From positions 1 to 38,232 of the IMG/VR virus record IMGVR_UViG_3300030376_005856: DNA of 38,232 nucleotides, one strand, 5' to 3'. The translations under genes and the position numbers were made by a program. Within the stretch, counting starts at the first letter, position 1. Every line of letters begins with the position of its first letter. Under the pieces are notes generated by a model that made no database searches, was not told the DNA's origin, and saw only the letters and a program-made list of their open reading frames with translations. This document shows positions 1 through 38,232 of the stretch, piece after piece. Origin of the DNA: a virus. Lineage: Duplodnaviria; Caudoviricetes.

Positions 1-30
1 CAAGGCGAAAGCCTCGCCGATTGGTTCGCT

Positions 31-417
31 ATGAATACGAGAGAGAACATTTTTAAAGATGTTGTTTTACCGCTAGGGCAAAGAATAACGGATTTATATA
101 AGAGGGGTTACAAGGTTTTAATTTGTACTTCTCGCTCACTCTCAAAAGATGATTTAGAATATTTATCAGATATTTTATATGTGCCTTTTGGGGTTAAATT
201 AATTTCAAGAAGATTAGGAGATCAAACTCCCTCTTTCACAATGAAGAAGAAAAAACTTTCATACCTTGAGAACTTTAAGCACTCAAGGGAGAAAATAAAA
301 ATTCTTATAGATGATGAGGAACAAAATCTTTTATCTTTTGAAGAATTAGGCGACAACTGTTATGGAATGTTCCCCGATCAAGCGGAGCATTTCATTGAGG
401 TTGTTCTTGATGTATAA
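31..417 (+). CDS. HAD-superfamily phosphatase-like protein (PNK 3'-phosphatase type), possibly missing its N-terminus
   Basis: ICTSR (HAD motif II-like) and LIDDEEQN (motif IV-like); motif I DxD not seen within the ORF. Confidence 0.5.
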   Translation: MNTRENIFKDVVLPLGQRITDLYKRGYKVLICTSRSLSKDDLEYLSDILYVPFGVKLISRRLGDQTPSFTMKKKKLSYLENFKHSREKIKILIDDEEQNLLSFEELGDNCYGMFPDQAEHFIEVVLDV

Positions 418-468
418 TTAAGGTTCAAGGGGAGCGACCTTTAACGCTCCCCACTTTAGGAGAAAAAA

Positions 469-663
469 ATGTTACATAAAATTTTATTAATTGTTTGCAC
501 TTTGGGGGTGGTGGGGTTCGCCGCGTTAGGGTTTCAATGGGGAATGGATGCTTGCTATCACAGAGGCTCTTCAATTGCTGATGTTGGAATTATCCATTTA
601 TCAGGAATTATTACGGGACTTATATCAGGATTATTAATTATTGAAATCACAAGGGAGGACTAA
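469..663 (+). CDS. small membrane protein
   Basis: AGGAG SD upstream; two hydrophobic segments. Confidence 0.65.
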   Translation: MLHKILLIVCTLGVVGFAALGFQWGMDACYHRGSSIADVGIIHLSGIITGLISGLLIIEITRED

Positions 664-936
664 ATGTTAGGATTAGCATTTTTAGGATTTTCGGTTACTT
701 TGGTGGTTGGTTTAATTTGGTTATTTGCGAGCGAGGGAATTCGTGAGCAACTAAAAGAGATAAATCAGCTTGAGACAAGAATTAAAAAACAGGCAAAAAG
801 CAAAACGGATTTTGCTAAACAGGAATGGACAGATTTGGCAAAGCAAAAAGACTTGCCACGATTTAGAAACGATCCTGTTTTTGCTGATAAAATTGTGAGG
901 GGGATTGAGAAAAAATTAAAAAACACAACTTCCTAA
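664..936 (+). CDS. hypothetical protein with N-terminal TM helix and coiled coil
   Basis: GGAGG SD; abuts the upstream stop. Confidence 0.65.
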   Translation: MLGLAFLGFSVTLVVGLIWLFASEGIREQLKEINQLETRIKKQAKSKTDFAKQEWTDLAKQKDLPRFRNDPVFADKIVRGIEKKLKNTTS

Positions 937-952
937 AGGGGGTGGCGCTTTC

Positions 953-1051
953 ATCTGTTGGCAATTTTGCCATTAACATTAATTAGACATTTGGTCAGAT
1001 GATTGCGCTACTTCTTTAATTTCTAAAAATAAATCTGTTGGCACTTTTGCC
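953..1051. repeat. 19-bp direct repeat ATCTGTTGGCA(A/C)TTTTGCC, two copies 80 bp apart
   Basis: copies at 953-971 and 1033-1051, one mismatch, internal GGCA-N5-TGCC dyad. Confidence 0.8.
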
Positions 1052-1090
1052 TTAATTTTTACTTGCAATCAAAAAACAGATTTATTTTAT

Positions 1091-1128
1091 AAGGGCATTT
1101 TCGTGATGGGCGAAGATGCCCTTTTTTT
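1091..1128 (+). terminator. Rho-independent terminator
   Basis: AAGGGCAT...ATGCCCTT stem followed by a T-tract. Confidence 0.75.
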
Positions 1129-1144
1129 ATGGGCGCAAGATCCT

Positions 1145-1165
1145 AAATGAGAATGATTCTCAACA
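1145..1165. promoter_or_regulatory. Fur-box-like site 1
   Basis: AAATGAGAATGATTCTCAACA, a 7-1-7 dyad resembling the Fur box TGATAAT-N-ATTATCA. Confidence 0.55.
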
Positions 1166-1235
1166 AAAAAATGTGAAAAAAAGCTTGACTTTTTTTCAAA
1201 ATCGTGCCTCGGAAAATTGACAGGCTTGACTTCAC

Positions 1236-1264
1236 GGTTTAAAATTACGTAGTAATTTTAAACC
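1236..1264. repeat. perfect 13-bp inverted repeat with 3-nt spacer
   Basis: GGTTTAAAATTAC-GTA-GTAATTTTAAACC. Confidence 0.85.
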
Positions 1265-1289
1265 ACGTCTGTTTAACAAACCCAAAAGC

Positions 1290-1312
1290 CAAATGAGAAT
1301 GATTCTCATTTG
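1290..1312. promoter_or_regulatory. Fur-box-like site 2 (perfect 11-1-11 palindrome)
   Basis: CAAATGAGAAT-G-ATTCTCATTTG, just downstream of a minus-strand promoter. Confidence 0.6.
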
Positions 1313-1321
1313 ACCGCGCCG

Positions 1322-1349
1322 ATTTTAGCACGACCGAATATATCCTGTC
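1322..1349 (-). promoter_or_regulatory. sigma70-type promoter
   Basis: minus strand TTGACA-16-TAAAAT with TGn extension. Confidence 0.55.
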
Positions 1350-1416
1350 AACGTTTTTCGAAAAAATAAATTAAATAATTCTTGCGCTGGTCTGCTAAAA
1401 ATGAGAAGATAAGCAC

Positions 1417-1620
1417 ATGGAAATATTTAAAAGAAAAAAATATATCTACACAGAATACGAAGATGAGCATATCGTGAATCTTGAGCAGGCAAACGTGCCT
1501 TATGAAATCCGAGAGGAAATCGCATTTCTTGAAATGCTGAAAAAAGGTTATCTCTCTGTTTCGGTGATTGGCGAATTGCTTGTTGTATTCGGTTTGATTT
1601 GGGTATTTTTCATTAACTAG
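1417..1620 (+). CDS. small hypothetical protein with C-terminal TM helix
   Basis: 67-aa ORF, hydrophobic C-terminus; no clear SD. Confidence 0.5.
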   Translation: MEIFKRKKYIYTEYEDEHIVNLEQANVPYEIREEIAFLEMLKKGYLSVSVIGELLVVFGLIWVFFIN

Positions 1621-1687
1621 GAAAAATACCTTATAGCCATTTTTTGAAAAGACTGCGAGAAAGGGGCGACTGTGGGCGACTGTTTCC

Positions 1688-1713
1688 AAATGCGAATGAG
1701 AATCATTCTCATG
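1688..1713. promoter_or_regulatory. Fur-box-like site 3
   Basis: AAATGCGAATGAGAATCATTCTCATG: 8-1-8 dyad plus an extra hexamer. Confidence 0.55.
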
Positions 1714-1767
1714 ATGGTGTATTACCACACCAGCACACCACCACACCGACACAGTCGCAGGCGCGCA

Positions 1768-1842
1768 GCGCCGAAGTGCGAAAGTGAAGTGCAAAAGTGA
1801 AGGTGCTCTGCGCCGAAGTGCAAAAGTGAAGTGGAAAAGTGA
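1768..1842. repeat. two 33-bp direct repeats, each containing two GAAGTGCAAAAGT-type 13-mers
   Basis: GCGCCGAAGTGCGAAAGTGAAGTGCAAAAGTGA (1768-1800) and GCGCCGAAGTGCAAAAGTGAAGTGGAAAAGTGA (1810-1842). Confidence 0.9.
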
Positions 1843-1864
1843 TGTCTGCCGCGAAGCGGCGCCG

Positions 1865-1893
1865 ATTATACCACAAATCGCTGAGAAAGTCAA
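1865..1893 (-). promoter_or_regulatory. strong sigma70 promoter firing into the repeats
   Basis: minus strand TTGACT-17-TATAAT with TGn extension. Confidence 0.8.
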
Positions 1894-1905
1894 GAAAAAT
1901 TTACA

Positions 1906-1933
1906 CAAAAAAGGGAAGTTTTTTAAACTTCCC
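1906..1933 (-). terminator. Rho-independent terminator of the minus-strand A2-like gene
   Basis: GGGAAGTTT/AAACTTCCC stem with a T-tract on the minus strand. Confidence 0.75.
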
Positions 1934-1942
1934 TAGTCTGTT

Positions 1943-2230
1943 CTAGGATACTGCGTCAAGCAGTGTCGCTAGGTCTTTTGCATTTGCATTGACTAAGCTG
2001 TGTGCTTGTATGCCTAATGCTTTCTCGATGTCCTTGACCATTTGTGATTTGAGGACTTTAGCTTGAGCAGGTGCTCTCACTTCTTTGATGTACTCAACTT
2101 TCATGTTGATCGCTTTGCTGATAACTGATCTTAAAGTTACGCCAAATTCTGATGCTAATTTTTCTGCTACTGCTTTATCGATAGGGGCAGCGTCCCTGAT
2201 TTTTTGCTCTTGTATGCTACTGTATGCCAT
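1943..2230 (-). CDS. T5 A2-like HTH DNA-binding protein
   Basis: start MAYSS with GGAGA SD; LASEFGVTLRSVISK...K...SLVNANAKDL pattern shared with T5 A2 and two paralogues here. Confidence 0.7.
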   Translation of the reverse strand: MAYSSIQEQKIRDAAPIDKAVAEKLASEFGVTLRSVISKAINMKVEYIKEVRAPAQAKVLKSQMVKDIEKALGIQAHSLVNANAKDLATLLDAVS

Positions 2231-2278
2231 TGTCGGTTCTCCGTTCTGATGCGGGACTATTCCCGAATCGATAAAAGA

Positions 2279-2307
2279 ATTATAGGGGCAATCGGAAAAA
2301 ATGTCAA
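2279..2307 (-). promoter_or_regulatory. consensus sigma70 promoter for the A2-like gene
   Basis: minus strand TTGACA-17-TATAAT. Confidence 0.85.
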
Positions 2308-2419
2308 GGATTTTTTGCACAAAAATAGAAAATAATTTCGTTTAAGGCGTCGCACCTGAGAAAATTACAATAATTGGCACAGAGGGCTTTGCAAAGCCAT
2401 TTGCGGGGAGGTGCGTCCC

Positions 2420-2452
2420 GCGCCAAAGTGCAAAAACGAAGTGCAAAACTGA
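2420..2452. repeat. third copy of the 33-bp repeat
   Basis: GCGCCAAAGTGCAAAAACGAAGTGCAAAACTGA. Confidence 0.85.
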
Positions 2453-2474
2453 TGCCGTGCCCACATAAGTGCGG

Positions 2475-2503
2475 ATTATACCGCCAAAACCGCGCTAAGT
2501 CAA
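2475..2503 (-). promoter_or_regulatory. strong sigma70 promoter firing into repeat copy 3
   Basis: minus strand TTGACT-17-TATAAT. Confidence 0.8.
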
Positions 2504-2644
2504 GATAAATTTACTTAATCGCACTTAATTTCGTATATTTCTGCGTAGCAGATCGATTACGCGTGCCGCCCCTCGGAGGTCGTTTGCGTGAGTAGTCCGA
2601 CTAAAAGTTTTTGAAAGTATTTTGTGCAATGGAGTAGATTTTAT

Positions 2645-2673
2645 TTGACATTCAATGCGTTTGCCTTCATAAT
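2645..2673 (+). promoter_or_regulatory. sigma70 early promoter
   Basis: TTGACA-17-CATAAT. Confidence 0.75.
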
Positions 2674-2825
2674 ACTTATAAATCGAAATCGGGAAGCAAT
2701 TCAGAAATCAGGAAAAAATAAATGAAAGAGCGATGACGAGACAGGCTGAGAATCTTTTTAGACCAGTAGTTTCCGAGCCTTTAAATAATCCTCTGGATTG
2801 CTGACCACAGACAGGGAGTATCAAT

Positions 2826-3047
2826 ATGACAACAATAGACGTAACAATGATGTGTTTACCAAACTTTCACTTAGACAAGTTAAGGTTTGACCAAACACCA
2901 GAAGGCAAAGCTGCTAGAAAAGAACTTCAAAGAAGGAAAATGGTTGGCTTTTATATAGAATGTGAAGAAGAAAAAGCAGAGTTTATCAAAGAGCAGGAAG
3001 AAGCTGCTAGAAGAAAAGCTCTTGCAGAAGCTAAAAAGGAGGCATAA
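2826..3047 (+). CDS. hypothetical protein
   Basis: GGGAG SD; stop overlaps the next start. Confidence 0.7.
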   Translation: MTTIDVTMMCLPNFHLDKLRFDQTPEGKAARKELQRRKMVGFYIECEEEKAEFIKEQEEAARRKALAEAKKEA

Positions 3048-3241
3048 TGGCGATACTAGGAAAAGGCGTAAGCTTTGAATTGAGAGATCACTTACTCTGC
3101 ATCGAGATAGACACAAGTCAAGATTTCGGACTGAGTGGAAGTGGAAAGTCAAATATCATAGCAACATCATCTGGAAATAAACCTATCGAAGTAAACGGCA
3201 AGACCATTTACTTAGGACTGAACTTATACGAGAAAGTGTAA
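3047..3241 (+). CDS. conserved small hypothetical protein
   Basis: AGGAGG SD; IEID..FGLS.SGKS..IATS.GN...GLNLY pattern of a widespread uncharacterised small family. Confidence 0.75.
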   Translation: MAILGKGVSFELRDHLLCIEIDTSQDFGLSGSGKSNIIATSSGNKPIEVNGKTIYLGLNLYEKV

Positions 3242-3366
3242 TGACAGAACTTCAGAAGATGAGAGTGAGAGACTGGGTAAAGAAATACGATATAATGATC
3301 CTTACCCTTTCCTTCCTAGTACTAAGTACAACACTCATAGTGCTAGAACACAAAGGAATTATTTAG
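3241..3366 (+). CDS. 41-aa membrane peptide (not in ORF track)
   Basis: TAATG coupling; MTELQKMRVRDWVKKYDIMILTLSFLVLSTTLIVLEHKGII. Confidence 0.55.
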   Translation: MTELQKMRVRDWVKKYDIMILTLSFLVLSTTLIVLEHKGII

Positions 3367-3386
3367 ACACGACAGAAAAATAATTC

Positions 3387-3415
3387 TTGACTTTTTAGGT
3401 AATTTCAATCATAAT
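3387..3415 (+). promoter_or_regulatory. sigma70 early promoter
   Basis: TTGACT-17-CATAAT with A-rich UP element. Confidence 0.75.
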
Positions 3416-3467
3416 ACATAATATGAAATTCACTAACATAATTAATAAATTAAGGAGAAAACCAAAA

Positions 3468-3776
3468 GTGGCAGACACAAGTAATTATACAGTAGAACAA
3501 GTAGAACAGATGGTTAGCAGATATACAGCTGACCCAACAAGAGCGACAGTAGATGCTCTTGCAGAAGAGTTCGGCAAAAGCGTGAGAAGTGTGATTGCAA
3601 AACTAAGTAGAGAAGGGGTGTATATAGCCCAGCAGAGACAAACTAAAGCAGGTAAGCCTGTAGTCAGAAAGTCAGACTTAGTAGCAATGTTAGAGACAAA
3701 GTTTGAGGTAGAGCTTCCAACTTTAGTCAAAGCTTCCAAAGCAGACTTAGAACTCTTATTAGAAGCAATCCAGTAG
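3468..3776 (+). CDS. T5 A2-like HTH DNA-binding protein (alternative in-frame ATG at 3423)
   Basis: GTG start with AAGGAG SD; NYT.EQ...LAEEFGKSVRSVIAKLSREGVY. Confidence 0.75.
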   Translation: MADTSNYTVEQVEQMVSRYTADPTRATVDALAEEFGKSVRSVIAKLSREGVYIAQQRQTKAGKPVVRKSDLVAMLETKFEVELPTLVKASKADLELLLEAIQ

Positions 3777-4370
3777 TAAATCTCTAGTTTTAGATTAGAG
3801 TAGTAAATCTAATTGTTTCAGATTCCCGAGACTTCGGTTAATGAAGGGGACTCTAAGGTGATAATAGAGTATAAATTAAGTATCATAGAACAAGCATTGC
3901 AAGTTCGAAACCAACTGCGACCTGCTAACACTCAGTTGTAAAATTAACTCGGCAGGGGGTAATTGAAGCGTAGATTACGACCCGAACAATCTCGTAGCAT
4001 CTCTTAGCGGTAGAGGCTTAGAAAATCCGCTTAGTGACCATTAGAGTGGTTATCGGAAGAGCGTAACGAACCGATCAAAAAATACAACGCATCACGGCAA
4101 GTAAGTGCGAAAGCATCTGAACGAGAGGCAAGTCCTCCCCCGTACTCCTCGAGCCTTAGGAGCGAGTATAAATATTGAGCATAGGAAAGGTGTCAATGCA
4201 AGGCACGACTGGAGAACCACCCTACCAGAATAAAAGAAGGGGGAAAGGACACTCCAAGAGTGTTGACAAGAGGTAAGGAACAGACTGTTATGGCGTTCCA
4301 CATCGAAATTGCGTAGAAGAGGGGGCAGTTCGAAAAGTTTAATCAATTTGGCGTAAGCCAACAAAAGAGG
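3777..4370 (+). ncRNA. candidate large structured non-coding RNA (~600 nt)
   Basis: no credible ORF; many hairpins with GNRA/UUCG loops and long-range helices. Confidence 0.6.
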
Positions 4371-4378
4371 AGTGCAAA

Positions 4379-4597
4379 ATGTCAGTATTATTTGAAAAAA
4401 GAACGAAGTACCTAATGAGAGGTACAGCATATGGTTCATCTAATCAAAGAAAGTACGGAATCAAGTTTAGAAGTATGGCAATGGTGTCAACAGAAGAACT
4501 ATTCAAAGCTTTGAATGAGGACAGAACCAAGCCTAAAATGAAGGCAAAAATCAGAAATGAGATAGTAAAAAGAGGCATCAGAATAGTAAGAAAATGA
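4379..4597 (+). CDS. small, highly basic hypothetical protein
   Basis: GAGGAG SD; K/R-rich. Confidence 0.7.
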   Translation: MSVLFEKRTKYLMRGTAYGSSNQRKYGIKFRSMAMVSTEELFKALNEDRTKPKMKAKIRNEIVKRGIRIVRK

Positions 4598-4830
4598 TGA
4601 CAGAGTTTACAGACAAAGTAGAAGAACAAAAGCTAAAGCTTGAGGCTGAGGAGTGGGGCAAGCAACTAAAATACTACCACTTCAACAATGGTGTAAGAAC
4701 CATCGAGTACAATAACGGAAACAAGATGATACACAATACAAATGACGATAAAGTCAAAGTAGAAACGTACAAAGGTGAGAAGTCATTACTTGACAGGTTT
4801 ATAGCCTCATTTGGAGACAAATGGAACTAG
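4594..4830 (+). CDS. hypothetical protein
   Basis: ATGA overlap with the upstream gene. Confidence 0.7.
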   Translation: MMTEFTDKVEEQKLKLEAEEWGKQLKYYHFNNGVRTIEYNNGNKMIHNTNDDKVKVETYKGEKSLLDRFIASFGDKWN

Positions 4831-4890
4831 GAGTAGCATTAGTAGTAATACTAATGATTTTAATAATTATAAATAACAGGAGATACTAAT

Positions 4891-5511
4891 ATGACAAAGT
4901 TGGAAATGCAACAGATTATGCTCAATGAAGTAGTTGAGAATGATTTTGGTCGTGTCGCTGTTATTTTGGAAGGGAGAGACACAGCAGGTAAGTCAGGAAC
5001 AATTCGTGAGTTGACTCACTATTTACCTACAAACAAATACTCTGTGTCTCTCAGCAATAAACCAAGTGCATGGGCTATGAAACATTGGCTCAAGTCGTGG
5101 AAAAAGAAGTTGCCCAGTGATAATCAAATCGTATTCTTTGACAGAAGTTGGTATTCAAGAGCTATGGTTCAGAAGTTGAACGGATGGTGCTCAGATAAAC
5201 AATACCAAGAGTTTATGGACAAAGTAAATGAGTGGGAAAACAAACAGAAAAATGTAACTTTTATCAAGCTATGGCTTTCTATCTCGGAAGAGGAACAAAG
5301 CCACAGGATAGCTAACAGGAAAGTATGCCCTCTGAAAAAGTGGAAGTTCTCCCCTAATGATGCAAAGGCATTATCGCAATACGATCAGATGACTATTCTC
5401 AAAGAACGAGTACTAACTCATTGTGGAGATTGGCATACTATAGATTACAATAACAAGGAAGCTGGGCGACTATCTTTAATCACTAAAGTAGTAGACTTAT
5501 TAAGGAGATAG
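4891..5511 (+). CDS. ppk2: polyphosphate kinase 2 (single-domain PPK2)
   Basis: Walker A EGRDTAGKSG, FDRSWYSR, and lid region KKWKFSPND. Confidence 0.92.
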   Translation: MTKLEMQQIMLNEVVENDFGRVAVILEGRDTAGKSGTIRELTHYLPTNKYSVSLSNKPSAWAMKHWLKSWKKKLPSDNQIVFFDRSWYSRAMVQKLNGWCSDKQYQEFMDKVNEWENKQKNVTFIKLWLSISEEEQSHRIANRKVCPLKKWKFSPNDAKALSQYDQMTILKERVLTHCGDWHTIDYNNKEAGRLSLITKVVDLLRR

Positions 5512-5512
5512 A

Positions 5513-5719
5513 ATGAAGATATTTGATGTAGAAATTGAACAGGATTTCACAAGAACAAAAACAGTAAGAATTATAGCGTCAGATGAACGTGACCTAGAAG
5601 TAAAACTAGAGGAAAAGACTCAGGGAGATGCAAGAAGAATTGGTGCTTCTGATGATTGGAACGTCTCTATCATAGCAATACATGATGAAGCTGAGTTACC
5701 TGACGCTCTCAAATACTAA
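5513..5719 (+). CDS. hypothetical protein
   Basis: AAGGAG SD. Confidence 0.7.
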   Translation: MKIFDVEIEQDFTRTKTVRIIASDERDLEVKLEEKTQGDARRIGASDDWNVSIIAIHDEAELPDALKY

Positions 5720-5740
5720 AGATCGATGCACCCTCGAAGA

Positions 5741-5769
5741 AAGGTGGGACAATAGTTCCACCTTTTTTT
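5741..5769 (+). terminator. Rho-independent terminator
   Basis: AAGGTGGGAC...GTTCCACCTT followed by a T-tract. Confidence 0.8.
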
Positions 5770-5791
5770 ATACCCGAGAGAAAAATAGTTC

Positions 5792-5820
5792 TTGACTTTG
5801 AAGTTAAGTTTTGATATAAT
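5792..5820 (+). promoter_or_regulatory. sigma70 early promoter
   Basis: TTGACT-17-TATAAT. Confidence 0.85.
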
Positions 5821-5861
5821 ATACCTACTGAAAAATCAGTTAAGAATTTTAGGAGAAAATT

Positions 5862-6113
5862 ATAGACATACAAGATGAAGGTGAGGATTTATACTCAACC
5901 TTAATAGAAGAACAACAGTACAACCCCTCGCAAGCAGTTGAGATTCTAAAAATTTATTATAGCATGAGCGAGGATCAAGCATGGACAGTTGCAAAACGAT
6001 ACCACGCAAAGATAAGGAAAATAAATGACAAAATTGAAAATAGTGCCGAAAAACAATGTGATTCAGTTCCCGACTCCCATGAGGAGAGAGGAAGTAGAAT
6101 TGCTAGCCTGTGA
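5862..6113 (+). CDS. hypothetical protein with putative non-canonical ATA/ATT start
   Basis: AGGAGA SD followed by AAATT-ATA and an 83-codon open frame. Confidence 0.45.
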   Translation: MDIQDEGEDLYSTLIEEQQYNPSQAVEILKIYYSMSEDQAWTVAKRYHAKIRKINDKIENSAEKQCDSVPDSHEERGSRIASL

Positions 6114-6276
6114 AAAGGAGATCGCAATAATAAATGAGAAAGTCAAAGCATTAGCGAATGACTTGGAACACGCTTCTAAATATCTACAAGACTTAGTAGA
6201 TGAACATGAAGTACTGAAAGATGCAGTTGAAAACGGCAAAGAAATCCTCTTTTTTGAGGATGATTGGGAGGACTAG
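6025..6276 (+). CDS. coiled-coil hypothetical protein
   Basis: AAGGA SD; NVIQFP motif; heptad pattern. Confidence 0.7.
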   Translation: MTKLKIVPKNNVIQFPTPMRREEVELLACEKEIAIINEKVKALANDLEHASKYLQDLVDEHEVLKDAVENGKEILFFEDDWED

Positions 6277-6277
6277 T

Positions 6278-6358
6278 ATGGAAGATATATTAGTGTTATT
6301 AGTATTAACTACACTTGCTGGGTTTATAATTTGGTACCTAAGTAAGTATAAAAAGTAA
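6278..6358 (+). CDS. 26-aa membrane peptide (not in ORF track)
   Basis: GGAGG SD; single TM followed by a basic tail. Confidence 0.5.
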   Translation: MEDILVLLVLTTLAGFIIWYLSKYKK

Positions 6359-6367
6359 GGAGGATGA

Positions 6368-6574
6368 ATGTCAGGAACTAAGAGAATGTTCGAAATGACA
6401 GAGCGTATAAAGGAATTAGAGTACTCTGGGTACTACGAGAAAGAGATCGTAGAAATACTCGGAGATGAGTTTAATTTAGCAAATTATTTAGCAGAGGCTA
6501 TTGTTGAGTCTTATTTCGACAATAAAGTTGCTAAAAATTTCAGTTGGGATGGAGACACAAATTATGGCAGCTAA
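6368..6574 (+). CDS. hypothetical protein
   Basis: AGGAGG SD. Confidence 0.7.
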   Translation: MSGTKRMFEMTERIKELEYSGYYEKEIVEILGDEFNLANYLAEAIVESYFDNKVAKNFSWDGDTNYGS

Positions 6575-6893
6575 CTACACAGAAGAACAAGTAGAGGTTA
6601 TGGTTGCATGGTATACTGCTGAACCTACAAGAGAAACAGTTGAGATTATAGCGAAGGAAATGAACAAGAGTACAAAGTCTGTAATCGGAAAACTCTCAAG
6701 AGAAGGTGTGTACCAGAAAGCTGAGTACCTTTCCAAAACAGGACAAAGACCTGTAACTAAAAAACAAATGGTGAACCAAATTGCTCAAAACTTGGTTGGA
6801 GATAGTACAAGACTGATGGGTTTAGAAAAAGCCCCCAAGGCAGACTTGAAGTATCTTTTAGACCTAGTGAGTGAGGAGGAAGACTTTGAGTAA
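6564..6893 (+). CDS. T5 A2-like HTH DNA-binding protein
   Basis: start MAANYTEEQ with GGAG SD; KSTKSVIGKLSREGVY; clear paralogue of 3468-3776. Confidence 0.75.
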   Translation: MAANYTEEQVEVMVAWYTAEPTRETVEIIAKEMNKSTKSVIGKLSREGVYQKAEYLSKTGQRPVTKKQMVNQIAQNLVGDSTRLMGLEKAPKADLKYLLDLVSEEEDFE

Positions 6894-7215
6894 AGATCCA
6901 TTTTTAGATAGTATAATAAAGTCTGTCAAGAATGATAGTGGACACGCTTTTGCGATTGCAAGAGACGAAGATGGTCGATTACATCACTTGGCAGCAGAGA
7001 CCGAAGAGCTGATAGAAAAGTATTGTGAGGGTTCTCTACTAAGAGAAGAACTTGCGATAGAAGAGTGGGCATCTTGGGTTACACCAGCCGTTGTGGCTAA
7101 AGATTTCAAATGGGTGGGCGAGAGTAGGAATCCCTACAGCATCTCCAAACCTATTTATAAGTATGATTCTGAAGGAAACTTCGAAGGCTATAGGGAGTTC
7201 AAAGAAAAGTTCTAG
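6871..7215 (+). CDS. hypothetical protein (start may be TTG at 6886)
   Basis: open frame continuing the operon; GAGGAG precedes the TTG. Confidence 0.65.
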   Translation: MRRKTLSKDPFLDSIIKSVKNDSGHAFAIARDEDGRLHHLAAETEELIEKYCEGSLLREELAIEEWASWVTPAVVAKDFKWVGESRNPYSISKPIYKYDSEGNFEGYREFKEKF

Positions 7216-7419
7216 GACTCCTTCACGCCAAACCGTTTATACCAATATTAACTAGGGGAAATTCCTCCTTAACCCTTATAATTGTACGCAGTCGTATAGG
7301 TAATTTTACATATATAGTCTTAAAAATATCGGCGATTTGGTGAAGTTGTGTAAGTGGGATTTGTTTGAGGAAATCAATTAAGACCGAATAAGGTGTTACG
7401 GTCGTCGTTATTTAGATGG

Positions 7420-7563
7420 TCGTAATAGTTGCAACAAAAATTCTCAACAACAATCTCTCGACTACTTCCGAGATGTCTCTCCTGAGGGAGAGCCACTCCT
7501 CGTGTCTCGAGGATGTTGAGAGTTAGAGAGAATTCGTTGTTTGCGTTGTCAACTACTAGATTT
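7420..7563 (-). ncRNA. candidate structured ncRNA (long stem capped by a multibranch junction)
   Basis: nested inverted repeats; minus-strand promoter TTGTAA-17-TAAAAT (7570-7598) points into it. Confidence 0.5.
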
Positions 7564-7763
7564 ATATATATTTTATCACACTTTTTAACATATTACAAGT
7601 ATCATTTTTGCGTAGGTGGATGACGGAAGGACCTGTATGGTGCAGAGAAAACAAAAATAAAGTGCATTTATGACTAGTTCAAAATAAAATTGTTTGCTCC
7701 AGAAGTGCTTCACCAACGCAGGTATGGTATCTGCTTGGTCTCGAGAGTATTATTGTGGGTATT

Positions 7764-7919
7764 TTACCAGTGTCGAATTACATTGGCAATAATAAAAATG
7801 CAAGTTATCAGGTTAAAAAGCACTACAGAAGTGCGAAAAAGAGCAACGGTATCAGCATCTCTTTGTGTACCAATTTTTGCTCCTAAGCTTTTTGCCCATA
7901 AAGTCCAAAGTCTTTTCAT
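7764..7919 (-). CDS. 51-aa membrane protein (not in ORF track)
   Basis: MKRLWTLWAKSLGAKIG...IIANVIRHW; ATGA coupling. Confidence 0.65.
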   Translation of the reverse strand: MKRLWTLWAKSLGAKIGTQRDADTVALFRTSVVLFNLITCIFIIANVIRHW

Positions 7920-8089
7920 AGTTTTTTGAGTTCTCTTGTTACAATTTTTTCTAAACTTTTTTCATCTGGCATTGAGTCGCCATAGAGTTCTCGACATTGC
8001 ATCTCGAACTCTTCTTTTGCAAAGATACGTTCCCAGTTTTCTGAGAACTTCTTATGATTTGTAGGTCTTTGCTTACTCCCCTTGCTCAT
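7916..8089 (-). CDS. 57-aa hypothetical protein (not in ORF track)
   Basis: MSKGSKQRPTNHKKFSENWERIF, an N-terminus common in small phage proteins. Confidence 0.65.
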   Translation of the reverse strand: MSKGSKQRPTNHKKFSENWERIFAKEEFEMQCRELYGDSMPDEKSLEKIVTRELKKL

Positions 8090-8171
8090 AGTTTATAAAG
8101 TCTTCCCATGAGAAGAAATCTTTTCTGATGTGACACCAGAACTTTCCTTTGTATGCGTTGTGTGTTTCCAT
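8073..8171 (-). CDS. 32-aa hypothetical peptide (not in ORF track)
   Basis: METHNAYKGKFWCHIRKDFFSWEDFINYEQGE; fills the operon gap. Confidence 0.5.
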   Translation of the reverse strand: METHNAYKGKFWCHIRKDFFSWEDFINYEQGE

Positions 8172-8203
8172 TTTGTGTTTCTCTATTATATCCTTAATTG
8201 TTT

Positions 8204-8422
8204 TCATCGTAGCCATCGTGGTTCAGGCTGAAGTCCAGCCTTTCTTTGCTTTTGTTTACAGCGAATGGTTCCAGCTGCTTTCTTCTTACGAAGTTTATCA
8301 GACTTCTTCGTGTAGTATTGACGTTCACGAACTTCTTGCATCTTTCCTGTCGCATCCACTTTTCGTTTCCAGCGACGCAAGGCTTGGTCAAAACGACCTT
8401 TATCTACACGAACAGAAGTCAA
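8204..8422 (-). CDS. rpsU: 30S ribosomal protein bS21
   Basis: V...FDQALRRWKRK....G...EVRERQYY.K.S..R.K matches the bS21 signature; GAGG SD. Confidence 0.88.
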   Translation of the reverse strand: MTSVRVDKGRFDQALRRWKRKVDATGKMQEVRERQYYTKKSDKLRKKKAAGTIRCKQKQRKAGLQPEPRWLR

Positions 8423-8691
8423 TTTAAATGTGCCTCGTCTTGTTTAGTGATATTCTGCATTAACCTTCCCAAGTCATTTGCGATACCCAGTTGGTTATCG
8501 AGTGTAACTTGCATAAACTTTACAACCCATGCCATATCGAACATGAATTGATTATTCTGTGTGTCGATTCCTCTTCGTTCGAATTCTTCTATGAGAAGCA
8601 TGGATAGTTCTTCGTTTATCTCTTTACTTCTTTTCATAGTTGTATAGTACTCGCCCGTAAACTCAACAACATTGTCTTTCATTGGTTTCAT
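8419..8691 (-). CDS. hypothetical protein
   Basis: GGAG SD; coupled to rpsU. Confidence 0.7.
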   Translation of the reverse strand: MKPMKDNVVEFTGEYYTTMKRSKEINEELSMLLIEEFERRGIDTQNNQFMFDMAWVVKFMQVTLDNQLGIANDLGRLMQNITKQDEAHLN

Positions 8692-8693
8692 AA

Positions 8694-8888
8694 TTATCTC
8701 CGAGTAGAGTCAAAACTCCACCCCTTTTTGCGTAATCGCGCAACTCTTCCTCGTATCGCCTCTTCAGTTCTATTTAGCATTACTGATATTTCTCTCACAG
8801 ACTTGTTACCATAATATTCTTTAAGATGGTAGTCCTCTTCCTGTGTCCAACGAGGGTTTTTGATTTCATATTTAGTTTTTCCATTCAC
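8694..8888 (-). CDS. Myb/SANT-like HTH DNA-binding protein
   Basis: WTQEED..L....SVREIS..LNRTEEAIRGRVARLR. Confidence 0.75.
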   Translation of the reverse strand: MNGKTKYEIKNPRWTQEEDYHLKEYYGNKSVREISVMLNRTEEAIRGRVARLRKKGWSFDSTRR

Positions 8889-8894
8889 AGTTAT

Positions 8895-8923
8895 ATTTTA
8901 TCAAAATCAGGAAAAGAAGTCAA
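8895..8923 (-). promoter_or_regulatory. sigma70 promoter of the HTH-rpsU operon
   Basis: minus strand TTGACT-17-TAAAAT. Confidence 0.75.
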
Positions 8924-8954
8924 GAACTTTTTTCGATTATGTGGAAAATATTTC

Positions 8955-8983
8955 TTGACTTTGGTAGTATAATTTGCTACAAT
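8955..8983 (+). promoter_or_regulatory. sigma70 promoter, divergent from the one above
   Basis: TTGACT-17-TACAAT. Confidence 0.75.
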
Positions 8984-9003
8984 ATATGTTCAGGAGAAAA
9001 ATT

Positions 9004-9150
9004 ATGAACGAATATGAACTTATAACTTATCTGCTTATCTTATCAGGAGTTTCTTATACTTCTTTTAAAGTAGGCGTGTCCGAAGGAATTCAAGATGCAA
9101 TTTATTATTTTGAAGAAAAAGGTGTAATACACTTTACAGAAGAGGAGTAA
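9004..9150 (+). CDS. 48-aa membrane peptide (not in ORF track)
   Basis: AGGAG SD; N-terminal hydrophobic helix. Confidence 0.65.
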   Translation: MNEYELITYLLILSGVSYTSFKVGVSEGIQDAIYYFEEKGVIHFTEEE

Positions 9151-9161
9151 AAAAATTGTTC

Positions 9162-9190
9162 TTGACTTTCGGTCAAGTTTTTAGTATAAT
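9162..9190 (+). promoter_or_regulatory. sigma70 promoter upstream of the hsp20 leader
   Basis: TTGACT-17-TATAAT. Confidence 0.85.
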
Positions 9191-9375
9191 ATAAGAATGA
9201 AAAGTTCAGTTTATAACTGAGCTGTTCGAGTACTACGTCAGTAGGGGGCGGGATAGAAAGTATACTCACTTCTTTGCAATGAAGATGAAAATTAGTCAGT
9301 ATACGGGATTTTCATTAACCGAGATGCCGAAAGGGTCTCACAGAGTTGTCCGAAAGGAGACTAAGGAGAAAAATT

Positions 9376-9798
9376 ATGGTAGTTAGAACATTACCTACAA
9401 TACACGACCTTAACAGGTCATGGATTGGAGCAGATCGTTTTTTCGAAAGGTTCGCTTCAATGCCTACATACGAAGATAATTCGTATCCACGTTTCAATGT
9501 AACAAAAGACGGAGGAGACTATCAAATAGAGATAGCACTTGCGGGTTACAAGAAAGAGAATATAACTATCGAAAAGATAGATGGTAAGCTTGAGATTCGT
9601 GGAGAAAAGAATCTGAAAGATGTGGCAGACGAGTCATATCTGCATAGAGGAATAACAAGAAAAGCCTTCAAAAGAGCTTTTACTATATCAGATGATGTAG
9701 TAGTTGATAAAGCTGAGTTTGTAGATGGCATACTAACTGTTGACCTTCATGTAGAGATACCAGAAGAAAAAAGACCAAAAATAATAGATATCGTTTAA
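9376..9798 (+). CDS. hsp20: small heat-shock protein (Hsp20/IbpA family)
   Basis: YPRFNV, IEIALAG, YLHRGI..RAF, A.FVDGIL, P..I.I C-terminal motif; AAGGAG SD. Confidence 0.95.
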   Translation: MVVRTLPTIHDLNRSWIGADRFFERFASMPTYEDNSYPRFNVTKDGGDYQIEIALAGYKKENITIEKIDGKLEIRGEKNLKDVADESYLHRGITRKAFKRAFTISDDVVVDKAEFVDGILTVDLHVEIPEEKRPKIIDIV

Positions 9799-9840
9799 CG
9801 GAGGCGTACAGGACGCCTAGATTACACAGGAGAAAGTAAA

Positions 9841-9978
9841 GTGTTGCATAGAATCGCAAGTGGTGGTTCTTTGGAAACGTTGAGACATCTCAGACGCAAG
9901 TTAGTAAATGTGTTGTATATTCTACCAGCAATTATTGGAGTATACGGATTTTTTGCTTTCATGCTTTGGGCAAGTTAA
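9841..9978 (+). CDS. 45-aa membrane peptide (not in ORF track)
   Basis: AGGAG SD; GTG start; C-terminal TM. Confidence 0.55.
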   Translation: MLHRIASGGSLETLRHLRRKLVNVLYILPAIIGVYGFFAFMLWAS

Positions 9979-10007
9979 GATAAACTAGGTCTTTTAGAGT
10001 TATATTT

Positions 10008-10307
10008 ATGATAACAATAACAGAATTAGCAAAGAATAAAATCACAGAGAGGCTGGGGAAAGACTTCCTCCGCCTCTCTCTTTCTGGTGGGGGCTGCAAT
10101 GGCTTCCAATACCTGTGGGATATAGCTGACTTCGCTAATCCCGATGACCATGTAATAGACGATGTTATAGTCATAGACACACACAGTATGGGGTTTCTTC
10201 AAGGGTCTATCATAGACTGGAAGGAAACATTAGTAGAGACAGGGTTTGAAGTACACAACCCTAATGTAATAAGTGCCTGTGGGTGTGGCATTTCAATGGG
10301 ATTTTAA
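10008..10307 (+). CDS. iscA: A-type Fe-S cluster carrier (IscA/SufA/ErpA, HesB family)
   Basis: GGGCNGFQY and NPN...CGCG.S motifs. Confidence 0.93.
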   Translation: MITITELAKNKITERLGKDFLRLSLSGGGCNGFQYLWDIADFANPDDHVIDDVIVIDTHSMGFLQGSIIDWKETLVETGFEVHNPNVISACGCGISMGF

Positions 10308-10733
10308 ATGAAACCAAGTAATCAATGTATAGAGTTAGTAAAACACTTCGAAGGGTTCGAAAGTGTAGCGTATCTATGCCCAGCTAACGTATGGACAATA
10401 GGGTATGGTCGCACAAGAAATGTAAAAGAGGGCGATGTAGTCACAGAGCTACAAGCAGAAAGAGATTTATTAGAAGAATTAGTTGAGTTCGGAGAACAAG
10501 TACTGAGTGTAGTTGACGTAGAACTTGAGCAACGTGAGTTTGATGCATTGACATCATGGACTTACAATTTAGGAGTTGGAAACTTACAGAGTAGTACACT
10601 CCTCAAAAAATTAAACGCAGGTGATAAGAATTCCGTTCCATCAGAAATGTTAAGGTGGAACAAAGCTTCTGGTAGAGTCTTAGAAGGACTTACGAGAAGA
10701 AGACAGGCAGAGGCAGACTTGTGGACAGGCTAA
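10308..10733 (+). CDS. endolysin, GH24 phage lysozyme
   Basis: FEG....Y.CPA.VWTIGYG, GLTRRRQAE. Confidence 0.93.
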   Translation: MKPSNQCIELVKHFEGFESVAYLCPANVWTIGYGRTRNVKEGDVVTELQAERDLLEELVEFGEQVLSVVDVELEQREFDALTSWTYNLGVGNLQSSTLLKKLNAGDKNSVPSEMLRWNKASGRVLEGLTRRRQAEADLWTG

Positions 10734-10960
10734 GAGCTAAGTTCAAAGAATTTTGGCTATGGATTATATCCAAGCTGTTTCCAAGATACACTCTCAAGGT
10801 TAGCTACAATAGCACTTGGGGAGATCAAGACGATCAAGAGTTTATAGTAAAGAAGTTTCTCAAACGACAAGAAAAGTATCTAAAGTTCGTAACACACGAA
10901 GGAGATTTAGTCGAAATACGAGGAGCAGATGGACTAAATTATAGGATAGAACAATTATGA
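10721..10960 (+). CDS. hypothetical protein in the lysis cassette
   Basis: overlaps both flanking genes; GAGG SD. Confidence 0.65.
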   Translation: MDRLRAKFKEFWLWIISKLFPRYTLKVSYNSTWGDQDDQEFIVKKFLKRQEKYLKFVTHEGDLVEIRGADGLNYRIEQL

Positions 10961-11352
10961 ACCAATTTTTAATAGGGCTAATCTTAGTACTTGGACTTGG
11001 GTGTTGGTGGTTGTATGGAGAAAATAAAGTACTCTCAGCTAACAACCTCGCACTTGAAGGTGCGATAGCATCACAAAAAGAAGCTATAGAAAGTTTACAG
11101 CAAGACTTCTCGTTACAGACAGAAGCCTTGAAAGAACAAACTAAAGTAAGTCAAGCAGCTCAAAGAGAATTAAATAGATACTCACAGTTTATAGCAAACT
11201 ATGAGTTATCAGCAAAGATACTGGAAGATCCAGTAAAAATGGAAAGGAAAATAAACAATGGAACAAAGCACGTATTCGAAGAAATCGAAAAACTTAGCGA
11301 CACTGTTGACAATCTCGATGATGGTCTCCAGTTGCAGCATGCTAGGAACTAA
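10957..11352 (+). CDS. putative i-spanin (Rz-like)
   Basis: N-terminal TM plus coiled coil, downstream of the endolysin. Confidence 0.65.
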   Translation: MNQFLIGLILVLGLGCWWLYGENKVLSANNLALEGAIASQKEAIESLQQDFSLQTEALKEQTKVSQAAQRELNRYSQFIANYELSAKILEDPVKMERKINNGTKHVFEEIEKLSDTVDNLDDGLQLQHARN

Positions 11353-11647
11353 ACAGATTGAAGTTCAAGCCAAACCGCTAGACCGCACAATCGTACAACC
11401 AGTTATGCCTAGAGAGTTAGATCTCAAGGAACCTAAATGGTTTGCTGTAACAGACAAAAACATAGAAACATTCCTTACAGATATAAAAGAACAAGAAGGT
11501 GAAGTAATCTTTCTTGCAATGTCTATCCCTGACTATGAAGTAATGGCATACAATATGCAAGAGCTAAAACGCTACATTACAGAAATGAAAGATGTGGTAG
11601 TATACTACCGAAAGGTAACCATGCCACCAAAAAAGGAGAGTAAATGA
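11258..11647 (+). CDS. putative o-spanin lipoprotein (Rz1-like)
   Basis: lipobox-like VSSC; Pro-rich; overlaps the 3' end of the i-spanin. Confidence 0.65.
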   Translation: MEQSTYSKKSKNLATLLTISMMVSSCSMLGTKQIEVQAKPLDRTIVQPVMPRELDLKEPKWFAVTDKNIETFLTDIKEQEGEVIFLAMSIPDYEVMAYNMQELKRYITEMKDVVVYYRKVTMPPKKESK

Positions 11648-11823
11648 AACAAGCATATGAAATCAAACTAACAGTTGAAGTAGATGTGGAAAAGCATGGG
11701 CATCCTCGCGAGTGGGTAAAAGAATACGTAAAGGGAGATAAGATTGCTACGTTCTACGGGGTAGATATAACACCAATAGATAAAGAAGACCCAATGCATA
11801 AATGGGTTAAGGACTTCAAATGA
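11644..11823 (+). CDS. 59-aa hypothetical protein (not in ORF track)
   Basis: AGGAG SD; MKQAYEIKLTVEVDV... Confidence 0.6.
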   Translation: MKQAYEIKLTVEVDVEKHGHPREWVKEYVKGDKIATFYGVDITPIDKEDPMHKWVKDFK

Positions 11824-11984
11824 CAAAAAAGACTCAAGTAATCAGAAATAATCTGATGATGGGGATTGCAGAACTCGAGCGTCAACTCGAAGTCTGCAAA
11901 AATGTAAATGAAATCGCTAGACTAGAGCTAGAGGTTAAGGAGTTGCAAATGCAGCTCGATGGAGAAATAGATGGATTGGATTAA
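11820..11984 (+). CDS. 54-aa coiled-coil protein (not in ORF track)
   Basis: ATGA coupling; AAGGA SD. Confidence 0.55.
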   Translation: MTKKTQVIRNNLMMGIAELERQLEVCKNVNEIARLELEVKELQMQLDGEIDGLD

Positions 11985-12132
11985 AGACAGAGTGTCTGAG
12001 AGAACCTCTTGGGATGGTGCAGTAATAGTCGTAGCATGCGGCTTAGTACTTCTCACAGGAGGTTTAGCAAAGTGGTTAGCCGCAGCAGGACTTGTATATG
12101 GACTGTGGACTTGCTACAAAGCTGAAAAATAG
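11971..12132 (+). CDS. 53-aa two-TM membrane protein, holin candidate (not in ORF track)
   Basis: MDWIKDRVSERTSWDG followed by two hydrophobic helices; GGAG SD. Confidence 0.6.
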   Translation: MDWIKDRVSERTSWDGAVIVVACGLVLLTGGLAKWLAAAGLVYGLWTCYKAEK

Positions 12133-12143
12133 GGGGCTGAACA

Positions 12144-12524
12144 ATGGCAATGAACCCCGGGCAGTTCTCAGGAGATATGGACAGAAACGAGGTCGAAATT
12201 GATCTTAATAAGTTCATGGCACTCCTCCAAGAAAAGTCAGAACTCAAGGACAGGATAAGGGAGTTAGAAGATTCAAAGAATAATAACCCGTGGCAGAAAG
12301 GTATCTTTCTTGCACAAATGGTAGATAGCTGGAGGATATTCCCTCGAGCATTTCTAAGTATTTATATGTTTCTTTTATATTTCGCAACGTTCTGGTTCAT
12401 GGATTTACCTGACCCTAGCTTGGAACAATCAGGACTAATATCCGTATTAGTCGGAGCAGGAGCAGCATGGTTTGGATTATATGCTGGCACTCACAAGGCT
12501 CCAACAGCAGGACAAAAAGACTAA
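12144..12524 (+). CDS. membrane protein, holin candidate
   Basis: coiled coil, then DSWRIFPR and two TM helices. Confidence 0.6.
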   Translation: MAMNPGQFSGDMDRNEVEIDLNKFMALLQEKSELKDRIRELEDSKNNNPWQKGIFLAQMVDSWRIFPRAFLSIYMFLLYFATFWFMDLPDPSLEQSGLISVLVGAGAAWFGLYAGTHKAPTAGQKD

Positions 12525-12606
12525 ATCCTTCAGCTACGCTACGCGCAGAGTATGAAGGAGGTGATCAAGTCTACAGAATACACTCTGTTCTGCTGAAGCA
12601 CAACTG

Positions 12607-12635
12607 ACAACACCCATGAACTTGGGTGTTGTTTC
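12607..12635 (+). terminator. terminator-like hairpin
   Basis: ACAACACCCA...TGGGTGTTGT followed by a short T run. Confidence 0.55.
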
Positions 12636-12657
12636 CTACCTTCCCTCAAAATATTTC

Positions 12658-12686
12658 TTGACTTATAAACTTATTTTTAGTATAAT
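12658..12686 (+). promoter_or_regulatory. sigma70 promoter (predicted leaderless transcript)
   Basis: TTGACT-17-TATAAT-6-ATG. Confidence 0.85.
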
Positions 12687-12692
12687 AGCACT

Positions 12693-13265
12693 ATGAATAT
12701 TTTTATCTTAGACAACGACATTGACAAGTGTGCCGAGTACCATGTAGACAAACATATTGTAAAGATGCCCTTAGAGGCAGCACAAATGCTATGTACTACA
12801 CACTGGATCGACCACTATCTAGGATATAAACCACGAAAACTGGAGAAAAATGAATTACAATTATTACGAGAGGTCAAAACTAAAGACCCCCGCTATGTAC
12901 CTTATCTCCCTACTATGCATAACCACCCCTGCACAATATGGGCAAGGGAGTCCCTCGACAACTACGAGTGGCTATACTGCTATGCACTCGCTCTCAACGA
13001 CGAGTATGGGTATAGATATGGAAAGACCCACAAGTCTGTGCAAGAGGTGGTACTTAGGTTACCCGACCTTAAACACCTACCACGACTTGGACTTACACCC
13101 TTTGCAATGGCAATGCCAGACGATCTTAAGTCCGATGACGCGATACAGTCTTATCGCGACTTCTACCACTTTGACAAGGCAACATTTGCCAGTTGGAAAG
13201 GACGAGACAAGCCTGAATGGTGGGATGAGGAGTTAGCAGATTATGAGAATCGTATTACAAGATAA
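12693..13265 (+). CDS. pyrimidine-dimer DNA glycosylase/DenV-related protein
   Basis: MNIF.LD...A.YH.DKH.VKM.LE.AQML, H.NHPC..W, YR.FY motifs. Confidence 0.75.
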   Translation: MNIFILDNDIDKCAEYHVDKHIVKMPLEAAQMLCTTHWIDHYLGYKPRKLEKNELQLLREVKTKDPRYVPYLPTMHNHPCTIWARESLDNYEWLYCYALALNDEYGYRYGKTHKSVQEVVLRLPDLKHLPRLGLTPFAMAMPDDLKSDDAIQSYRDFYHFDKATFASWKGRDKPEWWDEELADYENRITR

Positions 13266-13362
13266 ACCAAGAATAACAGTATGTTTTCCACCCACTTTCA
13301 CTAAAGAAGATAGAGACAAGTGGTTAGAAAACTATAAAGAAGGAAGGAGAAAATTACATTAA
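13243..13362 (+). CDS. 39-aa hypothetical peptide (not in ORF track)
   Basis: GAGGAG SD; stop coupled to the mazG start. Confidence 0.5.
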   Translation: MRIVLQDKPRITVCFPPTFTKEDRDKWLENYKEGRRKLH

Positions 13363-13784
13363 TGGAAAAAGCAACATTTGACGATTATGGTAATTTTGTA
13401 CTGAGTACTACTTCTATAGAAAGTTTAGATACAAGAGTATTATCAGACAGGTTACTAGAATTAAGAGAACAATGCACGCAAGCACATAAACCAGTAGAGT
13501 TTTCGCAGTTACTTACTGCATCTATTGGTATGCAAGCTGAATCAGGAGAGTTCTCGGAGATAATCAAAAAGATTATCTTTCAGGGGAAAGAATACACACC
13601 CGATGAAAGGTTCCATCTCAAACGTGAGTTAGGAGATGTCCTTTGGTATTGGGTACAGGGTTGTACAGCACTAGGCTATACACCACAAGAAGTGATGGAA
13701 GAAAACATCAAAAAACTTGAAGCCAGATATCCAAATGGTTTCGAAGTATCAAAATCAGAACATAGACAAGAAGGAGATATATAG
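13362..13784 (+). CDS. mazG: MazG-like NTP pyrophosphohydrolase
   Basis: E.GE..E..KK, ELGDVLWY, N..KL..RYP. Confidence 0.9.
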   Translation: MEKATFDDYGNFVLSTTSIESLDTRVLSDRLLELREQCTQAHKPVEFSQLLTASIGMQAESGEFSEIIKKIIFQGKEYTPDERFHLKRELGDVLWYWVQGCTALGYTPQEVMEENIKKLEARYPNGFEVSKSEHRQEGDI

Positions 13785-13918
13785 TGGAGAAGAGAAAAGT
13801 ACCTGCGCATCATAGACAAGCCTTTGCAGAAGTAGAAGCTTGGCGAGAAGATAAAAAACTATTTGGTGCAGAGATAGCAGAGCAGATAGCTATAGATAAA
13901 GAAAGGAGAGACATATAA
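13784..13918 (+). CDS. 44-aa hypothetical peptide (not in ORF track)
   Basis: GTG start with AGGAG SD; coupled at both ends. Confidence 0.5.
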   Translation: MEKRKVPAHHRQAFAEVEAWREDKKLFGAEIAEQIAIDKERRDI

Positions 13919-14517
13919 TGGCAAACCATGTATATTTCGGAGTCGGTATAAATGGAAATGAGAAATGTTTGAAAGCATTTAAAGATGTTATGAAAACAGA
14001 GAAGTCTCATTTCTATACTGACACAGAAGGAAAGAAACATTATCATGATACAGTTATCGACATAGATAAACTTGGGTTTATGCCTGTCGGAACTTATGAT
14101 GAAGATGACTATTTAGAAAACTCATGGGAGTACTACGTAAACAACGTTGGTGCAAAGTGGTGTCACATAGAAGACCTCGGAGAAGAATACTTCTCAGGGT
14201 ACTCTGCATGGTCACCTCCAGTAGAGTTAATTGAGTATCTAAGCACATACTTGTTTCAGTTTGATTCTGCTCACACAATTAAGATGTCCTATGAAGATGA
14301 GTTCAGAAACTTTATCGGAGTAGCTCATGTCGAAGGCGGTACCTCCTCAGTAGAAGAAATCGAATGGGATGAAATATCCGAGTGGTTAACAACTGAGTTA
14401 GGTATTGAAGAACTTGGAGAAGACTTTGATTGGTCTGAGCCAAGAGAAAAGCTTGGTGATACACCAGCTGATGAGTGGCTAGACTATAAAGTGTGTGATT
14501 GGCAGGAGGAGAATTAA
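13918..14517 (+). CDS. acidic protein, YubB/DUF1281 ferredoxin-like family
   Basis: M.N.V N-terminus, N.G.KW, SAWSPP motifs. Confidence 0.6.
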   Translation: MANHVYFGVGINGNEKCLKAFKDVMKTEKSHFYTDTEGKKHYHDTVIDIDKLGFMPVGTYDEDDYLENSWEYYVNNVGAKWCHIEDLGEEYFSGYSAWSPPVELIEYLSTYLFQFDSAHTIKMSYEDEFRNFIGVAHVEGGTSSVEEIEWDEISEWLTTELGIEELGEDFDWSEPREKLGDTPADEWLDYKVCDWQEEN

Positions 14518-14843
14518 TGTCAGAGGAGAAAATTAAATACAAGTTTAATGAAGACCATATATTGAAGGTATTGAAAGGATATATAGATATAACCTATGAA
14601 CAACACTATGGTCAAGGAAACATTCAAACTACAGAAGTTATTTTTGACTCACAACACGGTGAAGGATTTTGTATAGGAAACATAATGAAGTATGCCCAAA
14701 GATACGGCAAAAAAGAAGGCAGAAACGAAGCAGACCTATACAAGATTATTCACTATGCAGTAATATTGCTCGGTATGTTAGATAAAAAAGAAGAGGCTAA
14801 CTTTATCGAGTACGAGAAACAACTACAAATGGATATGGATTAA
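14517..14843 (+). CDS. DUF3310-family protein (T7 gp1.7-like nucleotide kinase family)
   Basis: HY...GFCIGN..KY..RYGKK...DL.K..HY. Confidence 0.75.
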   Translation: MSEEKIKYKFNEDHILKVLKGYIDITYEQHYGQGNIQTTEVIFDSQHGEGFCIGNIMKYAQRYGKKEGRNEADLYKIIHYAVILLGMLDKKEEANFIEYEKQLQMDMD

Positions 14844-14844
14844 T

Positions 14845-15555
14845 ATGGCGAAACGAGGGATTAGAGCAAGAAGCTACGAAGATTTAAGTGCTGCAAACAT
14901 CAAAAGGGTGCTTGCAGCTTTAGAAGAAGGGGTTACAAAGAAAGTAGCCTGTGAGATGTTAAGAATTAGTTATAATACTACAAGACTAAATAACATTTTA
15001 GAAGAGTATCATGCCGAACAAGAAAGGATAGCAACTAGAAAAGCTATGAACAAAGGCAAGCCAGCCGCAGAGCATGAGATCAAACAAGCAGTGACAGATT
15101 ATATCGAAGGCGATAGCATCACAGACATTGCAAGAACCTTATACAGGTCACCAGCATTTGTCAAAGGTATTATTGACAGAATTGGAGTACCTAGACGACC
15201 TGTAGGAGAAGAAAAAGCATCAGAAGTATTACTACCTGATGTATGTATAAAGGAGGAGTTCCAAGAAGGTGAAATAGCTTGGAACTCTCAATATCATATG
15301 CCATGTATTGTAGGGCAAGAGTGGACAGTTGAATATCAGGATTCTATGCCTGGAATTAAAACTCGAGACTATGAAGCACAGTATGGAGCAAAACTCTATG
15401 CCGTGTACAACTACAATTTATATCATTATGATGAATCAATCAAGACTTTAGGTTGGTGGTCTGGCAGAAAGAAACTCGGTTTCAATAGCCACTCACTTGC
15501 ATATCGTCTAGGAAGTCTCGAGCACTTAAAGGAATATGGAGTAACGTTCGAGTGA
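14845..15555 (+). CDS. D2: T5 D2-like protein
   Basis: TKK.ACEML, Y..GDS...IA...YRS...VK motifs; T5 synteny. Confidence 0.8.
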   Translation: MAKRGIRARSYEDLSAANIKRVLAALEEGVTKKVACEMLRISYNTTRLNNILEEYHAEQERIATRKAMNKGKPAAEHEIKQAVTDYIEGDSITDIARTLYRSPAFVKGIIDRIGVPRRPVGEEKASEVLLPDVCIKEEFQEGEIAWNSQYHMPCIVGQEWTVEYQDSMPGIKTRDYEAQYGAKLYAVYNYNLYHYDESIKTLGWWSGRKKLGFNSHSLAYRLGSLEHLKEYGVTFE

Positions 15556-15570
15556 TGAAAAGGAGAATAG

Positions 15571-15825
15571 ATGGAATTTTTGTATTTCTATTTATTATTT
15601 GCTTTTTCAGGAGCTTTTACAACAATGATAACAGTCTGGTATCCTGCCTTTGAGGCAGCCAGACTGATTGACCCGAACAACATTGTTTGCAGGAAACGAG
15701 GACTCTACTTGTTTCTGTGCTTTGGGTTTTCACTTGTATTTGCACCTGCATTACTTATAATAATATTAAACACGGAGGAGTTTACAAAAGCATTTGTACT
15801 CTCCATACTAGGAAGAAACGAATGA
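15571..15825 (+). CDS. membrane protein
   Basis: AGGAG SD; two TM segments. Confidence 0.7.
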   Translation: MEFLYFYLLFAFSGAFTTMITVWYPAFEAARLIDPNNIVCRKRGLYLFLCFGFSLVFAPALLIIILNTEEFTKAFVLSILGRNE

Positions 15826-16019
15826 AAGATAGATTAAAAGCCGCACTTGAGAAAAAGTACGAAGGTGAAATAGCAGCCGCAAATGCTAACATAGAAATAT
15901 ACTTAAAGTACCCCGTAGGTATAGGAGAACACTCAGATGTAGTAGCTGCGATCGACGAACAAGTTGGGATCGCCGCTACAGCAGAAGAGAAGTTAAAATA
16001 TATTAATGGAGTCAAATAG
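15822..16019 (+). CDS. conserved phage hypothetical protein
   Basis: PVGIGEHSD motif; ATGA coupling. Confidence 0.7.
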   Translation: MKDRLKAALEKKYEGEIAAANANIEIYLKYPVGIGEHSDVVAAIDEQVGIAATAEEKLKYINGVK

Positions 16020-16045
16020 GAACCTGACCAGAAGAAAAATACTTC

Positions 16046-16074
16046 TTGACATTTGGTTCATAATTTAGTATAAT
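16046..16074 (+). promoter_or_regulatory. consensus sigma70 promoter
   Basis: TTGACA-17-TATAAT-7-ATG. Confidence 0.85.
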
Positions 16075-16081
16075 AAAAAAT

Positions 16082-16252
16082 ATGAATGAAGATACTGACA
16101 ATAAGTATGGCACTCCAAAGAATGAGTACGAACGGGAAATCCGCGAACTCAATCGTAAGCTGTACGGTCTGTATCAGAAAGTAGAACAACTAATGAAGGA
16201 GAATTATGAACTGTCCAAATTGCAACAGTCTCAACATAAATCAGAGAGCTGA
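16082..16252 (+). CDS. 56-aa coiled-coil protein (not in ORF track)
   Basis: ATG at the predicted +1; heptad leucines. Confidence 0.55.
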   Translation: MNEDTDNKYGTPKNEYEREIRELNRKLYGLYQKVEQLMKENYELSKLQQSQHKSES

Positions 16253-16379
16253 TATCGTACAGTACGATGTCAACGATAGACCTGTAGCTATAGTCGTACC
16301 TGTTATGACTTGCAAAGATTGTGCAGAGAAGTGGACAGACGATAGGGCAGAAGATGCACTATGGAGAGCATCGCACTAA
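16206..16379 (+). CDS. 57-aa YgiT/MqsA-type zinc-ribbon protein (not in ORF track)
   Basis: MNCPNC...VPVMTCKDCAE; AAGGAG SD. Confidence 0.7.
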   Translation: MNCPNCNSLNINQRADIVQYDVNDRPVAIVVPVMTCKDCAEKWTDDRAEDALWRASH

Positions 16380-16386
16380 TTATTTC

Positions 16387-16415
16387 TTGACTTTATTAGA
16401 ACTATCTTCTATAAT
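16387..16415 (+). promoter_or_regulatory. sigma70 promoter
   Basis: TTGACT-17-TATAAT-6-ATG. Confidence 0.85.
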
Positions 16416-16421
16416 ATAAAT

Positions 16422-16859
16422 ATGGGAGACAGATTTTATCAACAACAACTCGAGGCGACAGGTTCATACCCTGGCTTTCGAGGTACAAAACGGAGACGAA
16501 GAATGGCTTGGACAGACGAATCAAAAGAACAAGCGGTTAAAATGTATACAGAGGCAGAACCTACTCCAGAAACGAGTATGGAAATTGTCAAAGATATAGC
16601 TGAAGAATTAGGCGAGAGCCCAAATGGAGTCAGAATGATATTGACAAGGGCAGGCGTATATGTTAAAAAGAATCCTTCAGCAGGTGGTTCATCAGGCGGC
16701 AGTACTGGTGGTGGTAGAGTAAGTAAAGATGCTATGCATCAAGAACTTGCTGGTGCTATCACAGACGCAGGTCAAGAACCCGACATGGATATTATATCAA
16801 AGCTTTCTGGTAAAGCTGCACAGTATCTAGCTGGAGTTATAAACGCAGTAAACGGTTAA
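16422..16859 (+). CDS. D3: T5 D3-like DNA-binding protein (SD-led start probably 16503)
   Basis: SMEIV..IA...G..PNG.RM.L..AG.Y.KK and KL.GKAA motifs as in T5 D3. Confidence 0.85.
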   Translation: MGDRFYQQQLEATGSYPGFRGTKRRRRMAWTDESKEQAVKMYTEAEPTPETSMEIVKDIAEELGESPNGVRMILTRAGVYVKKNPSAGGSSGGSTGGGRVSKDAMHQELAGAITDAGQEPDMDIISKLSGKAAQYLAGVINAVNG

Positions 16860-16870
16860 CCCACCTGAGG

Positions 16871-16906
16871 TGCTAGGAGTATTGACAAGGTGCTCCTAGC
16901 ATTTTT
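16871..16906 (+). terminator. Rho-independent terminator
   Basis: TGCTAGGAG...CTCCTAGCA followed by TTTTT. Confidence 0.75.
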
Positions 16907-16983
16907 ACATTCAAAATTTTTAGCATATTTCTTGGATATACTCGGTAGCGTGGTTTCTTATAATCAAAACAAAGGAATCACTC

Positions 16984-17253
16984 GTGAAAAGAGACGAATT
17001 TATAAAAAAGGTGACCGACTGTGGTGATGCAATCATTACTTATAGAAGCACCAATTCTCGCAAGTTAAAGTACAATGTCTGTACTTTAGATTTTACAACC
17101 CCCTACATACAGCAAAAGCGTAATAGAGCCCGCCCGACAAAAGACACAGTTCTTTTATGGTGCTGGGACACAGATTCTTATCGCTTGCTGAGACCTGCCA
17201 ATGTGACGAATATTACCCCTTTATCAAGTATATTGAGGAATACACGATGGTAG
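16984..17253 (+). CDS. conserved T5-like hypothetical protein (SH3/Sm-like fold suspected)
   Basis: position after D3; TLDF..YI, W.WDTDSYR. Confidence 0.7.
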   Translation: MKRDEFIKKVTDCGDAIITYRSTNSRKLKYNVCTLDFTTPYIQQKRNRARPTKDTVLLWCWDTDSYRLLRPANVTNITPLSSILRNTRW

Positions 17254-17549
17254 ATTTATTTCAGGAACCAGAATTTTATTCTCGTATTATTCACGAGAGC
17301 GAAGACGGCTACGAGCAGATACGTCTAGTAGTTAATACATTCTATGGAAAGGAGTATTTACACTTCAGAAAATATTATTTAGATTTTGAAGGTGAGTGGC
17401 AAGCAACGAAACAAGGAGTTTCAATGCCACTTGATTTATCCAATTCAAGGGAAATGTTCGCTGGTTTAGTAGAACTATTATCCCTAACAGAGAATAAAGC
17501 AGAGGTATACGAATACTTCAAGGACGTGATCGAAGACTCATATTCTTGA
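17247..17549 (+). CDS. PC4/p15-like ssDNA-binding protein
   Basis: F.GKEYL..RKYY....EW..TK.G.S motif; GAGG SD. Confidence 0.8.
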   Translation: MVDLFQEPEFYSRIIHESEDGYEQIRLVVNTFYGKEYLHFRKYYLDFEGEWQATKQGVSMPLDLSNSREMFAGLVELLSLTENKAEVYEYFKDVIEDSYS

Positions 17550-17569
17550 CGCCAAACCGCAAATACTTC

Positions 17570-17598
17570 TTGATTTATCAAGCTATTGCCTTCATAAT
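17570..17598 (+). promoter_or_regulatory. sigma70 promoter
   Basis: TTGATT-17-CATAAT-6-ATG. Confidence 0.65.
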
Positions 17599-17604
17599 AT
17601 ACAA

Positions 17605-17922
17605 ATGGCAATAATATACGGAAACATGAGATACAGTTTTAACGGCAAGAAACGTAAGCCACTTCCACGCAAGTCGAGGAAGGCTGCACGTAGTTCGCAA
17701 ACGAAAGCAAAGATCCCTTTGCATGCACGACTTCGCATGGAGGAAATGAACGCACATACCGAGAAGTATCCTTCTTGGAATGGGGACAAACTATCGCCTT
17801 GTGTACTTGAGGACGACTCTTATAAGGAGGAAGCCAAACGCAAGTATACAGTAGCAATACCTTACAACAAAGGTAGCTATCAGGTAGTACCTGTGGAAGA
17901 TTTGGAACATATCGGAAAATAA
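17605..17922 (+). CDS. basic conserved phage hypothetical protein
   Basis: C-terminal YTVA..YNKG.YQV motif. Confidence 0.7.
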   Translation: MAIIYGNMRYSFNGKKRKPLPRKSRKAARSSQTKAKIPLHARLRMEEMNAHTEKYPSWNGDKLSPCVLEDDSYKEEAKRKYTVAIPYNKGSYQVVPVEDLEHIGK

Positions 17923-17925
17923 TTC

Positions 17926-17954
17926 TTGACATGGCAACTGTATTTTGATATAAT
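17926..17954 (+). promoter_or_regulatory. consensus sigma70 promoter
   Basis: TTGACA-17-TATAAT-6-ATG. Confidence 0.85.
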
Positions 17955-17960
17955 ATATAA

Positions 17961-18899
17961 ATGGAAAAATTAACGAAGTTACTAGATAAAGCAAGCGAAG
18001 GTTACTACGCAGGCGTACCAACATTATCAGACGAAGAGTTTGATAGACTAGCACAAATTGCTCAGTATGCCAAAGTTGGTTCCCCTAACGGCAGAACCCC
18101 ACACGCTTTTCCTATGTATTCACTTCAGAAAATTTTTAGAGGGGATAAAAGTCCCCTTCCACAGGGAGACGTAATAGTCACGCCTAAACTAGACGGATCA
18201 GCAGTATCATTACTGTATGTAGAGGGAGAGCTTTCACAAGTTCTTACTCGAGGAGATGGGAAGAAAGGTATAGACATTACAGAAAAGTTCCTTGCATGGA
18301 AAAACATCCCTAAAAAAGTAGAGGTATCCTCTAAACTTTTTCAAGTCACGGGGGAAGTAGTTGCTCCCAAATCCGTACCCAATTCGAGGAACTATGCTGC
18401 AGGTGCTTTAAACCTGAAAGATATTCCCGAGTTCCTCTCCCGAGACTTGTTTTTTGTAGCATATGGACTTGAACCAAGCCCTATGCGAACGTGGACAGAT
18501 GATATGGAATTACTAGAACGTCATGGTTTCAGTACTGTAATGGAGGAAGGCTTATCGCAATTTCCTCACGATGGTACAGTATGGAGACTTAATGACCATA
18601 AACAGTTCAAAGATTTAGGCTATACATCACACCACCCAAGAGGGGCGTTTGCATTAAAAGAACAAAAAGAAGGTGTTATCACAACTTTGCTAGATGTCAA
18701 ATGGCAAGTAGGAAAGTCAGGAGTGGTCTCACCAGTAGCTATTCTAGAACCTTGCGTTATAGGAGAGGCTACAGTCAGTAGAGCAACGCTACACAATAAG
18801 TCTTACATTGAAGCACTCGGACTTTACATAGGTTGTAAGGTAGAGGTTATCAGGTCAGGAGAAATAATTCCTAGAATTGTAGGACTTGCAGAAAAATAA
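17961..18899 (+). CDS. ligA: NAD-dependent DNA ligase subunit A (adenylation and OB domains)
   Basis: YY.G...SDEEFD, KLDG, TRGDG, RSGEIIP. Confidence 0.95.
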   Translation: MEKLTKLLDKASEGYYAGVPTLSDEEFDRLAQIAQYAKVGSPNGRTPHAFPMYSLQKIFRGDKSPLPQGDVIVTPKLDGSAVSLLYVEGELSQVLTRGDGKKGIDITEKFLAWKNIPKKVEVSSKLFQVTGEVVAPKSVPNSRNYAAGALNLKDIPEFLSRDLFFVAYGLEPSPMRTWTDDMELLERHGFSTVMEEGLSQFPHDGTVWRLNDHKQFKDLGYTSHHPRGAFALKEQKEGVITTLLDVKWQVGKSGVVSPVAILEPCVIGEATVSRATLHNKSYIEALGLYIGCKVEVIRSGEIIPRIVGLAEK

Positions 18900-18902
18900 A
18901 TC

Positions 18903-18931
18903 TTGACATTTGATGTCAGATTTAGTATAAT
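18903..18931 (+). promoter_or_regulatory. consensus sigma70 promoter between the ligase halves
   Basis: TTGACA-17-TATAAT. Confidence 0.8.
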
Positions 18932-18954
18932 ATAATAATTGATAAAAAGAGTAG

Positions 18955-19734
18955 ATGAAACAACAAGCAATAGAAATTCCTGATGTATGCCCTTCATGTG
19001 GCACATCACTAGAGTTGATAACCGATCAGCTTTATTGCAACAACCTAAGTTGCCCAGCAAAGAATTCAAAGATTGTCGAAGGTTTTGCTAAAACTCTTAG
19101 AATCAAAGGTCTTGGAACAAAGACCATAGAAAAACTTGATTTAGAGTATATAGAAGATATATACTTATTGACACCAAAGTTTATAGAGGAAAGGCTAGGT
19201 TCAGAGAAACTAGCAACGAAGTTAGTAAATGAAATCGAATTAAGTAAAAATGCTAACCTTCAAGAGTTACTACCAGCCTTTGCCATACCACTTTTTGGAT
19301 CTACAGCTTCTCAGAAGTTATGCAATACGATTAATCACATTGATGAGTTAACCGAGAAGAGATGTAGTGAAGCGGGGTTAGGTCCAAAAGTTACAACTAA
19401 CATCTGTAGTTGGTATGAAACAGCATACAAAAACAGATACAAAGACTTACCTTTCACATGGAAAGCAGATATTTTCGAAGGAGTACCAGTCGTAGATATA
19501 AACGAAGTAGTTTGTATCTCGGGACGCTTGACTTCATATAAAACGAAAGCAGACGCAAAGAAAGAATTAGAGAGATATGGATATCGAGTAAAAGATACTT
19601 TGACGAAAGATGTAACAATCCTAATCAATGAAAGTGGCGTAGCCTCGAGCAAAACAAAGTCAGCAGAATCAAAAGGAATAAGAATAGTAACAAATATAAA
19701 ACAGCTAATTGGAGAAAATAATGGCAGTACCTAA
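18955..19734 (+). CDS. ligB: NAD-dependent DNA ligase subunit B (Zn finger, HhH, BRCT)
   Basis: CPSC..C...C, IKGLG, C-terminal BRCT. Confidence 0.93.
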   Translation: MKQQAIEIPDVCPSCGTSLELITDQLYCNNLSCPAKNSKIVEGFAKTLRIKGLGTKTIEKLDLEYIEDIYLLTPKFIEERLGSEKLATKLVNEIELSKNANLQELLPAFAIPLFGSTASQKLCNTINHIDELTEKRCSEAGLGPKVTTNICSWYETAYKNRYKDLPFTWKADIFEGVPVVDINEVVCISGRLTSYKTKADAKKELERYGYRVKDTLTKDVTILINESGVASSKTKSAESKGIRIVTNIKQLIGENNGST

Positions 19735-20446
19735 GTGGACAGACGAAAGAACTCAAGAATTAACAGAGTTCGTGGGTGGAGAATCACCCGTATCTCAAGC
19801 GACAGTTGCAGAAGCAGCTGACCAGCTTGAAACATCTCCTAGATCTGTAAGTTCTAAGTTAAGAAAGATGGGATTCGAGGTTGAACTCGCATCTTCAGTT
19901 TCTACAAGAACTTTCAGCGAACAGGAGGAAGCAACTTTAGCAGCGTTTGTATCAGATAACTCTGGTTCATACACATATGCAGAGATTGCTAACGCCTTTG
20001 AAGGCGGAAAATATGGCGCTAAATCAATACAAGGAAAGATACTTTCCATGGAATTGACAGACCATGTTAAACCTACTGAGAAACCTGCTTCAGTCAGAAC
20101 TTATTCTGAGTCTGAAGAAGCTACCTTCTTAACAATGGTAGGTGACGGCGCGTTTGTTGAAGACATCGCTGATGCTCTTGGCAAGCCCGTTAATTCAATC
20201 AGAGGTAAAGCTCTTTCTTTCCTAAGAACAGGTGAGATAGATGCTATTCCTTCGCAAAGAGAAAGTACAGCTGCTTCTAAAGTAGATGCACTTACTGCGC
20301 TAGGGGATATCTCTGAGCACACAGTTGATCAGATTGCTGATGAAATCGGCAAAACTGTCAGAGGTGTGAAAACTATGCTAACCAGAAGAGGTCTTGCTTG
20401 TGCAGACTATGATGGTGCAGCAAGAAAAGAAAAAGCGTCCAGCTAA
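19721..20446 (+). CDS. D5: T5 D5-like DNA-binding transcription regulator
   Basis: repeated HTH units RSVSSKLRK/KSIQGKI/NSIRGKA/RGVKTML; GGAG SD; T5 synteny. Confidence 0.88.
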   Translation: MAVPKWTDERTQELTEFVGGESPVSQATVAEAADQLETSPRSVSSKLRKMGFEVELASSVSTRTFSEQEEATLAAFVSDNSGSYTYAEIANAFEGGKYGAKSIQGKILSMELTDHVKPTEKPASVRTYSESEEATFLTMVGDGAFVEDIADALGKPVNSIRGKALSFLRTGEIDAIPSQRESTAASKVDALTALGDISEHTVDQIADEIGKTVRGVKTMLTRRGLACADYDGAARKEKASS

Positions 20447-20463
20447 ACTTTTCAATCCTAGAG

Positions 20464-20497
20464 GCGTGGTTAAGGTAACTTGACCACGCTTTCTTTT
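20464..20497 (+). terminator. Rho-independent terminator
   Basis: GCGTGGTTAAG-GTAA-CTTGACCACGC followed by a T-rich tail. Confidence 0.75.
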
Positions 20498-20518
20498 GCA
20501 CATAAATTTGGGAGAATA

Positions 20519-21874
20519 ATGAATATAAGTTCAGCACTTATTAATAAGATAATTGTCGAACAGGACATGGAGACCTGGGGCTCTCTTGAATCTCATTATT
20601 TACCCACAGAATACCAACCAATCTTTCGAGCCGTTGAAACACACTTCTCGACTTTCAAATCTCTACCCACATTTGACGACTTAAAACTAAGTCTGAGAGA
20701 CCAGTCTATCAAAGAAAAAATCTTTGCAATAGAAACTCTTGATGTGGATTCAGAGGCACCTCACCTACTAGAATACCTAAAAAACGAATATACGCATGGC
20801 GAAATCTTAAATAAATTAGATAAGTATGTGGATAATTCTGTTGCTATGTCTAGCGCAGAAGAACATATTCTTGCTTTAGAAGATATATCAGTAGATATGC
20901 GAAATAAAGTTGAGATAGAGGACTCGGAAGAAATCAATATGCAGAAAATCAATCCATTAGAAACTGAAGAACAGTTGAAAAACTACATACCACTCGGACT
21001 AAATACAGAGTATGATTCTAAAAATCATTTTGCGAAAACTGACTTAGTTCTGATTGGCGGACGTAGAGGTAGTGGTAAGTCTCTTGTATGTGCAAACATC
21101 GCAGTAAATCAGTATGATGCTGGTAAGAGTAGTCTTTTCTTTACAATAGAAATGACAAAAGACCAAACGTTCAGAAGAATGGCGTCTATCGCTACAGGTA
21201 TACCTCTCGAGAGACTGAGGAATCGTATGCTAACTCAACAAGAGTTTAAAAGACTTGCGGAATGGAACGCAAGTAGATACGAGGGTAGTACAAATATTCT
21301 GAATGATTTTTATACGCATGGAGACTATGATAAGTTCCAAGAAACTTTGATTAAACTTCCATTGAGATTAGATAGACAAATGGATATAGTCTATGATCCA
21401 GCCCTTACTTTAGCTAAAATTAAAGCTGAAGTAGAAGTCCGAATGAACTACTTAGATATAGGAGTAGTAATTGTAGACTATATTAACCAAGTAAAACGAT
21501 CCACGCTTCCAAGTAAGGGCGGACAGTATGATTGGACAGAGCAGATAGAAGTCAGTAAGACTTTGAAGCAGTACGCACAAGAACATAAGTGCTTGTATGT
21601 AAGTCCATATCAAGTTGATGCCACAGGAGAGGCACGATTTGCAAAAGGTATCTTAGATGCCGCAGACGCAGCTTACTCTCTTGAGACTTGGGAGCCTGGT
21701 GATAACTGTATGACTTTTGAGTGTAAAAAGATGAGGAACGGACCTATCGAAGACTTTAGTTCTCAGATTGCCTGGGACACATTAAAGATTGGTCCTCAGT
21801 CTACAATGACACCAAAAGAAAAAGATGCAATGAAAAAGGAAATGTCTTCAGGAGAAGATGTACAGGAGTTATAA
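20519..21874 (+). CDS. D6: DnaB-like replicative helicase (T5 D6)
   Basis: GGRRGSGKS Walker A, FTIEM, VDYINQ; GGAG SD. Confidence 0.92.
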   Translation: MNISSALINKIIVEQDMETWGSLESHYLPTEYQPIFRAVETHFSTFKSLPTFDDLKLSLRDQSIKEKIFAIETLDVDSEAPHLLEYLKNEYTHGEILNKLDKYVDNSVAMSSAEEHILALEDISVDMRNKVEIEDSEEINMQKINPLETEEQLKNYIPLGLNTEYDSKNHFAKTDLVLIGGRRGSGKSLVCANIAVNQYDAGKSSLFFTIEMTKDQTFRRMASIATGIPLERLRNRMLTQQEFKRLAEWNASRYEGSTNILNDFYTHGDYDKFQETLIKLPLRLDRQMDIVYDPALTLAKIKAEVEVRMNYLDIGVVIVDYINQVKRSTLPSKGGQYDWTEQIEVSKTLKQYAQEHKCLYVSPYQVDATGEARFAKGILDAADAAYSLETWEPGDNCMTFECKKMRNGPIEDFSSQIAWDTLKIGPQSTMTPKEKDAMKKEMSSGEDVQEL

Positions 21875-22395
21875 TGGCAAGTGATAGAATAGGAAAAAGG
21901 TCAGCAAAGTTAGTAGCACTACCTCCACATGAGTGGAGAACCTATAGTGCCTCTACGATACTTGAAAAAGATATAGTTGCTGAAAACATAGAAAACATAC
22001 CTGTAAATGAACCACTTATGGAAAGTTTACTTGCAGAAGGTATGCATAACCCAATACTGTGCCTGAGCACTTACTGGATGATTGCAGGTGGACAGCGCAT
22101 GAGAGCTATCCACGAAATAAGAAAACAAGATAAGGACTTTGATATTCATGATATGCAAGTCATGAGATTTACAGAACCTTATCACAACTTGTATTACCTA
22201 TGGGGCGATATCGAAGAAAGAGACCGTATCATAGCTATTACATTTCAATTATGGGAGCTTGTATTTAAAAGTTTGTATTATGGTGCTGGCACAACGGAAA
22301 CGGGGGTCGACATGACATATTACGAAGATTTAGGAGAAGAGCTAAAATGGAAACTGAACGAAGAGAAGTCGAAACAGAAGTCGACAGAGGACTGA
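21874..22395 (+). CDS. ParB/sulfiredoxin-like N-terminal domain protein
   Basis: SL..EG..NPI and IAGGQR.RA patterns. Confidence 0.55.
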   Translation: MASDRIGKRSAKLVALPPHEWRTYSASTILEKDIVAENIENIPVNEPLMESLLAEGMHNPILCLSTYWMIAGGQRMRAIHEIRKQDKDFDIHDMQVMRFTEPYHNLYYLWGDIEERDRIIAITFQLWELVFKSLYYGAGTTETGVDMTYYEDLGEELKWKLNEEKSKQKSTED

Positions 22396-22481
22396 TAGCG
22401 TTTTTGGAAACAATTACTGCATGGATTATAGTTGTAGTATTATTCTTTCCAATAGCTAGAATAGTATATGAAGCAATATGA
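22347..22481 (+). CDS. 44-aa membrane peptide (not in ORF track)
   Basis: AGGAG upstream; single TM; ATGA coupling with primase. Confidence 0.45.
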   Translation: METERREVETEVDRGLIAFLETITAWIIVVVLFFPIARIVYEAI

Positions 22482-23314
22482 ACGTAGACGAAATATTACA
22501 TAAACATAAAATAGTATATCGCAATCAAGGTGCGGACTATGTTGTGTCATGTCTGAATCCAGAACATGATGATAGTAACCCGTCTATGCGTATTGATAAA
22601 ATTACAGGAATCTTCAACTGTTTCGCCTGTGGTTTCAAAGGAAATATCTTTAAATACTTTGATGCCCCAGTTAGTCACCTTGAGATTAAAAGAAATAACA
22701 TAAAGAAAAAGATAGAAGAAGTAAGGGCACAGAACATAGGGCTGCTTACACCCACAGATGCGCTACCATATATTGGTAACTTTAGAGGGTTGAAGCCTAA
22801 GACTTATGCTGACTTTGGAGCATTTACGCACCATGACTCACACTTTATTGGTAGAGTTGTATTTCCAATTACGGATATTACAGGTGCTACAAGAGCCTTT
22901 ATAGGCAGACATCAAGATAGAACAGTAGTACCAAAGTACTTAATCTATCCTCCAAAGTCTAAGTTGCCCTTATTTCCTTTTAATGCAAAGCCTATCATGG
23001 GCAGAGTAATATTGGTGGAAGGAATTTTTGATGCGTTAAACCTTCACGATAAAGGTTTAACAAATGCAATGTGTTGCTTCGGCACACAAAATATCGATAC
23101 ATACAAGTTAAGTATGTTAAAATTTATAGGTGTCCGACAAGTAGATATTCTATTTGATGGAGACACCGCAGGGAGAGAGGCTGCAGAAAAAGTTGCAGAC
23201 TTATGTGAACAAGTAGAGCTTTTGGCTAATATAGAAAAGATGCCTGATGGATTAGACCCAGGTGAGCTGCCAAAAGATAGAGTAAGAAAATTAAGAGAGT
23301 ATTTATATGACTAA
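22478..23314 (+). CDS. DNA primase (CHC2 Zn finger and TOPRIM)
   Basis: C..H...C..C, VEGIFD, FDGD.AG. Confidence 0.93.
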   Translation: MNVDEILHKHKIVYRNQGADYVVSCLNPEHDDSNPSMRIDKITGIFNCFACGFKGNIFKYFDAPVSHLEIKRNNIKKKIEEVRAQNIGLLTPTDALPYIGNFRGLKPKTYADFGAFTHHDSHFIGRVVFPITDITGATRAFIGRHQDRTVVPKYLIYPPKSKLPLFPFNAKPIMGRVILVEGIFDALNLHDKGLTNAMCCFGTQNIDTYKLSMLKFIGVRQVDILFDGDTAGREAAEKVADLCEQVELLANIEKMPDGLDPGELPKDRVRKLREYLYD

Positions 23315-25577
23315 TAAAGTAGCTTTGATAGACAAAGCACCAAACAGAACAGATTATGTCACTCATTTTCAGAATGAATTTGAGTTTGACCATTACCATT
23401 TGTGTAGTAATCCAGATATTAAAAAAGTTTTAAAACGTGACGTAGATATCGATATTAACATTGATGACTACGACTGGGTCATTCTCGTAGGAAGTGAGGC
23501 GCTACAGCAATTCACACCTGAGAGATCAATCACAGAGCATAGCGGGAGACTTATAGATGATAAATTCCTCCCAGTTATCAATCCTGCTATGCTCGCCTTT
23601 AGACCAGAGGCGAGACGCACTTGGGAGGACTCACTAAAAAGTATCTTAGGATATGTTAGTGGGGAACTAAAACCAGTAGATATATCTACAGAGTCATTCT
23701 ATGGAATTGACAATAAGGAAGAGGCAATTGAATGGATAAACAAAGCGCTAAACGCTCCAACAGGTTATATCTCATGCGATACAGAGACTACGGGTCTGTA
23801 CCCAAGAGACGGTCATATTTTAGGACTCAGTCTCGCTTACTGCAGAGATCATGCAGTATACATTTTAACAGACGTGGTAGACGAGGAAGTGGAGGTTTTA
23901 CTCCAGAAGCTCTTTACCAAAAAGATCACTGTGTTTCACAACGCAAAGTTTGACTTGGCAATGTTAGAGTATCATTTCAACTTTGAGTTTCCTCGTATAG
24001 AGGACACAATGCTAATGCATTATATGTTGAATGAGAACCCTGGCACGCACGGACTAAAACAACTAGCCTTAAAACACACAAAGTATGGAAACTATGAACA
24101 AGATTTACATAATTACATAGCTGATTATTGTAAACGAAACGGAGTTTTAAAGTCACAGTTTACTTGGGAGTCTATCCCATTTGATGTGATGCAAGTATAT
24201 GCCGCAATGGATGCCGCAGTTACGTATGAACTTTACGAGCTTATGCTAGAAGCTCTAAATAAAAATCCAAAACTAGTAAAAGTATACAAGGATATTCTTA
24301 TTCCTGGTATGCTATTCTTAAAAGACTGTCAAGATAATGGTGTTCCTTTTGATCGTAGAAGATTAGAAGAAGCCCAGAACTTGATGGAAAAAGATATACA
24401 AGACGCCATTGAGAAGCTCTATAGTTTTAAAGAAGTAAAATTATTCGAACAAGCTCAAGGCAAAGAGTTCAATCCAAATAGTACAGTACAACTACGTAGT
24501 TTATTATTTGATGCGATTGGATTACAACCTACAGGTAAGAAAACAGGAACAGGGGCACACTCTACTGATGCAGAAGTCTTAGGACAACTCGCAGAGCAGC
24601 ACCCTGTACCTAACCTGATATTAGACATTCGTCAGAAGTCTAAAATTAAAAATACTTATTTAGATAAGATCATACCACAGCTTGATAGAGATAGTAGATT
24701 AAGAACTAACTTTAATATACATTCCACAACATCAGGCAGACTTTCTTCAAGTGGTAAATTGAATATGCAACAGATACCTCGTGACAATCCGATTGTTAAA
24801 GGTTGCATCAAAGCAAAAGAAGGTAATCAGATAGTCGCTATGGATTTAACAACTGCAGAGGTATATGTAGCAGCCGCACTATCTGGAGATAAAAATCTAA
24901 GTGAAGTATTTAGGTCTGGAGGCAACTTCCATAGTACGATTGCGAAGTTAGTATTCAGACTTCCTTGCGAAGTCGATGAGGTCGCTGAACAGTATACATT
25001 TGAAAGACAAGCTGCTAAAGCTGTTACTTTCGGTATAATGTATGGGGCGGGACCGAATAAGATTTCCCAGCAAGTAACAAAGGACTCAGGCTCTCATTTT
25101 TCTGTGCAAGATGCACAAGGAGTTATCAATCAATACTTTGATCAATTCAGCAGATTGAAGCACTGGTTAGAAGAGCAGAAAGAGTTTATTGAAGCCAATG
25201 CTTACTTATACTCTACCTTTGGTAGAAAGCGTAGGCTTGAGAATGTAAGAAGTGCTGATAAAGGTATTGCAAGTCATGAAGTAAGAAGTGGTATAAACTT
25301 CCTAGTTCAATCTGTGTCATCTGATATGAACTTGCTTGCCGCAATAGATATGAATAACTATATAAAAGAAAATGGACTCAAGAGTAGAATATTCGCTCTT
25401 GTTCATGACTCTATTCTTGCTGAGTGTCCACATCATGAGATCGAGGCATACAGTAAGAAACTAGAGGAGTTTGTTCAAATGGATAGGGGCATCTATATAA
25501 ATGGTGCACCTGTTGGTTGTGACTTTGAAATAGGTGATGACTACAGCATGGGCAAATACACTAAAATGTATGGTTAG
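23307..25577 (+). CDS. polA: family A DNA polymerase with 3'-5' exonuclease
   Basis: DTET, HNAKFD, YAAMD exonuclease motifs; RQAAKAVTFGIMYG and VHDS polymerase motifs. Confidence 0.97.
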   Translation: MTNKVALIDKAPNRTDYVTHFQNEFEFDHYHLCSNPDIKKVLKRDVDIDINIDDYDWVILVGSEALQQFTPERSITEHSGRLIDDKFLPVINPAMLAFRPEARRTWEDSLKSILGYVSGELKPVDISTESFYGIDNKEEAIEWINKALNAPTGYISCDTETTGLYPRDGHILGLSLAYCRDHAVYILTDVVDEEVEVLLQKLFTKKITVFHNAKFDLAMLEYHFNFEFPRIEDTMLMHYMLNENPGTHGLKQLALKHTKYGNYEQDLHNYIADYCKRNGVLKSQFTWESIPFDVMQVYAAMDAAVTYELYELMLEALNKNPKLVKVYKDILIPGMLFLKDCQDNGVPFDRRRLEEAQNLMEKDIQDAIEKLYSFKEVKLFEQAQGKEFNPNSTVQLRSLLFDAIGLQPTGKKTGTGAHSTDAEVLGQLAEQHPVPNLILDIRQKSKIKNTYLDKIIPQLDRDSRLRTNFNIHSTTSGRLSSSGKLNMQQIPRDNPIVKGCIKAKEGNQIVAMDLTTAEVYVAAALSGDKNLSEVFRSGGNFHSTIAKLVFRLPCEVDEVAEQYTFERQAAKAVTFGIMYGAGPNKISQQVTKDSGSHFSVQDAQGVINQYFDQFSRLKHWLEEQKEFIEANAYLYSTFGRKRRLENVRSADKGIASHEVRSGINFLVQSVSSDMNLLAAIDMNNYIKENGLKSRIFALVHDSILAECPHHEIEAYSKKLEEFVQMDRGIYINGAPVGCDFEIGDDYSMGKYTKMYG

Positions 25578-26049
25578 ATTTGATTTAGTATACCCAGTTT
25601 ATGTTTTAAACTCAGATAATATCTGGGAACAAGATGGCATAGTCTTTATTGAAGACCAAGTGCTTGATGATTTAAACCAAACTGGGGATACTATTGGGCA
25701 GAGAAGGTTGAGGACACCTTTGAAAAATTTATTCCCACTTAAGTTTCAAATTGATAATGTAGTGGGGCTTATAAAACATAGAGGAAAAAACTATGTTGAC
25801 ACTTCGGGAAAGTATTTCTACTACGAAAAGTCAACATTTACACAGTTGATATGTCATAAAATACGGAAAGTTGAGGACAACATAGAGTCGTCTACGATTT
25901 GGCTAAAAGACATTAACTTTTCTTTTCTAGAAAAACGTCCTCCAAAGAGTACCGAGTCGTGGGCACAAGTGCTATACCTAAACGGTCTACCATGGGTTAT
26001 CTACGACTTTCTTGAACAAAAGAAAAATCCGACAAGGCGAAAAATATGA
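25570..26049 (+). CDS. conserved T5-like hypothetical protein
   Basis: lies between pol and D10 as in T5; C-terminal TRRKI. Confidence 0.75.
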   Translation: MVRFDLVYPVYVLNSDNIWEQDGIVFIEDQVLDDLNQTGDTIGQRRLRTPLKNLFPLKFQIDNVVGLIKHRGKNYVDTSGKYFYYEKSTFTQLICHKIRKVEDNIESSTIWLKDINFSFLEKRPPKSTESWAQVLYLNGLPWVIYDFLEQKKNPTRRKI

Positions 26050-27326
26050 AAGCAGTACTAAGTAATAGAATCTATATGAACGCGACTCCAAGTCAGCAGT
26101 CAGCTATTGACAGCACGCTTACATATACAATACCAAACCATGATCCACGAGATCCCCCTACAACAATTAAGAACATGGGGATTATCCGTAAAGATTTAAT
26201 TACTTTGCCAAGTGGTAGAGAAGATTTAATTCCAAAAGATTATGAAGTAGTTGATAAAAGAGTGACAAAGCCGATAGAATTTCCTACGTTTAAGTTTGAA
26301 CTACGACCAAGCCAGCAAGAAGTTTTTGACAAAGTCGACAGCAGTTGTATTATAAACGCTTGGGTAAGCTGGGGTAAGACATTTACTGCCTTAGCAATCG
26401 CATCAAATCTTGGTCAAAAAACTTTGGTTGTTGTTCATACTTTAGCTCTGCTAAAACAATGGCAAACAGAGGCGAAAAAAGTCTTTGACATTGATGTAGG
26501 AATTATTGGTGCAGGTAAATTCAATATGGACAGCCCCATCGTAATCGGGAGTGTCCAGAGTTTATACCGTCGAGTCGCAGATATTTCTGACCAGTTCGGA
26601 ACTGTGATTTTAGATGAAATGCATCATGTAAGTAGTCCTACTTTTGCTAAAATTGTAGATAAAAATAAAGCAAGATATAAGATTGGATTATCAGGTACGA
26701 TTGAAAGAAAAGATGGTAAACATGTAGTGTTCAGAGATTACTTTGGACAAACAGTACATAAGCCACCAAAAGAAAACTATATGACCCCTAAGATAGATAT
26801 AATATCTTCAGACGTAAGATTTATGGATGGGCAGAACATACCGTGGGCAAATAAGGTTACACACCTCTCTTACCAAGAGGAGTATGTACACTCTGTTGCT
26901 ATGATAGCAAGTGCCTACGCAGCTAAGGGTCATAAAGTTTTGGTTGTCTCAGACCGAGTAGAGTTTCTAAAAACTTGTGCTAAACTGAGCGGCGATGAGG
27001 CTATAGCAATTACAGGAGATATACCTCACGAAGAACGCCCAAAACTGATGAAACAGCTTTGGCATGATAAAAATATTTTATATGGTACACAGTCTATATT
27101 TTCAGAAGGTGTATCACTCGATTGCCTTAGCTGTCTTGTCTTAGGAACTCCTGTAAATAATGAACCTCTACTCACTCAGCTAATAGGACGTATCATCAGA
27201 ATCCATGAAGATAAGTCCCAGCCTGTTGTAGTGGATATAAATTTAGTAGGAAAAACGGCACGGAGACAGGCGAACAATAGACGAGGCTACTACATGAAGC
27301 AAGGGTACGAGGTAAATGACCTATGA
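26046..27326 (+). CDS. D10: SF2 helicase (T5 D10, UvsW-like)
   Basis: GKT, DEMH, SGT, Q..GR..R motifs. Confidence 0.93.
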   Translation: MKAVLSNRIYMNATPSQQSAIDSTLTYTIPNHDPRDPPTTIKNMGIIRKDLITLPSGREDLIPKDYEVVDKRVTKPIEFPTFKFELRPSQQEVFDKVDSSCIINAWVSWGKTFTALAIASNLGQKTLVVVHTLALLKQWQTEAKKVFDIDVGIIGAGKFNMDSPIVIGSVQSLYRRVADISDQFGTVILDEMHHVSSPTFAKIVDKNKARYKIGLSGTIERKDGKHVVFRDYFGQTVHKPPKENYMTPKIDIISSDVRFMDGQNIPWANKVTHLSYQEEYVHSVAMIASAYAAKGHKVLVVSDRVEFLKTCAKLSGDEAIAITGDIPHEERPKLMKQLWHDKNILYGTQSIFSEGVSLDCLSCLVLGTPVNNEPLLTQLIGRIIRIHEDKSQPVVVDINLVGKTARRQANNRRGYYMKQGYEVNDL

Positions 27327-27337
27327 AAAAATACTTC

Positions 27338-27366
27338 TTGACAGGAGTTGAATTTTTTAGTATAAT
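27338..27366 (+). promoter_or_regulatory. consensus sigma70 promoter
   Basis: TTGACA-17-TATAAT. Confidence 0.8.
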
Positions 27367-27368
27367 AT

Positions 27369-27767
27369 ATGATACGATATAATTGGAAAAAGATCGCTAA
27401 AGACAGTAGAAACAAGGTTTCTGATATCTTACTTATTGTGTGGTACGTGACTTATCAATACCCGCCAACAAGTAAGCGTGACAGACTCTTTAAATTCTAC
27501 GGAAAAGATTATTCAGGCGATAGTTTTTTACTAAATCCTGAGTTCATTTATAAGCATCGTAAGTCCGCATCTGATTCAGAGTGGGCAGAGTACATCGCTG
27601 TAGCATCTTTTAGAAGTTATAACGAATATTTAACAACAAATAAATTAACAATAGAACTAGCACGACTTCCCAAAGGCGTGCAGAACATTATTAAAAAGAA
27701 TAGGCTACTTAAGATCGAAGATGGACAAGTTCATTTTAGATATGAGAAGTCACAAAAGGAGAAATAA
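27369..27767 (+). CDS. conserved T5-like hypothetical protein
   Basis: SFLLNP, AEY..AS.RSY, NRLL motifs; precedes D11. Confidence 0.75.
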   Translation: MIRYNWKKIAKDSRNKVSDILLIVWYVTYQYPPTSKRDRLFKFYGKDYSGDSFLLNPEFIYKHRKSASDSEWAEYIAVASFRSYNEYLTTNKLTIELARLPKGVQNIIKKNRLLKIEDGQVHFRYEKSQKEK

Positions 27768-27769
27768 AA

Positions 27770-28420
27770 ATGGCATTAAAATTTGCACAATTAGAAGGTA
27801 AGGCTAAGAAGTCTTCCATAAATCAGTTTCAATATCAAGACGGCGACAACGTCGTAAGAATGGTAGGAGATATCCTTCCTAGATACGTATATTGGATAAA
27901 AGGTGAGAACGCAAAGAACATTCCTATGGAGTGTCTTTCCTTCAATCGTTCTACAGAGTCTTTTGACAACAAAGAAAAAGATTGGGTAAAAGAATACCAC
28001 CCCGAAATGAAATGCGGTTGGTCGTACGCAATACAATGTATTGATCCAAAAGACAAGCAAGTCAAAGTCCTCAACTTAAAGAAAAAATTACTGGAGCAAG
28101 TAATGCTTGCTGCAGAAGACCTTGGTGACCCTACTGATCCTGAAACAGGTTGGGATGTTCACTTTAAAAGAGTTAAGACTGGACCAATGGCTTTCAACGT
28201 TGAGTACCAATTACAGGTGCTTAGATGTAAAACTAGAGCATTAGATGAAGACGAAAAAGAGTTGATAGAAGGGTTGAAATCTATGGATGAGGTACTTCCT
28301 CGCCCAAGCGCTGATGCTCAAAAAGAACTATTAGATAGAGTTAGAGCAGGTGGTAGTGATACTCCTGATGCAGAAGTTGCCTCTGAATTTTCAGATGGCG
28401 AAGGAGAGCAAAAATGGTAG
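27770..28420 (+). CDS. D11: T5 D11-like ssDNA-binding protein
   Basis: LPRYVYW, KTGP..NVEY, acidic C-terminus; synteny. Confidence 0.85.
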   Translation: MALKFAQLEGKAKKSSINQFQYQDGDNVVRMVGDILPRYVYWIKGENAKNIPMECLSFNRSTESFDNKEKDWVKEYHPEMKCGWSYAIQCIDPKDKQVKVLNLKKKLLEQVMLAAEDLGDPTDPETGWDVHFKRVKTGPMAFNVEYQLQVLRCKTRALDEDEKELIEGLKSMDEVLPRPSADAQKELLDRVRAGGSDTPDAEVASEFSDGEGEQKW

Positions 28421-28923
28421 TTGTAGGGCAAGAGTTCCCCGAGTTTAAGATGTCTACTTGTGAAAGAGACAATAATCTTGGAACTGTAACTCAAGATGAT
28501 ATTGACTCTGAATGGACAATAATGTATTTCTATCCAAAAGATTTTACATTCATCTGTCCGACAGAGATTGCAGCTTTTGATGAAATGTCAGAAAGAGCTC
28601 AAGTTATCGGAGTAAGTGGGGACAATGAGTTTTGTAAACTCGCTTGGAAACAAGACAATGACCTCATACGAGATATAAACCATACGCTTGCAGCAGACTC
28701 AGGCATGGCACTAGGCTATGAACTAGGAATAGTAAGTGAGGAAGAAGGTGTTCATTATAGAGCGACATATATTATTGATCCAAATAATATAGTTCAACAC
28801 CTATCTATAAATGCATTAGATACAGGCAGAAGTGCACAAGAGATTAATAGAACTCTTGCAGCACTTCAAGCAGGTGGTTTAACAGGTTGCAGTTGGCAAC
28901 TAGGAGATGATTTCGTAGCATGA
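28414..28923 (+). CDS. ahpC: peroxiredoxin (AhpC/Prx1)
   Basis: FYPKDFTFICPTE peroxidatic motif; RATYIIDP. Confidence 0.93.
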   Translation: MVVVGQEFPEFKMSTCERDNNLGTVTQDDIDSEWTIMYFYPKDFTFICPTEIAAFDEMSERAQVIGVSGDNEFCKLAWKQDNDLIRDINHTLAADSGMALGYELGIVSEEEGVHYRATYIIDPNNIVQHLSINALDTGRSAQEINRTLAALQAGGLTGCSWQLGDDFVA

Positions 28924-29876
28924 TTTTATTTACAGCAGATTGGCATATAAAACTAGGACAGAAGAATGTACCCGTAGAGTGGGCTACAAACAGATACCGT
29001 GAGTTTTTCGATCAGATTAAGACGATTGAGAAAGACGTTGATCTGCATATCATTGGGGGAGATTTATTTGATAGACTCCCCTCAATGCCTGAGTTAGAAT
29101 TATATTTTGATTTTATTAGTGGAGTTACTATTCCAACAATTATTTTTGATGGAAACCACGAAGCTACTAAAAAGAATAAGACGTTCTTTACTCAGTTAAA
29201 ATCTGCAACTCAAAGGTTAAACCCTTTAGTTACTGTCATTGATGAAATAACAGTAACAGAACAATACACTATATTACCGTATTGTTATTTACATAGGAAG
29301 TGGAATCCAGTATTGGACTTAAATATAAGAAACCCTCTATTCACACACGTTAGAGGATCTATACCACCCCATGTGTCTCCTGAGATAGATCTCAATAAGT
29401 TAGCACAGTTTCCGATTGTGTTTGCAGGAGACTTACATAGTCATTCTAATACTCAATTAAATATTGTATATCCAGGTAGTCCAATGTCTACCCAGTTTCA
29501 CAGAACAAAAGTGCAGACAGGATATCTATTAATTGATGAAGATAGTTGGGAATGGGAATGGAAGGAGTTTAAACTACCACAACTAATTCGAAAGACGGTG
29601 ACAGACCCGAACGCCATGATCCCAACTACATACGACTATACGATCTATGAGCTAGAGGGGGATGTCGCCGATCTTTCATTGATAAAGAACTCAGAATTAC
29701 TTGATAAAAAAGTAGTCAAAAGAAAAACAGAAGCAACTCTCATACTCGATTCAGATATGAGTATGGAAGAAGAGCTAGCAGAATACTTGAGTTATATTCT
29801 GGAATTAAAGGAAGAAACAGTAACAAACATTTTAGGAATATTTCATGATAACTCTAAAAACGCTGAAGTGGGATAA
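28920..29876 (+). CDS. D12: SbcD/Mre11-like nuclease (T5 D12)
   Basis: ADWH, GGDLFD, GNHE, GDLH. Confidence 0.92.
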   Translation: MILFTADWHIKLGQKNVPVEWATNRYREFFDQIKTIEKDVDLHIIGGDLFDRLPSMPELELYFDFISGVTIPTIIFDGNHEATKKNKTFFTQLKSATQRLNPLVTVIDEITVTEQYTILPYCYLHRKWNPVLDLNIRNPLFTHVRGSIPPHVSPEIDLNKLAQFPIVFAGDLHSHSNTQLNIVYPGSPMSTQFHRTKVQTGYLLIDEDSWEWEWKEFKLPQLIRKTVTDPNAMIPTTYDYTIYELEGDVADLSLIKNSELLDKKVVKRKTEATLILDSDMSMEEELAEYLSYILELKEETVTNILGIFHDNSKNAEVG

Positions 29877-31641
29877 CTGCTTTAGTTATGGAAAAGATAA
29901 CCATATTAATCTTAACAATAGTACTCTCACTCAACTGGTGGGTACCAATGGCATGGGCAAGTCTTCCATTCCACTTATTATCGAAGAAGCCTTATACAAC
30001 AAGAATAGTAAGGGCATCAAAAAAGCGGATATACAAAATAGATTTGTAAATGCAGGATATAATATAAACCTTACTTTTGCTGTAGAAGATACAGACTATG
30101 CGATAGATGTACGCAGAAGTAGAGGAAGTATAAAAGTTAAATTATTTGAAGGTGACGAAGATATTAGTAGTCATACTGCAACTAATACTTACAAAACAGT
30201 CGAGCAGATACTGGGTCTGGACTTTAAAACATTTACCCAACTTGTTTATCAGAATACAAACGCATCTTTGCAGTTTCTAACAGCAACAGACGCTAACAGG
30301 AAAAAGTTTTTGATAGACTTGTTAAACTTGGAAGATTATGTCGCATACTATGACGTTTTTCGTGAGCTTGCAAGGACTTCAGGTCAGCAACTTGCGGAAC
30401 TAGATGGAAAGTCGAAAACTATTGTAAAATGGTTAAATGAAAATAAATTGAGTGATAGTACCATACTTCCAATGATAAAATTACCAGAATATTCGGAAAA
30501 AGATGAGAAAGAACTACGTTCTTTATCTATAGATTTTGAAAATATCGCAGAAAAAAATCAAAAAATTAACGAAAATAATACATATAAGCAGTTATTTTCC
30601 CAGCTAGATATGAAATTATTACAAAGTAAATTAGCTGAGCCAGAGTCTTTTGATGACTTAATTTCTAAGAAAGGCAGACTTGGCGGATATGTTTCTGAGT
30701 GGGAAAAGAAAGAAGAAAAGTATAAAAACTTAGAAGGCACCTGCCCAACTTGTGAGCAGTCTATTCCAGAAGACTTTGTTGAAAGATGGATAGTAGAAGC
30801 ACAAGAGCAAGTAGAAGAACACAGAAACCGACTAGGGGAACTAGACGTAGAAATACAAGCTAGGATAAAAGAAAAACAAAAGTATAAAGAGTATGTAAAT
30901 ACGAAACGAGAGTTTGAAGATTTACATTCTCGAATAGATAATAATTTACCTAGCGAAACACTAGATGGCGGTGATTTGGCTGTTAAGATAAAAGAGTTGA
31001 AAGATAGTATCACTCACGCCAAATCGCAGATACAGGAAATAGCAGAAGAAAATGAAGAAAGAACCAAGAAAAACACAAGGATCCAAGTTATCCTTGAGCA
31101 AACAGCAGAGTTTGAAAAAGAACTTGAAGAAATTACGGAAAAATTATCTAAAGTCGAAGAGACCGCAGGACACATAGAAGTCCTCAAGAAAGCTTTCTCC
31201 ACCAACGGTCTTATTGCATATAAGATTGAAAACATGGTAAAAGAGTTAGAAGATTTAGCGAACGACTATTTAGCAGAATTAAGTGACGGACGATTTAGCA
31301 TCAACTTCGTAGTAACAAATGACAAGTTGAATGTAGAAGTCACAGATGAAGGAAATATTATTGATATAACGGCACTAAGTAGTGGCGAATTGACCAGAGT
31401 TAACACAGCGACTTTAATCGCTATACGAAAATTGATGAGTAGTATATCGAAAAGTCGTATTAATGTTCTTTTTCTTGATGAAGTCATAAATGTACTTGAC
31501 GAGCAAGGAAGAGAGAAGCTAGTAGAAGTTCTATTGAGAGAAGAAGGTTTAAATACATATATTGTATCTCACGGCTGGACTCACCCTCTTTTAGACAAGA
31601 TTGAAGTCTTAAAGACTGATAATATAAGTAGATTGGAATAA
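29845..31641 (+). CDS. D13: SbcC/Rad50-like ATPase (T5 D13)
   Basis: G.NG.GKS, CPTC zinc hook, LSSGE, LDE. Confidence 0.93.
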   Translation: MITLKTLKWDNCFSYGKDNHINLNNSTLTQLVGTNGMGKSSIPLIIEEALYNKNSKGIKKADIQNRFVNAGYNINLTFAVEDTDYAIDVRRSRGSIKVKLFEGDEDISSHTATNTYKTVEQILGLDFKTFTQLVYQNTNASLQFLTATDANRKKFLIDLLNLEDYVAYYDVFRELARTSGQQLAELDGKSKTIVKWLNENKLSDSTILPMIKLPEYSEKDEKELRSLSIDFENIAEKNQKINENNTYKQLFSQLDMKLLQSKLAEPESFDDLISKKGRLGGYVSEWEKKEEKYKNLEGTCPTCEQSIPEDFVERWIVEAQEQVEEHRNRLGELDVEIQARIKEKQKYKEYVNTKREFEDLHSRIDNNLPSETLDGGDLAVKIKELKDSITHAKSQIQEIAEENEERTKKNTRIQVILEQTAEFEKELEEITEKLSKVEETAGHIEVLKKAFSTNGLIAYKIENMVKELEDLANDYLAELSDGRFSINFVVTNDKLNVEVTDEGNIIDITALSSGELTRVNTATLIAIRKLMSSISKSRINVLFLDEVINVLDEQGREKLVEVLLREEGLNTYIVSHGWTHPLLDKIEVLKTDNISRLE

Positions 31642-31871
31642 TGACAGCAAGAAATAGGAGAAGATGCTTTAGAATGAACAAAACAAAACAGACAGTAGAT
31701 TTTATACACTCATCAGATTTAGATGAGTTTGCAGCCTTTTGTCGTCGTATGTGGTTAGATTACTGCGACGAACATGGGACTGTTTTTGGAGGTATATCCC
31801 TCTCATACGAGGAGTATACTAGTAAATATGGCGATTATTTAATGGAGAAATATGGCGCAAGTAAGAAGTGA
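31641..31871 (+). CDS. hypothetical protein (start uncertain)
   Basis: coupled ORF; MWLDYCDE. Confidence 0.6.
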   Translation: MTARNRRRCFRMNKTKQTVDFIHSSDLDEFAAFCRRMWLDYCDEHGTVFGGISLSYEEYTSKYGDYLMEKYGASKK

Positions 31872-32190
31872 TTATATCGAAGTAGAGAGCGTCCCTAAGC
31901 CAATTAAAGACAATTTAATTGTAAAACGAGGAGAAGTTGAAGCAAAGGAAACGAGTGGAGGGATAATTATCCCTGATTCATCGCGGAGACTTGATAATAG
32001 TGGCACAGTAGTTGGGCTCGGTGACTATGGAAAGCTAACTCGTACTGGGGTACAAGTTCCCTTCGAAGTAAAAGTAGGAGACAGAGTGTATTTTGAATGG
32101 CACGCTGCACAGAAAAAGGTAAAGGTTGGAAACGACTTTTATGTAATATTAACAGAAAAAGATATTCTATTCGTAGAAGAGGACGACTAA
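31852..32190 (+). CDS. groES: co-chaperonin GroES (Cpn10)
   Basis: KP..D...V, TSGGIIIP mobile loop, VKVGDRV, E.DIL. Confidence 0.92.
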   Translation: MAQVRSDYIEVESVPKPIKDNLIVKRGEVEAKETSGGIIIPDSSRRLDNSGTVVGLGDYGKLTRTGVQVPFEVKVGDRVYFEWHAAQKKVKVGNDFYVILTEKDILFVEEDD

Positions 32191-32630
32191 TGGTAGACCC
32201 AAGAGCAAAAGGCGCAACAGGAGAGCGTCAAGTAAAAGAATTACTAAAAACACATACCAACTTAGATTTTGAAAGAGTACCAATGTCAGGCGCACTTGAG
32301 TTTATGAAAGGTGATTTGTTTGTACCAAACGAAAAGAACAATTACTGTATAGAAGTAAAAAATTATAAAGATAATCATTTTACTGACAAAGTAATTAGTA
32401 CAACATCTAACCAATTTATAAAATGGTGGGCACAGTCAACAGAACAGGCAAAAAGAGCTAGTCAAAAGCCTGTACTCTTTTTCAAGTACAATAGATCAAA
32501 AATTTATGTCGCTCAAGAAGATGAGCCACAAAAGGTTGATAGGTGGATGTATGTAAAGCACTTGGATTGTTATGTTTGTTTAGCTACGGATTGGCTAATC
32601 TTTGAACAACCGAGGTTTATAAATGGCTAA
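32190..32630 (+). CDS. D14: T5 D14-like Holliday junction resolvase (PD-(D/E)XK)
   Basis: KG..GE, RVP.SGA, GD, IEVK. Confidence 0.85.
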   Translation: MVDPRAKGATGERQVKELLKTHTNLDFERVPMSGALEFMKGDLFVPNEKNNYCIEVKNYKDNHFTDKVISTTSNQFIKWWAQSTEQAKRASQKPVLFFKYNRSKIYVAQEDEPQKVDRWMYVKHLDCYVCLATDWLIFEQPRFING

Positions 32631-33465
32631 AAGTTTCATGGATATGGGGAGCGAAGCTCCTCGTGAAAGAGTAATAGTTATTGATGCACTTAATCTAGGA
32701 TTTAGATGGAAGCATCAAGGTCGAACGGATTTTGCAGACGATTATATGCGTACTGTAGAGTCTCTTGCCAGCTCCTACAACTGTGGCAGTATTGTCATAG
32801 CTGCAGATTGGGGGAGCAGTACCTTTAGACAGGGTATATATCCTGAATATAAAGGAAACAGAAAAGAAAAATACGAAAAGCAAACACCTGCAGAAGCAGA
32901 AGCTTTTCAAAAATTCATAGAAGAAATGGAACGCACTCTTGCACTTATGGACAAGAGATGGTGTGTTCTGCGCTTCAAAGGAGTGGAAGCTGACGATATT
33001 GCAGCTTACATAGTACAAAATAGAGAACAGTATGGAATCGATCACATATGGTTGATGAGTACTGATAGAGATTGGGATTTACTTATAAGTCCAAATGTGT
33101 CACGCTTTTCTTATATAAATAGAAAAGAAACTACACATGAAAACTGGAGTAAGGATCATAATTATTCCGTAGAAGAGTATATCACAATCAAATGTTTGAT
33201 GGGAGATTCTGGAGATAATGTACCAGGCATACCACAAATCGGTCCGAAAAGAGCAGAAGGTCTAGTAAAAGAGTTTGGAAGCGCGTTTGATATTTATGAC
33301 GCAGCACCATTCAGTAGTCGATATAAATATATGCAGTCACTGAATGAAAATATAGACCAGTTGCTTACAAATATGGAACTGATGGACTTACTCGCGTATT
33401 GCGAAGAAGCCATTGGGAGCGAAAACACAGTAACAATCGACAATTCATTGTCAACATATATTTAG
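32623..33465 (+). CDS. D15: flap endonuclease / 5'-3' exonuclease (T5 D15)
   Basis: YKGNR, EADD, DRDW, GD.GDNVPG. Confidence 0.94.
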   Translation: MAKSFMDMGSEAPRERVIVIDALNLGFRWKHQGRTDFADDYMRTVESLASSYNCGSIVIAADWGSSTFRQGIYPEYKGNRKEKYEKQTPAEAEAFQKFIEEMERTLALMDKRWCVLRFKGVEADDIAAYIVQNREQYGIDHIWLMSTDRDWDLLISPNVSRFSYINRKETTHENWSKDHNYSVEEYITIKCLMGDSGDNVPGIPQIGPKRAEGLVKEFGSAFDIYDAAPFSSRYKYMQSLNENIDQLLTNMELMDLLAYCEEAIGSENTVTIDNSLSTYI

Positions 33466-33469
33466 AAAG

Positions 33470-35251
33470 ATGACTTATAATATTAAAATAGACTATAAAC
33501 AGGACAAATTATTGCCTGAATTTAGTATAAAAACTTTAGAAGATAGGTATATGGTAGCGGGAGAAACGTCTCCACAAGAAGCATTTGCTAGAGCAGCTGC
33601 TGAGTACTCGGATAGTGATGAGATGGCACAACGAATATATGAGTATGCAAGCAATCTTTGGTTCATGTTCAGTACACCTATTCTATCAAACGGAGGAACA
33701 TCTAGAGGGCTACCTATTAGCTGTTTCTTGAATTATATCCCTGATAGTAGGGAAGGAATAACAGACCATTACACAGAAAATGCGTGGCTTTCTTCAGTTG
33801 GAGGCGGCATTGGAGGCTATTGGGGTTCTCTTAGAAGTGTCGGGTCTAAAACATCTCATGGGAGCGAAAGTACAGGTGTGATACCTTTTATGAAGGTAGT
33901 TGATGCAGAAATGCTTGCTTTCTCACAAGGCGTTACAAGACGTGGCAGCTATGCCGCATACTTAGATATTAGTCACCCTGAGATAGAAGAATTTTTAGAT
34001 GTTCGTAAGCCAACAGGCGGAGACATAAATAGAAAATCCATAAACCTTCATCACGCAGTTGTAATACCTGATGCGTTTATGCAACTTATAGATAGAGCAA
34101 CAAGAGAAGAAGGGTTTGATGATGGCTGGGATTTGATCGATCCACATAGTGGAGAAGTGAAGAAAACAGTTTCAGCAAAAACATTATGGGTAAAGTTAAT
34201 CCAAAATAGAGTTGAGACAGGAGAGCCATACATCATGTTTGGTGATGCAGTAGACGAGGCACTTCCAGAGTTTCAAAAGAATCTTGGATTAAAAGTAAAT
34301 CAAAGCAACTTATGTAGTGAGATAACTCTCCCTACAAACGATGATAGAACAGCAGTTTGTTGTCTATCAAGTGTGAATTTGGAAAAGTTTGATGAGTGGA
34401 GTAAACACCCTCACTTTATTGAAGATCTAATAAGATTCTTAGATAACGTACTTGAAGCTTTTATAGAAAAAGCACCAGATTCACTTGCTAAAGCAAAATA
34501 TAGCGCACAACAAGAGCGTAGTATTGGACTAGGAGCGATGGGATTCCATGCGTATTTACAGAAAAATAATATACCCTTTGAGTCGCCTATGGCAAAAGGG
34601 TTTAATCTACGAGCTTTTGCACATATTAAAGAGAGGGCTACACAAGCTACAAAAGACCTTGCATTGGAGCGAGGTGAGTGTCCAGATGGAATCGGCTATG
34701 GAGTTCGCAACGCGCACTTATTGGCGATTGCTCCAAACGCTAGTAGCGGTATTATTTGTGGTAATACTAGCCCTAGCATTGAGCCTTACAGGGCTAATGC
34801 TTTTACTCAGAAAACTAAGACAGGCAGTTCTTTACTTAGGAACAAATTTCTTGAAAAACTACTCGAGGACAAAGGATTTAATACTGAAGAGGTATGGAAA
34901 TCAATAATTACGAATAGTGGAAGTGTACAGCATTTAGATTGTTTAACGGAGTGGGAGAAGAATGTATTTAAAACAGCAGTAGAACTTGACCAAAGATGGG
35001 TTGTAGATCATGCTGCAGATAGACAAGAGTTTGTGTGTCAAGCACAGAGTTGTAATATATTCTTTCCCGCTGACGTTTCTAAGCAAGAACTTCATAATGT
35101 GCACATGAGAGCCTGGGGCAGAAGAATGAAAACGCTATACTATTTAAGAAGTGAGGCTCTAAAAAGAGCTGATGTAGTCTCTGACAAAGTCTTAAGAGAG
35201 TACATTTTTGATTATCAAGACGAAGAAGGCTGTTTAGCCTGCGAGGGATAA
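33470..35251 (+). CDS. nrdA: class Ia ribonucleotide reductase alpha subunit
   Basis: STP, PISC, SNLCSE, C-terminal CLACEG; no ATP cone. Confidence 0.96.
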   Translation: MTYNIKIDYKQDKLLPEFSIKTLEDRYMVAGETSPQEAFARAAAEYSDSDEMAQRIYEYASNLWFMFSTPILSNGGTSRGLPISCFLNYIPDSREGITDHYTENAWLSSVGGGIGGYWGSLRSVGSKTSHGSESTGVIPFMKVVDAEMLAFSQGVTRRGSYAAYLDISHPEIEEFLDVRKPTGGDINRKSINLHHAVVIPDAFMQLIDRATREEGFDDGWDLIDPHSGEVKKTVSAKTLWVKLIQNRVETGEPYIMFGDAVDEALPEFQKNLGLKVNQSNLCSEITLPTNDDRTAVCCLSSVNLEKFDEWSKHPHFIEDLIRFLDNVLEAFIEKAPDSLAKAKYSAQQERSIGLGAMGFHAYLQKNNIPFESPMAKGFNLRAFAHIKERATQATKDLALERGECPDGIGYGVRNAHLLAIAPNASSGIICGNTSPSIEPYRANAFTQKTKTGSSLLRNKFLEKLLEDKGFNTEEVWKSIITNSGSVQHLDCLTEWEKNVFKTAVELDQRWVVDHAADRQEFVCQAQSCNIFFPADVSKQELHNVHMRAWGRRMKTLYYLRSEALKRADVVSDKVLREYIFDYQDEEGCLACEG

Positions 35252-35252
35252 A

Positions 35253-36215
35253 ATGAGTTTATTACTAGAAGAAAGAGAGTTTTATAAGCCATTCAATTAT
35301 GCTTGGGCTTATGAAGCATATAAAACACAAAATCAAATGCACTGGATTCCAGACGAAGTGAATCTTGCAGATGATTTAAAAGATTTTCGTGAGAAACTTA
35401 CACCAGATAATAAGTTATTATTAACTAATATCTTTAGGTTTTTCACACAAGCAGATGTAGATGTTGCGGGTGGTTATGCAAACCATTACTTACCAACATT
35501 TAAGCAACCAGAAGTACGAATGATGCTATCATCATTTGCAAATATGGAAGCAGTACATCAAGACGCATATTCTTTATTACTTGAAACACTTGGGTATTCA
35601 GATGATGAGTACCAGTTGTTTCATGAAGTACAAGCTATGCAAGAAAAACACGAGTATTTAAGTAATTTTACTATAGATACTCCGTATGAAATGGCAAAAA
35701 CAATGGCTGTATACAGCGCTTTCACAGAGGGCGTACAGTTATTTAGTAGTTTTGCTATTTTATTGAACTATCCCAGACATAACCTTATGAAAGGTATGGG
35801 ACAGATAGTGACATGGAGTGTACGAGATGAGACACTTCATGTTGAAAGTATGAGTCGTTTGTTTAAAGAGTTTATACGAGAAAATCCAGAGTTATGGAAT
35901 GATAAATTAAAGTATGAAATCTATTGTGCGGCTGAGAAGATTGTTGAACTTGAAGATCATTTTATTGACACTTGTTTCGACAATGCAGAGATACCAGATC
36001 TAAAAGCGAGTGATGTAAAAGAATATATTCGTTACATTGCTGATCGTAGATTACTTGGTATAGGCATGAAAACAATTTTTAATGCAAGAACAAACCCACT
36101 TCCGTGGTTAGACTATATACTCAATGGTGTTGAGCATACCAACTTTTTTGAAAACCGTGCTACAGAGTATGCTAAAGCGAGCACGACTGGAAATTGGCAG
36201 GATATATTTAAATGA
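35253..36215 (+). CDS. nrdB: class Ia ribonucleotide reductase beta subunit
   Basis: EAVH..AY, EG..LF, DETLH, NFFE. Confidence 0.96.
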   Translation: MSLLLEEREFYKPFNYAWAYEAYKTQNQMHWIPDEVNLADDLKDFREKLTPDNKLLLTNIFRFFTQADVDVAGGYANHYLPTFKQPEVRMMLSSFANMEAVHQDAYSLLLETLGYSDDEYQLFHEVQAMQEKHEYLSNFTIDTPYEMAKTMAVYSAFTEGVQLFSSFAILLNYPRHNLMKGMGQIVTWSVRDETLHVESMSRLFKEFIRENPELWNDKLKYEIYCAAEKIVELEDHFIDTCFDNAEIPDLKASDVKEYIRYIADRRLLGIGMKTIFNARTNPLPWLDYILNGVEHTNFFENRATEYAKASTTGNWQDIFK

Positions 36216-36454
36216 GTACTCAAGTAGATCAAGAACCGATTTTGGAACTAGATGGTGAAAAATACATCATATCAGAACTATCTGATGAAGCAAAAGTTAT
36301 TATTGGTAGACTTCAAATAAATGAAGACGAATTAGTAAAAGCACAGATAGTAGTTGAAAGGCTAATGCTTTCGAAAGAAGCATATACAAGTAGACTAAAA
36401 GATGCTGTAAAGGCAGAACCAGAATCTGAACCTGAAGAAGTAGTAACTTCTTAA
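36212..36454 (+). CDS. small acidic hypothetical protein
   Basis: overlaps the nrdB stop; DG..Y...LS..AK followed by a coiled coil. Confidence 0.7.
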   Translation: MSTQVDQEPILELDGEKYIISELSDEAKVIIGRLQINEDELVKAQIVVERLMLSKEAYTSRLKDAVKAEPESEPEEVVTS

Positions 36455-36455
36455 A

Positions 36456-36484
36456 TAAAAAACCCGCTTAGTGCGGGTTTTTTA
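36456..36484. terminator. bidirectional Rho-independent terminator
   Basis: AAAAAACCCGC-TTAGT-GCGGGTTTTTT between convergent genes. Confidence 0.9.
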
Positions 36485-36739
36485 TTATTCGATACTTTCT
36501 GTATCAGGATTCCATGTCTTACCTATATTAGAAACTTGTGATACCCATGTATCAATCTCAGACTGGGCTGCTGTTTGTGCCGCTTTTATTATCTGAGCAT
36601 CAGTATTACTGCCTGTTGTAACAGACTTACTAATTGCAAGTGATTTTCCTACCTCTGTTGTAACTACTAAAGTTACAAAAGTTTTTGAAGCATCATCTGG
36701 GTCAGTTTCAAACATATTTATTTCATATTTTAATGCCAT
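36485..36739 (-). CDS. small protein downstream of the tail fibre (possible fibre chaperone)
   Basis: AGGAG SD; genomic position. Confidence 0.65.
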   Translation of the reverse strand: MALKYEINMFETDPDDASKTFVTLVVTTEVGKSLAISKSVTTGSNTDAQIIKAAQTAAQSEIDTWVSQVSNIGKTWNPDTESIE

Positions 36740-36751
36740 TTTTTTCTCCTA

Positions 36752-38232
36752 TTAATTACCTTGGAACACAAAACAGGCGATAGTAACAGTAATTGTCGAT
36801 TGAATATAGTTAGCTAATATTACATCACCACCACTTATATAAACATTTAATTTATTATCTGTATTTGAACTATTTATAGCAATTCTGCCTGAAGGGTTTC
36901 CTACTTCTGTTGCTGCTGTTCCAGTTTCAGCAAATATTATACAATGATCATAAGTTATACCTACATTACTTCTATTTGCTCCTATAGAAATCAAAGCCGC
37001 AGTGTTTAAAATGCCTGATATTGTATAAGTTGCATTATTTGCTAGTGACATTGATCCATTGTTAAATAATAAATCTTGTCTGCCTCCTGTAATACCTCCC
37101 ATAAGCTTCAAGGTGCCATCATATTTAATAGCCATTTTTTCAGCAAGTGTTCCATTATCACTTGTAAAGAAATTTAATTCTCCATAAGCATTATTACCCC
37201 CTGCTATCTGTCTGCCTTCTATTTTTGCTATTTTTCCTTGTCCTGTTTCAAAGACTTGATTTACCCTTGATGGGTTATTATCAACGGTGCTTTTTAATGT
37301 TAGGTGTTCAAAGGTAGTTGAGTTTGTGCCTCCTGTAATTAAAAGTAATGGGTCATCTTCAATACGAACTCTTTCTGCACCACCTGCACCTACAATTAAG
37401 GCATCACTAGAATGGTTATAATCTAAAAATCCTGCATATTGTTGTGCACCAGATGTACCATCAGAAAAGTACAAACCTGATTGTGAAGAGTTTCCAGAAG
37501 CAATAGTTATTCCTGTTTCTCCTGCTCCTGCAACCACTAAGTTATCTGCATAAGCACTATAGCTTGTAGGGGTTGAAGTTCCTATACCAACATTTCCTGC
37601 TGAATCAATACGCACTCTTTCTGAACTACTCGTACCAAAACTCATTCTACTTTCACCATGATTGTATATCAGCCAGCCAGCATATTGTGCTGCACCAGAT
37701 GTTCCATCAGAAAACCAAATATTACCCGAATGATCTGTTGCAGATGCAATAGTCATTCCTACATTACCATCTGATTGATATAAAACTAAATCATCTGCAT
37801 CTCCATGTGCAGTTGTTGCATCTGATGCTCCAATAAGAACTCGCCCAGAGCTATCGATTCTTACTCTTTCGCTTCCATCTGTGTTGAAATTTATATAATT
37901 ATCATTTCTTATTCCAATAGCATTACTAAGATCAGAATTATCTCCTAAGAATAATCCACTAGATCCGCCCATCATATACAGGAAATTATTTGAGCTTGCT
38001 AAAATACTATTATTTAAACCTGAAAAAGAACTCACAGGACTAAATTCTAAGTGTCCTGCTTCTTGTAAAGTCATCATAGTTGTGCCTGCTTGTTGGAAAT
38101 CTAAGTCTTTAGCTGCATCAGTTGTAATTATACCTTCACTAACTCCATGACCAAGAGATAAAGTTCTTGTACCTATTGTGTCTAGTACATGAAGTGTAAA
38201 AGATGGTGAAGTAGTTCCGATACCAACATTAT
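36752..38232 (-). CDS. tail fibre / receptor-binding protein, 5' end beyond the window
   Basis: frame is open to the window edge; ERVRIDS.G.VGIG repeats; G/S/T-rich. Confidence 0.85.
   Translation of the reverse strand, partial: NVGIGTTSPSFTLHVLDTIGTRTLSLGHGVSEGIITTDAAKDLDFQQAGTTMMTLQEAGHLEFSPVSSFSGLNNSILASSNNFLYMMGGSSGLFLGDNSDLSNAIGIRNDNYINFNTDGSERVRIDSSGRVLIGASDATTAHGDADDLVLYQSDGNVGMTIASATDHSGNIWFSDGTSGAAQYAGWLIYNHGESRMSFGTSSSERVRIDSAGNVGIGTSTPTSYSAYADNLVVAGAGETGITIASGNSSQSGLYFSDGTSGAQQYAGFLDYNHSSDALIVGAGGAERVRIEDDPLLLITGGTNSTTFEHLTLKSTVDNNPSRVNQVFETGQGKIAKIEGRQIAGGNNAYGELNFFTSDNGTLAEKMAIKYDGTLKLMGGITGGRQDLLFNNGSMSLANNATYTISGILNTAALISIGANRSNVGITYDHCIIFAETGTAATEVGNPSGRIAINSSNTDNKLNVYISGGDVILANYIQSTITVTIACFVFQGN

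What the first reader, a model, noticed from the sequence alone, without database searches (positions are those of the whole stretch)
3777..4370. ~600-nt ORF-free, densely structured RNA candidate inside an early operon
Seen: a gap of about 600 nt in an otherwise gene-packed genome, tiled with helices. Examples are TTAGAGT(3795)/ACTCTAA(3850) enclosing a GAC-TTCG-GTT loop, CCTGC/GCAGG (~3921-3956), AGCGG/CCGCT, ATCGG/CCGAT, GTGC-GAAA-GCAT (4105-4116), a long-range GTCC-T-CCCCC (4132-4141)/GGGGG-AAA-GGAC (4239-4250) helix closing a three-hairpin domain, and TTGGC-GTAA-GCCAA (4348-4361). GNRA/UUCG loops read on the + strand, giving the orientation. Established: phages carry large ornate ncRNAs (GOLLD, ROOL) of similar size. 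Inference: this is a member of such a class or a new one. It lies between an A2-like gene and a very basic 72-aa protein that could be its binding partner. I recognised no tRNA, tmRNA, RNase P or group I/II intron core.
Basis: partly seen in the sequence, partly recalled or inferred. Interest (0 to 1): 0.8.

Follow-up and report, generated by a model that had tools for sequence, protein, structure and literature searches.

The report
Shuffled pseudoknot RNA of marine phages
This gene-free stretch of an uncultured marine T5-like phage is a chain of knotted RNA folds, found in ocean RNA libraries and built round one conserved core that no catalogue searched lists; related phages gain, lose and reorder its other units, so it likely serves as a changeable set of decoys for host proteins.

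Summary
The gap is a real structured RNA, but a chain of about nine pseudoknot and hairpin modules, not one GOLLD/ROOL-like fold. Nested folding energy is ordinary (z -1.1); the signal is in pseudoknots. A 40-nt core (3956-3995) occurs once, on the + strand, behind the A2-like gene in 65 of 80 related loci. Across 51 distinct sequences it keeps 90.6% of pair cells, with two-sided changes at 7 of 11 pairs. A sequence-free pseudoknot abuts it in 47 of 59 flanks (13 expected). Accessory modules come, go and change order among near-identical phages. RNA contigs from 8 runs (7 studies) lie on the A2 gene plus this RNA, five ending at 4312-4328; contigs give no strand, level or true end. No Rfam family, GOLLD, ROOL, tmRNA, ribozyme or T5 stable RNA matches. 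The basic 72-aa gene is a conserved neighbour (75 of 80 loci), but distant members sit without the RNA. Function is untested; a stable multivalent decoy for host RNA-binding proteins is my best reading (about 0.4).

The parts
3387..3415 (+). sigma-70-type promoter (TTGACT-17-CATAAT), likely start of the A2+RNA transcript
   Evidence: kept in L002-L005, L184-L192; consensus match only
3471..3776 (+). A2/D5-like DNA-binding gene (GTG start behind GGAG; listed ORF from ATG 3423); co-transcribed with the RNA in this clade
   Evidence: phrog_1725 E 7.8e-5; only weak likeness to T5 A2 itself, 24% over 72 columns, E 0.043; RNA contigs run from the gene into the gap
3772..3812 (+). Module A: two copies of AGUAGUAAAUCU (3772-3783, 3799-3810), second inside hairpin 3790-3796/3806-3812
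   Evidence: the 12-mer also occurs twice in L061, L062, L095, L119
3825..3848 (+). hairpin CCC/GGG with GAC-UUCG-GUU tip
   Evidence: G-U to G-C change at 3839 in RNA contigs and L002, L005, L184
3850..3886 (+). Module A3: H-type pseudoknot, S1 ACUCU/AGAGU, S2 GUGAUA/UAUCAU, A-rich loop 3
   Evidence: U3859C together with A3885G in 5 of 8 RNA runs and in L002, L005, L184 (may be one inherited event); different paired arms in L001
3912..3956 (+). Core part B0: H-type pseudoknot conserved in shape only, S1 CAACUG/CAGUUG, S2 CCUGC/GCAGG
   Evidence: 47 of 59 distinct upstream flanks hold such a knot ending within 8 nt of B1, 13.4 expected from shuffles
3956..3995 (+). Core part B1: sequence-conserved pseudoknot (3957-3960/3980-3983; 3968-3970/3993-3995; bulged U; 3972-3976/3988-3992; unpaired AUUGA)
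   Evidence: alignment of 51 distinct sequences, pair counts, model hits in 65 of 80 loci
3996..4031 (+). Core part B2: hairpin AGC..CUC/GAG..GCU whose loop AGCGG pairs with CCGCU (pseudoknot in this clade, plain hairpin in others)
   Evidence: arms change together in L001, L005, L006, L191, L192, L200, L206, L207
4034..4090 (+). hairpin 4034-4041/4046-4053 and module B3: H-type pseudoknot S1 AUCGG/CCGAU, S2 GCGU/ACGC
   Evidence: homologues with changed arms in L101, L105, L189, L191, L192, L197; replaced by another element in L002, L005
4097..4122 (+). hairpin with AGUA/GAA internal loop (loop-E-like, motif name recalled) and a variable GNRA-capped tip
   Evidence: AGUA and GAA kept while the tip differs in L002, L005, L193, L194
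4143..4207 (+). Module C: double pseudoknot around a central GAGCRUAGG strand
   Evidence: 13 sequences, 94.1% of cells paired; two-sided changes only in the second hairpin (4 pairs); the two knot helices vary on one side only or not at all
4209..4243 (+). Module C3: H-type pseudoknot S1 CUGG/CCAG, S2 CCCU/AGGG
4248..4264 (+). closing stem (7 bp) of module M2; the M2 body is missing in the window and present at this tip in L005
4271..4333 (+). Module D: hairpin GGAAC/GUUCC, then terminal helix UCGAA-A-UUGC/GCAG-UUCGA with conserved G-rich loop; likely 3' end of the stable RNA
   Evidence: D core in 18 of 74 units, always behind B1 (15 of 15); RNA contigs of 5 runs stop at 4312-4328
4348..4375 (+). 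clade-specific hairpin and ribosome-binding site: leader of the next gene, probably outside the RNA
4379..4597 (+). 72-aa basic protein (pI 10.9) of an unnamed phage family; conserved neighbour, partnership untested

Best explanation
The gap encodes a roughly 560-nt chain of pseudoknot and hairpin modules around a conserved B0-B1-B2 core, whose accessory modules differ in content and order among close relatives, and it likely acts early in infection as a stable, multivalent decoy that binds and titrates host RNA-binding proteins. Shown: non-coding, + strand, covarying core and modules, exchange of modules, presence in ocean RNA libraries joined to the A2-like gene. Inferred: transcription from the promoter at 3387-3415 (most relatives give the RNA its own promoter and terminator); a 3' end set by nuclease trimming back to the D helix at about 4333; stability from the packed knots; each module's invariant unpaired bases forming a binding surface; module turnover driven by differences between hosts, as in anti-defence gene islands. 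The targets are unknown; RNA-regulated abortive-infection nucleases (the pseudo-ToxI precedent) and translation factors are the first candidates.
For: Core covariation: 90.6% of 551 cells paired, 7 of 11 pairs and 85 cells with two-sided changes, 0 of 500 shuffles reach it, slid controls 27-45%. Core once per locus in 65 of 80 A2 loci (most of the model's own sequences come from these loci) and once in a complete 105-kb relative. 74 trimmed non-coding units of 300-1312 nt, most between a promoter and a T-run. In 17 arrays of the window's clade B1 is in 17, C in 12, D in 12, B3 in 6, M2 in 5, A3 in 4 (three are cut contigs); C precedes B1 in 9 and follows it in 3. L001 encodes an identical 72-aa protein but a different module set. 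Small hairpin modules are grafted into the variable stem of M2. RNA contigs of 8 runs from 7 studies cover 3510-4330, single contigs spanning 3535-4312 and 3615-4328. Precedent for a phage pseudoknot RNA that inhibits a host defence nuclease: PMC3475682 (passages); type III antitoxins are H-type pseudoknots (PMC5086642, passages).
Against: No target, host or binding was identified; the host is unknown (searches gave no names). No host-encoded look-alike of B1 was found: of 15 exact-pattern matches in 185,579 species genomes the only true one is a phage contig with its own A2 gene, and 1 weak match in a coding region among 151 Pseudomonadota-level genomes. Unlike pseudo-ToxI there are no tandem repeats. 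Module order is mostly kept (swapped in only 16 of 152 cross-clade pairs; B1 before M2 in 18 of 19, B1 before D in 15 of 15), which also fits one folded particle with expansion segments. A universal core is not what pure host-specific decoys predict. The RNA data are contigs from runs chosen for holding this stretch, with no DNA run laid as control, so they do not give strand, level or ends.
Confidence: 0.4

Rival explanations
1. One folded RNA particle or RNP, like the GOLLD/ROOL cages: the B0-B1-B2 core (with M2 and D junctions) makes the fold or the inter-copy contacts, the other modules are expansion segments, and the basic 72-aa or A2-like protein may coat it.
For: Universal single-copy core; mostly collinear modules and nested insertions; GNRA, UUCG and AGUA/GAA motifs; GOLLD has a conserved plus a variable region and ROOL many pseudoknots (PMC12286853 passages); basic gene next to the core in 64 of 65 loci.
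Against: Blocks C and B swap order among close relatives; M2 and D are dispensable; all supported helices are local (under 50 nt span except the D and M2 closing stems); no GOLLD/ROOL match; distant members of the basic family occur without the RNA nearby.
Confidence: 0.25
2. B1 (or M2, C, D) is a new small ribozyme or processing element that cuts the transcript into small RNAs.
For: Compact 40-70 nt knots with invariant unpaired bases, the features used to pick ribozyme candidates (PMC10085705 section 17); C begins like a pistol ribozyme (hairpin, loop knot, AUAAA linker; recalled).
Against: No ribozyme model match; no CUGAnGA block in the gap and no excess in 74 units (12 against 13.5); RNA contigs cross B1 in 6 of 8 runs.
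Confidence: 0.13
3. A cis-acting element: a stabilising 3' trailer for the A2 mRNA or an antitermination RNA for the early operon.
For: In this clade it is joined to the A2 message with no promoter or terminator of its own.
Against: In most relatives it lies between its own promoter and terminator, with no gene inside; in L003, L004, L187 a new promoter follows D.
Confidence: 0.1
4. Small-molecule sponge: modules are aptamers for nucleotide signals or metabolites.
For: H-type knots with conserved loop 1 resemble riboswitch pockets in layout (recalled); early expression.
Against: No riboswitch match apart from a sub-threshold preQ1 hit in L080 (E 3.3); no expression platform.
Confidence: 0.08
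5. A DNA-level element (origin, injection stop or packaging site).
For: Lies near a repeat-rich region at about 1700-2500 and beside a DNA-binding gene.
Against: G-U 34 against A-C 1, strand-specific pseudoknots, promoter/terminator frame, RNA contigs.
Confidence: 0.02

Closest known systems
GOLLD (RF02032) and ROOL (RF03087) large ornate phage RNAs
   Same: Large phage non-coding RNA of unknown function, pseudoknot-rich, seen in RNA data; similar size (PMC12286853 passages).
   Different: No model match; no tRNA island; conserved part is a central 120-nt core; modules are exchanged and reordered rather than forming one fixed secondary structure.
Type III antitoxins (ToxI, CptI, TenpI, antiQ) and pseudo-ToxI of phage phiTE
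   Same: Arrays of short H-type pseudoknots with A-rich loops; phiTE uses such RNA as a decoy against host defence.
   Different: Here every unit differs; no tandem repeats, no terminator-toxin gene behind it, no ToxI model match.
Stable RNAs of phage T5 (RNAI, III, IV, 1, 2, 2H, 3, X)
   Same: Same broad phage lineage (DNA polymerase 43% identical to Vibrio and Aeromonas T5-like phages); annotated as stable RNAs of unknown function, RNAX 719 nt.
   Different: No homology to B1 or any module; T5's lie in a tRNA cluster, these lie behind the A2-like gene in genomes with 0-1 tRNA.
Pistol and other small self-cleaving ribozymes
   Same: Size and knotted layout; first half of module C (recalled likeness).
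   Different: No Rfam match, catalytic motifs absent.

Membership tests
GOLLD | match to the RF02032 covariance model | tested here: not met
   0 of 4 genomes at E<=1, control rang below cut-off in 1 of 14
GOLLD | conserved 3' domain with variable 5' region | tested here: not met
   conserved core is central, at 74-679 nt into the units; the 3' module D is in 18 of 74 units only
GOLLD / ROOL | often next to tRNA islands | tested here: not met
   no tRNA in the window; 1 tRNA in 5 related genomes, none in the complete one; one tRNA beside the unit in L117
ROOL | match to the RF03087 covariance model | tested here: not met
   no hit in cmscan at E<=10; one search also empty, but its control rang nowhere
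GOLLD / ROOL | RNA-only homo-oligomeric cage | not testable with these tools
   needs cryo-EM or SEC-MALS
Type III antitoxin / pseudo-ToxI | H-type pseudoknot units of a few dozen nucleotides | tested here: met
Type III antitoxin / pseudo-ToxI | tandem array of near-identical repeats | tested here: not met
   only a 12-mer twice and an 11-mer twice in the gap
Type III antitoxin / pseudo-ToxI | terminator followed by a toxin gene | tested here: inconclusive
   no terminator found after D; next gene is 72 aa with no family; PF13958 absent from 4 genomes but the control rang nowhere
Type III antitoxin / pseudo-ToxI | cut into monomers by, and inhibits, a cognate RNase | not testable with these tools
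   host unknown
Known self-cleaving ribozymes | model match or catalytic core motifs | tested here: not met
Known self-cleaving ribozymes | site-specific cleavage | not testable with these tools
   contigs cross B1 in 6 of 8 runs but cannot show partial cutting
tmRNA | tRNA-like domain with CCA and tag frame | tested here: not met
   the same scan did find a permuted tmRNA in L016
T5 stable RNAs | sequence or structure homology | tested here: not met
   (T5 bases 1-50000 only)

The most novel reading that the evidence does not exclude
Marine T5-like phages carry an RNA counterpart of an anti-defence island: one early transcript on which dozens of interchangeable RNA domains, each binding a different host defence or translation factor, are assembled by recombination around a new conserved pseudoknot class (B1) that anchors or activates the whole.
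Probability: 0.25. Interest if true: 0.9.

Novelty: new variant of a known kind. Interest (0 to 1): 0.7.

Why it matters
Large phage RNAs (GOLLD, ROOL, T5 RNAX, phage K lncRNAs) have no known job. This family is widespread (414 A2-like loci in IMG/VR, core in 65 of the 80 examined), appears in ocean RNA libraries, and comes as natural mix-and-match variants of 40-110 nt units that can each be synthesised and assayed. That makes the question of what such RNAs bind directly testable, and offers several new covarying RNA motifs (B1, M2, C, D) as candidate aptamers or ribozymes.

Tried and rejected
Folding energy as evidence: z about -1.1 on both strands. blastn of the gap and of a 1-kb relative against 50,697 cultured phages: nothing, and nine 46-nt chance hits; A2-like protein: no tblastn match. 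Pattern scan for module C: 3 true of 26 loci. Rfam on 27 related loci: only tRNA, permuted tmRNA and sub-threshold hits. My first idea that the 72-aa gene was confined to one clade was wrong. Its fold: good model (pLDDT 85.8, beta hairpin plus two helices) but no Foldseek match at E<=0.001, best VIA Z 3.8, best PDB sequence hit archaeal S15 at E 0.55, no Pfam/PHROG family; this is absence of a match, not proof of a new fold. ORF-free gaps beside its distant relatives: three of them viewed and all were missed genes or gene-bearing. A cyclic contig 4007-4324 in run X1 was not seen in 7 other runs, one from the same study; treated as a library or assembly artefact. Contig ends at 4288 (X3, X5) match the graph junction with shared module D, and X5 has a contig 4259-4398 crossing the proposed end, so the 3' end is a weak hint. 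Low or missing cover of flanking genes is not used as evidence of level. T5 A1 not found in 4 genomes, no positive control, so pre-early status is unproven. Host assignment failed. The H-type pseudoknot filter was written after seeing the sequences; over 48 clade representatives it gave 48 against 21.3 shuffled and 14 reverse-strand, but only 1.35 per kb against 1.0 per kb in a coding control. Literature searches listed no paper on this RNA. Motif strings were absent from supplements 3-6 of PMC10690425, but its alignment archives and PDFs could not be read and may hold these motifs.

Full report
Setting. The window is a 37%-complete fragment of an uncultured T5-like phage: D5/A2-like DNA-binding genes, split NAD ligase, T5-type replication block, Hsp20, PPK2 and bS21; its polymerase is 43% identical to those of Vibrio and Aeromonas T5-like phages. 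RNA runs holding the stretch are labelled marine, seawater or aquatic.

Observation. The gap 3777-4378 has no gene, tRNA, tmRNA or Rfam match. The structure shows up as pseudoknots: a filter for H-type knots with an A-rich third loop finds 6 in the gap, mean 1.5 in 40 shuffles (none reaching 6) and 0 on the other strand (filter written after seeing the data).

Homologues. The downstream protein gave 6 viral and 36 metagenome loci; an A2 alignment gave 414 viral loci, of which the best 80 were kept. Behind A2 nearly all hold a long non-coding stretch, usually with its own promoter and T-run terminator; 74 trimmed, non-redundant units of 300-1312 nt fall into 48 similarity groups. L002 and L005 match the window over the whole gap (85% and 78%); L001, L003, L004 share only parts; L006 has two parts in swapped order.

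Core. One 40-nt element, B1 (3956-3995), is in 50 of 74 units and 30 of 48 groups by profile and, by covariance model, once and on the + strand in 65 of 80 A2 loci (the model was built largely from these loci), with variant forms in L097, L101, L105 and no hit at E<0.001 in 11 more distant A2 loci. In 51 distinct sequences 90.6% of 551 cells pair; 7 of 11 pairs and 85 cells change on both sides; the knot pair 3-30 is G-C 24, C-G 18, A-U 8, G-U 1 with no mismatch; slid controls pair 27-45%. The shuffle control ignores kinship, the sequences were picked by a pattern that fixes three central pairs, and one pattern match with a non-pairing 3' arm (second hit in L062) was left out of the alignment. 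Pair 19-39 is unpaired in 22 of 51. G-U cells outnumber A-C 34 to 1. Upstream, 47 of 59 distinct flanks hold a knot of free sequence abutting B1 (13.4 expected); downstream a hairpin starting AG and ending CU follows, knotted in this clade. An exact-pattern scan found 34 viral loci, 30 with A2 inside 1.2 kb, and 15 matches in species genomes, of which only one, a phage contig with A2, has the fold.

Modules. The window reads A, A3, B0-B1-B2, B3, loop-E-like hairpin, C, C3, an empty M2 stem, D (see parts). Among 17 arrays of its clade the accessory modules are patchy and C lies before B1 in 9 and after it in 3. Module C pairs in 94.1% of cells in 13 sequences, but two-sided changes are confined to one hairpin, so its two knots rest on conservation only. 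M2, absent here, is highly conserved in 25 distinct relatives and carries other small modules in its variable stem. Across groups order is mostly kept: 16 of 152 pairs are swapped.

Expression. 20 runs from 13 studies were listed, 19 on record as RNA; I laid 8 from 7 studies, all as contigs. All eight have contigs within 3510-4330; X2 spans 3535-4312 in one piece with 3 differences and X6 3615-4328; five runs stop at 4312-4328 with no loose end, next to the D helix that closes at 4333. The runs were chosen for holding this stretch, no DNA run was laid, and one X5 contig crosses the proposed end, so this shows presence in RNA libraries and continuity with the A2 gene, and only hints at the end. 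Strain differences include paired changes 3859/3885 (5 runs) and 4011/4025 (3 runs).

Neighbouring protein. The 72-aa gene has relatives in 75 of 80 A2 loci and 64 of 65 core-bearing loci, 436-2310 nt behind A2; median pI 10.2. It is sometimes cut off from the RNA by a terminator, promoter and other genes (L006, L198, L199). The wider family (199 clusters) has no named relative or fold match. In 80 loci of distant members there is no B1, module or A2 within 3 kb, and in two of the three viewed it sits before genes that read by eye as primase and polymerase. Partnership is possible but unsupported beyond synteny.

Mechanism. Shown: a + strand modular RNA with a fixed core and exchanged accessory units. 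Inferred: early synthesis, stabilisation by knots and the D helix, and binding of host factors by conserved unpaired bases. Rapid turnover of compact units among near-identical phages is what host-interaction islands do, and phage phiTE shows that pseudoknot RNA can neutralise a defence nuclease (PMC3475682, passages seen; PMC5086642, passages seen). I put the decoy reading at 0.4, a GOLLD/ROOL-like particle at 0.25 (PMC12286853, passages seen), a new ribozyme at 0.13.

Comparison and novelty. It works in the niche of large phage RNAs of unknown function (also phage K lncRNAs, PMC9241854, passages seen; T5 stable RNAs, record annotation) but fails membership of GOLLD, ROOL, type III antitoxins, known ribozymes, tmRNA and the T5 RNAs. 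Nine literature searches listed no description. PMC10690425 (listing and supplements 3-6 searched; alignment archives unreadable) could contain some motifs. PMC10085705 (abstract, first part of the results, section 17 read) concerns other sequences. Notes from this scan report similar modular arrays in other phages; I could not check them and take them as leads only, but they suggest the architecture recurs. Verdict: a real, uncatalogued modular RNA family, new variant of a known kind, interest 0.7.

Noticed in passing
L063:1671-1770, L068, L070, L072, L091, L098, L115, L117 and others, just behind the A2-like gene: A tRNA-like element with acceptor-like stem, D-like loop and T arm but no anticodon arm or CCA, in 19 distinct versions; not in the window; weak likeness to T5 RNA2.
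   Followed up: partly
L016:2868-3177: Permuted two-piece tmRNA directly behind the A2-like gene in a distant relative.
   Followed up: no
L010, L011, L013, L014, L019, L021, non-coding units behind A2: More distant T5-like phages have their own promoter-terminator RNA units without B1, sharing an H-type pseudoknot with covarying stems and a conserved loop 3.
   Followed up: partly
L005:2810-2860 and 24 other loci (module M2): Highly conserved junction module with one compensatory pair in L115; good ribozyme or aptamer candidate; deleted to its closing stem in the window.
   Followed up: partly
window 4007-4324: Cyclic contig in run X1 only; not reproduced in 7 other runs.
   Followed up: yes
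window 1700-2520: Short direct repeats and palindromes in a gene-poor region, kept in relatives; may be an injection-stop-like or terminal-repeat signal.
   Followed up: no
window 4891-5511, 8204-8422 (-), 9346-9798: Phage-borne PPK2, ribosomal protein bS21 and Hsp20. OLE RNA has been proposed to sequester bS21 (PMC12286853 passage), a lead for this RNA.
   Followed up: no
window 6501-6893: Second A2/D5-like paralogue 3 kb downstream.
   Followed up: no
L176: Contig in a Flavobacteriaceae MAG that is a piece of this phage group (A2 gene plus array); probably mis-binned.
   Followed up: partly
L222-L301: Unnamed family of 60-90 aa basic phage proteins (199 clusters), in some phages placed before replication genes.
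   Followed up: partly
G003 (105 kb, complete): No tRNA gene and no detectable T5 A1 homologue, unlike T5.
   Followed up: no
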